DNA of 64,000 nucleotides from assembly GCA_028864975.1 (NCBI GenBank), contig JAGWLG010000003.1, positions 1-64,000 on the forward strand. The letters run 5' to 3'. The position numbers were made by a program, and so were the translations under genes. The DNA is from Thermoplasmata archaeon (GTDB lineage: Archaea; Thermoplasmatota; Thermoplasmata; Lutacidiplasmatales; UBA184). The notes beneath the pieces are model-generated. The model did no database searches, was not told the DNA's origin, and saw nothing but the letters and a program-made list of their open reading frames with translations. Positions 1 to 64,000 of this stretch are shown piece after piece (within the stretch, counting starts at the first letter, position 1; the number at the start of each line of letters is the position of its first letter).

Positions 1-221
1 GCCCGACTTTCCCCATTGTCGACCTGCTTCAATCGAGCCGTTGCCGGCTCGGCCTTGGTCCTCGCTACGTGTCTCTCGGTTTCTTCCACTGTCGGTCTTT
101 CACCTATTGGTCTTGCTGTCTTTGGCGGCGCACTTCGTCGCTGGGCCGCCGGCTCGGTTGTCGAGCTGGTCGCACATCCTGATCCCTCGCGAAGGACGGG
201 GCGAAGGGCGCGGGGGAGCCG

Positions 222-765
222 CTACTCCGACGCCAGGGACCGGAGGAGGACCCGTAGCTCGTCGTACGACTCCCAGACATGGGATGGACCGCCGAGTTCG
301 TACAGGTCCACGTGGTAGCGTGTCCTGTTCCTCTTCTCGAGCATCACTACGACCCCTTCCCCCCTGTCCACGACCCCTTGCTCAGGAAGGAGATGTACCG
401 ACGTGGGAGCGAGGGTCCCGTCCAGGATTCGGTTCGAGAGGTAGTCGAGCTCCGCGGTGAGGCCGAGGAGCCGCCCTCCCCTCGGCCAGTAAAGAAGGAA
501 TCGGGTGATTTTCGCCTCCGCGACGATGCGGCGAAAGAGCCCGCATCTGGACCCGGTCCGACGGACCCCGCCACTCCTCCATCACCGCCACCGAGAGTCC
601 TTGGGCTCGCAGGTAGGCTGCGAAGGCCCGACGCACCTGCAGAGGGAAGGGCTCGCCGGTCGCGAGTTCGGCCCCGTGCTCGTGGAGGAGAGAGGCGACC
701 CAGGAAGGGATCGGGCTATGGGTACCCTCCCCCCACTCGGACGGACCCAAGAGCAGGGACGCCAT
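222..765 (-). pseudogene. Frameshifted hypothetical protein (about 180 aa if repaired)
   Basis: The ATG at 765 overlaps the upstream TGA. The frame reads ...RRAFAAYLRAQGLSVAVMEEWRGPSD, then protein-like sequence continues in another frame (GLFRRIVAEAKITRFLLYWPRGGRLLGLTAELDYLSNRIL...ELRVLLRSLASE*) to the TAG at 222-224. The break is near 540-555, at two GGG runs. Confidence 0.55.
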
Positions 766-1127
766 CACGCCTCGAGCCACCGCTCGGCCGTGGCTCGGGG
801 CAAGTGGGGAGCACTAGTCCGAACGAGGGCGCGGAACTTGTCCAGGAACTGGAGCATTCCGGCCCCCCTGGGAGAAAGCTCCACGGCGACTCGGATTGAC
901 CGCCCCCGGGGGTGCTTCTCCCACTTGGCCCCCTTGGCGGCACGCACCCAGACCAGATCGTAGAGCTCGAGACCGTGTAGGGCGAGGCGGAAGCTCTCGG
1001 GATGGATGTTGGAGCCCTTGCGGACCTCGAGAGGGTCGTGGGGCCCGCCGTCGCGCAAGTTCTCCAGGATCACGGGGGCATGGGGATTCTGGATCACCCA
1101 TGTGAGCGGGTCCTCGGGCAGCTTCAT
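765..1127 (-). CDS. Putative winged-helix DNA-binding protein
   Basis: 120 aa with a wHTH-like pattern (ILENL...FRLALHGLELYDLV...VELSPRG..ML). A GAAGTGA SD-like motif precedes the ATG. Confidence 0.55.
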   Translation of the reverse strand: MKLPEDPLTWVIQNPHAPVILENLRDGGPHDPLEVRKGSNIHPESFRLALHGLELYDLVWVRAAKGAKWEKHPRGRSIRVAVELSPRGAGMLQFLDKFRALVRTSAPHLPRATAERWLEA

Positions 1128-1577
1128 CGAGGGTCACTTCTGCCCCGGCAGGGAGCCGCTTACAAGTGACTTGAACGCGCCGAGGTTCATAAGGCCTCGT
1201 GAGGTCCTTCGTGTGGGGTGGCCTCGGGGTTCTGGGGGCTCTCCTTCGGAATCCACGACTTCGCGAGGGACTCCGAAGAACGGATGAACGGGGCCCGAGA
1301 AGCGAGCTTGGCCCGGGGAGCATAACCGACGAACTGCAGCCTGTGTTGAGCGACGCGCGCTGTTCGGAATAACCTACCCCTCGCTTCCGCTGAAAGGCCA
1401 GAGCTTGGCGCGTACCCCCATGGATTTGTACAAGCGACCTAGGCTGTAATCGCGAGGGAAGTCCAGGAGGGAGCATCATGAACGTTCTGAACGAGAGGGA
1501 TCCTCCCCTCGGTCAGGCGGCGGGTCGGACGTGATCCCCCGTCCCGGACGAGCGGAATCGAAACGGAAGAGAGCATG

Positions 1578-2846
1578 TCAGGGGCCTGGAACCGCCGCAG
1601 CCGCCGGCTCCTTGGACCGCTCAGGTGGGCGGCGCGGGATTCCTTGGCCACCTCCGGCGGCCCTGTCCCTGGCTGTCGTTCGGGGCGAGTTCCTGAGCCT
1701 TGCCGCTAGCGCGAGCGTGTTGCCCGCCAGCAGCGCCAGGAATGGCAAGATCGAGGACCACGACTGGTGGGCCGAGAGCGGGGTGCTCCCGAGGCTCCAG
1801 AGCGCGCCTAGCAGGACATAGAGAGCGCCGACCACCAAGCCGTACCGCCACATCCATCGGGTCTGGGAAGGCGCGCACCGAGGCTCGGGAACCATCCAGA
1901 GGCCGAAGAAGACGGTGATCGGGGAGAAGAGGACCGTGCCCAAGGCCGCGACGGACAGCCCGTTCTGGACACCGAGGACCAGCCCCTCGAGAGGGAGCGC
2001 GACCGCGAAGAAGGAGACGGGCAGCCACACCTGGCGAGGTTGACGGATGGTCAGAAGGATCCCGAGGAGCGCCACCAGGACCATCTCCACCTCCCGCGAG
2101 GCCGGGACGTGGGGGGCGGGCCAGCTGCCCACCTGCCACGAGATGGGCAGGGCCAAGAGCACGTAGCCCACCGTGATGCCCAGCGCCGTCGGGTTGAACC
2201 AAGGCCTTCCCGAGATGCGCAGCGCATGTCTCGGGACGAGCGCGGCCGCGGTCGACGCGAGGAGCAGGACGCCATAGTCCCCGGCGGCGCTCCCCCATGC
2301 CGCGTTCGGAGGTTGGAGGAGAAGGACGAGGAACATCGCGGTCGACAGCGCGGCGTCGGGGAAACGCAGGCCGTGGCGGAATCGTGCGAACTGGAGCGCC
2401 ATGTCCAGGGCGACCGCGAAGGCGACCACCAGGGCCCAGGCCTCGGCCCCGGGGACGGAGGACTGCCCTCCACCCACGAAGATGAGCGTGCCTAGGAAGA
2501 TCCACACCAGACGGACCGGGGGCAGTCTCCGAAGGACCTTCGTGATCAGGGTCCTTCGACGAGGAGCGCGGTCGGTCTCGTCCCCGCTGGAGGGCCCCTT
2601 GGTCACGTGGCTCGCGGGTTCGGGCCCCCGCGGGGGGAGGAGGGCCTGGGGTGGTTCGCCAGAGCGCTCCGGAGGGATGCCCTCTCCAATCGAGGACGGC
2701 CCGGAGGGGTCACTCGGGGCCCCGCGGGGCAAGAGGTACCAGGCGATCTGGCACCGAGGGCAGAGCTTTCCCAGGATGAGCTCGGTTTGGCACGAGGGGC
2801 ACCGCGCCAGGTCGGATGCCTTCCCCTCAGGGTCGTCGGAACTCAC
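1578..2846 (-). CDS. RnfD/NqrB-like polytopic membrane protein with N-terminal CxxC-x9-CxxC motif
   Basis: Many TM segments. Motifs WFNPTALGI and LWMVPEPRCAP resemble the FNP..G and F.M.T(D/E)P...P motifs of the NQR2/RnfD family. The N-terminus has CPSC...CPRC. ATGA overlap with the upstream gene. Confidence 0.7.
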   Translation of the reverse strand: MSSDDPEGKASDLARCPSCQTELILGKLCPRCQIAWYLLPRGAPSDPSGPSSIGEGIPPERSGEPPQALLPPRGPEPASHVTKGPSSGDETDRAPRRRTLITKVLRRLPPVRLVWIFLGTLIFVGGGQSSVPGAEAWALVVAFAVALDMALQFARFRHGLRFPDAALSTAMFLVLLLQPPNAAWGSAAGDYGVLLLASTAAALVPRHALRISGRPWFNPTALGITVGYVLLALPISWQVGSWPAPHVPASREVEMVLVALLGILLTIRQPRQVWLPVSFFAVALPLEGLVLGVQNGLSVAALGTVLFSPITVFFGLWMVPEPRCAPSQTRWMWRYGLVVGALYVLLGALWSLGSTPLSAHQSWSSILPFLALLAGNTLALAARLRNSPRTTARDRAAGGGQGIPRRPPERSKEPAAAAVPGP

Positions 2847-5356
2847 CCCTTCCCTCCGGGGGATGGCCGCCGCGCGGCCGACTCCCGCTTTCTCGCAGAC
2901 AGTGCAGCTCGTCCCCTCGGGCGCTCCTTCTCCGCGCGAGCAGGAAGTGCCGATCCCTCCCCTCGACCGTTACTGTCCGTCCCCTTGGGGGGAGGCTCGT
3001 TTCGGCCTCGGGACTTGACGTGCGACGGGCTCTCAGAGGATCCGTCCGACGAGGTTCCCTTGCCCGCGTGGGGCCGACGCGGGCCCCGGACCAAGAGAAG
3101 GAGAGTCCCCATCGCCATCAAACCGAGCAAGGCGAGCGCGGTCGACGCAGGGTTGCCGATCCCGTTCCACGGGACCTGGGCCTGCGCGCTCCAACGTGCT
3201 CCACCCGGTGCTGTGGAGGGCGCGGCTGACACGGTGACCGTCGTCGAGCAGTTGACCGCGTACCCTTCACTGTCTTCGACCCTCACGAAGGCAAGGTAGG
3301 TGCCCGCCCGGTGGTACATCTCGTGGGCGGTCAGTCCTGTCCGGTTCGTCGTCCCGTCCCCGAAGTTCCAGAGAAACGGCCCGGGATAGCTCCCCGATCC
3401 ACCGGTGAGACGCAAGGAGAAGTTCACGAGGAACGGAGGAGCCAACGAAGAGGACGAGGACGTGGCCGTGGCCATCAGCGAGCCCACCAGGGCGGGACCT
3501 ACGCTGACGTTCGCCTCGGCGGTCGCCAGCGCGCCATGAGCGTCGCTCACGGTGGCCCGAAGCGTGTAGTTCCCTCCCGAGAGCGGAGGGGTCGCGTAGA
3601 TGTGATCGGCCCCCGTGCAGGCCGGGTCCGTGCATCCGGACGCGGAGGAAGCGTCCCCCCACCACCACTCGACGGGGGAGTACGGAGCGACCCCCCCGGC
3701 CAGGGAGGCGACGGCGTCGACGCTCATCGGGGCCTCTCCCAGGCTCCGGTTCGTCACCACTTGCAGGCGGAGTCCGGTGAAGCTGACGTTCGTGGAGGCT
3801 CCCGCCACGTCCCCCCTCGAGTCCGTCGCCGTGGCGGTCACGACGAACGAGCCGGGAGCGGAATATCGGTGGGTGGCCTGGACACCGGAGCCAAGGCCAC
3901 CATCGCCGAAGCTCCAAGCCACCGAGTATCCACCGGTCCCGCCCGTGATCGAGGCGGTCGCCGTCACGTTGATCGGCACCGAGCCCGTGAAGGGGTCCGC
4001 CGTCACCCGGAGCGCGAGGGGCTGCACGGACCCTCCCGAGACCAAGATGGTTGGTGCATTCCCGATGCCGGAGCGACCGCTCGCGTCCGTCACCACGACC
4101 TGAGGAGTGAAGCTGCCCGCCGACCGGAAGACGTGTTCCACGGCAATCCCACTCGCCCAACTGCCGTCCCCGAACGTCCAGTTCGCCCGGAGGGGAGAGG
4201 TCCCTCCGCTCGCGTTCGCCGATAGATTGACGTGGAGCCACGCCGGACCGCTTGTCCGGTCGGCGAGCGCGGTTACCTGGAGCGGCGAAGGCGACGAGAC
4301 GGAGACCGAGGTCCAGACCCTGCTGGTCGCCCCCGTCGCATCCATGACGGTCAGGAGCGCGGCGTAGCTACCCCCCACGCTGTAGGTGTGGTTCACGACC
4401 GCGCCCGCGGTTTGGCCTCCGTCGCCGAAGTCCCACGCGTAGGTGTAGGGAAGGAGACCTCCGCTCACCGTAGAGGAGAAGCTGACGGCCAAGGGAGCGG
4501 TTCCCGTGGAGGGGGTCGCCGAGGCGCTCGCGAGCAGCGGAGGAGGACCGAGGACCGAGACCGCGACGCTCGCCTGGGACTCCTCGCCCGCGCTGTCGGT
4601 CAGGGTGAGGACGGCTCGGTAGGTCCCTACCGAAGTGTAGGTGTGGGAGGGGTCTTGGAGGGTCGAGCTGGCGCCATCGCCAAAGTCCCAGGAGTAGGCA
4701 TACGGGGGCGTCCCTCCCGATCCCCCGCCGGTGAAATTGACCGTCAGAGGAGGATGCCCCTGAACGGGACCTCCGCTCGCGGTCGCGGTGGGGGCCCCGG
4801 GGGCGGGGCCGATGTCGATGATGCCTTGGGACATGCTGCCATGCCCAGGGCCGCAGTAGGTCGTGCAGTAGACCTGGTCGCCGCTCTCGGCGACGAAGGG
4901 GGCCACGAAGCTTCCGCTGTTCCAAGAGCCCACGGGGGCGGCCATGCTGATCAAGAGCCCTCTCGACGCCGAGAGGATCCCCACCCCGTGCTGGTCCGCC
5001 CCGCCGACCCCGGCGTCCGGGGGGTAGCTCGTGGCGTTGATGTTCACCGTCCAACCTTCGTACAGATGCCAGGAGCTGGTGTCGTTCTGCCCGGTGCGGG
5101 AGTCGGTGATCCAGAAGCCGTAGTCGTAGGCGACCACGTCGAACCACTGGCCACCCGGTGAGCTGGCGGGGACCGACGGGTTCACGAGACCTCGCGGACA
5201 GCCGACCTTGCCTGGGAGGTCGCATCGGAGATCAGAGGGGAACAGGGTCCCGTACGCGGACAAGACAACAACGGCGGCGAGTCCTAACGTCGTCCCACGC
5301 CGAACCGCCTCCATGGAAGCAGGAGCCGCCCGAGGGCGATCCCGTACCTTCGTCAT
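2843..5356 (-). CDS. Membrane-anchored surface protein: CuA-type cupredoxin domain plus 6 PKD repeats
   Basis: N-terminal hydrophobic signal. His (DQH, 4988-4990) and CTTYCGPGHGSM (4832-4867) match the CuA motif C-x3-C-x3-H-x2-M. Six W(D/T/S/N)FGDG-type PKD repeats, a C-terminal TM helix and a basic tail follow. Confidence 0.8.
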   Translation of the reverse strand: MTKVRDRPRAAPASMEAVRRGTTLGLAAVVVLSAYGTLFPSDLRCDLPGKVGCPRGLVNPSVPASSPGGQWFDVVAYDYGFWITDSRTGQNDTSSWHLYEGWTVNINATSYPPDAGVGGADQHGVGILSASRGLLISMAAPVGSWNSGSFVAPFVAESGDQVYCTTYCGPGHGSMSQGIIDIGPAPGAPTATASGGPVQGHPPLTVNFTGGGSGGTPPYAYSWDFGDGASSTLQDPSHTYTSVGTYRAVLTLTDSAGEESQASVAVSVLGPPPLLASASATPSTGTAPLAVSFSSTVSGGLLPYTYAWDFGDGGQTAGAVVNHTYSVGGSYAALLTVMDATGATSRVWTSVSVSSPSPLQVTALADRTSGPAWLHVNLSANASGGTSPLRANWTFGDGSWASGIAVEHVFRSAGSFTPQVVVTDASGRSGIGNAPTILVSGGSVQPLALRVTADPFTGSVPINVTATASITGGTGGYSVAWSFGDGGLGSGVQATHRYSAPGSFVVTATATDSRGDVAGASTNVSFTGLRLQVVTNRSLGEAPMSVDAVASLAGGVAPYSPVEWWWGDASSASGCTDPACTGADHIYATPPLSGGNYTLRATVSDAHGALATAEANVSVGPALVGSLMATATSSSSSLAPPFLVNFSLRLTGGSGSYPGPFLWNFGDGTTNRTGLTAHEMYHRAGTYLAFVRVEDSEGYAVNCSTTVTVSAAPSTAPGGARWSAQAQVPWNGIGNPASTALALLGLMAMGTLLLLVRGPRRPHAGKGTSSDGSSESPSHVKSRGRNEPPPKGTDSNGRGEGSALPARAEKERPRGRAALSARKRESAARRPSPGGKG

Positions 5357-5918
5357 CCGCGCCGTCGACCCCCAGGGACCGATGTCCCCGAGGGCCGAGG
5401 TGTCGACAACGGCTCACGCCTACTTGAACCGCGAGGGGAACGGAAGGCCCTGGGCGGAGGACCTTCTCAGGGCCGTTCGCTCCTCCTTTCGTGCGGAGGG
5501 GGGCATCGGTGCTGGCGCACGCGCTCATGCGTTCGATGGGGAGGATGCTCTGCCGAAGGACGGCGAAGGGGATCGGGGAGCGGGGACTTGCGCAGGACGG
5601 GCGGAACCTCTTGGAGGGCCGGGACGAGTTGGACCCGGTCCTCGGGGCCTACCGCGACGGAGCGAGCTTCACGGGGGTGCCCGGAAGAACGCGGCGCGAG
5701 GCCCGCTGGCCGAGGAACCACTGGAGGAGCTCCAGCGGCAGCGCGATGTGTCTTGGGCGGCGCAACCGTGCTACATGTACTGGGGGCACGTGGCCGACGA
5801 CAGCTTCACCTCGATGAATGCGAGGTCGCCTTAGCTGACGTCCGAAACTCGGGTCCGGAATCGGTTCGATCCGCGCCGGGAGACGTCGGCTAGCTAGGGC
5901 TCGACTGGGGAACCCCGG

Positions 5919-6107
5919 TCAGTACGTCCGCGAGGAGACGGCGGCGCAGCCCTTGTGGCACCCCTCGCAGAACGAGGCGTTGCGCATCCGACGATGGCGG
6001 TTCATGGGATGTCCACAGATCGCACAGATCGCCCCCGGGACCTCTCGATCGTGGATTGCCAGTTCGACCATCCGGTTCTGGATGGCCGCGGGGGAGCGCT
6101 TGGGCAT
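5919..6107 (-). CDS. Small Cys/His-rich putative zinc-finger protein (62 aa)
   Basis: MPKRS...CAICGHPMNRH...FCEGCHKGC. A TATA-like CTTATC lies about 28 nt upstream of this ATG. Confidence 0.5.
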   Translation of the reverse strand: MPKRSPAAIQNRMVELAIHDREVPGAICAICGHPMNRHRRMRNASFCEGCHKGCAAVSSRTY

Positions 6108-6340
6108 CGGCCATGGCAGCACCGTGAGGTGATAAGAGCGGCCCGCCGCCGGTCACACCCTGCTGGGAGCGGCTGGCGTGGTGTCGAGGAAGGGAGCCCC
6201 GGTTGCGCCCACGCCTCGGACCTCAGAAGGCACTTGGCCTCCCACGCTCGCGTCAACGTCCCCGCAGGGAGCACCTCGGGCCGTTGACTGGCCGAAGCCG
6301 GCGGGGTTCCACGAAAGCGACGGAGCTCGGGAGGAGCCGG

Positions 6341-6613
6341 TCACTGGACGAGCGTCGTGTCGATGACCTCGACGCTCTCGACGTGGGGCACGCCCTGGAG
6401 CGCCTTCTCGACCTGCTCCTGGAGACCCCCCGTGTCGGGGATGTGGACCGAGATGAGGAGCGCCTTCAGGCCGAAGGCGATGTCGCGCACCTGCATGCCC
6501 CGGAGCTTCGCGTCCTTGGGCATGGCCTCGCGGGCCTTCTCGGCGAGCGTCTTCATGTCGACGTCGACCCCCGTCGGCATGACCCGGACGACGAGTCCGA
6601 CCGTGCTTCCCAT
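6341..6613 (-). CDS. ef1b: Translation elongation factor 1-beta
   Basis: V.VMP...D...IAFGLKAL...VESVEV signature; 90 aa. Confidence 0.95.
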   Translation of the reverse strand: MGSTVGLVVRVMPTGVDVDMKTLAEKAREAMPKDAKLRGMQVRDIAFGLKALLISVHIPDTGGLQEQVEKALQGVPHVESVEVIDTTLVQ

Positions 6614-6640
6614 GTTCCTGGATCCCTCGCGATCGAGGGC

Positions 6641-6889
6641 CTACGGGCCCTGGAAGCTGCACGCGCGGCAGCGGTAGCCCACTGACTGGTCCCGGCACTG
6701 TGCGCAGCGTCCGAGCCCGGGCTCGCCGCACTTCGGGCAGTTGAAGGCGACCACGCCCCACCCGATGAGGGTCCGGCCGCAGGAAGAGCAATTCTGCGCG
6801 GGAACGCCGGGAGTCGAGGACCTGGCCGACGCTGCACCCGCTGGGGAGGCGGCGGGGGTCGCGGGGGCCCGCATCTCCGGAGCGCTCAC
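6641..6889 (-). CDS. DUF1610 family zinc-ribbon protein (HVO_2753-like)
   Basis: CSSC, FNCPKCGE, RCAQCR, YRCRACSFQGP. Sits immediately upstream of EF-1beta, the usual archaeal arrangement. Confidence 0.9.
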   Translation of the reverse strand: MSAPEMRAPATPAASPAGAASARSSTPGVPAQNCSSCGRTLIGWGVVAFNCPKCGEPGLGRCAQCRDQSVGYRCRACSFQGP

Positions 6890-7764
6890 GGGTTCTTCTT
6901 CCTACGAGGGCGGCGGGGGCCGAAAAATAGGAGCGATATAAAGATGGCAAGGACCGTCACGGAGATGCCCGAGAGGTAGTAGAGCGTGTAGTCGGGCGCG
7001 GGCGCCGGGACGTAGAAGCTCACGTCCATCGATGGCTGCCCGTTCGCGAACTCGAGGACCCCGGCCCCGCCCACCAGGGTCAGCGTGAACGTGTGGTAAC
7101 CTGAGGAAAGGCCCAGCGTGGTGTAGTTGTACTTGATCTGGGCACTGCCCGCGGGGAGCAGGCTGGGGACCCGAAGGCTGCCGACGACCGAACCGTCCAA
7201 GGCCACCTGGATGACGGCGCCATCCACCCCGAAGTTGTTCGGGTTCTCGACCGTCGCGGAGATGATGTAGGGGACCACGACCTGGAACTGCCGGGAGAAG
7301 ACTTGGGTCAGGTTCTGGGCGCCGTGACCGACGCCATGGCTCGTCACGTTGAACTCGAGCGTGTAGGTGCCCGTGTGGTTGATCCCGCCTACCGTGGCGT
7401 TGACGTACTGGGCGATGAAGGCGCCCGACGGAGGGGTGACGAACGACCCCGCGGTGTCTGCGCCCACGAGCTGCGTCGTGAAGGTGTAGTTCCCGACGAC
7501 GGAGCCGTTCAAGCGCTCGGCGGGCCCGCCTTGGGCATAGGCGACGAACTTCCCCGAGCCGTTCAACGAGAGCAGGGAGGGGCCGGTGATCGAGACGCTG
7601 AAGGGTGGATAGTTCGTGCTCGAACCTCGCGAAACGCCCACGGCTGGGGTGAGCAGCGAGACGACCAACAGGGCGATGACAGCTCCCAACAAGAGAAAAG
7701 GTCGGAGGGTCGGGGAAGGGGAGGTGGGCGCAGGGGCCCCGCTGCGGAGCTTCTTCGCGATCAT
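6886..7764 (-). CDS. Secreted, C-terminally anchored Ig-like (CARDB-like) membrane protein, 292 aa
   Basis: True start is MIAKK at 7764 (ATGA overlap with the aglB stop); the listed 580 aa ORF is over-extended. It has a signal helix, a beta-rich body with N-x-S/T sequons, a C-terminal TM helix and an RRPRRKK tail. Confidence 0.75.
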   Translation of the reverse strand: MIAKKLRSGAPAPTSPSPTLRPFLLLGAVIALLVVSLLTPAVGVSRGSSTNYPPFSVSITGPSLLSLNGSGKFVAYAQGGPAERLNGSVVGNYTFTTQLVGADTAGSFVTPPSGAFIAQYVNATVGGINHTGTYTLEFNVTSHGVGHGAQNLTQVFSRQFQVVVPYIISATVENPNNFGVDGAVIQVALDGSVVGSLRVPSLLPAGSAQIKYNYTTLGLSSGYHTFTLTLVGGAGVLEFANGQPSMDVSFYVPAPAPDYTLYYLSGISVTVLAIFISLLFFGPRRPRRKKNP

Positions 7765-10700
7765 CGGCGCACCCACCTCCGTGTGCGCCACCAGCGCCAG
7801 GTCCCGGCGATCGCGACGATGGCGAGCCCGGGAAGGACGGTGAGCAGCGGGAACAGCCAGTTCTGGTAGTCGGGCGGAGGCGAGCCCCCGACAGAGGGCC
7901 CCGTGACGACGGGGGTCGCGTTGAACGAGAGCGTGGCGTGGCTGAAGGTCGGGAGGACGGCGAAGGCCCTCGCCTGCGGGTTCGAGAGGTCCACCCCCAT
8001 GACGTCGACCGAGTTCGGCATGATCGGAAGGAGGCCGTGCGGGAAGAGCTGCACCTCGGCCTCGACCGCGGCACCCGAGGGGGAGACCGGTTCGGGGGCG
8101 ACGATCGGAGCCCCGGAGGTCGCGGAGGCGATGTCGTAGGTCCATCCGTCCTGCTGGAGCTCCGCGCCGTTGGCCACGGAGAGCGTCACTTGCTCCTGCG
8201 AGTTCCCGGTCGAGGCCAGGTGGAATCCCAGGACCACGACGCCCGCCTTGATCGAGTTCTGTGCGGTCGTCGGCCCCATCGAGATGCCGTAGACCGCGAC
8301 GATGTTGAGCGGCACGTTGACCGAAGCGAGCGAGGTCCCTCCGCTCTGGAGGAGGACCTGCAACGTCACCGGCGAGGGGCTCGAGGAGGTCCCGGCCGGT
8401 ACCGTGACGGCTACGTCGACCGCCTGGGAGCGGTTGTTCACGGCCGGTCCCAGGGTAAAGTTCCCGGGGAAGAAGCGGATGGTCCAGGTGCTCGGGGTCC
8501 CGGACATGCGCACAGCCATCGGGGCGTTCCCCGTGTCGTTCACCACGACCTGATAGTAGACGGTCGACCCGTCCGCGACCGTGGGGGTGCCCTCCCCGAC
8601 CCGGGTGATCGAGGCCGCCCGGGTCCATTGGGGGTTGAGGGTCAACGGCACGAAGGCGTTCGCCGCCGCGACCGTCACGTTGACCGCCCCCAGGAGCTCA
8701 ACGTTGGCGCCGTAGGGTGCGATGGAGCCCCGAGCGGTGACCTGGAAGGGCCCGGAGGGCAGCACCAGGGGGTAGGACCCCACACTGAGATTGGCCAGGG
8801 TCACGTTCGGTCCACCGACATGGGCGAAGGTGAGCGTCACCGGCGTGGGGGCCGGGACGCCGGACGGGGTCGCGATCCCCAGGGTCTGGACCCAGCCCGA
8901 GGCCAGGTTCAGCGCGAGCGGGATCACCGAGGAGGAGTAGCCCACGGAGAGGGTGGTGATGTTCACCTCGGGAGCCGCGGTGCTCGAGAGGACCGTGTAG
9001 AGGGTGTACCGGCCGGGGAGCAGGCTCAGCGACGCCGCTCCTCCCGAGATCGGGAAGACGATCGGCGTGCCGCCCGCCGCCGGATCCGCGGTGATCGTTC
9101 CCGATCCCCCCGAAGCGGGCGCGCCGTTGATCAAGAGCGAGGGCACCACGGTGTCGTAGGCGCGGGTCACCTTGGGGACCAGCACGCAGGTCGAGCTCCC
9201 GCTCGCGGCCACGGCGCACGTGTCCGCGCTCGAGTTCGTCTCGACGGACCAGAACTGCGTCACCCCTCCCACGTCCAATAGGAGCGTCGTGTTGAGCGAG
9301 AAGGTGTACCCTCCTCGGGGGAGGAGGAGCGTCGCGTTCCCCGCCGAGGAGGTCGTGACGTTCGCCCAGGTACCGTTCCCGTTCGAGAAACGCAAGCTGA
9401 GGGTCGTGTTGAGCACCTGACCGAACGAGGCCTTCATCGAGAAGTCGAGCTTCCCCGCGGGCAGGAGCGTCGCGTTGGGGAGCGAGGTCGTCCCGTCCGC
9501 GTGCAGGGTGAGCGGGTCGAAGAACGCGTAGGGGGCGCTGCCGTTCTCCGTGGAGAGCCAGAGGTTGCAGGTCCCCGGAGCGGCCTCGAAGCCCTGGCGG
9601 AGGGTGCTCCCGTTCGTGGCGAACGTGCCGCCGGGGCAGGAGAGGACCGCGTAGGTCTTGTCGAGCGCGAGGCCCAGGGTCGTGGTGTTGAAGTGGTAGC
9701 GGACCGAAGTGCCCATCGTCAGATTGAGGACGAGCCCCTTCGACCCGATGGGGACGGTCAGCGTCGAGTTGCTGAACGGATGGAGCGAGCCGTAGGGAAG
9801 GAGAGGCGCCCACGCGCTGACCCCATAGGTCCCGGGGTAGAGGTCCACCGTGACGTTCGTCCCCGTGGTGTTGAGCGCGACGGCGCCGGAGGAAAGGGCG
9901 GTGAAGTTGAGCGCGGGCGTGGAGCTCCCTGCGGACGCATTGTGGACCACCACCTGGACGGGGACGCGGGAGATGTTGAGAGCGATCTGACTGTAGAGGG
10001 CGTTCAGGTCGCTCTGGGGCACGCCCGAAACCGCGAACGGAGAGAACCCGTACTCAGAGGCCTGGAGCGAGAAGGTACTGGTGCTGATCGGAAGGTTCAC
10101 CGAGAGGTTGCCGTCCGAGCTCGAGAGGAGCTGCTGGGTCGCGCTCGCCGCGTCCAACGTCAAGCTCACGGGGACGAATGCCAGGGGATGGAAGACCCCG
10201 TTCGTCTCGTACCCGACCTTGGCGTGGTAGGGGAAGGAGGGGGAGAGCGTGAGGTCGGTCGTGGTCGGTCCGCTCACGACCGCGGCCGTGAGACCCGCCC
10301 CGGTCACCCCGGTCTTGGAGTAGTTGGAGAGGATCGTGTAGGCGCCCTCGGGCACCCAGAGGAGGTAGCTTCCTCCGGTGCCGGTCACGGTGGCGACCTC
10401 GGCGCCCTGGGCGTTCTGGACGGTCACGCTGACGCCGCTCGTGGGTCCTGGTGAGCCTCCCGTGACGTAGGCGTGTCCCTCCAGGGGCTGCGCGGGCGCG
10501 AGGGCGAGGACGGAACCCGCGGAGAAGACCTCGGCACTGGCCGAGGTCTCGCGGAGGTCGCCCATACCGGCCACGTAGGTGCCGTTCACGACCCCGAGGG
10601 CGTAGACCGACCAGTTCCCTGCCGAGATCGTGGCGTGGACGTATCCGTCGCTGCCTGCGAGGAAGACCGAGGACCCGGCTCCACTGGCATCGAGGGAGCT

Positions 10701-13700
10701 GAAGCGCACCGGGACCCCAGGGACCGGGTCGCCGCGCAGGAGCACCTGAAGGTCGACCTGGACCGGAGTGGTGAGCGTGAGGTTCTCGGTGAGGTTCGTC
10801 TGGAAGCTCACGATGCTGGGGTGGTTCGGGAGGGACCTCCGCCCGTAGGCATCGGAGGCGACGAGCGAGTAGTTGCCGGGGACCACCGGGCGGAAAGTGA
10901 AGTTCCCTCCCGTCGTGGTGAAGGTGGTCGTGGGCCCGTCCGGTCCGGTCAGCGTGACCTGGGCGCCGACGACACCCTGTCGCGTCTGATTGCGGACGGT
11001 GCCGTGGATCTCCGTGAGGTGGACGCCCAGGCTGTCGACGGAAGTGCCCCCGTTGAGCAAGTTCACGGTCGCCTCGGGGAGGGTGAAGCTCCCGACCGAG
11101 ACCGAGACGTTGTAGGCGCCGGGTGCGAGGGAGGGGAAGGAGAAGGTGCCGCTCGCGTCGGACGTCGCGGTCTCGGTCGTGCCCAGCCCGTTCGAGATGC
11201 CTACGGTCGCCCCAGGGATCACGGTGTCGCGCGTCTGGAAGGTAGTTTGGTTCGCCGTGTTCCAGTAGACCGACCCCTGGATCGAACCCGGCCGAAGGAC
11301 GATGTGCGGAGTGATCGGGGTGGTGTCGTAGCCGAAGCCTTGACTGGTGGGGACGGTCAGGTTCAGTTGCGAGACCTGGGTCGCCCCGACCTGGGTCAGG
11401 GGTGTCAGGGCCCCATAGCTCGCGGTGAACGTGTCGTTCCCCGGGGGCGCCGTGAGTTGGAACTGCCCGTGAGCATCGGTGACCGTGGTCATGTGCGGGG
11501 TTCCCCAGCTGTCGTCGACGGTGAGTCGGATCCCCGGGACGGGGCTCCCGTCGGGCAGGGTCACCGTTCCCTGGACCTGGGCACCGGGGTAGTACTCGAG
11601 GACCGTCTCGCCCCCGGAGCTGAAGTAGCTGGAGGGGGAGAGGTCCGCCGTCCCCTGGTTGGCCTTCTGGTGGGCCGCCGCGACATCCTCGTTCACCGCA
11701 GCGAAGCAGTTCGGGTGGGCCTGGTAGTCCTTGTACGGACAGTAGTACGCGGTGCGGTAGCCCATGACGAAGTGCTGCATCATCCAGCCAGGCTCCGGGT
11801 TGTTCCCCTGGAGCGTGACCCCGGGCACCCCCTGTCCGGCCCCGACCTGGCTACCGTTGTAGCCGATCTCGATCTTGTAGAGCATGCTCTGGTAGAAGGC
11901 CGGCTTGTAGTTGATCTGGCTCGAGACGCTCTGGACCCCGGCGGGGACCTGCCCGAGCTGGTAGGTCTGCCCGTCGCTCCCGGTCACGGTGACGGTGAAG
12001 TAATAGGTCGGGATCCCTCCTGAGCCGATGACCCCGTCCGTCAGGTCGACGGGCGCGTAGAAGATCCCGGTGTTCGATCCGCTCGTCGGGAAGAGACGGG
12101 TGTCCCCCATCGCGTAGCGGATGGACCACCCCGTGCAGGACTGGAGGTCCTGGTAGGCCTGGACGACCCGGTTCTCGTTGACCGACGAGGCGAGGAAGTA
12201 GCTCACCGCGTCGTACATGGCGTTGAGCGCGTCCAAGTGGCTGTTGTCCTTCGGCCCGTAGAAGCCGGGGTTGTTCGCGACCAGACCCACGTCTCTCGAG
12301 GTGTTCAGGAGCAAGCTCTGGAGCTGGGTCGTATTGACCCCGTCGGCCCGCAGCTGTCCGTAGAGGTTGCCGATCTGGCACTGGGGGGCAGCCCCGGGGT
12401 CCTTGGCCAGGGCCTCGAGGAGGTCCGTCGCCATGTAAGAGATCCCGAGCGACTCGTTCTGGGCGAGCAGGAAGTTCCCCGCGGGGTCGATCCCGTTCTG
12501 GAAGTTGTCGGCGACGGAAGGATGATGGCCCTGATCGATGGCCTGGAAACCGTAGTCCCACCAACTGACGAAGGCGGGTCGCTGGGCTTCCGGTTCAAAG
12601 GTGTCCTGGGTCGAGAGCCAGCTGTAACCGCTCTGGTCGTACTGCTGGGGGGTGTCGGTCTCGATCCCCGCGATCCCGAGGTAGAACGAGGAGGCGTTCG
12701 AGGGGCTCGTCTGGAGGACCGAGGGGAGCGAGGCGTAGATCTGTTGGCTGTACTGCCCCTGAACGTTGTACGGGATCCCGGCGTCGACGGCCCAGGAGAC
12801 GTTCGGCAGGACGACCAGGACGACCAGGATGCCCAGGATCAGGTGGCGGGCCTTGAAGGAACGGCGCAGCGCGAGGAGACGCCCTCCGCGCTCGGAGAGG
12901 GAGGAGAGGTTCCTCCGCAGCTGGGGATACCCTCCGACCCGGTCCAGCGCGATGATCAGGACCTCGGCCGGCAGGAGCACGAAGATCGGCGAGCCCAGGA
13001 GGAAGAACTTCGCCGCTGAGATCGGGAGGTAGATCCCCAGGAGCCCGAGGATCACCATGAAGAGGTGCTCTCGGCGGAAGCGATAGACGAACAGGTAGGC
13101 GATGAAGAGCGCAAGCCCGACGAAGGTGAGGAGGAACGTACCGATCCCGTAGCTTACGATGAGGGCATCGAAGCTGGGCGCCTGGGCTTCGGCGACGGTC
13201 GAGAAGATCAGGTTCTTGACGAAGTAGCCCTGACCTGTCAGCACCGACTGGAAGTAGTAAGGGTTGTAGACGTAGAGCGCGGCCCCCGCCCCGACCAAGC
13301 TCAGGACGAACACCGGCACGCTGATGACCCAGGGCTGGTCGCGCAGGAGCAGGAAGGGAAGGAGGACCAGCAGCCCCCCGAAGAAGAGGAGCAGAGGGAC
13401 CGTGAACCAGTACCCGAACTCTCCCTGCGCGAAGTAGTACGGCATGGCCATCAGGAAGCCGATGGTCCCGGCGAGGAGGGTCGTCAGGTAGGCGCCGAAC
13501 GAGTCGTGCTTGCGGACGCGCTCGATGAGGACGAGGAGCGCGAGGTAGACCATGATGACGGTGATGACGTAGGTGTACCCCTGCCAGGCGAACATGGTCG
13601 CCCCGAGGCAGACCCCTGCGAAGACGGACCACTTGACCGCGTGCTCCTCCCCCCTGACGAAGGCCTTCACCCCGGCCCAGATGGCCCTGGGGGACCGGTA

Positions 13701-14318
13701 GGACTCGACCCAACGACGCGTCCCCGAGAGACGGATCGCGCGCAGGAAGGCGTAGGAGGTGAGCAGGACGAAGAAGGTGTAGAACGACAGGTAGTTGGCG
13801 TAGGTCGCGACCGTGCTCTGGATGTTGCCCACGACGAACGGGTAGAGGAGGGCCGCGAGGAGCCCCACCCGCTTCGAGCTCACCTCCTTCCCGATGAGGT
13901 AGACCGGGAAGACGCCCAGCGCTGCCCAGACCGCGGGCTGCATCTCGAGCACCCACATGCCGGCGCGGACCGCATCCCCGCCGAAGAACGGGGCCAGCAG
14001 GATGCCCAGGATGGCGTTCATCCAGTCGAAGAGGGGCTCACGGGGGTTCTGCGCCCCGACCGGGTAGTTCAGGAGGGGGTCGTGGACGAGGTTCGAATGC
14101 GTTCCTATGATCCACTCCATCACGCGGGAGTGGTAGAACGAGTCGGAGCCCCCGGCGTAGCAGTAGGAGATGTTGCAGGTGTTGATCAGCTGGTAGGCGT
14201 AGAGGACACGGATGAGGAAGGAGATCGAGGCCGCGACGAGGAGGAGGGTGACCGCGAGGCCATGCTTCTTCCACCAGCTTTCGTGGCCTCCCACGACCGT
14301 TTCTTCGGCGTCGGCCAT
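7761..14318 (-). CDS. aglB: Oligosaccharyltransferase AglB (STT3) with very long beta-sandwich C-terminal extension
   Basis: Multi-TM N-terminus with DSFYH and TVAE motifs, and WWDYG at 12549-12563. About 1300 aa of carboxypeptidase-regulatory-like repeats and a final TM helix follow. Confidence 0.93.
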   Translation of the reverse strand: MADAEETVVGGHESWWKKHGLAVTLLLVAASISFLIRVLYAYQLINTCNISYCYAGGSDSFYHSRVMEWIIGTHSNLVHDPLLNYPVGAQNPREPLFDWMNAILGILLAPFFGGDAVRAGMWVLEMQPAVWAALGVFPVYLIGKEVSSKRVGLLAALLYPFVVGNIQSTVATYANYLSFYTFFVLLTSYAFLRAIRLSGTRRWVESYRSPRAIWAGVKAFVRGEEHAVKWSVFAGVCLGATMFAWQGYTYVITVIMVYLALLVLIERVRKHDSFGAYLTTLLAGTIGFLMAMPYYFAQGEFGYWFTVPLLLFFGGLLVLLPFLLLRDQPWVISVPVFVLSLVGAGAALYVYNPYYFQSVLTGQGYFVKNLIFSTVAEAQAPSFDALIVSYGIGTFLLTFVGLALFIAYLFVYRFRREHLFMVILGLLGIYLPISAAKFFLLGSPIFVLLPAEVLIIALDRVGGYPQLRRNLSSLSERGGRLLALRRSFKARHLILGILVVLVVLPNVSWAVDAGIPYNVQGQYSQQIYASLPSVLQTSPSNASSFYLGIAGIETDTPQQYDQSGYSWLSTQDTFEPEAQRPAFVSWWDYGFQAIDQGHHPSVADNFQNGIDPAGNFLLAQNESLGISYMATDLLEALAKDPGAAPQCQIGNLYGQLRADGVNTTQLQSLLLNTSRDVGLVANNPGFYGPKDNSHLDALNAMYDAVSYFLASSVNENRVVQAYQDLQSCTGWSIRYAMGDTRLFPTSGSNTGIFYAPVDLTDGVIGSGGIPTYYFTVTVTGSDGQTYQLGQVPAGVQSVSSQINYKPAFYQSMLYKIEIGYNGSQVGAGQGVPGVTLQGNNPEPGWMMQHFVMGYRTAYYCPYKDYQAHPNCFAAVNEDVAAAHQKANQGTADLSPSSYFSSGGETVLEYYPGAQVQGTVTLPDGSPVPGIRLTVDDSWGTPHMTTVTDAHGQFQLTAPPGNDTFTASYGALTPLTQVGATQVSQLNLTVPTSQGFGYDTTPITPHIVLRPGSIQGSVYWNTANQTTFQTRDTVIPGATVGISNGLGTTETATSDASGTFSFPSLAPGAYNVSVSVGSFTLPEATVNLLNGGTSVDSLGVHLTEIHGTVRNQTRQGVVGAQVTLTGPDGPTTTFTTTGGNFTFRPVVPGNYSLVASDAYGRRSLPNHPSIVSFQTNLTENLTLTTPVQVDLQVLLRGDPVPGVPVRFSSLDASGAGSSVFLAGSDGYVHATISAGNWSVYALGVVNGTYVAGMGDLRETSASAEVFSAGSVLALAPAQPLEGHAYVTGGSPGPTSGVSVTVQNAQGAEVATVTGTGGSYLLWVPEGAYTILSNYSKTGVTGAGLTAAVVSGPTTTDLTLSPSFPYHAKVGYETNGVFHPLAFVPVSLTLDAASATQQLLSSSDGNLSVNLPISTSTFSLQASEYGFSPFAVSGVPQSDLNALYSQIALNISRVPVQVVVHNASAGSSTPALNFTALSSGAVALNTTGTNVTVDLYPGTYGVSAWAPLLPYGSLHPFSNSTLTVPIGSKGLVLNLTMGTSVRYHFNTTTLGLALDKTYAVLSCPGGTFATNGSTLRQGFEAAPGTCNLWLSTENGSAPYAFFDPLTLHADGTTSLPNATLLPAGKLDFSMKASFGQVLNTTLSLRFSNGNGTWANVTTSSAGNATLLLPRGGYTFSLNTTLLLDVGGVTQFWSVETNSSADTCAVAASGSSTCVLVPKVTRAYDTVVPSLLINGAPASGGSGTITADPAAGGTPIVFPISGGAASLSLLPGRYTLYTVLSSTAAPEVNITTLSVGYSSSVIPLALNLASGWVQTLGIATPSGVPAPTPVTLTFAHVGGPNVTLANLSVGSYPLVLPSGPFQVTARGSIAPYGANVELLGAVNVTVAAANAFVPLTLNPQWTRAASITRVGEGTPTVADGSTVYYQVVVNDTGNAPMAVRMSGTPSTWTIRFFPGNFTLGPAVNNRSQAVDVAVTVPAGTSSSPSPVTLQVLLQSGGTSLASVNVPLNIVAVYGISMGPTTAQNSIKAGVVVLGFHLASTGNSQEQVTLSVANGAELQQDGWTYDIASATSGAPIVAPEPVSPSGAAVEAEVQLFPHGLLPIMPNSVDVMGVDLSNPQARAFAVLPTFSHATLSFNATPVVTGPSVGGSPPPDYQNWLFPLLTVLPGLAIVAIAGTWRWWRTRRWVRR

Positions 14319-14366
14319 TGTACCTGAGGTGCCCTCGGTGGGCGGCGCGCGCGACCCTGACGCTGG

Positions 14367-14374
14367 TATATAAG
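14367..14374 (-). promoter_or_regulatory. Probable TATA box of aglB operon
   Basis: CTTATATA on the minus strand, about 50 nt upstream of the aglB ATG in GC-rich context. Confidence 0.55.
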
Positions 14375-14378
14375 CCCA

Positions 14379-15011
14379 CTAGGAAGGTTTTCGAGAGGAA
14401 ACCGGGGACCCCTCCGCGGGGCGCCCGGCTCGCGTGTGGGAGCGCGCGAGGGCCACCCCCCTGCGGTGCTCCCGCTCGAGCAGGCCGAAGCGGAGTGCAT
14501 CGTGCCAGACCCGGCCTTCCCGACGGCTCTCCCGCTCGCGGCCCTCCCTGCGGAACCCGAGCCGGCGGAGCAGCCGCAGCGACCGCGCGTTGAAGGTGTG
14601 GGCGGTGGCCGAGACACGATGGAGCCCGAGAGGACCGAAGGCGATGCCCAGCACGGCGCTCGCCGCCTCGTGGGCGAGCCCGAGTCCCCACCGATCGGGA
14701 GAGACCCAGTAGAACAGCTCGGCGCTCCTGTCGCGTCGGTTCACCGAGCCCAGCCCGACGAGACCGATCGGGGTCCTCGTCCCGCGCTCGACGATGAGCA
14801 GGGGAAGGGCCCGGCCCCCGGCCGCAGAGCGCAGGCGCCGGATGTTCCTTCTGGCGGCGTCAGGGCCGAAAGGATGTGGCACGTAGGTTCCCCGGGAGAC
14901 CTCGGGGTGATCGCCTGCCCGGGAGAGAGCGCGCGCGTCCGGATCTCGGGGGAGCCTCAGCTCGAGGCGCTCGGTCCGGATCGGGAGCTTGACCTCGGGG
15001 AACCCCGACAT
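14379..15011 (-). CDS. GNAT N-acetyltransferase, RimJ/RimL family
   Basis: IRTERLELR, AELFYW...WGLGLAHEAA, LHRV.A.....N.RS.RLL.RLGF.REG. Likely start MSGFP. Confidence 0.9.
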   Translation of the reverse strand: MSGFPEVKLPIRTERLELRLPRDPDARALSRAGDHPEVSRGTYVPHPFGPDAARRNIRRLRSAAGGRALPLLIVERGTRTPIGLVGLGSVNRRDRSAELFYWVSPDRWGLGLAHEAASAVLGIAFGPLGLHRVSATAHTFNARSLRLLRRLGFRREGRERESRREGRVWHDALRFGLLEREHRRGVALARSHTRAGRPAEGSPVSSRKPS

Positions 15012-15114
15012 GCCACCGGGGTGAGCGGCGGGCAATGTAATGAAGGGGTTCGCGGGGCCCGGGCACGAAACCGCCCGGGCCCCGTTCGGCGTTCAGGGTT
15101 CTCGCGCGGTCCCC

Positions 15115-16614
15115 TCAGTACAGATGGCCCAAGGGATCCTGTTGACCCGTGGGGCGCGGAGCGGTTCCCGGTCGCGCCGGGGCCGCGGGGGCCGGCGGCG
15201 CGTTGTGCATCAGGAACGCGCTGGGGGGGCGGGAGCTGTAGCCTCCGACGGGCATCTTCGGGCGGCGGCCACGGGAGACCATGACCGCACCGACGATCAC
15301 CGCTACGGCGACCCCGATCACGATCAGGGCCAGCAGGGGGCTGAAGAGCCCGCTCTTCGCGGCGACGCAGCCCGCGCCGCCCAAGAGGCAGGCGTTGGCC
15401 GACGAGGCCTTCGCGGGGGACTCCGGCTGCGCCTGGACGGCGTAGGAGGAGAGGCCCGAGGCGGGGGTCGAGGTCGCGGCCGGGGCGCTGCCCGCGGTCA
15501 TGCCCACTCCCGTACCCATGCCCATGGACGCCGCGGCATGCGGAGCGAACTGGACGTTCGCCGCCACGACCCCGACATGCGAGGCGTGGTAGTCCACGTC
15601 CACGTAGTTCGGGCTCATCTGGGCGCCGGCATCGGGAGAGCCCGGTGCTCCGCTCGCCACACCCGCGCCACCGTAGAGGTCCGCGTGGACGGGCACGAAC
15701 AGGAGCCCGTCGCGCATCTCGAAGCCGAACCCGGTCGAGAACGCGAGCGCGATACGGTGGTACAGGTGCCCCGGAACTCCGCTGTCCAGGTCGTGGTCCG
15801 CGCCGTAGAGCGTGACCGTCCCCGAACCGGAGGCCGAGCCGTTCCCACCGCAGTTCGCTCCGCCGCCCATCGAGCCACCCTGGCCGCTGGCCGAGTAGCC
15901 GACGTGGCAGGCGAGCTCGTAGCTGCCCTGGGCGCTGTACGCGCTCGTCGAGGTCCACCAGGAGCCGGTCGAGACGTTCATCGGGAAGAGCCCGAGGGCC
16001 GGCGTGAAGGCGATCGAGGCCTGGGCCTGGGCGGCCGCGCTCGCGTACCCGTCAAAGGTCCCCGACTGGGGGCCCGAGAGCTGGGCGGCGGAGGTGGCCG
16101 TGAAGTTTCCCGAGACGGTGCTCTGCGCGTTCTCCACCGCGACCGCGGCGACCGCGGTCGTGCCGTTCAGCAGGACCGTGCCCGTGGTGGTGAAGTTCGC
16201 GGACCCCGCGTCCTTCTCCCAGCCCTGCGCGGTCACGTTGAGCGTGGCCGACTCCGGGCCGTTCGTGCCCTGAGCGGAGAGGAAGAAGCTCGCCGCCATG
16301 GCCCGCTGGCTCTGCAGGGTGAAGGAGGTGTTCGAGGTGTTCGTTTGGGTCAGGATGGTGTTCCACGAGAGGAACTCATGGATCGAGTAGGTGAGGCTCC
16401 ACGAGTTGTTCGTGGGGCCGGTGCCTGTGAGGGTCCCTTGGTCGTTCTTCTCGAAGGTGGCTCCCCAGGCCCAGACCTGCGGGGGGTTGTTCGGGTTGGG
16501 TTGGTGGAAGGCGGGTGCGGGCGCCGCCGCGGCCAGGGGCATGAAAAGCCCGACCGCTAGCAGGCCCAGCAGGGTCCACCATGTTCCTCGGTTCAGCTTG
16601 GCTCTCGTCTGCAT
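15115..16614 (-). CDS. Secreted beta-rich, C-terminally anchored surface glycoprotein of unknown function
   Basis: Signal peptide (MQTRAKLNRGTWWTLLGLLAVGLFMPLAAA), Ser/Thr/Ala-rich body with sequons, TM helix LLALIVIGVAVAVIVGAVMV and a Pro-rich tail. Confidence 0.75.
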   Translation of the reverse strand: MQTRAKLNRGTWWTLLGLLAVGLFMPLAAAAPAPAFHQPNPNNPPQVWAWGATFEKNDQGTLTGTGPTNNSWSLTYSIHEFLSWNTILTQTNTSNTSFTLQSQRAMAASFFLSAQGTNGPESATLNVTAQGWEKDAGSANFTTTGTVLLNGTTAVAAVAVENAQSTVSGNFTATSAAQLSGPQSGTFDGYASAAAQAQASIAFTPALGLFPMNVSTGSWWTSTSAYSAQGSYELACHVGYSASGQGGSMGGGANCGGNGSASGSGTVTLYGADHDLDSGVPGHLYHRIALAFSTGFGFEMRDGLLFVPVHADLYGGAGVASGAPGSPDAGAQMSPNYVDVDYHASHVGVVAANVQFAPHAAASMGMGTGVGMTAGSAPAATSTPASGLSSYAVQAQPESPAKASSANACLLGGAGCVAAKSGLFSPLLALIVIGVAVAVIVGAVMVSRGRRPKMPVGGYSSRPPSAFLMHNAPPAPAAPARPGTAPRPTGQQDPLGHLY

Positions 16615-16756
16615 GCTCTCTTTCCTTGGCCGTTTCGGCCTCTTGATGGGGGAACCCCCCCACCGCCACATCAACGGAGGTCCCGACCAACGGGGGTCGG
16701 ATTGGACGCCTTGCTACGGAGTCGCAAGACCGTTCGGTTACGGTGGGCTCCCGTGT

Positions 16757-17305
16757 TCAGGCGGGCGGGCGGAACCGGTAGAAGATCCGTCCGTCGGGGA
16801 GGTCGAAGGTCTCGAGGACCACCTCCATCCCGATGCAACAGTCCTCGTAGCGCACGTTCGCGATGCGCGAGAAGATGCGGAGCGGGGACCCTTCCAGGTC
16901 GATCAACCCGACGACGAAGGGGACGTCCTGTTCCATCCCGAGCGGGGCCCCACCGAGGACCGCGCTGAAGGCGTAGAGCTTCCCGCGCCGCGGGAGCTCC
17001 ACCCAGGTGAGCTTCTCGCCCCGGCACGTGGGGCACGCCACGCGCGGGGGCCACGAGAGCGTCCCGTCCGCGTCGCATTTGGTGGTCGTGAGCCATCCCT
17101 TCCTCAGCCCGTCGAAGAAGGCCGCGATCCGGGTGAACTTGGGGTCCTCCTGAGGGTAGAAATCGAGGAGGAAGGGGAGGGGTTGGGGCACCGGGTCGTT
17201 GCGGCGGGGAGGCTTGTCGGTGGCGAGGGCCTCCGCGCGGGGCTTGCTCGTCGGGGCTGCGCGTGGGTCGGTTCCGCCGATGCCGGCCTCGCTCGTCGCG
17301 ACCAT
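16757..17305 (-). CDS. DUF35 Zn-ribbon/OB-fold protein (thiolase partner)
   Basis: F..GL..G.L...KC...G...WPPR..CP.C, G.LY.FS, PFVVGLIDL, GMEV...F. Start MVATS. Confidence 0.9.
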   Translation of the reverse strand: MVATSEAGIGGTDPRAAPTSKPRAEALATDKPPRRNDPVPQPLPFLLDFYPQEDPKFTRIAAFFDGLRKGWLTTTKCDADGTLSWPPRVACPTCRGEKLTWVELPRRGKLYAFSAVLGGAPLGMEQDVPFVVGLIDLEGSPLRIFSRIANVRYEDCCIGMEVVLETFDLPDGRIFYRFRPPA

Positions 17306-17316
17306 CGACCTCGCTC

Positions 17317-18498
17317 CTAGTTCTCCCGCCCGTAGATCATGAGCGAATGGACGTTGGCGCTGCCGGAGAGGTTGTGGACGAGCGCGAGCTCCGCCCCCGG
17401 GACCTGGCGGGCGGGCGGGGCCGAGCCCTGGAGCTGCTGGAAGACCTCGACCGCCTGGGCGACCCCCGTCGCCCCCAACGGATGGCCGCATCCCAGGAGC
17501 CCGCCGCGCGGGTTCACGACGACCTTCCCTCCCAGGTCGCTCTGCCCTTCCTGGACGAACGTGCCTCCCTCCCCCTTGGCGCAGAAGCCGATCTCCTCGT
17601 ACTCGATGATCTCGCTGATCGTGAAGCAGTCGTGGACCTCCGCGAGGTCGAGGTCCTGGGGGGCGAGCTTCGCGCTGCGGAAGGCCTCCTGCGCGGCCGC
17701 CTTGAGCCCCGGCCAGGTCGAGAGGGACCCTGCTCCCGAGAGATTGTGGAACGAGCTGTGCTGGCCCGTGCCTCGGATCCAGACCGGGGTGTCCGTGTAC
17801 TTCCGGGCGAGCTCCTCGGCGACCAGGAGGACCCCCGCGGCCCCGTCGGTCATCGAGGAGCAGTCCCCCAGGCGGAGCGGGGGGGCGACCATCGGGAGCT
17901 TGAGCAGCTTGTCGCGAGAGAACTGCTTCGAATAGAACTGGGCCGAGGGATTGGTATTGGCGAACCGGTGGTTCTTCTCGGAGACCATCGCCATCTGTTC
18001 GGCGGTGGTCCCGTACTCGAGCATGTGGCGCTGGGCGCACATCGCGAAGAAGGGGGGTGCGGTCGCGCCGTGCACCCCGTCCCAAGCCCGGTCCAGGACG
18101 TTCGCCATCGAGGTGTTCGCCTCGGCCATCGAGGGGAGGTTCATCTTCTCGACCCCGACCACGGCGGCGACGTCGGAGAGGCCGGCCGAGATGGCTGCGT
18201 AGGCGCTGCGGATCGCCGATTGCCCGCTCGCGCAGGCGAGCTCGGTCCGCTGCAGGATCTTCCAAGGCTCGAACCCCAGGAGCTCGGCGGCCAGGGGGGC
18301 CACGTGGGACTGGAAGGCCAGCCGCTCAGGCTGGGCCGCCCCGACGAACAGACTGTCCACGTCCTTCGAGGAGAAGTTGCGGATGTTCCCGAAGGCCGCG
18401 TGGCCCGCCTCCTGGACGAGCTCGCTCCAGGTCGCGGAACGGACCCCGAAGGAGGAAAGCCCCCCTGCGACGACCGCGACACGGCGGGTCGCGCTCAC
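17317..18498 (-). CDS. Archaeal/SCP-x-type thiolase (acetyl-CoA acetyltransferase family)
   Basis: ELACASG, AEVHDCFTISE, NPRGGLLGCGHPLGATG, HNLSG. The GTG start overlaps the leuB-like stop (GTGA). Confidence 0.9.
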   Translation of the reverse strand: MSATRRVAVVAGGLSSFGVRSATWSELVQEAGHAAFGNIRNFSSKDVDSLFVGAAQPERLAFQSHVAPLAAELLGFEPWKILQRTELACASGQSAIRSAYAAISAGLSDVAAVVGVEKMNLPSMAEANTSMANVLDRAWDGVHGATAPPFFAMCAQRHMLEYGTTAEQMAMVSEKNHRFANTNPSAQFYSKQFSRDKLLKLPMVAPPLRLGDCSSMTDGAAGVLLVAEELARKYTDTPVWIRGTGQHSSFHNLSGAGSLSTWPGLKAAAQEAFRSAKLAPQDLDLAEVHDCFTISEIIEYEEIGFCAKGEGGTFVQEGQSDLGGKVVVNPRGGLLGCGHPLGATGVAQAVEVFQQLQGSAPPARQVPGAELALVHNLSGSANVHSLMIYGREN

Positions 18499-19664
18499 GC
18501 CGCCACCTCTCGGGCCGAGGGCGAAGCCGCGGGCTTGGAGGAGCGAACGGCCTCGGCGACACGATCGCCGGCCTGGCTCGTGGTGACGTTCCCGCCCTGG
18601 TCGTAGGTCATGGCCGTCCCCTCGGCGAGCACGCGTTCGATGGCGGCATGGAGGCGTCCCTCCAGCTCCAGGAGCGAGGGGTCGTGGTAACGGTCCCCGA
18701 GCCACCCCAGCATCATCGCCACGGCTTCGAAGGTCGCGAAGGGGTTGACCTGGTTCTTCCCCGCGTACTTGGGCGCGGAGCCATGCACCGGTTCGAACAT
18801 CGCGTGCTCGTCCCCGATGTTTCCGCCGGCCGCGAAGCCCATCCCCCCCTGGAGCGCTGCGGCGAGGTCGGTCACGATGTCCCCCATCATGTTGGTGGCC
18901 ACCGCGACGTGGTAGTGCTCGGGCTGGCGGATGAGCCACTGCGTGAAGGCGTCCACGTAGGCGTAGTCGCGCTCGATCTCGGGGAACTCTTCCCGTCCGA
19001 TCCGGTCGAAGGTCGCGCGGAAGAACTGGCAGCCCTTGAGGACGTTCGACTTGTCGATGCAGGTGACGCGCCGCACACCGTCCTCAGGGGCCCCCTTGGG
19101 CGTGGCCCGCGCCTTCTCGAAGGCCCGGCGGATGATCCGCTCCGAACCCTTCTGCGTGATGATCCGGGTGTCCAGGACGACCTCGGTCGCACCTCCCCTC
19201 GAGAGCTCCCCGTGCGCCGGGGAGTAGAGCCCTTCGGTGTTCTCGCGGAAGATCGTCATGTCGACGTTCTCAGGGCGCCAGACCTGCTTGAACTCCTTGC
19301 CGATGCGGTGGAGGACCCCCGCGTGGAGCTTGCAGGGACGGACGTTCGCGTAGAGGTCGAGGCCGAACCGCATGCCGAGCACCAGCCCGTGCCCCGCGAT
19401 GTTCCCATCCGGGAGACTGACCCCGGGCCACCCGACGGCGCCCAGCAGGATCGCGTCGGCCTTGGTCGCCCGTTCTCGGCCCCCCGGCTCCCACTCGCTC
19501 CCGTGCTTCTGGTAGTACTGAGCGCCTCCCTGGACCTCGGTCAGGTGGAGCCGCGGAGAGCTGTTCTCCATCAGCGCCTCGAGGACCTTGCGCCCCTCGT
19601 GGACCACCTCGGGACCGGTGCCATCCCCCGGCAGGAGGACGACGTCATAGGCGCCCTTCGTCAC
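18495..19664 (-). CDS. leuB: Isocitrate/isopropylmalate/tartrate dehydrogenase family protein
   Basis: LPGDGTGPEV, RENTEGLY, DKSNVL, NMMGDIVTDL, FEPVHGSAP. The GAVGWP segment resembles tartrate/D-malate dehydrogenases, so the substrate is uncertain. Confidence 0.8.
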   Translation of the reverse strand: MTKGAYDVVLLPGDGTGPEVVHEGRKVLEALMENSSPRLHLTEVQGGAQYYQKHGSEWEPGGRERATKADAILLGAVGWPGVSLPDGNIAGHGLVLGMRFGLDLYANVRPCKLHAGVLHRIGKEFKQVWRPENVDMTIFRENTEGLYSPAHGELSRGGATEVVLDTRIITQKGSERIIRRAFEKARATPKGAPEDGVRRVTCIDKSNVLKGCQFFRATFDRIGREEFPEIERDYAYVDAFTQWLIRQPEHYHVAVATNMMGDIVTDLAAALQGGMGFAAGGNIGDEHAMFEPVHGSAPKYAGKNQVNPFATFEAVAMMLGWLGDRYHDPSLLELEGRLHAAIERVLAEGTAMTYDQGGNVTTSQAGDRVAEAVRSSKPAASPSAREVAA

Positions 19665-20176
19665 GTCCTCGCCTCGGCCCGCTGGAGCTCCTGTCGGACC
19701 TTCTCGACGAGACCGCCTTGCTCCAGAAGGTCCATGAGATGGGCCGGCAGGGGAGGGAAACGGACCTCCTTCCCTGTCGTGACGTTGACCACGCGCCCCT
19801 CCTTGAACAGGATACGGCAGGTGTCGCCGGGGCGGAAGATCTCCCGTACTCCTGGGGCCTCGATCGTGGGCATGCCTAGGTTGATCGAGTTCCGGAAGAA
19901 GATGCGGGCGAACGAGTTCGCGACCACCGCCCCGAGCGGGATCGCCTTGAGCGCGGCGGGAGCGTGCTCGCGAGAGGAGCCGCACCCCATGTTCTCTCCC
20001 GCGACCAGGATGTCCCCCGGCTTCGCTTGTTGGGAGAAGGTCGGGTCGACGTTCTCCAGGACGTGCTTGCGGAGCTCGGCAGGGTCGATGATCGTGAGGT
20101 ACTTGCCGGCGATGAGCTGGTCCGTGTCGAGCTCGTCCCCGACGCACCAGACCCTTCCTTCGATCGTGTCCTGCAT
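19661..20176 (-). CDS. leuD: 3-isopropylmalate/homoaconitate dehydratase small subunit
   Basis: GDELDTDQLIAGKYL, GENMGCGSSREHAP, SFARIFFRNSINLG. Confidence 0.9.
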   Translation of the reverse strand: MQDTIEGRVWCVGDELDTDQLIAGKYLTIIDPAELRKHVLENVDPTFSQQAKPGDILVAGENMGCGSSREHAPAALKAIPLGAVVANSFARIFFRNSINLGMPTIEAPGVREIFRPGDTCRILFKEGRVVNVTTGKEVRFPPLPAHLMDLLEQGGLVEKVRQELQRAEART

Positions 20177-21498
20177 CAGAGGACCTCCCGAGGGTCCGAG
20201 ATCTCCCCTCGGATCGCGGTCAGCGCCACCGCTGCGGGGGACATGAGGTAGATGCGGGCCTCCTTGGCCCCCATCCTGCCGGGGAAGTTGCGGTTGGAGC
20301 TCGACGCGCAGGCCTCGTCGGGGGCCAGGATGCCCATGTTCCCCCCGAAACAGGCGGAGCAGGAGGAGTTCGTGAAGACCGCGCCCCCGTCCGTGAAGAG
20401 CTCGATCAGGCCCTCCTTGAGGCACTGCTTGTAGATGCTCGTGGAGGCGGGCGAGACGATGAAACGGACCCCGGGGGCGACCTTCTCCCCCTTGAAGATC
20501 CGAGCGGCCTCCCGAAGGTCGTCCATCCGCGCGTTCGTGCAGGAACCCAGGAAGACCTGTCCGACCTTGACGTGCTCCTTCACGAGCTCGCCGATGGGGC
20601 GGACGTTGTCGGGAGAGTAGGGGCAGGCCACCTGTGGCTCCATCCCGTCGACGTCGATCTCGACGGTGCGCTCGTACGAGGCGTCCTTGTCCGGAGTGAG
20701 CGGATGCATCGCGTGCTTGGCGATGGGCTTGAGGTAGTCGAAGGTCTTCTCGTCGGGCGGGACCATCCCCGCTTTGGCCCCCATCTCTGTCGTCATGTTG
20801 CAGATGGTGAAGCGCTCCGACATCGAGAGGTTCGAGATGGTGGGGCCGGTGTACTCGACCGCCTTGTAGCGCGCGCCATCGACCTTGATCTCTCCGCAGA
20901 TCCGTAGGACGAGGTCCTTCGCATAGACGCCCCTGGCGAGATGGCCCTTGGCCTTCACCTGGATCGTCGTAGGGACCTTGAGCCAGATCTTCCCCAGGGC
21001 GAGGACCGCGGCGTACTCCGTCGGTCCGATCCCGACAGCGAAGGCTCCCATGGCCCCCAGCATGTTCGTGTGGGAGTCCGTCCCGACCGCAAGGTCGCCC
21101 GGGACGACCCACCCGTGCTCGGCCAGGATCTGGTGGCAGATCCCGTGGTTCCCCACGTCGTAGAAGTGCTTGAGCCCCTGCTCGGCGGCGAAGTGGCGCA
21201 GGATCTGGTGGAGCTTCGCGGCCCCTTCGGTGGACGCCGGGACCCAGTGGTCAATGGCCACGACGACCCGGTCCACGTCCCACACCCGCTTCGCTTCCAT
21301 CTGGTGGAAGGGCAGGACGGCCTGGGCCCCCTGTTCGTGGCACATCGCGAGGTCCACTCTCCCGTCCACGATCTGCCCGGGGACCACGTGCTCGAGCCCC
21401 GAAGCCCGCTCGAGGATCTTCTGGGAGAGGGTCTGCCCGCCGCCGGAAGGCGAACGGGCCTCTCTTGAGGAGGCACGAGGAGCGGCCATCGCGCTCAT
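20176..21498 (-). CDS. leuC: 3-isopropylmalate/homoaconitate dehydratase large subunit
   Basis: GTDSHT, FLGSCTNAR, CSACFG (4Fe-4S ligands), SSNRNFPGRMG. Confidence 0.92.
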   Translation of the reverse strand: MSAMAAPRASSREARSPSGGGQTLSQKILERASGLEHVVPGQIVDGRVDLAMCHEQGAQAVLPFHQMEAKRVWDVDRVVVAIDHWVPASTEGAAKLHQILRHFAAEQGLKHFYDVGNHGICHQILAEHGWVVPGDLAVGTDSHTNMLGAMGAFAVGIGPTEYAAVLALGKIWLKVPTTIQVKAKGHLARGVYAKDLVLRICGEIKVDGARYKAVEYTGPTISNLSMSERFTICNMTTEMGAKAGMVPPDEKTFDYLKPIAKHAMHPLTPDKDASYERTVEIDVDGMEPQVACPYSPDNVRPIGELVKEHVKVGQVFLGSCTNARMDDLREAARIFKGEKVAPGVRFIVSPASTSIYKQCLKEGLIELFTDGGAVFTNSSCSACFGGNMGILAPDEACASSSNRNFPGRMGAKEARIYLMSPAAVALTAIRGEISDPREVL

Positions 21499-22832
21499 GC
21501 TCGCTCCTTGCGAATCTTCGAAGCTCGCGAGACGGTGGCTGCGGGGTTCCTGGGCGCGCTCCGCAGGGGTTCCCCCCCCTCGAACGGGATCCCAAGGCCC
21601 TTCACGATCTCCCAGAACTCATCATCGTGGATTCCCGGGTTCACGAACTGCTCCCGATAGCGATGCACGAGGGCGCGCACATCGTCCTTGCCGCGCCTCT
21701 CGGTGACGGACTTGATCTTCGCCAGGAGCAGGGACACCTGGTCCTCGCTCGCGTTCGCGTTCCGCTCCTTGAGCTTCTCGACGAGCGCCGCCTTCCCTGT
21801 GTGCTTCCCGAGGACGAAGAGCCGGTGGCGACCTATGACCTCAGGCTGCAGCGGTTCGTAGGTGAGCGTGTGGCGAAGGACGCCGTGCGAGTGGATCCCG
21901 GCCTCGTGCGCGAAGGAGTTGTACCCGACGAGCGCCTTGTTCGGCGGGAGCGGGACCCCGGCGAGCTCCTCCACGAGCTGGGAGAGCTCGTAGAGCCGCT
22001 CCGTCTTGATGCCCGTCCTCACGCCGTAGAGGGTCTCGAGGTCCATGACCAGCTCCTCGAACGCGGTGTTCCCCGCGCGCTCGCCCAGACCGTTGACGCA
22101 GGTGTGGGGGGCGGTGACCCCCTCCTCGAGCGCGGTCAGGGTGTTCGCGACGGCGAGGCCCAGGTCGTTGTGGCAGTGGACAGACCAGTCCCTGGGCCGC
22201 ACTCTTCGGTAGAACTCCCGGAGGAACCAACGGAACGAGAGCGGGGTCATGATCCCCACGGTGTCGCTCACGACCAGGCGGTCCGCGCCCGCCTCGGTCG
22301 TCGCTTTGTAGAGGCGCTCGACGAAGTCGAGGGGCGCCCGGACCGTGTCCTCCGTCACGAACGCGACGTGCAGCCCGGCCTCGTGGGCGCGCCGCACGCA
22401 TTCCACCGAAGCCTTCACGACCTCGTCCTGCGACATCCGCAGCTTGTACTGAAGGTGGACGTTCGAAGCGGCGACGAAGATGGCGATGTGAGAGGCCCCG
22501 CTGTTGATCACCGCCTCGACGTCGCCGAGAACGGTCCTACCGGCCGCTAGGACCTTCGCCTTGAGCCCCGCGTGGGCGACCGCCGAGACCGTCTTGGCCT
22601 CGTCGGGGCTGACGACGGGGATGCCGGCGTTGATGACCGAGACCCCCATGTCGGAGAGGAGCTCGGCGATCCGGAGCTTCTCGTCGGTCGAGAAGTGGAC
22701 CCCCGGCATCTGCTCGCCGTCGCGCAGCGTCTCATCCCAGAACACGATCTTCGAGGGGATGTGCCGTTCGGCAGCCGTGCGGTCGTGGTAGTTCTCGACG
22801 AGGGCGGTGGGCGGCGGGGAGGGTCCGGACAT
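21495..22832 (-). CDS. leuA: DRE-TIM synthase (isopropylmalate/citramalate/homocitrate synthase family) without C-terminal regulatory domain
   Basis: DETLRDGEQ, HCHNDLGLA, NGLGERAGN, HEAGIH. About 445 aa, ending soon after GKHTG. Start chosen about 30 nt downstream of TATA-like CTATAAT. Confidence 0.8.
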   Translation of the reverse strand: MSGPSPPPTALVENYHDRTAAERHIPSKIVFWDETLRDGEQMPGVHFSTDEKLRIAELLSDMGVSVINAGIPVVSPDEAKTVSAVAHAGLKAKVLAAGRTVLGDVEAVINSGASHIAIFVAASNVHLQYKLRMSQDEVVKASVECVRRAHEAGLHVAFVTEDTVRAPLDFVERLYKATTEAGADRLVVSDTVGIMTPLSFRWFLREFYRRVRPRDWSVHCHNDLGLAVANTLTALEEGVTAPHTCVNGLGERAGNTAFEELVMDLETLYGVRTGIKTERLYELSQLVEELAGVPLPPNKALVGYNSFAHEAGIHSHGVLRHTLTYEPLQPEVIGRHRLFVLGKHTGKAALVEKLKERNANASEDQVSLLLAKIKSVTERRGKDDVRALVHRYREQFVNPGIHDDEFWEIVKGLGIPFEGGEPLRSAPRNPAATVSRASKIRKERA

Positions 22833-22986
22833 CCTCTCGGTCGCCCGGAACGCGGGGACCATTATAGCATAGCACGACGGACGTTGTCACTCGTTCGGGC
22901 CCCCGACGAATGCGACCCTCCCCCGTGTCCACTTTGACCACTGGCGGTCGGTGGCGAGGTAACGCCCCTGAGGACGCGAGGAGGTG

Positions 22987-25900
22987 CTATTCGTCCTGAG
23001 GTGGCGCCGGTTCCTGGGAATCGGTGCCTTCGCCGGGTTCGGAGGAGGGCGGAGAGCTGTCATCCTCGCCCTCCGTCCCTTCCTGCGCGGGGTCCGATGC
23101 CGAAGGACCGCCCCCCTCCGAGGATTCCTCTGAGGGAGCGGGGGCCGCCGTCTCCGCCTCCGCCTGCGGGTCTTCCCCCTCGTGCCACTCCTGAGATGGT
23201 GCGGGCGCCTGCGACTCGTCACCTTCTGAGGCCTCCTCTGCGACGACCACTCCTCCGGCCCCCCCGGCCTCCGCTCCCGCCTCCTCGGCGTTCAAGGACG
23301 GACCTTCGTGCTCGATCTCGACAGGCCCCTCCTCCTCGGGGCTGGGGGTGGTCTCGCCCTTCGCGGCGCGCAGCCGTGCGGCCCCCACGAGCTCCGCGAG
23401 GCTCTCCTCTGGCTCGTCCCACTGCAGAGGTGTGCGGGGGCGGGGGCGATGACGTCGGACGAGCAGACCGACCAGGATGATCCCGAGGAGGAGGACCAGA
23501 AGCAGAAGCAAGAGCGACCAGAGCGGGATCTCAGCGTTGAGGCCCGAGCCCTGGGCGACCTTTGTCGTGCTGCTGACCGCGGTCAGGGAGATCGACAGCG
23601 TGACCCCCTGCCCCTGGGCGACCGTCACGTTGGACGAGTAGGCGCTGTACCCGGCTTCCCAGGCATGAACGAAGTGCTTCCCCGCGGTGAGCGACAGGTT
23701 GAACGACCCCGAGACGAGAGCGACCGGGCTGCCGTCGACCCAGAGGCCCGCGGAGGAGGGAGAGAGGCTGCCCGCGATCCATGCGGGAGAGGGAGCGACG
23801 ACGGGGGTGAGGACGATCGCGATACGGACCCCTTGGCCGTTCTCGACGGTCAAGTTTGCCGAGTAGGCCTCATAACCGGTGAGCCACGCCTCGACCCAGT
23901 GGGTCCCGGCGGCGACGGTGGCGTTGAACCCACCGGCGGAGACCGAGGTCGCCCGGCCGTCGATGTACACGTTCGCCCCGGTGGGGGTTACGGACCCGGC
24001 GATCCAGGGCGAGGGGGGAACGACGGGAGCGACCACCACGACAGTGAGGTTCTCCAGGGAGCTCGCGCCCGCGGTGTCGTTGACCCAGACGCGGGCCGTG
24101 TACGTTCCCGCCGTCGCGTAGGCGTGACCGACGGTCGCCCCGGAGCCGCGAGAGCCGTCCCCGAAGGTCCAGTTCACCGTGGCCGACCCCGTCCCACCGG
24201 AGGTGAGGGCGAAGAAGGTCGTAGAGACGCCCACAACGACCGACGAGGGGACCGCGCTCGCGCTGACCGAGAGCGCGGGATGGACCACGAGGAGGAGGCT
24301 CCCCGACGGCACGACGAACCCGTTCGCGTCCGTTGCTGAGACCGCGACCAAGAACTCTCCCGCGGCGGTGAGGGCACAGGCCACCGACGAAGTGGTGGAC
24401 GCACACCCGCTGGGGAGGCCGGTCCAGAGGTAGGTGTAGGAGGACGCGTTGCCTCCCGAGGCCACGGTGCGGACCGTGACCGAGGACCCTACGTCGAGGA
24501 GGGACGGGGAGGCGACCGGTGTCAGCACCGTGGGGTCGGCGAGGACTGTGTAGCTCGCGGAGGAGGCGGAACCCCAGCCTCCGTTCGAGTCCTTCACGGC
24601 GACCCTCACCGTGTAGATCCCGGCGACGGAGGCCGTGCAGGCGACGCTGCGGGAGGAGCCGCCGGGACAGAATAGGCCGGGGGCCGAGACCGACCACGAG
24701 AACAGGTCCCCGCCACTGCCGCTCTGGACCACGGTCGTCGTGAAGGTCGCGCTCTGCCCCACGTCGATCCCTCCGGTGCCCGGGCTCGCCGAGGGGGCGG
24801 CAACCGCGGGGTCCGGGAAGGCGGTGTAGACAAGGCCCAGCGCCGGGGAGGCCGAGATGCCGTTCGAGTCGGTCACAGAGACCGTGATCGTCCCGGAGTA
24901 GAGCGAAGCGAACGTACAGGTGACGAACGCGCTGGAGGTACCCGTACACCCGCTCGAGGGCAGGCCGGACCACACGTAGGAGAGGCCACCGCTGCCGCCC
25001 GAGACCACGACCGAGAACGCCGCGCTCTGACCCACGTCGGCCGAGGTGCGGTTGGCGGTGGGGGACGCGACGGAGGGGTCGGCGAAAACCGTGAGCCCGA
25101 CCGCGCCTAGGGACCCCGCGGTCCAACCCACGGCATCGGTCACTCGGAGAGAGATCAGAAGGGCACCCACGTCCGCGGCGGCGAGGGTGCAGGTCACGGA
25201 GGGAGTGGCGGTTCCGGTGCAGGAGGCGGGAAGTCCGCTCCATCCGTATGTGGCGTAGGGGGTCGTGCCTTGGAGCGGAGCGACGGTGAACACCACGCTC
25301 TGCCCGACGTCCCCCGACGGTGAGGAGGAAGTGGGGATCGGGACCAACAGCGGCGAGTTGACGGTGAACGCGACCGGCGCACTCGTGGCCGAGGCCCCGT
25401 TCGAGTCCGTCGCGCTCGCGCTCGCGGTGAACGTCCCGGGGGAGGTCGGAACGCAGGTTACCGAGCTCCCGGAACCCGAGCAGCCGCTGGGGAGCCCCGA
25501 CCAGGTGTACGCGCTCAGGCTCCCGCTTCCCGGGGAGGAGACGCCGGTCGAGAGGACCAGGGTCTCTCCGAGATCGGCCACCGTGGCCGCGGTACCGTTC
25601 ACGGTAAGGGAAGTGGGGAGCAGGGCCGGGTCGGCGTAGACGGTGAGCTGGACACTGGGCGAGACCACGACCCAGCCTTCGGCGTCCGTCGCCTGGACGG
25701 ACACCGTGAGTGTCCCGATATCGGAGGAGGCGGGGACGCAAAAGGGGGCGCTGGTGTACGCCGTCCCGAAGCAGTTCCAGGGCGAGGGGAGGTTCGCCCA
25801 GGTGAAGTTCGCGTAGACCCCCGAGCCTCCGGCGAGCGAGAGCCACCAGGTCACGTATTGCCCCACGTCGACCGTGGCGGGATACTGGAACGGGGTCGCG

Positions 25901-28900
25901 ACCGTAGGGTCGACGAAGATCGTGAGCTCCGCGACCGGACTTGTGGCCACGACGCCGTTCGAGTCTGACACGCTCACCGAGACGTTGAAGTGCCCCGCGG
26001 CCGACGCGGCACAGCTGACCGCGGCTACCGAGCCCGCGCAACCGGTAGGGAGGCCCGTCCAGACGAACGTCGCGACGCCTCCGCTCCCGGGGGCGCCCAC
26101 GGAGGTCGAAAGGACCAGCGCCTGCCCGACGTCGGCCTGGAAGGACGCGGTGCCGTTCACGGTGGACGTGGGCACCGTCAGGGACGGGTCAGCGTAGACC
26201 GTATAGGACGCCGACGTGGCGACGGAGGAGGAGACCCCGTTGGAGTCAGCGACCGAGACGGCGACCGTGTAGGAGGTCCCCCCGGCCGTCGGAGCGCAGA
26301 CCACGGACGGTGCGTTGACGAGCGTGCATCCCAGCCCGGCCGGCGACGTGCTCCAGGTGTAGGTGGTGTAGGTGCCTGTCCCCATCGTCGCCGTGGTCGT
26401 GAAGGTCACCGTCTGGCCAACATCGGCGGAAGCAACGCTGGCGAGGGGGGTGGAGGCCGAGGGGTCGGCGAAGACCGTGAAGGTGGACGACGTCGCGGCG
26501 GCCGAGGTCGCACCGTTCGAGTCCGAGACGGACACGGCGACAGTGTAGCTGCCGGCCACCGTGGGGGTACACGAGATCGACACCGCGTTCGCCACGGTAC
26601 ATCCCAGGTTGGCGGACGAGGGGGTCCAGGTGTAAACGTCGCCACCGCTCCCACCGCTCGCGAGGGTGGAGAAGGTCGCCGACTGAGAGAGGTCGACCGA
26701 GGCCACGTTCGGGGTCGGGGTGGAAACCGAGGGGTCCGAGAAGACCGTGTAGCTCGCTGAAGTGGCTGCGGGAGACGTCACGCCGCCCGAGTCGGTGACG
26801 GTCACGGTCACCGTGTAGGAGGTACCGGGGGCCCCCGGCGCGCAGGTGATGCTCGCGGAGTTCGCGAGCACGCAGTCGAGGTTCACCGAGGACTCGGTCC
26901 AGGTGTAGGTCGCGTAGCTGCCCGTGCCCGCGCTCGCCGTGGTGCTGAAGGTGAACGTCTGCCCCACATCCACGTTCGGCAGGCTGGGCGAGGGGACGGA
27001 GACGAGCGGCCCGGAGCTCACCGAGAAGCTCGCTGAGGTCGCGGACGGGGAGGCGGCCCCGTTCGTATCGGTCACGCTCACCGTGACCGTGTAGGTGCTC
27101 CCGGTCGCCGTGGGCACGCAGTTGATCGATGCGCCGCTTCCCAGCGTGCAACCGAGGTTGGTCGAGGACTCCGTCCACGTGTAGGAGGTGTACCCTCCCG
27201 TTCCCCCTGAGGCGGAGGTGCTGAAGGTCACCGCTTGCCCCACGTCCGCGGCAGGGAAGCTGGGCGAAGGGACGGCGACCGAGGGGTCGACGAAGACCGT
27301 GTAGCTGCCCGACGGTGCGGCAGCGGAGGTGAACCCGTCAGAATCCGTGACCGAGACCGACACGGTGTAGGTGGTCCCTGCCACGGTTGGGGTACAGCTG
27401 ATCGAGGGGGCGTTGGCGAGTGTGCAGCCCAGGTTCGCCGAAGAGTCGGACCAGGTGTAGGTGGGGTACGGCGCGAGACCTCCTGCGGCCGTGGTGCTGA
27501 ACGTGACGGACTGGGTGAGGTCGACCGTGGCCGAGCTTGGGGAGGGGGTGGTCAAGGAAGGATCTGCGTAGACCGTGTAGGTCGCGGAGATGGCGGAGGA
27601 GGAGGTCGCTCCGTTCGAATCGGTGACCGCGACCGCGACCGCGTAGCTGGTGGAAGGCGTGGTCGGTACGCAAACCACGGTCGCGGCGCTCACGAGCGTA
27701 CAGCCGAGACCCGGAGCGGACTCCGTCCACGCGAAGGTGGTGTAGGTCCCCGTACCGCCGCCCGCGGAGGTGGAGAACGTCAGCGATTGCCCGACGTCGA
27801 CGGTCGCGAGGTTCGGGGAGGGGACGGTCGCTGTCGGGTCCACGTAGACGATGAACGAGAGCAAGGTGGCGCTCGGGGAGGTGTAGCTGTTCGAGTCCGT
27901 GACCGAGACCGAGACGGTGTAGGAGCCTGCGGCGGTCGGCGTGCACGTGATTGAAGAGGACGAGCCCAGGGCGCAGCCCAGGTTGGCCGAGCTCTGGCTC
28001 CACGAGAAGCTGTTGCCGCCGCTGCCCCCGCTGGCTACCGTCGTGAAGGTGAAGGCCGGTTGCCCCAGGTCCCACGAGGGGACGGAGGACGAGGGGCCGG
28101 AGACCGAGGGGTCGGTGTCCACCGTGTACGATAGGGCGCTGCTCGTGAGAGTGAAGCCGTTCGAGTCCGTGACGCTGACCTTCACGGAGGGGAAGTTCCC
28201 GCTCGCCGAAGGGGTGCAGGAGAGGGCGAGCGTGCTCGCGGAGATGCAGCCCGACGGTAGGCCGGACCAGGCGTAGGTGTTGCCTCCCGACCCCAGGGTC
28301 GAGGTCGAAGAGAGGACGACGGTCTGTCCGACATCGATCCCCGCGGACCCCGGGGCCCCTGAGGGAGTGACGATCGTGGGGTCCGCGTAGACCGTGAGAG
28401 AGGCCGAGGTGGCGCTTCCCGAGATGACGCCGTTGGAGTCCGTGACGTCGACGCTCACCGTGTAGGAACCGACGATGGTGGGCGTGCAGGAGATCGAGGA
28501 GGCGGACCCCAGCGTGCAGCCCAGTCCTGCTCCGGACTGCGTCCACGTGAAGGCGTTCCCCCCACTTCCGCCGGTCGCGCTCGTCGCGAAGGAGAAGGCC
28601 GGTTGGCCCAGGTCCCACGAGGGGACGGAGGAGGAGGGGACGGAGACCACGGGGTCGCTGTCGACGGCGAAGGAGAGGGCCGAGCTGGGGACCGAGACCC
28701 CGTTCGAATCGGTCACGGTGACGGTGATCGAGGAGAACGTGCCGGCCGCGGAAGGCGTGCAGGCGAGCGCGTTGGTGCTAGAAGAGAAGCACCCGGTCGG
28801 GAGTCCGCTCCAGGCGTAGGTGTTCCCGCCCGAACCGAGCGTCGAGGTCGTGGAGAAGGTGAGCGTCTGTCCGACGTCCACCGAAGGCGTGCTTGCCGTG

Positions 28901-31900
28901 GGGGTGGTGATGGTCGGGTCGGCATACACGGTGAAGGAGGACGAGGTCGCCGCCGCGGAAGTGAAGAGGTCCGAGTCCGTGACCGCGACACTCACCGTGT
29001 AGCTTCCTGCCAGGGTCGGGGAGCACGAGATCGAGACCGCGTTCACGAGCGTGCAGCCGAGCGCGGCCGCGGACTGCGTCCAGGTGTACGTCGGGTACGA
29101 GCCGCTCCCCCCGCTGGCGGTCGTGGTGAAGGTGAAGGCGGGCTGGCCCAGGTCGAGGGACCCTACACTGGACGAGGGTACGAGGACCGAGGGGTCGCCG
29201 TAGACCGTGAACGAGGCGGAGGTACGGGCCCCGGAGGAGCCTCTCCCGGTGTCGCTGATCGAGACGGTCGCCGTGAAACTCCCGGTCGATACCGGGGTGC
29301 AGGAGATGGAGGAAGTGTTCGCGAAGGTGCAGCCGGCGATGCCCGAGGAGGCGGTCCAGATGTACGTGAACGTCCCCGTGCCGCTCCCCGCGGTCGTGCT
29401 GAAGGTGACGGACTGGGAGAGGTCCGCCGAGGGGACCGAGGGGGAGGGCACCGTGGCCGTGGGAGCCCCGTCCACCGTGAAGGAGGCCGAGGTGACGACG
29501 GGGGAGGTCCCGCCGTTCGAGTCTCTCACCTGCACGCTCACGGTGTACGGACCTGCGGCCGTCGGGCTGCAGGAGATGGACGCGGCGTTCGCGAGCGTGC
29601 ATCCGAGGCCGCCCCCCGATTGCGACCAGGTGTACGTGCTGTAGGTCCCGGTGCCCAATGAGGCGACCGTCGTGAAGGCGAAGGTGGCTCCCACGTCGGC
29701 CACGGCCCGGCTGGGCGAAGGGGCCGACGCGACGGGATCCGCGAAGACGGTGAACGGGGCGGAGGTCGCCGCCGTGGAGGTGAACCCGTTCGTGTCCGTG
29801 ACCTTGACGGAGACGCTGTAACCCGTCGAAGCCGCCGTGGGGGTGCACGTGATCGTGTTCGTGCTGGACGCCCCGCACCCGAGGTTGAGAGAGGACGGGG
29901 TCCAGGCGTAGGACGTGTAGGGGGCCCGGCCGCCCGAGGCCGTGGTGCTGAAGCTGAACGTCTGCCCGACGTCCACGCTGGGAACGGAGGGGACCGGGGC
30001 CGAGACCGAGGGGTCGACGTTGACCGTCTCCGCGGCCGAGGTCTGCGTCGAGGAGGTCCCGCCCGCGGAATCGGTCACGAAGACCGAGACGGTGAAGGGA
30101 GAGCCGGCGGCGGAGCTGGGCACACAGGTGATCGTCGCCGAGCTCACGAGGGCGCAACCGAGGTTCGAGGAGGACGCCGTCCATGTGTACCCACGGTAGG
30201 TCCCGGTCCCTCCGCTCGCGGTGGTGCTGAACGTGAAGGGCTCCCCCACATCCACGTTGGGCTGGCTCGCCAGGGGCACACTGACCGACGGAGCTCCCGT
30301 CACGGTGAAGCTGCCGCCGGATCCCGTGCTCGCCCCACCGGTGTCCGAGGCGTTCATCCAGACCGTGTACGTTCCGGGGGTCGTCGGGGTGCAGCTCATC
30401 GAGAAGACCCCCGTCCCTCCGTAGACGTTCAGGGTGGGGGCGAGGCAGCCGAGCCCCGCAGGGCCTTCCCAAGCGCCCCCCGAGTCCGAACCCGTCCCGA
30501 CCGCGGACAGGTTCGACCACAGAGTGACGGTCTTGCCCAGACCGCTCATGAAGGGAGGGGTCGCGGGAGCGGACCCGGGCGGGGTCATCGTGAGCGGGTC
30601 CTGCTGGAGGAGCGCCGAGATGACCGAGACCGTGTTCGATCCCTGGTTCGTGACGTAGAGATTGTTCGTGTTTGCGGCGAAGGTGATCGAGTCGGGGGTG
30701 TTCTGGACCGTGAGCGTCGCGACCACGGAGGTCCCGCTGATCACGCTCACCGAGGCCGAGCCCGAGTTCGTGACGAAGATGTTCCCATTGGCGGGGTCGT
30801 AGACGAGCGAGTCGGGAGCGGTCCCGACATTGATGTTCGTGACCGTAGGGGGGGCGGCACAGGAGGACCCGCTGAAGGCGTTCACCTGGTTGTTGCCCGT
30901 GCTGGCGACGTAGAGCATCCCGTTCGCGGGGTCGTAGATGATCGAACCGGGGGTGTTCCCGACCCCGAAGTTCTGGAGGACCGCGTTGGTGCTGTCGCTG
31001 ACACAGGAGACCTGGTTCTTGCCCTGGTCGACAACGAAGAGAAGGTCGCTCGCAGGGTCGAAGGCGAGGTTCGTGGGCTTGGCCCCGCCGGGGAGTCCGC
31101 TCACGGCGCTCTTGACGACGGCGTTCTTGGTCGCGGGACCCACGGCGCAGGTGGTCGTGCCGCAGATCGCGGAAACCGTGTTGCTCCCTCCGTTCGCGAC
31201 GTAGACCTCGCGGTTGTGAGGGTCGAACAGGTCGAATGTGGGTTGCGTACCTGTCGCATCCGTCACCTCGAGGTGGGTGGCGTTGAGCACCGCGACCTTG
31301 CCGCTCGTCGTCTCGGTCACGTACATCTCGTTGTCCGAGGGGTCGTACGCGATGAAGCTGGGAGCCGTCGCGATGTTCACCGAAGCCGTCCAGGAGAGCC
31401 CCTGGAGCAGGCTGACGTTGGTCCCTCCGGTGTTGGCGACGAAGACCGTCTGGTTGAGGGGGTTGAACGCCCCCGCCGAGGGTCCAACGCCTCCGGTGAA
31501 GTTCCAGATCGTCTTGCCCGCGCTGATCACGGAGACCGCGTTCCCCGTCCCATCTTCGACGTAGACGTACCCGTTCGCCGCGTCGTAGATGGAGAACTGG
31601 GGGCCTCCGAGCGTTGGGGGGTTCGCCACGACGGTGCCGATCTCCGGGGAGGAGGTTTGGGGAACCTCGAGTTCCTGTGTGGGGGGCACCTCGGTCCCTG
31701 CCGCGCCCGACGCAGGAGAGCCGACGGGGAGCGGCGGAGCCGCGCTGGGAGCCGAGGCCGCGGCTCCGACGGAGCCGACGGGAGCTACCGATGCAACGGC
31801 GACCGCGCCGGAGGAGGGGGGGTGGGTGGCCAGCGGAATGGCCGCGCCTACGGGTGCGATGGGAGCGATGCTCGTCACTCCTGGGGCAGGAGTCGTCGCG

Positions 31901-32214
31901 GAGCGGGGCGATAGACTGGTCGGCGTGGATGGCGCGACGTTTAGAGGCCCGGCGAGAACCCACGGGCCGTGGGACCCAAGGGGGAGGCTGGGCAGATGGG
32001 AAGCGGAGCCTGCCCCGGGCGCGAGGGCCCCTCCGCCGAGCCAGGCCACGAGGCCCAACAGGGTCACGAGGAGGATCGGTCCCCGAAGGACGTTCGTTCG
32101 GTGGCGGCCTGGTTCGCGTTGCGTCTTCATGTTCTTACGGGGTCGGGGCGGCGAGAAGGAAGTGTGAGGGGAGCCCGGACCTGGTCCACCACTGGGAATC
32201 CAAGCTCCTACCAA
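22987..32214 (-). CDS. Giant surface protein: signal, YVTN beta-propeller, about 22 Cys-paired Ig-like repeats, PKD, 2 PEGA-like domains, TM helix, acidic tail
   Basis: 3075 aa ORF; the start may be MKTQR at 32130. Repeats and the TM helix LWSLLLLLLVLLLGIILVGLLV are visible in the translation. Confidence 0.88.
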   Translation of the reverse strand: MVGAWIPSGGPGPGSPHTSFSPPRPRKNMKTQREPGRHRTNVLRGPILLVTLLGLVAWLGGGALAPGAGSASHLPSLPLGSHGPWVLAGPLNVAPSTPTSLSPRSATTPAPGVTSIAPIAPVGAAIPLATHPPSSGAVAVASVAPVGSVGAAASAPSAAPPLPVGSPASGAAGTEVPPTQELEVPQTSSPEIGTVVANPPTLGGPQFSIYDAANGYVYVEDGTGNAVSVISAGKTIWNFTGGVGPSAGAFNPLNQTVFVANTGGTNVSLLQGLSWTASVNIATAPSFIAYDPSDNEMYVTETTSGKVAVLNATHLEVTDATGTQPTFDLFDPHNREVYVANGGSNTVSAICGTTTCAVGPATKNAVVKSAVSGLPGGAKPTNLAFDPASDLLFVVDQGKNQVSCVSDSTNAVLQNFGVGNTPGSIIYDPANGMLYVASTGNNQVNAFSGSSCAAPPTVTNINVGTAPDSLVYDPANGNIFVTNSGSASVSVISGTSVVATLTVQNTPDSITFAANTNNLYVTNQGSNTVSVISALLQQDPLTMTPPGSAPATPPFMSGLGKTVTLWSNLSAVGTGSDSGGAWEGPAGLGCLAPTLNVYGGTGVFSMSCTPTTPGTYTVWMNASDTGGASTGSGGSFTVTGAPSVSVPLASQPNVDVGEPFTFSTTASGGTGTYRGYTWTASSSNLGCALVSSATITCVPSSAAGSPFTVSVFVTDSAGGTSSTQTSAAETVNVDPSVSAPVPSVPSVDVGQTFSFSTTASGGRAPYTSYAWTPSSLNLGCGASSTNTITCTPTAASTGYSVSVKVTDTNGFTSTAATSAPFTVFADPVASAPSPSRAVADVGATFAFTTVASLGTGTYSTYTWSQSGGGLGCTLANAASISCSPTAAGPYTVSVQVRDSNGGTSPVVTSASFTVDGAPTATVPSPSVPSADLSQSVTFSTTAGSGTGTFTYIWTASSGIAGCTFANTSSISCTPVSTGSFTATVSISDTGRGSSGARTSASFTVYGDPSVLVPSSSVGSLDLGQPAFTFTTTASGGSGSYPTYTWTQSAAALGCTLVNAVSISCSPTLAGSYTVSVAVTDSDLFTSAAATSSSFTVYADPTITTPTASTPSVDVGQTLTFSTTSTLGSGGNTYAWSGLPTGCFSSSTNALACTPSAAGTFSSITVTVTDSNGVSVPSSALSFAVDSDPVVSVPSSSVPSWDLGQPAFSFATSATGGSGGNAFTWTQSGAGLGCTLGSASSISCTPTIVGSYTVSVDVTDSNGVISGSATSASLTVYADPTIVTPSGAPGSAGIDVGQTVVLSSTSTLGSGGNTYAWSGLPSGCISASTLALSCTPSASGNFPSVKVSVTDSNGFTLTSSALSYTVDTDPSVSGPSSSVPSWDLGQPAFTFTTVASGGSGGNSFSWSQSSANLGCALGSSSSITCTPTAAGSYTVSVSVTDSNSYTSPSATLLSFIVYVDPTATVPSPNLATVDVGQSLTFSTSAGGGTGTYTTFAWTESAPGLGCTLVSAATVVCVPTTPSTSYAVAVAVTDSNGATSSSAISATYTVYADPSLTTPSPSSATVDLTQSVTFSTTAAGGLAPYPTYTWSDSSANLGCTLANAPSISCTPTVAGTTYTVSVSVTDSDGFTSAAAPSGSYTVFVDPSVAVPSPSFPAADVGQAVTFSTSASGGTGGYTSYTWTESSTNLGCTLGSGASINCVPTATGSTYTVTVSVTDTNGAASPSATSASFSVSSGPLVSVPSPSLPNVDVGQTFTFSTTASAGTGSYATYTWTESSVNLDCVLANSASITCAPGAPGTSYTVTVTVTDSGGVTSPAATSASYTVFSDPSVSTPTPNVASVDLSQSATFSTLASGGSGGDVYTWTPSSANLGCTVANAVSISCTPTVAGSYTVAVSVSDSNGATSAAATSSTFTVFADPSASTPLASVASADVGQTVTFTTTATMGTGTYTTYTWSTSPAGLGCTLVNAPSVVCAPTAGGTSYTVAVSVADSNGVSSSVATSASYTVYADPSLTVPTSTVNGTASFQADVGQALVLSTSVGAPGSGGVATFVWTGLPTGCAGSVAAVSCAASAAGHFNVSVSVSDSNGVVATSPVAELTIFVDPTVATPFQYPATVDVGQYVTWWLSLAGGSGVYANFTWANLPSPWNCFGTAYTSAPFCVPASSDIGTLTVSVQATDAEGWVVVSPSVQLTVYADPALLPTSLTVNGTAATVADLGETLVLSTGVSSPGSGSLSAYTWSGLPSGCSGSGSSVTCVPTSPGTFTASASATDSNGASATSAPVAFTVNSPLLVPIPTSSSPSGDVGQSVVFTVAPLQGTTPYATYGWSGLPASCTGTATPSVTCTLAAADVGALLISLRVTDAVGWTAGSLGAVGLTVFADPSVASPTANRTSADVGQSAAFSVVVSGGSGGLSYVWSGLPSSGCTGTSSAFVTCTFASLYSGTITVSVTDSNGISASPALGLVYTAFPDPAVAAPSASPGTGGIDVGQSATFTTTVVQSGSGGDLFSWSVSAPGLFCPGGSSRSVACTASVAGIYTVRVAVKDSNGGWGSASSASYTVLADPTVLTPVASPSLLDVGSSVTVRTVASGGNASSYTYLWTGLPSGCASTTSSVACALTAAGEFLVAVSATDANGFVVPSGSLLLVVHPALSVSASAVPSSVVVGVSTTFFALTSGGTGSATVNWTFGDGSRGSGATVGHAYATAGTYTARVWVNDTAGASSLENLTVVVVAPVVPPSPWIAGSVTPTGANVYIDGRATSVSAGGFNATVAAGTHWVEAWLTGYEAYSANLTVENGQGVRIAIVLTPVVAPSPAWIAGSLSPSSAGLWVDGSPVALVSGSFNLSLTAGKHFVHAWEAGYSAYSSNVTVAQGQGVTLSISLTAVSSTTKVAQGSGLNAEIPLWSLLLLLLVLLLGIILVGLLVRRHRPRPRTPLQWDEPEESLAELVGAARLRAAKGETTPSPEEEGPVEIEHEGPSLNAEEAGAEAGGAGGVVVAEEASEGDESQAPAPSQEWHEGEDPQAEAETAAPAPSEESSEGGGPSASDPAQEGTEGEDDSSPPSSEPGEGTDSQEPAPPQDE
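24275..30300 (-). repeat. About 22 tandem ~90 aa Ig-like repeats
   Basis: Recurrent DP.V..P......D(V/L)GQ...F.T.A.GG.G.Y..Y.W......GC......I.C.P...G...V.V.V(T/S)DSNG motif, counted 22 times. Confidence 0.85.
30600..31600 (-). repeat. 8 YVTN-type beta-propeller repeats
   Basis: Eight (Y/F)(D/N)P..N..(Y/F)V(T/A)N.G.N.VSVI-like units. Confidence 0.85.
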
Positions 32215-32560
32215 GGTCGACCGCGCCGATGGGCGCTCGACCGCAGGGGATCGACATCGCTTCAGCGGACTCCAGGGGAATCGTAAGAGAGGGGCCCGAG
32301 TCCATTACCGTTTGGTAACGTGGGATGGCGTGCGATGTCTTGGCATGCGCACGGCCCCGTATGAGAGCCTGGGAAAGGCCCGAACCGCAGTGGCAGGCGG
32401 CTCTTGCAGCCGGTGGGGGGTGGGAGGCCCAGGTCCCGACTCCGCATAGGGTGTTGCCGCCCCCGACCGGGGTAGGACGAGAACCCCTGAGGCAACCGAT
32501 AACCGCTCCGAGCGCTCTTCTCCAGTCTCCCGAGACGAGGGGGAGAAGGAGCGGGGTCTC

Positions 32561-32962
32561 GTGGCGAACGGTGTCCTTCAGTGCCCCGGCTGCGACTGCC
32601 GATTCAACTACCTCTACACCCCGGGCGGTTCCTTTCATGCGCTGCGGCTCGGAGTTCGACGGAGCTTCAAGTGCCCTCGGTGCAGGAGGCGACAAACCTT
32701 CGACCTCGGTCCTGACAAGATCGATCCGACGCTGAGCTCGTACGATGATCGGGTCGGGTGGAGGGACCTCGTCCTGGCCCTGGGACCGCTTGCCGCGGGC
32801 GTCGCCGCGACCCTGGTTCTCCGTTCGATGGTATCGCCGGAGCTCTGGGTCGCTCTTCCCTCCCTGCTGGGCACGGCGTGGCTGATCGGGTTCGCGACGC
32901 TGACGATCGCCATGGGTTCCCCTCCCCAGTTCGAGGGCCCTCTTCCCTCGCCGCGACCCTGA
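32561..32962 (+). CDS. Zinc-ribbon plus two-TM membrane protein
   Basis: CPGC...FKCPRC followed by two hydrophobic helices; 133 aa. Confidence 0.65.
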   Translation: MANGVLQCPGCDCRFNYLYTPGGSFHALRLGVRRSFKCPRCRRRQTFDLGPDKIDPTLSSYDDRVGWRDLVLALGPLAAGVAATLVLRSMVSPELWVALPSLLGTAWLIGFATLTIAMGSPPQFEGPLPSPRP

Positions 32963-32981
32963 GCGGCCACGGTCCAAGGGC

Positions 32982-33593
32982 ATGGGCCCGGGGCACGTCC
33001 GGAGCCTGGACCTAGAAGAGGACGCGAAGGCTGGAGACGCTGTGGAGTCCGGCGATAGGTCGAACCGACATGTGCGCCCCGCGCGCCCCGAGGACCGGGA
33101 AGGCATGGCCCGAGTGCATGTCGAGACCTGGAAGACGACCTACCGAGGCATCGTTCCCGACGAGCACCTGGACCGGCTCACCGTGGAGAGCGACCTTCGG
33201 CGAGGGTTCGGTTCCTGGTTGGGCGCCCCCCCTCCAGAGGTCGCGGCGTTCGTCGCCGAGGCCCGGGAACCGGGTGTCGTGGGGTTCGCCGTGGGAGGGC
33301 CCAATCGTGACGAGGACCTCAGGTTCACGGGAGAACTCGGGGCGATCTATGTGCTGAAGGAGCACCAAGGGCGGGGACTGGGACGCGAGCTCGTTTCGCA
33401 CGTTGCTCGACACCTGCTCGACCACGGCCACACCTCGATGTTGTGCTGGGTCCTCGAGGCGAACACCTCCCGGGGATTCTACGAGCGGCTCGGGGGGAAG
33501 GTCGTGCGCCGAGAGGTCCGTCCCGCGGCCGGCACCCGCCTCCCCGAGGTCGCCTACGGCTGGGATGATCTCTCTAGGCTCTTGTCCCGATGA
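32982..33593 (+). CDS. GNAT N-acetyltransferase
   Basis: VHVETWKTTYRGIVP, ELGAIYVL...QGRGLG, LCWVLEAN..RGFYERLGG. The start may be further downstream. Confidence 0.9.
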   Translation: MGPGHVRSLDLEEDAKAGDAVESGDRSNRHVRPARPEDREGMARVHVETWKTTYRGIVPDEHLDRLTVESDLRRGFGSWLGAPPPEVAAFVAEAREPGVVGFAVGGPNRDEDLRFTGELGAIYVLKEHQGRGLGRELVSHVARHLLDHGHTSMLCWVLEANTSRGFYERLGGKVVRREVRPAAGTRLPEVAYGWDDLSRLLSR

Positions 33594-33665
33594 CCTGGCC
33601 GGCCCGCGCGCGGCGGGAGCGGCGAAGCGGAGGGGCAAGAGGGCCGCCCTTCGCCCCCCTCGTTG

Positions 33666-34268
33666 TCACTTCACTTTCTCGTAGTCGATCGCGACGGCGA
33701 AGATCAAAGGGAAGATCGGGTCGATGGGCGCGAGCATGTCGATGTTGTACGTGTCGCGGATCGCCACCCACGCCTCGTGGACCTTCGCGCAGTCCTGGCC
33801 CTGAGCGTTCTTGATGAAGAAGTTGTGACGCATCAAGTTCCCTGAGGTCGAGAGGAGCGGCTGTCCGTTCGGGTAGACCGCGCTGGCCTGCATCCCCGCC
33901 ATGAGCCCCCGGTTGAGGGTGATGAGGACGTGGGGAGCCCCCGCGTTGTCCACCAGCGTGAAGGTGGAAGAGTTCGACCCCCCTTCCTTCTTCAGCGTCG
34001 CGCAACGCTGTCCCGATCCGTTGTTGAGCGCGTAGGTCATGTTCACGCTCCGGGTGGCCATTCTCCCCAGGTAGCCGCCGCCCAGGGCGGACCCGAGGAG
34101 GTTCCCTCCGATGTTCTGTCCCGCGTCCCCTTGCACCATGAAGAGGGTCGACTTGTTCGAGTCCATCACCCGATAGCTGTGCCCCAGGCTCAGCATCTGG
34201 TGCTGCACCAGGAAGTTCTGTTGGCCGTGGAGTCCCAACATTTGGCTCAAGGTGGGTGGCGCTGCCAT
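33666..34268 (-). CDS. LURP-one-related / scramblase-like (Tubby C2) protein
   Basis: LSLGHSYRVMD...LF.V, HNFFI.N..G..CA.V...W..IRDTY.I motif pattern. Start MAAPP. Confidence 0.75.
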   Translation of the reverse strand: MAAPPTLSQMLGLHGQQNFLVQHQMLSLGHSYRVMDSNKSTLFMVQGDAGQNIGGNLLGSALGGGYLGRMATRSVNMTYALNNGSGQRCATLKKEGGSNSSTFTLVDNAGAPHVLITLNRGLMAGMQASAVYPNGQPLLSTSGNLMRHNFFIKNAQGQDCAKVHEAWVAIRDTYNIDMLAPIDPIFPLIFAVAIDYEKVK

Positions 34269-34404
34269 GTTCCTCGGTTCCCGATGCTCCGAGACCCGCA
34301 TGAATCCTTCGGTCACCTTTCCCCGCTGCACCGGCTCTTGCCCCGGCCCTAGGGTCGGCTTGCCTTCCCCCGGGGGATGCCACACCCCCGGATTCGAGAG
34401 CGAG

Positions 34405-34417
34405 AAACACCTTTAAG
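34405..34417 (+). promoter_or_regulatory. BRE/TATA promoter of pcn
   Basis: Purine-rich segment then CTTTAAG, about 30 nt before the ATG at 34446. Confidence 0.6.
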
Positions 34418-34445
34418 CGGGGCTTCGTGTGCGGAACCCCGTCCT

Positions 34446-35192
34446 ATGCCGATGTTCCGGGCCCGGGTCCGCATGGAAGTCCTGCGCGAGCTCGTCGGGG
34501 TCGTTTCGACCCTGGTCCCGGAGATGAAGCTCGTCGTCTCCAAGGACGGCGTCGAGGTCAAGGCCGTCGACCCTTCCCACGTCGCGATGCTGGTCGCGAA
34601 GCTCAAGAAGGAGGCGTTCGAGGAGTTCCAGGGCGACACGACGGAGATCGGGCTCGACCTGGAGAAGGTCCGCGAGGTCCTGGCGCTCGCCCGCCCGGGC
34701 GATGTCCTTGACGTGACCTTCGACGCGGGAAAGGGCAAGCTCGTGGTCTCGGTGGGGAAGCTCTCGCGGATGATGTCGGTCGTCGACCCCGCGGGGATCA
34801 GCCAGCCCAAGGTCCCTTCGGTGAATCCCACGGCCAAGGTCGTGCTCAAGATCGACGAGCTCCGCCAAGGGATCCGCGGGTCGGAGTCCATCAGCGACCA
34901 CGTGACCTTGAGCCTCGACCATGAGAACTTCACGCTCCACTCGGAAGGCGAGAACGACCAGGTCAACCTCAAGATCGGCAAGGAGGCGTTGACGCTGCTC
35001 GACGCGAAGGAGCCGGTGAAGAGCATGTACCCGCTCGATTTCTTCTCCAACATGGTGAAGTCCATCACCAGCGCCGAGGAGGTCACGATGGCCCTAGGCA
35101 CGCAGTACCCGCTCCGGCTCGACTTCTCGCTTGCCGGGGGCCGCGGGGACGCGCAGTTCCTCCTCGCTCCTCGCGTCGAGGACTCGGACTGA
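34446..35192 (+). CDS. pcn: DNA polymerase sliding clamp PCNA
   Basis: MFRAR, AVDPSHVAML, IGLDLEK, SMYPLDF, YPLRLDF, LLAPRVE. Confidence 0.96.
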   Translation: MPMFRARVRMEVLRELVGVVSTLVPEMKLVVSKDGVEVKAVDPSHVAMLVAKLKKEAFEEFQGDTTEIGLDLEKVREVLALARPGDVLDVTFDAGKGKLVVSVGKLSRMMSVVDPAGISQPKVPSVNPTAKVVLKIDELRQGIRGSESISDHVTLSLDHENFTLHSEGENDQVNLKIGKEALTLLDAKEPVKSMYPLDFFSNMVKSITSAEEVTMALGTQYPLRLDFSLAGGRGDAQFLLAPRVEDSD

Positions 35193-35240
35193 ACGCCCTC
35201 CAGCGCGGACCTCCCTCGCGCCGTTGCTCGGTCGGGCTGT

Positions 35241-35744
35241 ATGGTCGAAGTGCGACGAGTGCGGCTCTCGGACACTTCCGCGTTGAAGGACCTCCGACTG
35301 GAAGCCCTCAGGACCGACCGAATGGCGTTCGGGAGCACGGTCGAGCGGGAGCAGGCTTTTCCCCCCGAGCGATGGAAGGAGCGTACGCGTCAGGGCTCGG
35401 TGGATGAGCGCTGGGCGACCTTCATCGCCGAGGAGGCGAACGGGACCCTCGTCGGGATGGTCACCGTCGGTGCGCCGAAGGAAGCGACCTCGTTCAACAT
35501 CTTCGGGATGTGGGTCCGTCCCTCGCATCGAGGACGGGGGCTGGGCGGCCGGCTCTTGGACGCGGCCCTCGAGTTCGCCGAGCGCGCCTCCCCGGGCGCG
35601 ACCGTGGAGCTCGAGGTCGTGAGGACGCAGGAAGCGGCGGTCCGAACCTACGAGAGCCGAGGGTTCCGTTTCACGGGCGCGACCGAGCCGCTGGGGCACA
35701 GCGCACCCGCGGTCTGCCACCTCATGATCCGACCGGGACGCTGA
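35241..35744 (+). CDS. GNAT N-acetyltransferase
   Basis: LRLEAL...P/R.AFGST, GMWVRP.HRGRGLG..LL, A.R.YE..GF. Confidence 0.9.
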   Translation: MVEVRRVRLSDTSALKDLRLEALRTDRMAFGSTVEREQAFPPERWKERTRQGSVDERWATFIAEEANGTLVGMVTVGAPKEATSFNIFGMWVRPSHRGRGLGGRLLDAALEFAERASPGATVELEVVRTQEAAVRTYESRGFRFTGATEPLGHSAPAVCHLMIRPGR

Positions 35745-35815
35745 GCGCGCTCGATGGACAGCGCCGGCCGGGAGCGGCCGTTGCGTTATATCCCGGGAAC
35801 CAAGTCCCCCCACTC

Positions 35816-37006
35816 GTGCCTTCCTCCCCCCCTCGTATCGCGATCGTCGGCGCTGCCCGAACGCCGATCGGGAAGTTCGGCGGGGGCCTTTCGAAGGTCC
35901 CCTCCCCTAGGTTGGGGCAGATCGCTGTGAGGGAAGCGCTGCGCCGTGCGAGCGTTGCGCCGACGGAGGTGGACGACCTCCTCTTTGGTTGCTCGCTGGA
36001 GGCCGGCCTCGGGCAGAACCCCGCCCGCCAGGTGCTGCTGGGGTGCGACATCCCGGTGCACGTTGGGGCCACGACGATCAACAAGGTCTGCGGCTCGGGG
36101 ATGAAGAGCCTGATGTTCGGGGCGAGCGAGGTGCGAGCGGGGGACGCTTCCCTGGTGGTCGTCGGCGGGATGGAGAGCATGGACCTTGCTCCCTACCTCC
36201 TCCCGAAGGTCCGATGGGGGATGCGCTACGGGGAAGGGGCCCTCCTCGATGCGATGCTGACCGACTCCCTGCTCGATGCCTACGACCACGAGCACATGGG
36301 CATGACCGGGGAGGCGGTCGCCCGGAAGTTCAAGATCACCCGGGAAGAGGCCGACGCCTTCTCGCTCCGAAGCCACCAGAAGGCGATCGCGGCCTGGAAC
36401 GAGGGGCGGCTCCAGGAGGAGGTCGTCCCCGTCCCCGCCGAGGTGACCGGCGGCGCGGCGGTGGAGCGCGACGAAGGCCCTAGGGCCGACACCAGCCTCG
36501 AGAAGCTCGCGAAGCTCAAGCCCGCGTTCTCCCCGAAGGGCGTCCTCACGCCGGGGAACTCCTCCCAGATCTCGGACGGGGCCGCGGCGCTCGTGTTGGC
36601 CAGCGAGGAGAAGGTCGCGAAGCTCTCTCTGAAGCCCCTTGCGTGGATCCGTTCCTACCATGTGAGCGGGGTCCCCCCGCCACGGGTGATGGAGTCCCCG
36701 ATCCCGGCGGTGAAGGAGCACCTGAAGAAGGAGAAGCTCACGGTCGCGGACCTGGACCTCTTCGAGCACAACGAGGCCTTCTCCACGGCTTCCATTGCTG
36801 TGCAGAGGACCTTCCAGGTCCCGGAGGAGAAGTTCAACGTCAACGGGGGGGCCGTAGCCCTGGGACATCCCATCGGGTGTTCGGGGGCACGGATCGTGGT
36901 CACCCTGCTCCACGAGATGCTCCGCCGCAAGTCCCACCGAGGGCTCGCCACCCTGTGCATGGGCGGCGGGAACGGCACTTCTGTGATCCTTGAAAGCGCC
37001 TCGTAG
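35816..37006 (+). CDS. Classical thiolase (acetyl-CoA C-acetyltransferase)
   Basis: ARTPIGKFGG, NKVCGSG, GNSSQISDGAA, HNEAF, GHPIGCSG, LCMGGG. GTG start about 26 nt after GTTATA (35785-35790). Confidence 0.93.
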   Translation: MPSSPPRIAIVGAARTPIGKFGGGLSKVPSPRLGQIAVREALRRASVAPTEVDDLLFGCSLEAGLGQNPARQVLLGCDIPVHVGATTINKVCGSGMKSLMFGASEVRAGDASLVVVGGMESMDLAPYLLPKVRWGMRYGEGALLDAMLTDSLLDAYDHEHMGMTGEAVARKFKITREEADAFSLRSHQKAIAAWNEGRLQEEVVPVPAEVTGGAAVERDEGPRADTSLEKLAKLKPAFSPKGVLTPGNSSQISDGAAALVLASEEKVAKLSLKPLAWIRSYHVSGVPPPRVMESPIPAVKEHLKKEKLTVADLDLFEHNEAFSTASIAVQRTFQVPEEKFNVNGGAVALGHPIGCSGARIVVTLLHEMLRRKSHRGLATLCMGGGNGTSVILESAS

Positions 37007-37268
37007 GGTCCCAAGGGCGTCGCGGGGCCGCAGAGAACGACAGGAAGCGGCGATGCGACCGGTCCGCGACGAAGCGAGGCCAACCCTGAAACCTGGTACT
37101 TCCCCGGCCAACTCCGAACCGAGTTCCCCGCCGTCCCCCGATCCGCCGCTCCCGCCTCCTCCCTGAACGTCGAACCATCGCGTCCCCCCGGTGGACAGGG
37201 TCGCAGGTCCCGTGGGCGCCGGGGGAGGGACCTCCGCGGGAGTCTGCTGCCAGGCTTTAGCGCGATTT

Positions 37269-37727
37269 CTATAGTTCGTCGTCAGGGCCCTCCTCGGACC
37301 ATTCCGGGGGGGGCGGCGGGCGCGGGGCGAGCCCCTGAGCGCGGGGGGCGGGACCCACCCCCATCTCGAGAAGCTCGCGGGCGCTCAGGCGGATGAGATA
37401 GGCACCCGAGGCGAACCGCCGGATGAACCGCCGCTGGGGATCGCCCTCGAGCGCGAGGGTGTAGCCTCCGGTGCGTTCACGTGAACGGGTCCAGGCGAGA
37501 CCTGTGGTGCTCCAGCGCTCCAGGACCCCTCGAAGGAAGGTCTCGAGCCCTTCCCCCGGACCCTTGCTGAGCAGCGCGCAACGGTTCACACCGTCCCCGT
37601 CCGGCTCGAGGAAGGTGACGGACGCCCACCTCGACGGGGGGGAAACGGGAGCCGTGGGGCGGATCCGGACCCGGGGGCTCTGAGCGACCACGGTCCAGGC
37701 GACGGTAGGTGGGGCCCCGCCGGTCAT
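37269..37727 (-). CDS. Hypothetical protein (152 aa)
   Basis: Protein-like alternating beta/alpha sequence; ATGA overlap with the upstream ORF. Confidence 0.5.
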   Translation of the reverse strand: MTGGAPPTVAWTVVAQSPRVRIRPTAPVSPPSRWASVTFLEPDGDGVNRCALLSKGPGEGLETFLRGVLERWSTTGLAWTRSRERTGGYTLALEGDPQRRFIRRFASGAYLIRLSARELLEMGVGPAPRAQGLAPRPPPPPEWSEEGPDDEL

Positions 37728-38119
37728 GGTGCCTGCCTCCCTCGACCTCCAAGGTCCCCCGAGCGCTCGACAGCGTTCGCGAGGGCGAGGCGCACGAGAC
37801 CCAGGGTCCGCATGTACGCAGGGAGGACCTTCCCGTCGACCGCGCCCGCCCTCCATGTCCGGACCATGTGGTCCAACTGCTCATGGAGGAATGGAGAGAC
37901 CGTCCTCGCCCGGCAGACGGAGGTCTCGGGGTCCTCCCCATCCATCGGGCGAGAGCAGGTCGGGCAGAGGACCTGGAAGGCGACCTGGGGGACCGCGGGT
38001 CGAGAGGTCTCACGCTCCTCCGGTCGGGTCCCGTAGTGGGCCGCGTGCATGTTGCGAAACTTCCGCAGCCGCTCCGACTGCGATTCCCGGTCCGGGGGGG
38101 ACCGGATCCAGAACGACAT
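37724..38119 (-). CDS. Hypothetical protein with CxxC...C motif (131 aa)
   Basis: MSFWIRS...LCPTCSRPM...VCR; divergent from the STAND gene. Confidence 0.5.
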   Translation of the reverse strand: MSFWIRSPPDRESQSERLRKFRNMHAAHYGTRPEERETSRPAVPQVAFQVLCPTCSRPMDGEDPETSVCRARTVSPFLHEQLDHMVRTWRAGAVDGKVLPAYMRTLGLVRLALANAVERSGDLGGRGRQAP

Positions 38120-38402
38120 GCTACTCCCCTCCCCAGGGGTAGTTCGGGGATGGGGGTCCCCGCGGAGCTCGGACCTCCTCCGCGCAGGGACCGTCCAGGG
38201 GCTCCCTGGCGGCGTGGTCGTCGAGCTTGGTTCCGCATGTCGCGTTCGTCGCGCTCCACATGCGGAGGGACTTCTCGAGGCGGGGGATAAGCCGCGCCCG
38301 CAGGTATGCACGCGGGCGGTGTTCGGCGGGCGCGCCAAGGTCTAATTACGGGGCTTCCGAATACCATCGCCAGGGGAACGCACCCCGGAGAGGGGCGAGC
38401 GG

Positions 38403-41400
38403 ATGGGCGAAGGGCCGAGGGTGCGAGGCGCGACACCGGGCCTCCCCCTCGTCGGAAGACGGGAGGAGAGGGAACGGCTCACGGAGGCCCTGAGCTCGGC
38501 GAAGGAAGGTCTGGGGGGAGTTCTGGCCGTCGGGGGCCCTGCCGGGATTGGGAAGACCCGGCTACTGCGCTGGATGGAAGGGGAGGCGAGCCGGCTCGGT
38601 TTCGAGGTTCTCTGGGGGTACGGCATGCAGGAGTCGCCCGTGCCGCTGTTCCCCCTGGACCAGATGTTCCAGCGAGGAGGGAACGACCGGGCCCTGCCGC
38701 TTGAGGGAAGCTCGAGGAGCCCTCCCGCGGAGGCGGAACCTCTCCCCCTTGCGGCCCCTTTGGCGTTCTCGGCATCGCCGGCCGACCTGGCCTGGGGGGC
38801 GGCCACATGGGTGGGGCTCGCCGCGGTCGGTGCGGGGGGTACGGCACGACCCCACGACGACCCTTCGGCCGAGCCCTACACGAGCCGCGTGCTCCGCTAC
38901 TTGGAACGCCTCCAACGGGAAAGCCCGCAGCGACCCATGCTGCTGCTCCTGGACGACATGCAGTGGGCCGATGCGGAGACCCTCGTCGCCTTCCAGTTCC
39001 TGGGACGCAGCCTGAGGAAGCTCTCGGTCCTGCTCGTGGCGGCCTACCGCGATGACGAGGCGGCTCCGCCGGGGACCGACGGGGTCGCCCTGGTGGACGT
39101 GCTGGACCGGCTGGAGCGCGAGGGCCATCTGCGCCCCCTGGCCTTGAAGGGGCTCACGTTCTCGGAAGGGCGGAAGCTTGTCGAGGACCTCGTCGGGAGA
39201 CCGCTCGCGGACTCGCAACGGGGGGCCCTGCAGCTCCTGATGCGCCGTTCCAACGGCAATCCCTACTTCCTGCTGGAGATGGTACGTTCGCTCCAATCGG
39301 AAGGCCGGGTGCGGGTCCAAGGGCCCAAGGCGCTTCTCCGCCTCCCCGCCACGACGGACGAGGACGCCGCGGGGACGCCACGCCCGGACAGCGTTCCCCC
39401 CGCGATCGCGAGGCTCCTCCGCTCCCGTCTCGCCTCCGAGCGGCCGGAGCTCCGGGAGGTCATCGATGCGGCGGCCGTCCTGGGTTCGGAGTTCGAGGTC
39501 GCGCCGCTCGCTCATGGTCTTGGGACGAGCCGCGAGTCGGTGGGCACGGTTCTCCTCCAGCTCCATCGCGCCGGGCGCCTCGTGCTGCAGCGACCCGGCG
39601 ACCCCGATAGGTACGCGTTCCAGCACGCTCTGCTCTGGGAGGTGAGCCGTGACGAAGTTCCCTCGGACCGGGCACGCGCGCTCTCCCGCGCGTACGCTGA
39701 CTGGTGGGCGCAGTTCCGCAGCCGTGAGCTCGAGACCATCGCCCGGCTCTACCACGCCGCGGGGGAGCGGACGCCCGGGCTCCCTTGGATCGAGCGGGCG
39801 CTGCGACGTTCGTTCGACGCGGGGACGATGGAGACGACACGTCGGCTCCTCCGTTGGGCCCAGGACCTCTTTCGTGGGGATCCCCAGGGGACCGACGGGT
39901 ACGCTCGGCTCGTCCTCGCGACCGTCCGCCAGCTCTACTTCCGTGGCTCCCTCTGGCAGTGCAGCGACCTCCTCAAGGGCGTGCTCGCCACCGAGCTCTC
40001 GGGCGAGCTTCGCCTCTGGGCCGAGCGATACCTCTCCGAGGCCATCCAGACGACCGACTTCCACGAGGCCCGACGTATCTTGGAGGAGCTCCAGGAAGCT
40101 CAGCTCCGGTCCCCGGAACGCTTCTCCCGTGAGCTCGAGGCCGAGGTCCGGCTCGTGGAAGCGAGCCTCCTCTACCATGAGGACCGCCTGGAGGAAGCCT
40201 CGGCGGCCGCCGAAGCGGCGCTCGAGCGGTTGGGGACCCGGGGAGATGCCTTCCACCGCGCCAAGGCCCTGGAGCACCTCGCGAAGGCCGACATCTACCG
40301 CGGCCGCTACGCGGAAGGGCAGCGACGGCTCGACCAGGCGATCACGCTCGCGGCCGAGTCGGCGGTGCCGCAGTTGCGGATCCGTCTCGCCGGGACCCAG
40401 GGGTCGTTCTTCATGCGGGAGGGGCGGCTCGTGGAGGCGCAGAACGCTTTCGAGCTTCAAGTGGCCCAAGCCCGCGTGCTGGGCCATCTGCCATCCCTCG
40501 TGCAGGCGCTCAACAGCCTCTCCCACGTCCTGGAGAACCGGGCCGACTGGGATGGGGCCTGGAAGGCCGCGGAGGAGGCCCGGCAGCTCGCCGAGCGGCT
40601 CGGCCTCACCCGAGCGGGGGTGGAGGCCCGGGCGAGCCAGGCCGTCGTGCTCGTCGAGATGGGGCGGTGGAGCGAGGCCCTGCCCCGTCTCTCGGACGTC
40701 CGGGACCGAGCGAGCCAGGTCGGCGTCCCCCAGTACGTCACGATCGCGGACCTCCTCGCGCTCGAGGCCCGCGGTGCTCTGGGTGAGGCCAAGGGAGCGT
40801 TGCAGGAGCTCGCGGCCCGAGAGCCCTCGGTCGACCTGACGCTCCCCGACAACCGTGCCCTTTTCCTTCGGATCCGAGGGTTCCTGAGGGTCCAAGTGGG
40901 GGACCGCGAGGGCTCGGAGGAGGACCTCAAGGAAGCTCTCGAGATCTCGGAGCGGGTCCCCCTCAGGATCTCGAGGGCGGGCACGCTCGACGTGATGGTC
41001 CAATGGCAGAGCCGGTTCGGCGATGCGAGGTCCCTGGTGGAGGCACGCGAAAGGGCGGACCGTGCCTTCGCCGAGATCGGGAGCCGCAGGGTCGACCGTT
41101 TCAGCGCCGCCGGCGGGCCACCGCCCGGCCGACACCCGCTCACGCGGCCCGGCCCTTGGGGGGCCCGTGCACGAACGCGAGCGGAGGCTCCGCCCACTCC
41201 CACGCTTTCGACCGCGGCCCCGCTATCTCACCGGATCCTGCAACACCTGGCCGGTCAGGGGGCATGGGCCGGGGCGATCGAGCATGCCCCCCGGGTCCCG
41301 CCGTCGATCACCCAGGAGGGGTTCGGCCAAGCGCTGGGAGTGTCCCAGGGCAGCTTCGCGAAGGCCTTGGTCCGCCTGGAGGAGCGAGGGCTCGTACGCC

Positions 41401-41528
41401 ATCTCTCGGCCCACGTGGAAGGGGGAGGTCGTCGGAGGCTGGCCTACTACCTCACGCCGCAGGGGGAGAGCGTCGCTCGAGAGATCCAGCCCGACCTCTC
41501 CGAGGTGCGGGCATCGCTCCCCCGATAG
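38403..41528 (+). CDS. STAND-class AAA ATPase with TPR-like helical region and C-terminal winged helix
   Basis: Walker A GPAGIGKT, Walker B LLLLDDMQWAD, GNPYFLLEM, YAFQHALL. The C-terminus has ITQEG...ALGVSQ...L.RLEERGLV...YYLTPQG. Confidence 0.88.
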   Translation: MGEGPRVRGATPGLPLVGRREERERLTEALSSAKEGLGGVLAVGGPAGIGKTRLLRWMEGEASRLGFEVLWGYGMQESPVPLFPLDQMFQRGGNDRALPLEGSSRSPPAEAEPLPLAAPLAFSASPADLAWGAATWVGLAAVGAGGTARPHDDPSAEPYTSRVLRYLERLQRESPQRPMLLLLDDMQWADAETLVAFQFLGRSLRKLSVLLVAAYRDDEAAPPGTDGVALVDVLDRLEREGHLRPLALKGLTFSEGRKLVEDLVGRPLADSQRGALQLLMRRSNGNPYFLLEMVRSLQSEGRVRVQGPKALLRLPATTDEDAAGTPRPDSVPPAIARLLRSRLASERPELREVIDAAAVLGSEFEVAPLAHGLGTSRESVGTVLLQLHRAGRLVLQRPGDPDRYAFQHALLWEVSRDEVPSDRARALSRAYADWWAQFRSRELETIARLYHAAGERTPGLPWIERALRRSFDAGTMETTRRLLRWAQDLFRGDPQGTDGYARLVLATVRQLYFRGSLWQCSDLLKGVLATELSGELRLWAERYLSEAIQTTDFHEARRILEELQEAQLRSPERFSRELEAEVRLVEASLLYHEDRLEEASAAAEAALERLGTRGDAFHRAKALEHLAKADIYRGRYAEGQRRLDQAITLAAESAVPQLRIRLAGTQGSFFMREGRLVEAQNAFELQVAQARVLGHLPSLVQALNSLSHVLENRADWDGAWKAAEEARQLAERLGLTRAGVEARASQAVVLVEMGRWSEALPRLSDVRDRASQVGVPQYVTIADLLALEARGALGEAKGALQELAAREPSVDLTLPDNRALFLRIRGFLRVQVGDREGSEEDLKEALEISERVPLRISRAGTLDVMVQWQSRFGDARSLVEARERADRAFAEIGSRRVDRFSAAGGPPPGRHPLTRPGPWGARARTRAEAPPTPTLSTAAPLSHRILQHLAGQGAWAGAIEHAPRVPPSITQEGFGQALGVSQGSFAKALVRLEERGLVRHLSAHVEGGGRRRLAYYLTPQGESVAREIQPDLSEVRASLPR

Positions 41529-41997
41529 CTGGGGTCGGGCCCTGGAAACCTCCGACGGACCTTCCCTCCGACGAGGCTCCCGCCCCCCGTGAGGCCGCAT
41601 ATCTGCGGTCTCCGTTGAACTCCCGCTCCGCCGTTGGGAGGACCGATGATGTGGTCGGCAGGAGACGCTTTCGCCACCGACGGTCCTCACGTTCCCGACG
41701 GCGCTCCCGAGGGCGCGGGCTCTCCCAAGGAGGCGGCAGGTGCCAAATACCGGGTCAGCGGTTCCTATACGGGGGTGGGAAGCCTGCACTCGTGTGCGCG
41801 TGCGCCCGACCTGCGGGTGCACTTCGCCCAACCCCACCGAAGGAAGGACCGCGAAATCTCTTGGCGCCGCGTGAACCGGTGCTACGTGAGACCGGGATCC
41901 CGAAGCCGAGCTCGGGAAGGTCCCCACCGCGTCGGAACGGACCCTCCGGCGCGAGCGCCCTCGTGAAGTCCCACTCACATCGTTCCAGGGTGAGAAC

Positions 41998-44900
41998 ATG
42001 AGCAGACCGAGTCCGTGTGCAGCCTTCGAGGGGTCGATCCGATCGTCAGGTCCGAGAAGGGGGGCGACCGAGCGGTCGCCCGGCATGATCCTCGCCCTGG
42101 GACTGGCGCTCCTTCCCCTTCTCGGCCAACCGCTCTTCCCTGCCGCTCAGTCCCCGCCTGCGGAGGTGGCCCATGACCTGCCCACGGTAGGGTCGGACCC
42201 ACCCTCCGCTAGGGCGGCAGCGCAGGGGTCCACGGTTCCGTCCCTCCCGAGCGGCCCAGGGTCCGAGGTGGGGCCAGGGAACGGTACGCAGCGCAACCTC
42301 GCCCCCGGAGGGAACATGGGGGGAGAAGGTCGCGGGACCTCCCCGCTCGTTCCGGGAGCGACCCCGATCTCGGCGAAGGCCCCTCCCGCCCGGTCTTCTC
42401 CGAAGGCGGGGACCGTGCGAGGCCCGCTGACCGTGCCGGACGGGGCCTCGCTCCTCGCCCAGGCCGAGAGCTCTCTGGGCGGGGGCGCAGGCCCGGCCCA
42501 AGGTCAGACCCTCTCCTGCGAGCCCGTCCACGTCGGAGGGAGCGCAGCCTGCTCCTCCTCCCGAGCCGTCCTCTCCCCCAAGCTCCCCGACGGCGCGAGC
42601 ACCCCCTCCTGGACCGAGACCGTGGTGCCGCCTCAGCGCAGCGGCGCGGCGATGGTGTACGACGCGGCCGACGGTTACGTCCTGCTCTACGGCGGGTCGA
42701 ACGCCCAGTCCTCGACCTTGACCGACACCTGGAAGTTCCTGGGCGGGGTCTGGACCCCCCTGTCCCCCTCGACCTACCCCTCTGCGAGGACGGAGGAGAG
42801 CATGACCTATGACAGTGTGGACGGGTACGTCCTGCTGTTCGGGGGGCTCTACGGGAGCTCGACCTACCTCGGGGATACGTGGAAGTTCGTGGGAGGCAGC
42901 TGGACGCAGTTGTGCTCGAGCTGCACCATCACCGCGAGGGAGGGAGCGGCGATGGCGAACGACACGGCCGATGGCTATGTCGTGCTCTTTGGGGGATACA
43001 ACGGGGGATACCTCGCGGACACCTGGAAGTTCACTGGGGTTTCCTGGACGGCGCTCTCGCCACCGACCTCGCCCCCGGCCCGGGCGTACGCCGCCATCAC
43101 CTACGATGAGGGCGACAAGTACGTGGTCGCGTACGGAGGGTACGGCCCAAGTCTCCTCGGTGACACCTGGGAGTTCTTCGGGGGTTCCTGGACGGAGATC
43201 TGCAGCGGCCTGACCTGCCCGCTCACGGCGCGCGCCGCTCCCGGCATGGCGTACGATGAGGTCGATCGCCATGTGGTACTGTTCGGGGGCTCACGGGGAG
43301 GCGCGATCTCCGAGACCTGGACGTATGCGGCGGGGACCTGGACCCAGATCTCTCCTGCGACACCGCCCCCGCCCCGGTACCAGATGGGAGCCGCCTACGA
43401 CGCCCAGGACGGCTACGTCCTGCTGTTCGCTGGTGGGGGTCCCCCGGGCTACTTGGGGGACACTTGGACGTTCGCCTCCGGGAGCTGGACGACGCTCCCG
43501 GCCGAGAGTTCCCCTTCGCAGCGCCAGGACGCGAGCTTGACGTACGACGCGGCGGACGGGTACGTCCTGCTCTTCGGGGGGTACACCCGCGTGGACGGCA
43601 TGGGAGGATACAACTTCGTTCTGAGCGACACCTGGAAGTTCGTCGCCGGGGGATGGACCGAGCTCTACCCCACGAGCTGGCCGGCGGGGCGTTGGGGCGC
43701 CGCCATGGCGTACGATGCGGCGGATGGATACGTGGTCCTGTACGGGGGTTACAACAGCAGCGGCCTCGGAATGTACTACGATGACACCTGGAAGTACCTC
43801 GCGGGATCCTGGACCCAGCTCTGCCTAGGCTGCGGACCCCGTGACGAGTACAGCTCGTTCACGTTCGATACCATCGACAACTACCTGGTGGCGTTCGGTG
43901 GCACCACGGGGGGACCCCTCCAGGGGACCTGGAAGTTCTCGGGGGGTGTGTGGAGCACGCTCGGCCCTGCATCCTCCCCTACAGCCCGCTGGGGGGCGGC
44001 GATGGCCTACGACCCCGTGGACCACTACGTCCTCCTTTTCGGAGGGTACGATGGCACCACCTACGACGGTGACACCTGGAAGTTCCTCGGTGGGCAGTGG
44101 ACCTCGCTCGGGCCTTCCCCGGTCCCCTCCGCGCGTCAAGGAGCGAGCATGGTCGGCGATCCGGCCGATGAGTACGTGGTGCTCTTCGGGGGGACGACAG
44201 GCGCGGGACCTCTCAGCGACACCTGGAAGTGGGCCGGGAACGCCTGGACCGCCTGGTCGCCCTCCACCTCCCCGCCTCCGCGGTTCAACGGCGCGATCGC
44301 CGACGATGTGGCGGACGGGTACGTCGTACTCTTCTCGGGGGACGACGGGACGACCCTGGGTGACACGTGGGAGCTCACCCTCCCGCCGCCCACCGTCTCG
44401 GCGCCTACGCCCAGCCAGGCCGCGGCGGACGTGGGCCAGACCTTCTCCTTCAGCGCGACAGCGAACGGCGGGACGGGGACCTACCCCACCTACACGTGGA
44501 CCCAATCCTCGGTGAACCTTGGCTGCACGCTCGTTAGCGCGCCCTCCATATCATGCACGCCCACCGTCGTCGGCACCTCCTACACCGTCTCGGTCTCCGT
44601 GACCGACTCCGCCGGACGCAGCTCGAGCGTTGCGACCTCGGCCGCTTACACCGTGGACGCCGACCCGACAGTGAGCGTTCCGACAGGAAGCCCCTCCTCG
44701 GGGGGGATCGACAGCGGCGAGACCGTCACCTTCAGCGCCACCTCCACCCCCGGATCGGGCGGGGACACCTATGTCTGGAACAATCTGCCTACGGGGTGTC
44801 TTTCCTCGAGCACGCTCTCGCTGCCCTGCGATCCCGGCACCATGGCCGCGAACGCCACGTTCCTAGTCTCCGTCACGATCAAGGACTCGAACGGCTTCTC

Positions 44901-47900
44901 CGTCACGGGGGGGCAGCTCAGCTACCTCGTCCACCCGGCCCCTTCGCCGAGGGTCCCCCTGGCCTCTCCTGGGAGCGGGGGCGTGGACGATGGACAGACG
45001 GTCACGTTCAGCACGGGCGCGACGCTCGGCACCGGGAGCTACACCCTCTGGTCCTGGTCCGGCCTTCCCGGTTGCACGGGGGCGAACGCCCCCGTGCTGA
45101 GCTGCCCGACGAGCGGGGTCGTGACGAACACCACGTTCACGGTCGCGGTCACGGTCACGGACTCGAACGGGGCCACCGGGACGGCGAGCCTGTCGTACCT
45201 GGTCCATCCGGACCCGGCCGTTACCGTCCCTGCGGGCACCCCGAGCTCGGTCGACAGCGGAGGGACGGTCTCCTTCAGCGAGGTCGCCACCTTAGGGAGC
45301 GGGAGCTACTCGTGGGCCTGGTCGGGCCTGCCGTCCTCTTGCACTTCCCAGGACCTCCGGGTCCTCCCGTGCACCCCCACCGGGGTCGTCGCGAACACCA
45401 CCTTCACAATCACGGCAACCGTGACGGACTCGAACGGGGGGAGCGCGACTAGCTCATCGCTCCTTTACACGGTGGACGCCGACCCTGCGGCGAAGGTCCC
45501 GGTCGCCTCCTCCGCCAGCGGGGCGGTGGACAGCGGCCAGGCGGTCGTCTTCAGCACCGGAGCGACGCTCGGGACGGGGTCGTACACCACGTGGGGATGG
45601 AGCGGGCTACCGGGATGCCCGTCGTCCAACACGCCGGTGTTGAGCTGCCTGACGGGTGGGGTCATTTCGAACACGACCTTCACGGTCACCGTCACGGTCA
45701 CCGACTCGAACGGAGGGAGCGGAAGCGCCTCCCTCTCCTACCTCGTCCACCCCGCACCGGTCCCGAGCGGGATCTCCGCGTCCCCCACGAGCGGGGGCGT
45801 GGACAACGGCCAGACCTTGACCTTGAGCAGCGGGGCCTCTCTGGGCACAGGCAGCTACACGACGTGGACATGGTCGGGGCTTCCCGGGTGCGCCCCCGCG
45901 AACTCCCCGGTGCTGAGCTGTTCGGCGAGCGGCGTGGTCGCGAACACCTCCTACACGATCTCGCTCGTGGTGACGGACTCGAACGGCGGGACGGGAACGA
46001 CCTCGCTCGTGTACGTGGTGCATCCGGACCCCTCGGTCTCCGCCCCTGTGGGGTCCACGTCGTCGGTCGATAGTGGCCAATCGGTCGCGTTCAGCGCTCT
46101 GGCGACCTTGGGCACGGGGAGCTACACGTGGAGCTGGTCGGGGCTCCCGACCTCCTGCTCGTCCCAGGACCTCCGGGTCCTCCCCTGCGTCCCCACAGGG
46201 CTCGCCGTGAACACCACGTTCTCCATCACGGTCTCGGTCCGGGACTCGAACGGGGGGGGCGCCTCGAGCACCTCGTTGTCCTACACCGTGGAGGCCGACC
46301 CCTCTCCCCAGGGCCCGGTCGCCGCCCCCGTCAGTGGGGGGGTCGACAGCGGTCAGACGGTCGTCTTCAGTTCCGGGGGGACCCTGGGGACGGGTTCCTA
46401 CTCCTCGTGGAGCTGGTCCGGTCTCCCGGGATGTCCGAGCTCGAGCTCGCCGGTCCTCTCCTGCACCACCAGCGGGGTGGTGGCGAACACCTCCTACACG
46501 GTGGTCGTGACCGTGACCGACTCGAACGGAGGGAGCGGAATGGCCTCCCTCGTCTATCTTGTCCTTGCGGCCCCGCTCCCGAAGGTCCCCTCGGCCTCCC
46601 CGTCGAGCGGTGGCGTGGACGACGGCCAGACCGTGACCTTCAGCACGGGGGCCACGCTGGGCACGGGGAGCTACTCGTTCTCCTGGTCCGGGCTCCCAGG
46701 GTGCGCGAGCGCGAACACCCCGGTGCTGACGTGCACCACGAGCGGTGTCGCGTTGAACACCACGTTCAGCATCGTGGTCGTCGCGACCGATACGAACGGA
46801 GGGTCGGGAAGCGCCTCGCTCTTCTACCTGGTGCACCCGGACCCCGTGGCGAGGGCCCCCTCGGCGACGCCTCCGAGCGGAGGCGCGGATGAGGGGCAGA
46901 CCGTGACGTTCGACTCGGGGGCCACGCTAGGCACCGGCGTCTACTCGTCGTGGAGCTGGTCGGGCCTTCCCGGATGCGCGAGCGCGAACGCTCCCGTCGT
47001 GACCTGCGCGGTGAGCGGCGTCTCCGCCAACACGACCTTCACGGTCGCCGTGACGGTGGTCGATTCGGACGGAGGGAGCGCTACGGCCTCCCTTTCGTAC
47101 CTGGTACACGCCCTCCCGGTGGCCGCGGTGCCGGTGGCCTCTCCCGGCAGCGGCGCGGTGGACGACGGGCAGACCCTCGTGTTGACCACGGGCGCGACGC
47201 AGGGTACGGGGGCCTACTCCCTGTGGAGCTGGTCGGGGCTTCCCGGGTGCGCGAGCGTGAACGCTCCGACGCTCAGCTGCACCACGGCCGGCGTCTCGGC
47301 GAACACCACGTACACCATCTCGGTCACCGTCACGGATTCGAACGGGGGGTCGGGGAGTGCTTCGCTCTCTTACCTGGTCCACCCCGCCCCGGCTCCGAAG
47401 GCGATCTCGGCCTCCCCGGCCAGCGGAGGCGTGGACGCGGGGCAGACGGTGGTGTTCGGCTCGGGCGCTTCGCTGGGTACGGGGGCCTACACGGCGTGGA
47501 CGTGGTCAGGGCTCCCGGGCTGCACGAGCGCGAACCTCCCCGTGCTCAGCTGCACGACCGGAGGTCTCGCCGTGAACACCAGCTACACGGTCCAGATCTC
47601 CGTCCTGGACTCCAACGGCGGCTCGGGCGTGGCCACACTGGTCTATCTCGTCCTGGCGGACCCGGTGGCGAAGGTCCCGGTCGCCGCCCCCGTCAGCGGG
47701 GGGGTGGACAACGGGCAGACCGTGACTTTCAACGCAGGGGCCACGCAGGGCTCGGGGAGCTACACGACCTGGTCGTGGTCCGGTCTCCCCGGTTGCTCCG
47801 GGGCGAACTCCCCCGTGCTGAGCTGCGCGACCGCAGGGGTCGCCTCGAACACGACCTTCACCGTCGCGGTCACCGTCTCGGACTCCAACGGCGGGTCCGG

Positions 47901-50370
47901 GACCGCGAGCCTCTCGTACCTGGTGCACCCCGACCCCGCCATCACGCTTCCCACCGGTTCCCCGTCGGTGATCGACAACGGGGGGACGGTCCAGTTCAGC
48001 GCCTTGGCGACGCTCGGCTCCGGCGGGTACGTCTGGAGCTGGTCGGGGCTTCCCTCGTCGTGCACCTCCCACGACCTCCGGGTCCTTCCGTGCACTCCCA
48101 CCGGGATCCTGGCGAACACGACCTTCTCGATCACGGCCACGGCGACCGACTCCAACGGCAACAGCGTTACCGGCGCGCCGTTCGCCTACACCGTGGACTC
48201 GGACCCTTCCATCGCGGGCGCGAGCGCTTCCCCCGACCCGACGGACGTCGGGGTGGCTGTCCAGCTCTCGGCCTCCGGCGGGGGCGGCACACCGGCGTAC
48301 CTCTTCCTCTGGAGGTGCACCGACGGGTTCGTCGCCTCCCTTCAGCAAGCGTCCCACTCCTTCTCGACGCCAGGCTCTCCCTCCTGCGAGATCTGGTGGA
48401 ACGACTCGGTGGGTGGGAGCGCGAGCCAGACGCTATCGGTAACTGTGGGGAGTGGGCCGGCGATCGCCCTGGCCGCGACCACGCCCCAGGTCGACGTGGG
48501 CGAGACCGCGAGCGTGGGCGGGACCGTCTCGGGCGGCCTGGGGCCGTTCGTCTGCACCTGGTACGTGAACGGCGTTGCCCAAGGCGGCACGGGCTGCGCG
48601 GGGATGAGCGCTCTCGCCTCTTCCGCCGGGTGGCTCAACTTCACCGCGACCGTCGCGGACTCGCTCGGAGCCATCGGCACCTCCGCCCTTCTCGCGATCC
48701 CTGTCGCGGTGCGGCCCTCCGTCTCGGTCTCGCCCACCGGGGGAGCCTTGGACGTGGGTCAGTCCTTCGTCCTGACCTCGTCCGTCGCCGGAGGCAGCTC
48801 CCCCGTCGCCTGCCAGTGGCTCCTCAACGGGAGCGCCATCGCCTCGGCCACGAGCTGCGTTGGCTACACCTTCCTTCCGTCCCATGGGGGAAGCTACCTC
48901 CTGGGCATCGTCGCCATGGACTCGGCAGCCCCGCCCCGCTCCGGGTGGTCGAACGTCTCGATCAACGTGTCCGCGCCGTTGCTCCTCGCGTTGACCCCCT
49001 CCTCGGGGGTGATGGACCTAGGTCAATCGCTCCTCTTCGTCGTCGCGGCCGCGGGAGGTCGCGCTCCGTATGCCCAGCAGTGGTACCTCAACGGGACCGC
49101 CATCAGCGGGGCAGCCGGTCCTTCCTACCTCTTCACACCCTCGGGGGCGGGGGCCTCCTACCTCCTCGGAGTGGTCGTCGGGGATGCCAATGGGGCCCAG
49201 GTGTGGGCGAACACCTCGATCGCGGTCGACCCCAAGCTCTCGGTCGGGTCCACCCCCGCCGGCCCGCTGGAGGTCGTGGTTGGTTCCTCGGTCGCCTTCC
49301 GCGCCACCACGGCGGGAGGGGACCTTCCCATCTCGTACCGCTGGTACGTGAACGGGGGGTTGCAAGCCGGGGCACCGACCGCCACGTTCACCTTCTCCTC
49401 CGCGAGCCCCGGGGTCTTCGTGGTGAACGTGTCGGTCGCGGACGCCCTCGGGTCCCAAGCGACCTCGACGAGCACGACCGTGGACGTCGTCGCGATCCTC
49501 GTCGCGGTCTCCGGCCCTGCGATGGCCGAGGTCGGGGTCCCGTCGATCTTCATGGCGAGCGTCGAGGGTGGCGTGGGAACGCTCTCCTACCAATGGTCGG
49601 TCGATGGGACGCCCCTCGCCGGGGCGTCGACGAGCAACCTCTCCTTCACGCCGACCACCCCCGGAGCGCACACCCTCACCGTCCTGGTCCGGGATGCCGG
49701 TGGGCTCACCGCCACGAACTCGACCACCGTGCAGACGGTCTCGCGGCTCGCGGTCGCTCTGAGCACCAATACGTCGTCGGCCTTCGTCAGGTGGACGGTC
49801 CATCTAGCGGCCCTGGTCACCGGGGGCACCGGGCCTTACCACTTCCTTTGGACGCTCAACGGGTCCTCGATCCCGGGGGCGACCGGAGCGCTCTACAACT
49901 TCACCGCGCGTGGAGCCGGGAACTACTCGTTCCAGGTCAGCGCGACCGACGCCCAAGGAGTGGGAGCGACCTCGCCCATCCTCGTCCTCACCGTGGCGCC
50001 GATCCCGGGGCCGAGCGGCGGCAAGACCAAGGGGCCCACGGGCTCGGAAGGCCCGCTGTCGCTTCCCGCCCTTCTGGGCATCCTCGGAGGGATCGCGGCG
50101 GTGGTGCTCGCCCTCCTGGTCCTCCTGCGGCGCCGACGCTCCTCCACCCCGCCTCCGTCGCCCGACGAGTTCGCGGATGCTCTCCCGACCGCGCCGATGG
50201 TGGACGCACGGATGCCGACGGGGGAGGACACGCAGGCCCCGACCCCGGGTGGGGACCCCTCGGAGTCGCCGGATGATTTCGACCCGACCCGGCCCCCTCT
50301 GCCCAAGAACCAGACGCTCCCCGCGGTCGGCCCGCCAGGGATCTCGCGGAGCGCGGCGGCGGGTCTCTAG
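41998..50370 (+). CDS. Giant surface protein: signal, 12 Kelch repeats, about 21 Ig-like/PKD-like repeats, TM helix, Pro/acidic tail
   Basis: 2790 aa ORF; the start may be MILALG. Repeats and the TM helix LLGILGGIAAVVLALLVLL followed by RRRR are visible. Confidence 0.88.
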   Translation: MSRPSPCAAFEGSIRSSGPRRGATERSPGMILALGLALLPLLGQPLFPAAQSPPAEVAHDLPTVGSDPPSARAAAQGSTVPSLPSGPGSEVGPGNGTQRNLAPGGNMGGEGRGTSPLVPGATPISAKAPPARSSPKAGTVRGPLTVPDGASLLAQAESSLGGGAGPAQGQTLSCEPVHVGGSAACSSSRAVLSPKLPDGASTPSWTETVVPPQRSGAAMVYDAADGYVLLYGGSNAQSSTLTDTWKFLGGVWTPLSPSTYPSARTEESMTYDSVDGYVLLFGGLYGSSTYLGDTWKFVGGSWTQLCSSCTITAREGAAMANDTADGYVVLFGGYNGGYLADTWKFTGVSWTALSPPTSPPARAYAAITYDEGDKYVVAYGGYGPSLLGDTWEFFGGSWTEICSGLTCPLTARAAPGMAYDEVDRHVVLFGGSRGGAISETWTYAAGTWTQISPATPPPPRYQMGAAYDAQDGYVLLFAGGGPPGYLGDTWTFASGSWTTLPAESSPSQRQDASLTYDAADGYVLLFGGYTRVDGMGGYNFVLSDTWKFVAGGWTELYPTSWPAGRWGAAMAYDAADGYVVLYGGYNSSGLGMYYDDTWKYLAGSWTQLCLGCGPRDEYSSFTFDTIDNYLVAFGGTTGGPLQGTWKFSGGVWSTLGPASSPTARWGAAMAYDPVDHYVLLFGGYDGTTYDGDTWKFLGGQWTSLGPSPVPSARQGASMVGDPADEYVVLFGGTTGAGPLSDTWKWAGNAWTAWSPSTSPPPRFNGAIADDVADGYVVLFSGDDGTTLGDTWELTLPPPTVSAPTPSQAAADVGQTFSFSATANGGTGTYPTYTWTQSSVNLGCTLVSAPSISCTPTVVGTSYTVSVSVTDSAGRSSSVATSAAYTVDADPTVSVPTGSPSSGGIDSGETVTFSATSTPGSGGDTYVWNNLPTGCLSSSTLSLPCDPGTMAANATFLVSVTIKDSNGFSVTGGQLSYLVHPAPSPRVPLASPGSGGVDDGQTVTFSTGATLGTGSYTLWSWSGLPGCTGANAPVLSCPTSGVVTNTTFTVAVTVTDSNGATGTASLSYLVHPDPAVTVPAGTPSSVDSGGTVSFSEVATLGSGSYSWAWSGLPSSCTSQDLRVLPCTPTGVVANTTFTITATVTDSNGGSATSSSLLYTVDADPAAKVPVASSASGAVDSGQAVVFSTGATLGTGSYTTWGWSGLPGCPSSNTPVLSCLTGGVISNTTFTVTVTVTDSNGGSGSASLSYLVHPAPVPSGISASPTSGGVDNGQTLTLSSGASLGTGSYTTWTWSGLPGCAPANSPVLSCSASGVVANTSYTISLVVTDSNGGTGTTSLVYVVHPDPSVSAPVGSTSSVDSGQSVAFSALATLGTGSYTWSWSGLPTSCSSQDLRVLPCVPTGLAVNTTFSITVSVRDSNGGGASSTSLSYTVEADPSPQGPVAAPVSGGVDSGQTVVFSSGGTLGTGSYSSWSWSGLPGCPSSSSPVLSCTTSGVVANTSYTVVVTVTDSNGGSGMASLVYLVLAAPLPKVPSASPSSGGVDDGQTVTFSTGATLGTGSYSFSWSGLPGCASANTPVLTCTTSGVALNTTFSIVVVATDTNGGSGSASLFYLVHPDPVARAPSATPPSGGADEGQTVTFDSGATLGTGVYSSWSWSGLPGCASANAPVVTCAVSGVSANTTFTVAVTVVDSDGGSATASLSYLVHALPVAAVPVASPGSGAVDDGQTLVLTTGATQGTGAYSLWSWSGLPGCASVNAPTLSCTTAGVSANTTYTISVTVTDSNGGSGSASLSYLVHPAPAPKAISASPASGGVDAGQTVVFGSGASLGTGAYTAWTWSGLPGCTSANLPVLSCTTGGLAVNTSYTVQISVLDSNGGSGVATLVYLVLADPVAKVPVAAPVSGGVDNGQTVTFNAGATQGSGSYTTWSWSGLPGCSGANSPVLSCATAGVASNTTFTVAVTVSDSNGGSGTASLSYLVHPDPAITLPTGSPSVIDNGGTVQFSALATLGSGGYVWSWSGLPSSCTSHDLRVLPCTPTGILANTTFSITATATDSNGNSVTGAPFAYTVDSDPSIAGASASPDPTDVGVAVQLSASGGGGTPAYLFLWRCTDGFVASLQQASHSFSTPGSPSCEIWWNDSVGGSASQTLSVTVGSGPAIALAATTPQVDVGETASVGGTVSGGLGPFVCTWYVNGVAQGGTGCAGMSALASSAGWLNFTATVADSLGAIGTSALLAIPVAVRPSVSVSPTGGALDVGQSFVLTSSVAGGSSPVACQWLLNGSAIASATSCVGYTFLPSHGGSYLLGIVAMDSAAPPRSGWSNVSINVSAPLLLALTPSSGVMDLGQSLLFVVAAAGGRAPYAQQWYLNGTAISGAAGPSYLFTPSGAGASYLLGVVVGDANGAQVWANTSIAVDPKLSVGSTPAGPLEVVVGSSVAFRATTAGGDLPISYRWYVNGGLQAGAPTATFTFSSASPGVFVVNVSVADALGSQATSTSTTVDVVAILVAVSGPAMAEVGVPSIFMASVEGGVGTLSYQWSVDGTPLAGASTSNLSFTPTTPGAHTLTVLVRDAGGLTATNSTTVQTVSRLAVALSTNTSSAFVRWTVHLAALVTGGTGPYHFLWTLNGSSIPGATGALYNFTARGAGNYSFQVSATDAQGVGATSPILVLTVAPIPGPSGGKTKGPTGSEGPLSLPALLGILGGIAAVVLALLVLLRRRRSSTPPPSPDEFADALPTAPMVDARMPTGEDTQAPTPGGDPSESPDDFDPTRPPLPKNQTLPAVGPPGISRSAAAGL
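42625..44380 (+). repeat. 12 Kelch repeats (probably two 6-bladed propellers)
   Basis: Twelve P..R....M.YD..D.YV.LFGG...DTW.F.GG.W units counted. Confidence 0.88.
44385..49990 (+). repeat. About 21 Ig-like repeats, Cys-paired in the proximal ~14
   Basis: VD(S/D/N)GQTV.F..GA..GTG.Y..WSWSGLP.C......L.C......N.T....V.V.DSNGG units. Confidence 0.85.
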
Positions 50371-50395
50371 CCATCAGCGCTGGCCGAACGGCGCC

Positions 50396-51637
50396 TTACG
50401 CGGGAGCCCCGGCGTGACCCATCAACGGCAGGCCCAGCAGGTCCTGCATCCGGAGCAGGACCTTGCGGCCCCGTGCGCGGTCCCCCGCATCCAGCCCCCC
50501 CCGTCCAAACGCTTGGATGTCCGCCGCCGTCGCCTGCAGCGCGCTCAGGGCCTGAGGGATGTCGAGGTCCAGGGCCAGCGCTCGGGGGATCTTGGCGAAG
50601 CTCCTCTCTAGCCGTTCGACAGGGTACCCCTCGGCCTCGGTCCCGTCCAGGAGCCCGTGGAACGTCCTCTGGAGGTCGTGCCACATCGCGTCGGTCGATC
50701 GGGCGTCCATCTCCAGGTACTCGATCCCGTCCCGATAGGACTTGGAGAGGACGTACCAGCGCAAGGCCGGGGCACAGATCTCGTCCAAGGCCTCGCGGAT
50801 GGTGATGAGGTTCCCCAGGGACTTCGACATCTTCCGCTCCCCCATGGTGACGAACCCTCCGTGCAGGAAGCCCTTCGAGAAGGGGCTACGTCGCAGGCCG
50901 TAGGAGATCAGGTTCTCGGCGTAGTGGTGGGGGAACATGAGATCCAGCCCTCCGCCGTGCAGGTCGAGGGGGAGCGGCAGGAAGCTCGAAGCCATGACGT
51001 AGCACTCGAGGTGCCACCCCGGCATCCCCTTCCCCCAGGGGCTGGGCCAGACGGGCGAAGGGGGGGAGGAGGGCTTCCAGAGGACAAAGTCCCGGGGGTC
51101 CTCCGCCTCGGGCTCCGCGCTCTGCCCGGGTTCCGGGACCGCGTGGGCGCTCAGCATCGCATCCGCGGAGAAGTTCCCTCCGCTCGCCGGCACCGCGCTC
51201 GCGTCGAAGTAGACCGAGCGGCCCTTCCGATAGGCGATCTTCCTCTTCTCGAGCGTCCGGATCGCCTCGATGATCCCCGAGACGTAGTCGCTGGACCTAG
51301 GGCTCCAGCCAGGGGGGATGACCCCCAACGAGGCCATGTCGTGGACGAAGGAGCGTTCCTCTCTTCGCGCCAGCTCCTTCCAGCTCACCCCGAGCTTGAG
51401 GGCCCGACGCGTGAGCTTGTCCTCGAAGTCGGTGATGTTCTGAACGTGGCCGACCCGCGCGCCTTGGGCGAGGAAGAAGCGCTTGACGGTGTCGAAGAGA
51501 AGGTAGGTCCGCGCGTGCCCCACGTGGGCCTGGTCGTACACCGTGGGACCGCAGACGTAGAGCGCAAGGGGACGCCCCCGGGGGGGGCCCAGGACCTGCC
51601 ACCGCCGGGCGAGGGAATCGAGGTATTGGAGGTCCAT
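50396..51637 (-). CDS. cysS: Cysteinyl-tRNA synthetase-like protein lacking the usual C-terminal anticodon-binding extension
   Basis: YVCGPTVYD, HVGH, GWHLEC, HGGG.DL.FPHH, KMSKSLGN. Ends at 413 aa after the DALR-like helices. Confidence 0.8.
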   Translation of the reverse strand: MDLQYLDSLARRWQVLGPPRGRPLALYVCGPTVYDQAHVGHARTYLLFDTVKRFFLAQGARVGHVQNITDFEDKLTRRALKLGVSWKELARREERSFVHDMASLGVIPPGWSPRSSDYVSGIIEAIRTLEKRKIAYRKGRSVYFDASAVPASGGNFSADAMLSAHAVPEPGQSAEPEAEDPRDFVLWKPSSPPSPVWPSPWGKGMPGWHLECYVMASSFLPLPLDLHGGGLDLMFPHHYAENLISYGLRRSPFSKGFLHGGFVTMGERKMSKSLGNLITIREALDEICAPALRWYVLSKSYRDGIEYLEMDARSTDAMWHDLQRTFHGLLDGTEAEGYPVERLERSFAKIPRALALDLDIPQALSALQATAADIQAFGRGGLDAGDRARGRKVLLRMQDLLGLPLMGHAGAPA

Positions 51638-51757
51638 GGGGGGGCCTCGACACGGCTCGACCGAAAAAGACGAGGGGGGGACCTTCAGGGACTTCGAGAC
51701 CCTAGGGCACGTCGCAGGAGCGCTCCAAGCGCGAAGGCACGGGCCGCACTCCCGTCC

Positions 51758-52144
51758 TCAATAGCGGCTCACGAGGAGGCCCGGGACACGACCGAAGTCC
51801 GGATCTCGGGAGACCACGAAGTCGTGCCGACGGACCGCCAGGGCCGCCACGGCGAGGTCCACCGCTCCTAGCGAGGCGCCGACCCGAAGCGCGTCCCCGC
51901 CCAGGCGGGCGGCCTCGTCGGCCAGATCTCGGTCCACTGTAACCACTTCCAGGGTATCGAACATCCGGGCGGTTCGGTCGAGGTACTTGCCCCCTTTGAG
52001 ATAGGCCCCGGCCATCACCTCGGTGAACACGGGGGCAACGGTCCGCAGGGGTCGGTTCTCGCTTTCGAGGGCCCGGGAGCGCTCCACGGCCTCCGCGACG
52101 TCCTTCGAGACGTCGATGAGGAAGGTGGCATCCAGGACCGGCAT
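51758..52144 (-). CDS. vapC: PIN-domain toxin VapC
   Basis: VLDATFLID, VFTEV..G, DLAVAALA......VSRD.DF.RVPGL. Confidence 0.9.
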   Translation of the reverse strand: MPVLDATFLIDVSKDVAEAVERSRALESENRPLRTVAPVFTEVMAGAYLKGGKYLDRTARMFDTLEVVTVDRDLADEAARLGGDALRVGASLGAVDLAVAALAVRRHDFVVSRDPDFGRVPGLLVSRY

Positions 52145-52153
52145 GGGAGTCCT

Positions 52154-52402
52154 CTAGAGGCCCGCGAGCCGACGGATCCGGGCCCTTTCTTTGACCTTTC
52201 CGCGGGCCAGGGCCTCCTCGACCTTACGGAGATCCTTCGCCGACATGTCCGACCAGATCCCTGCAAAGTCGGAGAGACGGCCTCGGGGGCGGGCGAGACG
52301 GCGTACCACGTCGTTAAAGGTCTCGTCCCCCCGGCGGGCCTGCCGCAGCAGGTCGTAGGTGTCAGGGTCCAAGGCGACCGTCTTCACGCGGACCTCGGGC
52401 AT
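52154..52402 (-). CDS. vapB: VapB-family antitoxin (UPF0330/DUF217-like)
   Basis: KTVAL..D.Y..L...RR..ETF.DVV.RL...LSDFAG. Lies directly upstream of the PIN gene. Confidence 0.85.
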   Translation of the reverse strand: MPEVRVKTVALDPDTYDLLRQARRGDETFNDVVRRLARPRGRLSDFAGIWSDMSAKDLRKVEEALARGKVKERARIRRLAGL

Positions 52403-52413
52403 GACATATAGTG

Positions 52414-52433
52414 AATGTTTACATTTAGTATAA
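52414..52433 (-). promoter_or_regulatory. vapBC promoter with inverted repeat AATGT-TT-ACATT
   Basis: Palindrome at 52414-52425, between TATA-like TTATAC (52428-52433, minus strand) and the ATG. Confidence 0.5.
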
Positions 52434-52655
52434 CGCTTGCGACGCTGCCGCGCCCTGTAGGAAAGCCAGGGTCCGATCCCCTCCTAGAGAAAGGAACGAG
52501 GACCACGGGATCGAACCAGCGCAAGGGCGAGCGGGGGACCTTCTCGGGAGGAGAGGGGCGCGGGACGGCGTGGAGGCTCTTCCCCCTCGGAAGGCGGGGT
52601 CGAACTCGCGGAAGTGGCCCGCCGTCGCGCCGATGGACACCGCCTGAACGGGCCA

Positions 52656-53669
52656 CTACAGGGGCGGCCGCTCCGCCAACGAGGGGGCTGTCGCGCGCGG
52701 GGCATACTTCCCGGGCTCCATGAAGACCTGCTGGGCATCGATGACCCAGCCGTCCTTGCTCTTCGCGATCTTCGGGCTGTCTAGGAGCGCGCGTCCCAAA
52801 GCCACCAGCTCCCCGTGTCGGGTGACGAGGACGACCCGCTGCCCCTCCATGAACGCCCCCACGATCTTCAGGATCCCCCCGGCCGCGAGGTCGGCCCCAT
52901 GCGCTAGCGCATCGACGGCGCTGTCCTTGATCACGACCTGAGGGAACCTTCCCCACACCTTGATGGGCGGCTGAAGGCAGGCGAGCAGACCCTGCGGGGA
53001 CCCCTCGCGCGCCGCGGCGACCAGGTCCGCGAGCGAGGAGAGGGAGAGGATCTCGCCCTCGGTGAAGGGCCCGGTCGCGGTCCTTCGGAGCTCCACCATG
53101 TTCGCCCCCGGGCCGAGCGCCTCGCCCAGGTCGACGGCGAGGGTCCGGATGTACGTCCCCGAGTCGCACTGGATGTCGAGGAGGACCTCCAGCCCCCTGC
53201 GCTCCAGGAGGGTCAGCTTGTGGATGACGCGGACCCGGCGCTCCCGACGGACCGCCGAGCGGACCGGAGGAAGCTGGAAGATGGGCCCCTGGAACTCCTT
53301 CAGGACGCGCTCCAGCTCCGCGTTGGGGACCGGACCGTGGAAGCGGAAGACGGCGACGTAACGCTTCGGGAACTCGAGGATGAGCGGGAGGAGACGCAGC
53401 GCCTTCCCGACGGAGATCACGAGGACCCCGCTCACCCCGGGATCGAGCGTCCCCGCGTGGCCCGCACGCGCGACCCCCAGGAGGTCGCGGACCCAGGCGG
53501 TGACCTGGTGGGAGGTCGGTCCCCTCGGCTTGTCGATGATGAGGAAACCCCCTTCGGGCGGCAGGGGCAGGTCGACCTTCGGGGGAGAGGGGGCGAGCGG
53601 GGCCTTGGGGGGCTCGGGCGCGGCTCGAGCCGGTGGAGCGGTCGCGGCGCGCTCCGCCGGGGGGGTCAG
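52656..53669 (-). CDS. cbf5: Pseudouridine synthase Cbf5/TruB with PUA domain
   Basis: IIDKP.GPTSHQV and GHAGTLDPGVSG lie in frame upstream of the first canonical start (53435). The frame can begin at CTG 53667-53669, which overlaps the cmk stop. GTYIRTL and LRRT.TG.F motifs and a PUA domain follow. Confidence 0.88.
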   Translation of the reverse strand: MTPPAERAATAPPARAAPEPPKAPLAPSPPKVDLPLPPEGGFLIIDKPRGPTSHQVTAWVRDLLGVARAGHAGTLDPGVSGVLVISVGKALRLLPLILEFPKRYVAVFRFHGPVPNAELERVLKEFQGPIFQLPPVRSAVRRERRVRVIHKLTLLERRGLEVLLDIQCDSGTYIRTLAVDLGEALGPGANMVELRRTATGPFTEGEILSLSSLADLVAAAREGSPQGLLACLQPPIKVWGRFPQVVIKDSAVDALAHGADLAAGGILKIVGAFMEGQRVVLVTRHGELVALGRALLDSPKIAKSKDGWVIDAQQVFMEPGKYAPRATAPSLAERPPL

Positions 53670-54223
53670 GCGGGTGCGGGCTCCGCGAGCCGTACGTCCT
53701 CCGGGAGCCTTTCGTAGATGGTCTGGACGACCTGGCGGGCGTCCAGTCGGGTCGAGTCGATGCCGACCTCGTAGTGAAGTTCGTTGAGCTCGATCCCGTA
53801 GTACTTGCGGTACCGCGCCGCCTCGCTCGCCTCCCGCACGCGCATCGCCGGCAGAACGAGGTCCGCGGGCACGCCCTCGCGTCGTCCGATGCGCTGGGCC
53901 CGGGTGAACTCCGCTGCGGTGATGTAGATCCGGATCACGGGGATGAAGCGCCGGACCAAGAGCTCGCCGATGATCCGCCCTTCGAGGATGCGGTGCGGCG
54001 AGGCCAGCCCCACCATGGTCTCGTCGAGCGTCTTGTCGATGCGGTCATCCCGCAGGGCCATCTCCCCGAAGGTACGGAGGTCGACGCCCCTTCGGCTCGC
54101 CTCGCTGCGGAAGATCTCCCCGGCGCTCACGTACTCCCGGTGGAGGAGGTCCGCCAGCTTGCGCCCCGCGGTCGACTTCCCGCTACCGGGGGGGCCCCCC
54201 ACCGTCAACACGGAGCCCTTCAT
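53666..54223 (-). CDS. cmk: Cytidylate kinase (archaeal type)
   Basis: TVGGPPGSGKST, SAGEIFR, D..LD, LEGR, R..RYYGI. Usual position after DUF106. Confidence 0.92.
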   Translation of the reverse strand: MKGSVLTVGGPPGSGKSTAGRKLADLLHREYVSAGEIFRSEASRRGVDLRTFGEMALRDDRIDKTLDETMVGLASPHRILEGRIIGELLVRRFIPVIRIYITAAEFTRAQRIGRREGVPADLVLPAMRVREASEAARYRKYYGIELNELHYEVGIDSTRLDARQVVQTIYERLPEDVRLAEPAPA

Positions 54224-55542
54224 GCGCCTCCCAGGGGAGGTTCGACCGGCACAAGAGGCGCCGGCTCGGCATCGGGGAGCTTCTGCGCGAGCGCGGCGTG
54301 CTTGAGGTACCGACGGAAGATCAGGTTCAGCGGCACGGTGTACAGGCTGAAGGCCGCGAACCAGAGCGGGAAAGGCCCGAACTGTCCGAGCAGGTTCGCG
54401 GGGTCACCGAACATCAGGACAGAACTCCCCTTGCAGGCGAAGGGCGGGACGGGCACCGAGGGGGGGGAGACGGTCGTGGTCCCGTACTGGAGGCCCTGGA
54501 ACCCCCAGCCCACGGACCCCCGCGCGTCGATGATCAGCAGGGTGATGGTGTAGGCTCCCACAGCCTGGGGTTTGAAGCTCCACGTGCTGAACGTACTGCC
54601 CTTCCCGTGGGGGCCGCTAGCATTCTCGATCGCCCCGCCCGTCGAAAGCCCGGTGGCCCACCAGGTGTAGTTGTAGGGGGCATATCCGCCCGGCGGGGCC
54701 CCCGCAACGGGCCCCAGGACCGACGCGGTCAAATTGAACGAGGCCGGGCTGCCCACCGGGAGCACGGTCGCCGACGGCCCGATGGCCGGGCGCGGGCATT
54801 GTTCCGCGATGTAGAGCCCCATCCAGGTGTAGATGGCGATCAGCAGGACCCAAGTGATGACCATTCCCTTGAACTGTGCGATGGTCACCTTGCTCTGGCG
54901 GACCTGGATCGCGTCCATGTGAGGCTTCAGCGCCTCCATGTGCTCCTTCTTCTGGCTCCGAACGGCCTTCATCCAGAGCGGGCGGATGGCGGCCTGGTGG
55001 TGCGCCACCGTGGCGGACTCGATCCAATCGGTGGTGAAGTGGTAGGCGACCGCCGAGAGCCCCATCTCGAGCGCAGCGGCGAAGAACATCGTGGCGAGTA
55101 GGGCGTGTCCCCCGAAGCCGAAGGCGGGCGCGAGGAGGCCGCCGAACGCGAGGGCGATGGAATTCCTCGCGCTGTTGTCGATGAGCATGTAGAGGCCCAT
55201 GAATCCGAGGAAGAACAGAATGAACCGGCTCACGCCCTTGCGGAGCTCGCCCTTCGCCTTCGCCGCCTGTTCCTTGCGGCGAGCGGCCTCCTCCTGGGAG
55301 ACCTCTGGCTCTTCCTCTTCGTCCTCCTCGTCCTCCTCCTCGCCCTTCCCAGCGCCCTTGGCTTCCACCTTCCCCGCGGGAAGGGGGGACGTCGACGCCG
55401 CAGGCTCGGGGGTCGAGGAGGGGAGGGGCGCGTCCTGAGAGGGGAGCGGCTCGTTGGAAGAGGACGGGCTGGCCACCGGCTCGTCAGACTTCGCGGGACC
55501 CGTCCCCCCCGAGGGGAAGAACGGGTCGATGGACGGGCTCAC
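54220..55542 (-). CDS. DUF106/EMC3/TMCO1 (Oxa1 superfamily) membrane protein with Ig/PKD-like insert
   Basis: TM-coiled coil-TM core (Q.K......FK.M.ITW...I.IY.W) and a final W...Y TM segment; located after secY. A ~120 aa beta-rich insert lies at 54433-54798. Confidence 0.8.
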   Translation of the reverse strand: MSPSIDPFFPSGGTGPAKSDEPVASPSSSNEPLPSQDAPLPSSTPEPAASTSPLPAGKVEAKGAGKGEEEDEEDEEEEPEVSQEEAARRKEQAAKAKGELRKGVSRFILFFLGFMGLYMLIDNSARNSIALAFGGLLAPAFGFGGHALLATMFFAAALEMGLSAVAYHFTTDWIESATVAHHQAAIRPLWMKAVRSQKKEHMEALKPHMDAIQVRQSKVTIAQFKGMVITWVLLIAIYTWMGLYIAEQCPRPAIGPSATVLPVGSPASFNLTASVLGPVAGAPPGGYAPYNYTWWATGLSTGGAIENASGPHGKGSTFSTWSFKPQAVGAYTITLLIIDARGSVGWGFQGLQYGTTTVSPPSVPVPPFACKGSSVLMFGDPANLLGQFGPFPLWFAAFSLYTVPLNLIFRRYLKHAALAQKLPDAEPAPLVPVEPPLGGA

Positions 55543-55545
55543 GCC

Positions 55546-57333
55546 TCACTCCCCGCCCAAGAAGCGCCTCAGGAGCGGGTTCATCTCCATCAACTGTTCG
55601 CGCCCCATCGCCTCGTAGAGATTGATGATGATCCCTACGGTGAGCAGCACGCCCGTCCCCGAGGCGTTCCCGACCGTCCCGATAAGGTCCGCCCCCGCGG
55701 CGAGCGCGCCCACCGCGGCCCCCGAGAGGACCGTGATCACGGGGATGTAACGCTCGAGCACACGTCGGAGGACGCGCGGGTCCCGGCGGAACCCGGGGAT
55801 CTGCATCCCGCTGGCCTCGATCTGGCGGGCCACGGCCTCGGGCCCCATGTTCGTCGTCTGGATCCAGAACTTGGCGAACATGATCGACCCACCGACCATG
55901 AGCGAGAAGTAGACCAGGATGTGGATCAGGTCCTGGAATGCCGTATGGCCCGTGAGGAAGTTCCCATAGATCGAGGGGTTCAGGATGGGCAGCAGCCAGC
56001 TCTCGAGACCGTTCGGTGTGGAGACGTAGTACGCCCCACCCGTGAGCGGCGTCGAGGTCGAGATCCCTAACGCCTGGGCCTGCGTCTGCGAAGCGTAGCT
56101 TCCGATCCACCACTGGTGTCCCACGCCCGGGAAGTTCATCAGCGTCGGGTTCGACCAGAGCAGGATCGAGAACATGGAGACGTTGGCCAGCAGGGCGGCC
56201 ATCAAGATCACGGGGATGTTCGAAGCGTAGATCAACCGCAGCGGATAGCGCCCGCGCGCCCCGCGCGCCTCGGCGTGCGAAAGCGGCAGCTCGATGCGGG
56301 TCGACTCCGTCCAGGCGACCAGAAAGAAGATGGAAGCGGTCCCCGCTAAGGCGATGATCGGGTTAGGATAGCGCAGCAGGATCTCCTCGATCCCGCCTCC
56401 CGCGAGCTGTCCCGCATTGAGGTGCGTCAGGAAGAACCAGGTCTTGAAGATGGTCCCGGCCGGCGGGTTGCTGACGGAGACCGGCTGCTGCGGGTTCGTG
56501 GGCAGCCAGTTCACGGTCCCCGTGAAGATGGCCTGGGAGACGCCCGCGGCGATGAAGAGCGAGATCCCGCTGCCGATGCCCCACTTGCTCACGACCTCGT
56601 CCATCAGGAAGACGAGGTAGCTCCCGAAGGCGAGCTGGGCGATGATGATGGTGTCGGCGATGATCTGCCCGTTCCCTGGAGAGAACTGGTCGAGCGTCGC
56701 GACCAGGGAGGAGGAAGGGAAGAGGTAGCCGTAGACCTGAGGGATCGCCTCGGTCAGGATCATCGCGACGACCAGGATCTTCTGCGCCCCCTGGTACATC
56801 CCCTTGTCCTCGTCGTCGGTGAGGTCGAGGTTGATGATCTTCGCCCCGACGAAGAGCTGCATGATGATCGAGCCCGTAACGATGGGTCCGATACCCAGGT
56901 GCATGAGCGTGCCCTGGGCCCCGGCCAGGATGGCCCGGTAGCTGGCGAACAGGTCGATCGTCTGTGTTGGGTCGATCCCGTAGATGAAGATGTTCGTCAG
57001 GACGAAGTAGAGCAGCAGGACCGTCGTCGTCCAGAAGAGCTTGGTCCGGAAGTGGACATGGCCGCTGGATTTCGAGACCGCAGGGAGGCGCGAGGTGATG
57101 GGCTTCCAGCCGTAGAGCTTGGACTTGTCGCCATCGTAGCTGACGATCAGAAGGGCGAGCCCCTCGACGAAGAAGAGGAGCAGTCCGAGGAGAGCGACCC
57201 CGAGGTAGGTGGGATGGGCCCAGATCCAGTCCAGGTAGAGGATCAGCGCGCCGAACGCGATGAAGACCGGCGCGCTGCGCCAGTCCCGGGGGGTCTCCTC
57301 CTCGGCCACTTGAGCCTCCGCTGAGCTTCGCAA
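55546..57333 (-). CDS. secY: Protein translocase subunit SecY with two extra N-terminal TM helices
   Basis: LGIGPIVTGSII.QL, KWGIGSGISLFI, YPLRLIYASNIP, IPGFRRDPR, GTG.LLTV.I. The start may be GTG at 57309. Confidence 0.96.
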   Translation of the reverse strand: MRSSAEAQVAEEETPRDWRSAPVFIAFGALILYLDWIWAHPTYLGVALLGLLLFFVEGLALLIVSYDGDKSKLYGWKPITSRLPAVSKSSGHVHFRTKLFWTTTVLLLYFVLTNIFIYGIDPTQTIDLFASYRAILAGAQGTLMHLGIGPIVTGSIIMQLFVGAKIINLDLTDDEDKGMYQGAQKILVVAMILTEAIPQVYGYLFPSSSLVATLDQFSPGNGQIIADTIIIAQLAFGSYLVFLMDEVVSKWGIGSGISLFIAAGVSQAIFTGTVNWLPTNPQQPVSVSNPPAGTIFKTWFFLTHLNAGQLAGGGIEEILLRYPNPIIALAGTASIFFLVAWTESTRIELPLSHAEARGARGRYPLRLIYASNIPVILMAALLANVSMFSILLWSNPTLMNFPGVGHQWWIGSYASQTQAQALGISTSTPLTGGAYYVSTPNGLESWLLPILNPSIYGNFLTGHTAFQDLIHILVYFSLMVGGSIMFAKFWIQTTNMGPEAVARQIEASGMQIPGFRRDPRVLRRVLERYIPVITVLSGAAVGALAAGADLIGTVGNASGTGVLLTVGIIINLYEAMGREQLMEMNPLLRRFLGGE

Positions 57334-57348
57334 AGAGCTCCGGCTGGA

Positions 57349-57358
57349 GGTATATATG
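57349..57358. promoter_or_regulatory. Probable bidirectional TATA element between secY and the methyltransferase
   Basis: GGTATATATG is the only AT-rich patch in the short divergent gap. Confidence 0.5.
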
Positions 57359-57400
57359 CTCTACCGATAGCCGGCCCTCGAGGGAACGCCCGTTCGGGAC

Positions 57401-58426
57401 ATGCCTCGCCGGGAACAGGGTTCGGTCGTCCGGCCTCCCCTGTCGACCCCCACCCCCGGGGAGGGTCGGACGCATCATCGACCGGAGGGTCCGCGGGAGT
57501 TCTTGATCGGGCACCGCGAAGAGATACTTCAGGCGCTCTCGGGCCGGGACCTGACACCGCTCCACTTTGCTCAGGACTCGGGGGAGCCCGTCCCCCTTCC
57601 CGATGGCTCGGTCCAACTGGTGGTCACCTCTCCTCCCTACCCCTACATCGAGATGTGGGACCGATCGTTCGAGCGGGCGCTCCGATGGGAGCCGGGAACC
57701 CTGGCGAACGACCCCGATCGGCTCGAGGCGATCCATCACTACCTTGCCCGGACCTGGCGCGAGTGCTACCGCCTCCTACAGGAGGGAGGTCTCCTCTGCG
57801 TCAACATCGGGGATGCGACGCGTTCGGTCGGAGGGGAGTTCCGCCTCTTCCCGAACCACGCTCACGTGATCCGCGAGTGCGAGGAGTTGGGGCTGCGCTC
57901 GCTCGTCCCGATCCTGTGGAAAAAGCCGACGAACAAGCCCAACAGCTTCCTGGGAAGCGGCTTCGCGCCCCCGAACGCCTACGTGACGCTGGACTGCGAG
58001 AGCATCCTCATCTTCCGGAAGGGGGGACGACGCCTCCTCCCACCGCACGACGTGCTTCGAGCCGCCTCGCAGTTCTCCAAGGCAGAACGCGACCTGTGGT
58101 TCTCCCAGGTCTGGACGGTCCGGGGGGCGCCGCAGCGGGATGGGGCTGCCTCGTTCCCCGAGGAGATCCCGTACCGTCTGGTCCGGATGTTCTCGCTCCT
58201 GGGCGACACGGTCCTCGACCCGTTCGCGGGGAGCGGGAGCACGCTTCTGGCCGCCTGGCGCCTTGGCCGACGTCCGGTCGGGATCGAGCTCGCCTCCCCT
58301 CGACAGAGGAGGCTCGAGCCCCATGTCCCTACGGAGGGTATCGACCCCCGAAGGGTCCTGGGGCACCTCCTCGAGCTCTACCCGGACCGACCGACGGGAA
58401 CTTTGGGACCGCCGGGGCGCGGATAG
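57401..58426 (+). CDS. Orphan beta-class DNA methyltransferase (N4-C/N6-A)
   Basis: Motif IV VVTSPPY precedes motif I VLDPFAGSGST; FPEEIP.RL..MFS..GD. Confidence 0.9.
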   Translation: MPRREQGSVVRPPLSTPTPGEGRTHHRPEGPREFLIGHREEILQALSGRDLTPLHFAQDSGEPVPLPDGSVQLVVTSPPYPYIEMWDRSFERALRWEPGTLANDPDRLEAIHHYLARTWRECYRLLQEGGLLCVNIGDATRSVGGEFRLFPNHAHVIRECEELGLRSLVPILWKKPTNKPNSFLGSGFAPPNAYVTLDCESILIFRKGGRRLLPPHDVLRAASQFSKAERDLWFSQVWTVRGAPQRDGAASFPEEIPYRLVRMFSLLGDTVLDPFAGSGSTLLAAWRLGRRPVGIELASPRQRRLEPHVPTEGIDPRRVLGHLLELYPDRPTGTLGPPGRG

Positions 58427-58479
58427 GGTGACGGCCCTACCCCGTCCGCGAGGAGGTGGTCGTCAGGCGGTTCCTCCGA

Positions 58480-60039
58480 TTAGAGGCTGCACGAGGTCCC
58501 CGTCGGCCAGACATGGAGGGCTCCTTGGTTGGGGTCCTGGTACACCGAGAAGTCGATGCATCCGGATCCGGTCGGATTGTTCACGCTCACGGACCAGGAG
58601 TGGTCGGTCTGGATCTGGTAGTCCAAGCTCCCGGAGATCCCCAACGACACCTCGACACCGGCATAGGGCACCCTGAAGCTCAGCGAAAGACCGAGGCTCT
58701 CGGAAATGTCGGAGGCGGTGGAGTGACTGGCGTCGCAGCTCACCGTCTGATCGGTGTCCTGAGCCGTCAGAGAGCAAACAAGATTGGCCCCCCCGTTCTG
58801 GGCCCACGATAGGCTCTCCGGGTCGATCTGGAGAGGGGCCGATGTGACCCTGTAGTAGCCGTCGTTCGAAGAGGGGTTGCCATGAATCACATTCTGCAGA
58901 ATGTACTCGCAGCAATAGGCGGAGCCCTCCGTGAACGTGTAGAACTGGCTCGTCATCTCGTCGACGAGCTCGAGCCCCGCGTAACAGCTCCCCTGACTGT
59001 AGGGACTCTGCTTGACCACACCCAGGCAGTTGTTCTCCGTGGGAGTCTCGGTCGTCTGACCGGAGCTCTGGCTCTCGGTGTTGGACCAGGTGGCCGAGCC
59101 CTGGGCGATGCCCACGCTCGCGGAGAGGGTCAGCGACTGGGTGGTCGACACCGTGCTGGAATAGCTGACGCTGGCAGCGCCTTCGGACAGCCACTGGGTA
59201 CCCGTCCAGGCCCCAGGGTCGTTAAAGAACGCTACGCCGGCCACGGAAGGTATCGGTACCTGGGCGGTGTCCGTGATCAAGAGCCCGGTGAAGGTGTTCG
59301 TCCAGAAGGTCTGGTCGAAGTAGGGCGCGGTGTCGGGCAGAAGGCCGTAGCAGGCGCCATCTTCCCAAGGATCCACGTCGATGCTGAGATAGTAGTAGTT
59401 CCCGTCGATGGCATGGTACTGGTCGAGCCAGGAGGGGTATCTCGCCTCGCCCGGCGGGATGTCCACCGCGAAGTTCCCGTTCGACCCCGTGGTCGTGCAA
59501 GCGAACCCCGTCGTCATCGCGCCGCCGTACCACCACTTCACGAGGACCACGACCCCGGTGGGGAAGGAGGCGGACCACGACATGTAGTTGTTCTGAGTGT
59601 CGAGGGACGGCGTCTCGATCGCGACCTGGCCGCTGACGAGAACAGGATTGCTCCCTCCGCTGCCACCTCCCGAACCTCCGCTGCCACCCGAACCCCCTGT
59701 CCCCCCGCTCCCTCCCCCACCACCATAGGCGATCATCCCGGAGGCGAGCGGAGCCATGGGACCGATGACCACAGCGAGGCTCGCGGCCAGGAGCAAGAGT
59801 GGCACGACCCGCGGCCCTCTCCGCGCGAGGGGCGATCCGTTCGAGCGCGAGCCTCGGTGGACCGACTTGGGGGCGTCTGGCAACAAGGGGAGCGCTTGGG
59901 TTGGGACGTCGTTCGGAGACATCGCGTAAAAGTCCCCCGCCTCGGATTTCAAAAGGGCGGCAACAGATCTCCTCCAAACCGGCAGCACTTGCTCGCCCAT
60001 GTCACTGCATGGATACGCAGCGGAGGGGTGAGCCTTCAC
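58480..60039 (-). CDS. Secreted Cys-rich beta protein with Gly/Ser linker and two Ser/Thr-alternating hairpins
   Basis: Hydrophobic signal VVPLLLLAASLAVVIGPMA, GGGGGSGGTGGSGG linker, about 10 Cys, no C-terminal TM helix. The start may be MSPND at 59922. Confidence 0.7.
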   Translation of the reverse strand: MKAHPSAAYPCSDMGEQVLPVWRRSVAALLKSEAGDFYAMSPNDVPTQALPLLPDAPKSVHRGSRSNGSPLARRGPRVVPLLLLAASLAVVIGPMAPLASGMIAYGGGGGSGGTGGSGGSGGSGGGSGGSNPVLVSGQVAIETPSLDTQNNYMSWSASFPTGVVVLVKWWYGGAMTTGFACTTTGSNGNFAVDIPPGEARYPSWLDQYHAIDGNYYYLSIDVDPWEDGACYGLLPDTAPYFDQTFWTNTFTGLLITDTAQVPIPSVAGVAFFNDPGAWTGTQWLSEGAASVSYSSTVSTTQSLTLSASVGIAQGSATWSNTESQSSGQTTETPTENNCLGVVKQSPYSQGSCYAGLELVDEMTSQFYTFTEGSAYCCEYILQNVIHGNPSSNDGYYRVTSAPLQIDPESLSWAQNGGANLVCSLTAQDTDQTVSCDASHSTASDISESLGLSLSFRVPYAGVEVSLGISGSLDYQIQTDHSWSVSVNNPTGSGCIDFSVYQDPNQGALHVWPTGTSCSL

Positions 60040-60423
60040 GAACCTGGTCCTGACGCCTGGCTAGCACCAGGGCTTGCGGTCCCGGTGTGACCTTCACTCT
60101 GGTGCTGGACCTGGGTGCCCACAGTTCCCGCCGCGGAGAAAGAGGGTCCGGGCCCCCTCGCAACGAACGGTGACCGACCTCCCGGAGCGTCCTCGAGCAC
60201 GTCTTCTGCGCATCCTGCACGCTCGCCATGGACGCCGTCCTCATCACCCGGTCCAGCGTGCGGCTCCCTAGGATCAGTCTGCGCTTCTCCGGAGCGGAGA
60301 ACGGGACCCCCGGCTCCGCCGCGTCGCTGTCAGCTCGACTCCCGGCCCGGGTCCTTGACCAGTGCTCCTCGCGTCTCGTCAGCAGAGAGGTCCTCGGCTC
60401 CCGTACCGAGTGCGTCTACACCT

Positions 60424-60549
60424 CTCGACGAAGGACTTCCTCCACTCCGGGCGGGCACGAGTGGCCTTCGGGTCCCGCACCTTCCTACTCGGGAGCGGGG
60501 CTCCCCTGAGCGCCTTCTCGGCCTGGAGGAGCGAGGAGAGCTCGCCTAC
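60424..60549 (-). pseudogene. Degenerate partial copy of rpl15
   Basis: 19 nt identity tgagcgccttctcggcctg (60507-60525 = 61983-62001). Translates VGELSSLLQAEKAL...EWRKSFVE versus VGELSSLLPLLQAEKAL...KWKVYVE in rpl15. Confidence 0.65.
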
Positions 60550-60819
60550 GGCGCGGCCTCGGAGTAAGCGACCGCCGCGTCCTAGAGGGCGGTCGGACAC
60601 CGTATCAAGGGACCGGCGAGATCGGGGCCGCCCCGTGGCCCCGGCTGAGAGGGTGGCGCGAATCAAGCATGCGCTTCGGTGCCATTCACCCGAAGACGCT
60701 CATCCTTGGCCACCGGATGATTTCAGGTCCCTGCAGCTCTCACCGATGCCCCACTTATCACCCGCGGCTCCCCGCGTCTTCCTCCGTCCCCCCTGACCTG
60801 GGGGCGGCGCTTGCCAGGC

Positions 60820-61217
60820 TCACTTCCAGACGGTCCTGAGGGACGGGAGCCCAGTGAGCACCTCATCGTTCGTCACCAAGACAAGGCCCATGGAGAGGGC
60901 GTCCGCCGCAATCGTCCTGTCGTGAAGCTCGGGACCGCGCAACCTGCGGAACCAGGCCCAACCGGTTTCAGAGAGATGCGACCTTACCAAGTACCCGGTC
61001 GATCGTAGGGCCTCGAAGACCTCCTCCACACCTGCGGGAGACCGTAGACGGACCCTCCCGTGTTCGACCAGCCACCGGAGCTCGGCAAGTGCGACCTCTG
61101 GGAGGAAGAGGCTCCCACGCCCTCTTCCGCGTCCCGGAAGGTGCCCAGGGCCCGAGAGGGGAGCGACCCTTCCAAGAGGCGTACCACCGCGAGGCTGTCA
61201 ACGACCGCGTAGGTCAC
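60820..61217 (-). pseudogene. vapC: Frameshifted PIN-domain toxin (VapC)
   Basis: The N-terminal part reads MTYAVVDSLAVVRLL and the C-terminal part LFLPEVALAEL...LHDRTIAADAL...LVTND. One extra G in the GGG run at 61114-61116 joins them. Confidence 0.8.
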
Positions 61218-61444
61218 GCATTCGACCCGTGCCGCAGCTGGCGGATTGCCTTCTCCACGCCCGCCGAGTCCATCCTTCCCTTGAACAGCCTGTAGAGGCT
61301 CCTCTTCGGGCGAGGCCGAATGAGGATCCCGGCCTCGGTATCCACGACCATGGCCTCCTCGCCCTCGCCAGGGTGATGCTTCTCGCGTAGCTCCTTCGGC
61401 AGCGTGATCTGCCCCTTGGAACTGATCTTGACCGTGCTGGCCAT
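61214..61444 (-). CDS. AbrB/MazE/SpoVT-family antitoxin
   Basis: MASTVKISSKGQITLPKELRE...GEG......GILIRP. GTGA overlap with the PIN gene. Confidence 0.9.
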   Translation of the reverse strand: MASTVKISSKGQITLPKELREKHHPGEGEEAMVVDTEAGILIRPRPKRSLYRLFKGRMDSAGVEKAIRQLRHGSNA

Positions 61445-61659
61445 GTCCCTATCAAGGCGGCTTTGCAAGTAATCTTTACCTCACGTTCCGAACACGTCCG
61501 TCTCCCTGGCCCAACGTGTCGGGAGAATTTGCGCCGAGAACGGCCTCTCGGGCTCTGGTCCAGGGTCCCGTGCCTCTCGGGGGACATCCGCCTCGTCCGC
61601 GCACCGTCGCTGGACGGTGCCCTACTCGACCTCGGACTTCGAGGCGCACTGCCCCGCCG

Positions 61660-62244
61660 TTACGCCGCTGTCTTGGAAGAGCCCGCAGGGGTCGCCGCGG
61701 GCTTCGTGGCTGGCGCGCGCGGCTGCGAGCCGCCCGTCGCGGGAGGAGCCCCCTTGGCGGTCGTGGCCGGGGCCCCTGGTCTTGCGGGTGGGGTCTTCGG
61801 TAGGGAGGGGGTCGCCGCCGCGGGAGCCCCCGGAGGGGACGAGAGCACCTCGACCTTTTCCTTTGCATGGTCGCTCGCGTGCTCGACGTAGACCTTCCAC
61901 TTCCCCGAGGGCTTGCCACCGCCTAGGAGGCGGTCGATCCCGATGGCGGAGAGGTCCGCGACCCGGGCGTCCCCCTCCATCTTGAGCGCCTTCTCGGCCT
62001 GCAGGAGCGGGAGGAGGGAGGAGAGCTCTCCCACGTTCACCGCTTCGGGGTGGGCGACGGCGGCCGCCGGGCGCTTGAACCCGTGCCGCCCGAAGTGGTC
62101 GGGCGCGTAGATGAGCATCGACTTGAACTTGTATTTGTGGAGACCCGCGTTCCCGCGTCCGCCCTGCTTGCCGGCGCCACGTCCCGCCTTGATCCCCCGC
62201 CCGTGGGTCCTCGACCCCCGGAACTTCCTCGTGCGCGATGGCAT
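61660..62244 (-). CDS. rpl15: 50S ribosomal protein uL15 with Pro/Ala/Thr/Lys-rich tail
   Basis: RKFRGSRTHGRG...GRGAG..GGRGNAG.HK, HFG..GF, GIDRLLGGG. Confidence 0.96.
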   Translation of the reverse strand: MPSRTRKFRGSRTHGRGIKAGRGAGKQGGRGNAGLHKYKFKSMLIYAPDHFGRHGFKRPAAAVAHPEAVNVGELSSLLPLLQAEKALKMEGDARVADLSAIGIDRLLGGGKPSGKWKVYVEHASDHAKEKVEVLSSPPGAPAAATPSLPKTPPARPGAPATTAKGAPPATGGSQPRAPATKPAATPAGSSKTAA

Positions 62245-62266
62245 CTCTTCTCCCTCCCCTCGTCCC

Positions 62267-62737
62267 TCAGATCATCCGCGCGATGAGCTTGTCCATGTCT
62301 ATCTTTGTGCCGGGCTCGCGGTAACCGAGGGCGCCGCCCAGGGTGTAGGGCTTCTTCGTCGAACGCCAGCCGCCCTTCGGAGGGTGGAGACGGAAGAGGG
62401 GCTTCACGCCCGGGATGTGGAGCGAGCCTTCCTTGTGGACCCGCTCTGCGAGACCTTTCAGGTCCTTCGCGCCGGAGACGGGAGGGAGCTTCGCGGCATC
62501 GAGGAGGTGGCCGTCCTCCGTGAGCGCGCGGGCCTTGACCAGCGCCTCGACCGTAGGTGCGCTCACCGGACCCCAGGTGACGTACCCCTGGACCTTGTTG
62601 ACCATCCCGCGCAGCTCGTTCTTCTCGGGGAGGATCACGAGGTGGTTCTGTCGGGTCAGATGCAGGTGCCTCATCGTCTCGTTGAGCGAGGCTTCGGCGT
62701 GGACCCCGCCCCGCACCCGGACGACCGCCCACGTCAT
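62267..62737 (-). CDS. rpl30: 50S ribosomal protein uL30
   Basis: AVVRVRG, TM..L.L.R.NH, GM..KV..YVTWG, FRLHPP.GG, GALGYR. Confidence 0.96.
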   Translation of the reverse strand: MTWAVVRVRGGVHAEASLNETMRHLHLTRQNHLVILPEKNELRGMVNKVQGYVTWGPVSAPTVEALVKARALTEDGHLLDAAKLPPVSGAKDLKGLAERVHKEGSLHIPGVKPLFRLHPPKGGWRSTKKPYTLGGALGYREPGTKIDMDKLIARMI

Positions 62738-62739
62738 GG

Positions 62740-63651
62740 TCAGGGCCCTCCCGGTCGCGGCCCGGTGGGCCGGGGCGTACGATGACCCCCGCCGCCTGGA
62801 CGAGCGCCCGGACGTCCCCGCCCCCCGCCTCGTCCGCCGGGACGACCGCCGCCACGTCCCCCAGGCCCTCCGCGCGGACCGCCACCGGGCGGGGCCGCTT
62901 CCTTCGGGGGCAGGATCGAGGTGCCCGTGGCTCCGCGCACGATCTTCAGACGGTCGCGGTCGGCCTCGGGGACCTTGACCATGGAGAGCTGACGGAGCGC
63001 CTCGAAGGCCGCCTGGGCGTAGTTCACGGTGGTCTTCGTGTGCCCCTCAGTGAACGCCCACGCGTCCACGATGCCGGCGAAACGCAGGACCGGCTTCGCG
63101 ATGTCGCCCACCGCGAGCGAGACGCCGCGGGGGGCGGGCTTGAACGTGACGCGGACGCTCCCCGTGCGTCCCACGATCTGGAACGGGAGGGTGTGGGGCT
63201 TGTAGCAGCCGCACTCCCAGCTGCCGCATCCCCGCGGGACCTCGATGAGATGGAGCTTCGCGTGGTCGATCGCCCGTCGGATCGTCGGGCCGACCTCGCG
63301 TCCCCTGGCGCGGCCCAGGCCGACGAACCCGTCGCCGTTACCGACGACCACGGTGACCGCGAACTTGAACCGGCGGCCCGAGTCGGTCATGCGCTGGACC
63401 ATGTTCACGTCCAGTACCTCGTCGTGGAGGTTCGGGAGCAGAGCGTCCGCGATCTGGACCTCCTTGAGCGGGAGGCCGGTGTGCAGCGCCTGGGTCATCG
63501 TCGTGATCTCTCCCGAGAGGACGCGTCGGCCCAGTTCGGTACGAGGAACCCAGGGCGCGGCCGGTGCCGAGCGTTCACCGGGACCGCCAGGACCTGCTCC
63601 GCCGCTGGGGGGTGGGGGGGCGGTCGAGGCAGCGGGGGTTGCGGGGCTCAT
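62740..63651 (-). CDS. rps5: 30S ribosomal protein uS5 with low-complexity N- and C-terminal extensions
   Basis: WVPRTELGR, VQRMTDSGRR.KF, RGCGSWEC, PAPRG.SL, T.T..N.A.A.F.AL. Confidence 0.97.
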   Translation of the reverse strand: MSPATPAASTAPPPPSGGAGPGGPGERSAPAAPWVPRTELGRRVLSGEITTMTQALHTGLPLKEVQIADALLPNLHDEVLDVNMVQRMTDSGRRFKFAVTVVVGNGDGFVGLGRARGREVGPTIRRAIDHAKLHLIEVPRGCGSWECGCYKPHTLPFQIVGRTGSVRVTFKPAPRGVSLAVGDIAKPVLRFAGIVDAWAFTEGHTKTTVNYAQAAFEALRQLSMVKVPEADRDRLKIVRGATGTSILPPKEAAPPGGGPRGGPGGRGGGRPGGRGGGRGRPGARPGGGGHRTPRPTGPRPGGP

Positions 63652-64000
63652 GGCTTAGCTCCAGGGGCGGCGGCCTTCGTCACCAAGGTAGATGAGACCT
63701 TCTGACGCAGTTGGTCGAGGGGTACCGACAGCGGGGACTTGAGATGCGCTCCGCCCAGGCGCTCCTTGGGGGGCATGCCCTCCTTCGAGTGCGGGATCTC
63801 CACGCCGGCGTCGAGGAGCCCTTGGAGGGCCCCCAGGATGCGTCCTCCCTTCGAGGGGCGGAGCACGCCCGCGTCCAGGACCGCTTCCTTCTCCCCCTTC
63901 GCTGCAAGGCGAAGCCCGGCGAGGTACCCCGTGAGGTAGGCGGCCGGGGTCGACGTGAGACTTGTGGTCGGGAAGCCCACGTCGACGAGCTCAGGGCTTT
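63648..64000 (-). CDS. rpl18: 50S ribosomal protein uL18 (5' part beyond the window)
   Basis: PAAYLTGYLAG, EAVLDAG, GGRI.GAL.G..DAG..IPH, GAHL. Confidence 0.93.
   Translation of the reverse strand, partial: SPELVDVGFPTTSLTSTPAAYLTGYLAGLRLAAKGEKEAVLDAGVLRPSKGGRILGALQGLLDAGVEIPHSKEGMPPKERLGGAHLKSPLSVPLDQLRQKVSSTLVTKAAAPGAKP

Follow-up and report, generated by a model that had tools for sequence, protein, structure and literature searches.

Gene content of the locus

Positions 1578–5356 of the window (the whole 64,000-nt stretch of DNA analysed here) carry two genes on the minus strand, which form a conserved two-gene unit in an uncultured soil archaeon (Thermoplasmata). The upstream gene, A, encodes a COX2-type cupredoxin that faces outward and has a conserved set of binuclear-CuA ligands. 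Gene B, downstream, encodes a membrane protein that has kept the full RnfD/NqrB helix core but no longer has the loop for covalent FMN. Translation of the two genes is coupled, relatives nearly always have them side by side, and the pair has duplicated and diverged as a unit. The features of gene A and of the junction between the genes are as follows.

2843–5356, minus strand: gene A, CuA-cupredoxin / six-PKD membrane protein of 837 aa (P0001), from the ORF and its translation
5240–5296, minus strand: N-terminal hydrophobic segment, residues 21–39, preceded by Arg-rich residues, a signal anchor or signal peptide, from a hydropathy scan
5189–5239, minus strand: juxtamembrane motif P-x3-R-C-x2-P-G-x3-C-x2-G, residues 40–56, including C45 and C53, from alignment A4
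4808–5152, minus strand: COX2-like cupredoxin domain, residues 69–183, from the AF2 model and structure matches
4988–4990, minus strand: His123, the upstream CuA ligand (H-G-V-G), invariant in A4
4832–4867, minus strand: CuA loop C164-T-T-Y-C168-G-P-G-H172-G-S-M175, from the sequence motif C-x3-C-x3-H-x2-M
3221–4795, minus strand: six PKD repeats, residues about 188–712, from Pfam PKD_4 and PKD, six stretches each
3089–3145, minus strand: C-terminal membrane helix, residues 738–756, with a hydropathy of 2.15 over 19 residues, kept in homologs
2846–3088, minus strand: basic, low-complexity cytoplasmic tail, residues 757–837 (81 residues), from the K/R versus D/E count
2843–2846, minus strand: GTGA overlap of the gene A stop and gene B start, with GGAGG 8–12 nt upstream, read directly from the sequence

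The gene A product thus runs from an N-terminal hydrophobic segment through the cupredoxin head and six PKD repeats to a C-terminal membrane helix and a basic tail. PKD_4 matches above its Pfam threshold in six stretches (E 2e-66, 220.5 bits), and six W-x-F-G-D-G signatures were located at residues 223, 308, 393, 481, 564 and 663; with the helix at 738–756, these bear out the six repeats and C-terminal anchor of the original prediction. The last 72 residues of the tail contain 17 K/R versus 8 D/E. The predicted overlap of the two genes is also present, although its sequence is GTGA rather than the ATGA first given, the GTG start of gene B overlapping the TGA stop of gene A.

The cupredoxin head and its predicted copper site

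The core of the head is modelled by AF2 with pLDDT above 90. Foldseek searches with the head reached E 3e-6, and in VIA-align the top 48 matches were all oxidase subunit II (Z 10–12), followed by NosZ CuA domains (Z 9.7–9.8); the comparison with CoxB (4w9z) gave Z 12.0 with an rmsd of 2.4 Å over 106 residues. No match to Pfam COX2 (PF00116) was obtained in gene A at E up to 1, and none to the PDB by phmmer or by profile. The CuA ligands, predicted to stand in COX2/NosZ spacing with a His 41 residues before the first Cys, are read in gene A as H123, C164, C168, H172 and M175. The COX2 of the same genome has a corresponding spacing of 39 residues, and the C, C, H and M of the gene A loop fall on its equivalent residues in hhalign. 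A six-frame scan of the 3.6-Mb genome, limited to frames of at least 100 aa, found C-x3-C-x3-H-x2-[M/Q] three times: in gene A, in a paralog on contig C64 and in the canonical COX2. The CuA motif of gene A is not a chance occurrence.

Among 26 aligned homologs (A4) the ligands H, C, C and H are invariant, as are the C, C, G and H of the loop; the axial residue in 27 related loci is Q in 22, M in four and L in one. The ligand set therefore survives the check for ligand loss in its four strong members, while the axial Met has mostly given way to Gln. The four strong ligands and the loop Gly are invariant in sequences that are only 46–65% identical, a sign that the site is under selection. In cupredoxins such as stellacyanin, Gln serves as an accepted axial ligand. 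A mononuclear or degenerate site, in what would chiefly be a PKD adhesin or a part of the surface layer, would fit the missing Pfam COX2 match and the axial replacements; the invariance of the strong ligands, the acceptability of Gln and a fold that is nearest to CuA domains render this distinctly improbable.

Gene A shares with COX2/CoxB and the NosZ CuA domain both the cupredoxin fold and the pattern H ... C-x3-C-G-x2-H-x2-M, and with COX2 a membrane anchor ahead of the cupredoxin domain. It differs from COX2 in having one N-terminal helix instead of two, and from both families in its six PKD repeats and second anchor, in the axial Gln of most family members, and in being partnered by neither a subunit I nor a NosZ catalytic domain. 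As originally predicted, no coxA, nosZ catalytic domain or rnf/nqr gene beyond gene B was found in the window; in gene A, Pfam detects only PKD domains besides the head, and no NosZ propeller. The single COX1 match and the canonical COX2 lie on the same contig, about 130–140 kb from the gene A/B locus; COX2, some 8 kb away from COX1, belongs to the respiratory gene region. The fold and ligands could also belong to a spare or alternative subunit II of a terminal oxidase, or to a nitrous oxide reductase fragment. This is highly improbable for a protein with a PKD array, a second anchor and a conserved RnfD-like partner, in a genome that already has a canonical COX2; in addition, gene A homologs are confined to one Thermoplasmata family.

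The RnfD/NqrB-fold membrane protein

Gene B comprises the following features.

1578–2846, minus strand: gene B, RnfD/NqrB-fold membrane protein of 422 aa (P0002), from the ORF, its translation and profile matches
2745–2798, minus strand: N-terminal Cys4 zinc ribbon, C17-x2-C20 ... C31-x2-C34, cytoplasmic, from the translation, homologs and a weak Pfam DZR match
1692–2528, minus strand: membrane domain with a complete RnfD/NqrB helix core, residues 107–385, from the AF2 model and structure matches
2097–2135, minus strand: short outer loop where RnfD/NqrB carry the FMN-attachment loop, residues about 238–250, from alignments to NqrB and RnfD

The Cys4 ribbon precedes the membrane domain and is attached to it via a flexible linker of roughly 70 residues. 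In the AF2 model (pLDDT 89.7, pTM 0.88) the protein folds like RnfD: VIA-align gave Z 19.5–22.6 over 246–269 residues for RnfD/NqrB chains and at most 12.5 for Amt/Rh/urea channels, and the best 15 Foldseek matches were all RnfD/NqrB. Profile searches matched NqrB (E 0.005) and RnfD (E 3e-4). Homologs of gene B carry PF03116, for which a paralog at L007:15501-17063 scores 47.3 bits, but gene B itself scores below the gathering cut-off (18.8 versus 27.7 bits), so that its predicted assignment as an RnfD/NqrB-like gene rests on the fold and profile searches. The zinc ribbon is kept in homologs P0005–P0010 and absent from some paralogs, and at one locus (L004) a distinct zinc-ribbon gene lies upstream of the paralog type. 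Gene B has neither an NAD-binding domain nor any other cytoplasmic redox domain that could be recognised; PF00175 has no match in P0002 and is present only in a distant relative, P0036.

In alignments, NqrB residues from about 233 to 272, T236 included, have no counterpart in gene B, and the RnfD stretch 137–215 is shrunk to about 9 profile positions. The flavinylation motif D-x2-[ST]-[GA]-A-[ST] is absent from all 32 family members examined, and a search of 121 family genomes turned up no ApbE. Because the covalent-FMN loop, on which the redox role of RnfD/NqrB depends, is absent and ApbE is not detectable in the lineage, the status of a membrane redox subunit is not automatically transferable to gene B. 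The riboflavin contacts of NqrB are T162, N200, N203 and D346 (PMC9325719). As judged by alignment, N203 corresponds to the family-invariant N218 of gene B and D346 to E321, which is invariant in the 11-sequence alignment A2 and conserved in at least 90% of the 32-sequence alignment A3; T162 corresponds to T169, at a position that varies as T/S/N/I among relatives, and N200 to a Pro. The non-covalent riboflavin pocket thus appears only partly conserved, with two of the four NqrB contacts invariant or conserved. Gene B resembles RnfD and NqrB in its complete helix core and in conserved N-P and acidic-P half-helix motifs that include these two contacts, and differs from them in its missing covalent-FMN loop, sub-threshold Pfam score and extra zinc ribbon. 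Unlike the RnfD/NqrB subunits of Rnf and Na+-NQR, it lacks detectable partners: neither RnfA/E-type (PF02508) nor RnfG/NqrC-type (PF04205, FMN_bind) proteins were matched in the genome, which is 89.6% complete.

These properties bear on whether gene B is a redox protein at all. Alternatively, it might assist the surface protein as a channel or transporter, as a membrane scaffold or as a maturation factor, for example by helping with its insertion, anchoring or metal loading; the cupredoxin would then exchange electrons solely with soluble or surface-bound carriers, such as the respiratory chain's blue copper proteins. The absence of the FMN loop and ApbE is in keeping with such a role, as are the lack of any conserved Cys or His and the fold kinship, though distant, to Amt/Rh and urea channels. 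So is a genome in which neither Sco1 nor PCuAC was detected, implying that the CuA site is loaded by other machinery. Against this, a membrane protein carrying copper(I) should retain Cys, Met or His within the membrane, yet the family conserves none of them. In alignment the conserved Asn and Glu fall in the riboflavin pocket of NqrB, the Z-scores for RnfD/NqrB far exceed those for channels, and electron-transfer subunits are the nearest relatives for which a function has been proposed (PMC11334425). We regard a non-redox gene B as somewhat unlikely.

Linkage and distribution of the two genes

An RnfD-like gene is next on the same strand after the CuA gene in 18 of 19 assessable public loci, and in the 121 family genomes this holds for 22 of 27 assessable genes, counts that are inflated by kinship; the co-occurrence that the original prediction called for is thus seen in both sets. 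All 25 family genomes with a CuA gene contain an RnfD-like gene, and the RnfD-like family is the commoner of the two (76/121 versus 25/121 genomes). Pairwise distances of gene A and gene B are correlated, with a Mantel r of 0.895 that was reached in 0 of 2000 permutations and is likewise inflated by kinship, and paralogous pairs group alike in the two proteins. Conservation of the neighbourhood is limited to genes A and B. Given their linkage in nearly all relatives, the two genes very probably work together. CuA-PKD paralogs at L038–L040 keep all ligands and have no adjacent RnfD-like gene, and neither family is strictly dependent on the other. In the sister group, the CuA and RnfD-like genes are separated by one for a third membrane protein, which has an invariant C-x2-C-x-P motif; both this protein and the occurrence of RnfD-like genes in genomes that have no CuA gene would also suit a non-redox gene B.

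Relation to two-subunit Nqr/Rnf-like complexes

The original prediction knew of no named system in which a CuA cupredoxin/PKD protein is joined to an RnfD-like protein. This is correct for the architecture, but a close conceptual precedent exists in the two-subunit Nqr/Rnf-like complexes of bacteria (Meheust et al. 2021, PMC8238504; Huang et al. 2024, PMC11334425). Their RnfD-like subunit likewise has no flavinylation site, and their outer redox subunit, anchored in the membrane, is modelled as reaching a non-covalent flavin site (PMC11334425; PMC8238504). As in those complexes, the archaeal locus pairs a lone NqrB/RnfD-fold subunit lacking the flavinylation Thr with a neighbouring gene for a membrane-anchored, outward-facing redox subunit, with no further Nqr/Rnf subunits; the role proposed for them is one-way electron transfer across the membrane. 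In the bacterial complexes ApbE flavinylates the outer subunit, an FMN-bind (NqrC/RnfG-like) protein, whereas the outer subunit here combines a CuA cupredoxin with six PKD repeats, in a lineage where ApbE was not detected. The bacterial RnfD-like subunits also carry a C-terminal cytosolic NAD-binding domain (PF00175), in contrast to the N-terminal Cys4 zinc ribbon of gene B.

The two-gene unit is probably an undescribed copper-based electron passage at the cell surface, this being its putative function. More specifically, and tentatively, since we place it somewhat short of an even chance, genes A and B may be a lineage-specific two-subunit membrane module, a copper-for-flavin variant of the two-subunit Nqr/Rnf-like extracytosolic electron-transfer complexes. 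The loss of the FMN loop from gene B, its want of conserved Cys and His, and the Pro at the position of the N200 contact count against the copper-for-flavin reading. So do the missing NAD-binding or other cytoplasmic redox domain, the flexible linker of a Cys4 ribbon that some paralogs lack, the CuA-PKD paralogs that keep their ligands with no RnfD-like neighbour, and the wider occurrence of the RnfD-like family. The original prediction is only partly supported: the CuA head, the RnfD-like fold and the linkage agree with it, and the extracellular metal proposed there as electron partner is hypothetical.

Proposed electron path and topology of gene A

In the copper-for-flavin module, the N-terminal helix and the invariant Cys-containing juxtamembrane segment of gene A would hold the CuA domain at the membrane surface, where it would dock on the outer face of the RnfD-like protein. 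The docked CuA would take the place of the covalent FMN of NqrB/RnfD, or of the FMN of the NqrC-like partner in Nqr/Rnf-like complexes, and would exchange electrons, one at a time, with a flavin bound non-covalently in the partly conserved central pocket of gene B. Beyond the flavin, the path might lead to or from the quinone pool or a partner in the cytoplasm, perhaps by way of the Cys4 ribbon. The PKD repeats and the second membrane helix would serve gene A as a tether or spacer and would not themselves carry electrons.

The original prediction held the CuA site off the membrane on a PKD stalk and coupled it to the membrane protein. The parts are present, but their direct coupling is strained: PKD repeats contain no cofactors, so there would be no direct route for electrons from a CuA site at the tip of a six-PKD stalk to the membrane protein. 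Direct coupling of CuA and gene B needs either a membrane-retained N-terminal segment, which keeps the head at the surface, or a fold-back of the stalk. Cleavage of the N-terminal segment as a signal peptide would instead leave the head beyond six PKD repeats and out of reach of gene B. The head would then be displayed at the stalk tip to react with metals, neighbouring cells or soluble carriers, with gene B contacting only the C-terminal helix or tail, or with a flexible stalk swinging the head back. The hydrophobic segment does resemble a signal peptide if the start is Met15, with a conserved small-residue S-x-Y-G-T at its end, and 15 N-x-S/T sequons stand in the ectodomain, as is typical of archaeal proteins exposed at the surface. 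Besides leaving no direct electron path to the membrane, such display is unlikely in view of the sequence around the segment. Homologs have 22–59 residues ahead of the conserved Pro that follows the hydrophobic segment, which is long for a signal peptide, although these lengths come from public gene calls with uncertain start codons. The R-C ... C-x-G-G right after the hydrophobic stretch would be unusual beside a cleavage site; the P, R, C, P, G, C and G of this motif are invariant in the 26-sequence alignment A4, and its pLDDT in the model is below 50.

CuA-only cupredoxins have also been described in DPANN archaea as 'nosZ-like' proteins (Zhang et al. 2024, PMC10936187). By description they are set apart from gene A, as they score as NosZ by sequence, are without a PKD array and have no RnfD-like partner reported in that study. 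Like gene A, they are archaeal, exported proteins that carry the CuA motif without an oxidase or NosZ catalytic centre.

Gene organization and host relationships

Lutacidiplasmatales-type archaea are uncultured and occur in acidic soils in large numbers. The DNA of the window is archaeal with a high G+C content (66-71%), and relatives of genes A and B were found only in sequences labelled Thermoplasmata archaeon and similar. Among these are SubAcS10-22, SubAcS15-25 and SubAcS15-31, which Sheridan et al. placed in the Lutacidiplasmatales, described as aerobic organoheterotrophs of acidic soils (PMC9287336). The two genes are laid out as follows.

2843-5356, minus strand: gene A, 837 aa, CuA-cupredoxin/PKD membrane protein
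Gene A, residues 21-39: 19-residue hydrophobic segment, preceded by an Arg-rich start
Gene A, C45 and C53: short two-Cys segment after the hydrophobic stretch
Gene A, residues ~69-183: beta-rich cupredoxin domain (the head)
Gene A, six PKD repeats: Pfam PKD_4, 2e-66
Gene A, residues 738-756: strong membrane helix
Gene A, C-terminal 81 residues: basic tail
1578-2846, minus strand: gene B, 422 aa, membrane protein of the RnfD/NqrB fold

Gene B encodes, in order, a Cys4 zinc ribbon, a low-complexity linker of ~70 residues and a polytopic membrane domain. The genes had been predicted to overlap as ATGA; the sequence instead gives GTGA, in which the GTG start of gene B overlaps the TGA stop of gene A, with GGAGG located immediately upstream.

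A COX2-type cupredoxin head

Neither the single head sequence nor its profile found a cupredoxin match in Pfam, NCBIfam or the PDB, and the link of the head to CuA domains came only from structure prediction and from hhalign alignment to the canonical COX2 of the same genome. The AlphaFold2 model of the head (15 homologs) has a core pLDDT of >90 from model residue ~30 on, and oxidase subunit II ranks first for this model in both Foldseek and VIA-align. The best VIA-align match is CoxB 4w9z (Z 12.0, rmsd 2.4 Å, 106 residues); the top 48 rows are exclusively subunit II or CyoA, followed by the CuA domains of NosZ at Z 9.7-9.8. The ligands of the head are H123, C164, C168, H172 and M175, of which the C, C, H and M fall on matching residues of the genome's COX2, and the His-Cys spacing is 41 in the head versus 39 in COX2. 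Taken together, model and alignments identify the head as a predicted COX2-type cupredoxin with a CuA ligand set.

The CuA-site residues H, C, C, G, G and H do not vary across an alignment of 26 homologs that are only 46-65% identical. A scan of long frames across the 3.6-Mb genome finds C-x3-C-x3-H-x2-[M/Q] just three times, in gene A, its paralog and COX2. This invariance and the rarity of the motif argue for selection on the site and against a chance match. A non-functional or mononuclear site would be an alternative, but the invariance of all four strong ligands speaks against it. The axial position is occupied by Gln in 22 of 27 related loci, by Met in four (the type seen in the window) and by Leu in one. 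Gln is the normal axial ligand of stellacyanin-type blue copper sites, and we know of no description of a natural CuA site with axial Gln instead of Met; such a site would offer bioinorganic chemistry a case for how the axial ligand sets the potential. As the head is small and soluble, the central claim of a purple binuclear copper site is directly testable by expression. To our knowledge, almost all CuA sites that have been described let electrons into heme-copper oxidases or nitrous oxide reductase, and a conserved CuA domain with another membrane partner would broaden the known roles of CuA.

The head also contains an N-A-T-S sequon (window 4772-5239, minus strand; head alignment A4) in which Asn, Thr and Ser are the same in 26/26 homologs, and 15 N-x-S/T sequons lie in the gene A ectodomain. 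On these grounds the head is probably N-glycosylated.

Linkage and duplication of the gene pair

It is very unlikely that gene A is a spare oxidase subunit II or a fragment of NosZ, the protein types that lead its structural matches. The head domain is present at 27 public loci; 19 of these could be assessed, as gene A is complete and the sequence extends far enough beyond it, and in 18 of them an RnfD-like gene follows on the same strand. Within the one Thermoplasmata family that was surveyed (121 genomes), the head occurs in 25 genomes and an RnfD-like gene in 76 (a tally that takes in one unpublished genome, G321, to which no particular claim is tied), with the RnfD-like gene present in 25/25 genomes that have the head. 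Of 27 head genes that could be assessed in these genomes, 22 have an RnfD-like gene on their own strand, no more than ~4 kb downstream. A search of 264 genomes from the rest of the class found no head. Conservation of the neighbourhood is limited to genes A and B; the paralogous pair on contig C64 is followed by TPR and 190-aa genes, which are conserved nowhere else.

This second A/B pair of the window's own genome carries the axial Gln, and genomes of the same genus contain up to three pairs. Distances among heads correlate with those among their partner RnfD-like proteins (Mantel r 0.895, reached by 0 of 2000 permutations, kinship inflating such figures), and the paralog groups of the two proteins match. 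The correlation and the matching groups indicate that the pair was duplicated as a unit; species phylogeny alone leaves the matching paralog structure unexplained. Head-PKD paralogs with intact ligands and no RnfD-like neighbour are present at loci L034 and L038-L040. RnfD-like paralogs of a second type, which are widespread in the family without the head, have one additional helix at the C-terminus and a small outer domain of their own delimited by two Cys; they include these genes:

L007:15501-17063, minus strand: orphan RnfD-like gene, second type
L008:7662-9080, minus strand: orphan RnfD-like gene, second type
L004:8001-9323, plus strand: orphan RnfD-like gene, second type
L011:15795-17105, minus strand: orphan RnfD-like gene, second type

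The neighbourhoods of the two other RnfD-like paralogs in the window's genome contain no functional clue. Genes A and B are a real, conserved module, the function of which we infer. Literature searches on CuA and PKD in Thermoplasmata and on RnfD and cupredoxin in archaea gave nothing relevant and no paper describing the pairing, and papers on Lutacidiplasmatales and Angelarchaeales do not mention the module.

At locus L037 of a related genome (3414-4883, plus strand; G312:C22), the head runs straight into the RnfD-like domain, most of which is present, in a single 489-aa frame. This frame was rejected as a Rosetta stone fusion: its first Cys ligand is replaced by Arg, it has no PKD array, and it lacks the RnfD-like protein's N-terminal part. 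These features suggest a deletion remnant or an assembly artefact and not a working fusion.

Fold of gene B and its possible flavin sites

Gene B itself scores below threshold for Pfam PF03116 (18.8 versus 27.7 bits), a family carried by its homologs, and profiles of its family match NqrB (E 0.005) and RnfD (E 3e-4) in the PDB. The model of residues 95-400 (pLDDT 89.7, pTM 0.88) aligns with RnfD/NqrB chains at Z 19.5-22.6 over 246-269 residues, spanning the whole helix core, versus Z of 12.5 or less for Amt, Rh and urea channels. The FMN-bearing outer loop (NqrB T236) is missing from gene B in both the NqrB and RnfD profile alignments: the distance from the N-P motif to the next conserved helix is 33-44 residues in 32/32 family members, and none of the 32 has the D-x2-[ST]-[GA]-A-[ST] motif. 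By these alignments the covalent flavin site is gone from gene B. Neither the window's own genome nor any of the 121 family genomes gave a match to the flavin transferase ApbE, and in the own genome, which is 89.6% complete, no RnfA/E-type or FMN_bind gene was found. Because the covalent FMN loop is missing and neither ApbE nor Rnf partner genes were found, the name "RnfD-like" is right as a description of fold and wrong as a functional label.

The non-covalent riboflavin of NqrB lies at the centre of the helix bundle and is bonded to T162, N200, N203 and D346 (Kishikawa et al., PMC9325719). N203 aligns with gene B N218, which is invariant in both family alignments (A2, 11 sequences; A3, 32 sequences), and the counterpart of D346 is E321, which does not vary in A2 and is conserved to at least 90% in A3. 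The T162 position is T169 in gene B and T, S, N or I in relatives, and the position of N200 is Pro in gene B. At the level of alignment, this partial match to the riboflavin contacts may point to a cofactor in gene B.

Topology, proposed function and alternatives

The original prediction placed the head at the tip of the six-PKD stalk, wired to a membrane conduit. This is unworkable by direct contact because the PKD repeats contain no cofactors. Direct coupling of A and B needs the N-terminal segment to be kept as an anchor, which would hold the head at the membrane surface in the manner of COX2. Retention is favoured by the invariant stretch directly after the hydrophobic segment, R-C ... C-x-G-G in the 26-sequence alignment, and by the length of the gene-caller regions preceding it; cleavage is favoured by the hydrophobic segment being signal-peptide-like if Met15 is the start. 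A Tat signal was rejected, as only one conserved Arg precedes the segment.

By analogy, the best precedent for the pair is a bacterial two-subunit Nqr/Rnf-like complex, in which the RnfD-like membrane domain also lacks a flavinylation site; there, a membrane-anchored outer subunit is modelled as carrying its redox group up to the membrane domain's non-covalent flavin site (PMC8238504, PMC11334425). The CuA head of gene A would take the role of this outer subunit. It is possible, if rather doubtful, that CuA here replaces the covalent flavin, with a head of mostly axial-Gln type docking on a stripped-down RnfD-like protein and exchanging electrons with a buried non-covalent flavin. The electron partner on the inside may be the quinone pool or some partner of the gene B Cys4 ribbon; the second RnfD-like paralog type is preceded by a separate zinc-ribbon gene (immediately upstream at L004). 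Unlike the Nqr/Rnf-like complex, the A/B pair has neither the FMN-bind/ApbE pair nor a cytosolic NAD-binding domain, and it is therefore filed as a variant rather than a member of these complexes. P0036, a distant NAD-binding/RnfD-like fusion, has no adjoining outer partner. If true, the coupling of CuA to a buried flavin in the A/B pair would be a minimal copper-flavin wire across the membrane, separate from oxidase and NosZ. It would also mean that RnfD/NqrB-type proteins, reduced to their bare membrane core, are reusable with a metal centre replacing the covalent flavin. In soil archaea of the Lutacidiplasmatales type, the A/B pair points to one more branch in the redox network of respiration or of the cell surface.

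Alternatively, gene B may have no redox role and act as a channel, a scaffold or a maturation factor. A search of the window's genome (89.6% complete) found no homolog of Sco1/SenC or PCuAC, despite its canonical COX2 and two more CuA-type proteins, so copper must be inserted by other factors in this lineage; this absence favours a non-redox or maturation role, as does the presence in a sister group of a third membrane protein, with an invariant C-x2-C-x-P, encoded between the two genes. A copper-carrier version of this role is ranked low for gene B, as its membrane core has no conserved Cys, Met or His.

L020:12288-13148, plus strand: third gene of the sister group, between the CuA-PKD and RnfD-like genes
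L021, L023-L026, L028-L031 and L036: third gene in the same position
L038:4124-4852: third gene type

At ~260-286 aa, the product of the third gene is a polytopic membrane protein that has an invariant G-C-x2-C-x-P, one more near-invariant Cys and no match in Pfam, NCBIfam or the PDB. It may be a thiol- or copper-handling partner. The gene also comes after one "unlinked" CuA-PKD paralog, and tblastn found no copy of it in the window's genome.

Other features of the window and its genome

The canonical respiratory genes lie on the same contig as the window and outside it.

G000 (the window's genome), contig C97, ~133-145 kb (locus L009): canonical respiratory cluster

This cluster encodes a 777-aa COX1 with an N-terminal extension of ~295 residues and a 216-aa COX2, along with a CtaA fragment, a weak Rieske protein and a plastocyanin-like protein. 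Within the window, a 2185-aa frame at 7761-14318 (minus strand) combines an STT3/AglB oligosaccharyltransferase N-terminal region with several CarboxypepD_reg (carboxypeptidase-regulatory-like) repeats, a length unusual for AglB. On the 3' side of gene B, a 221-aa frame at 814-1479 (minus strand) is Arg/Pro-rich and without a family match. It was rejected as a gene, being probably a wrong-frame artefact of high G+C with no Pfam match and nothing like the genes 3' of the C64 paralog; the real gene in this region may be on the plus strand, at 279-899 or 505-963.
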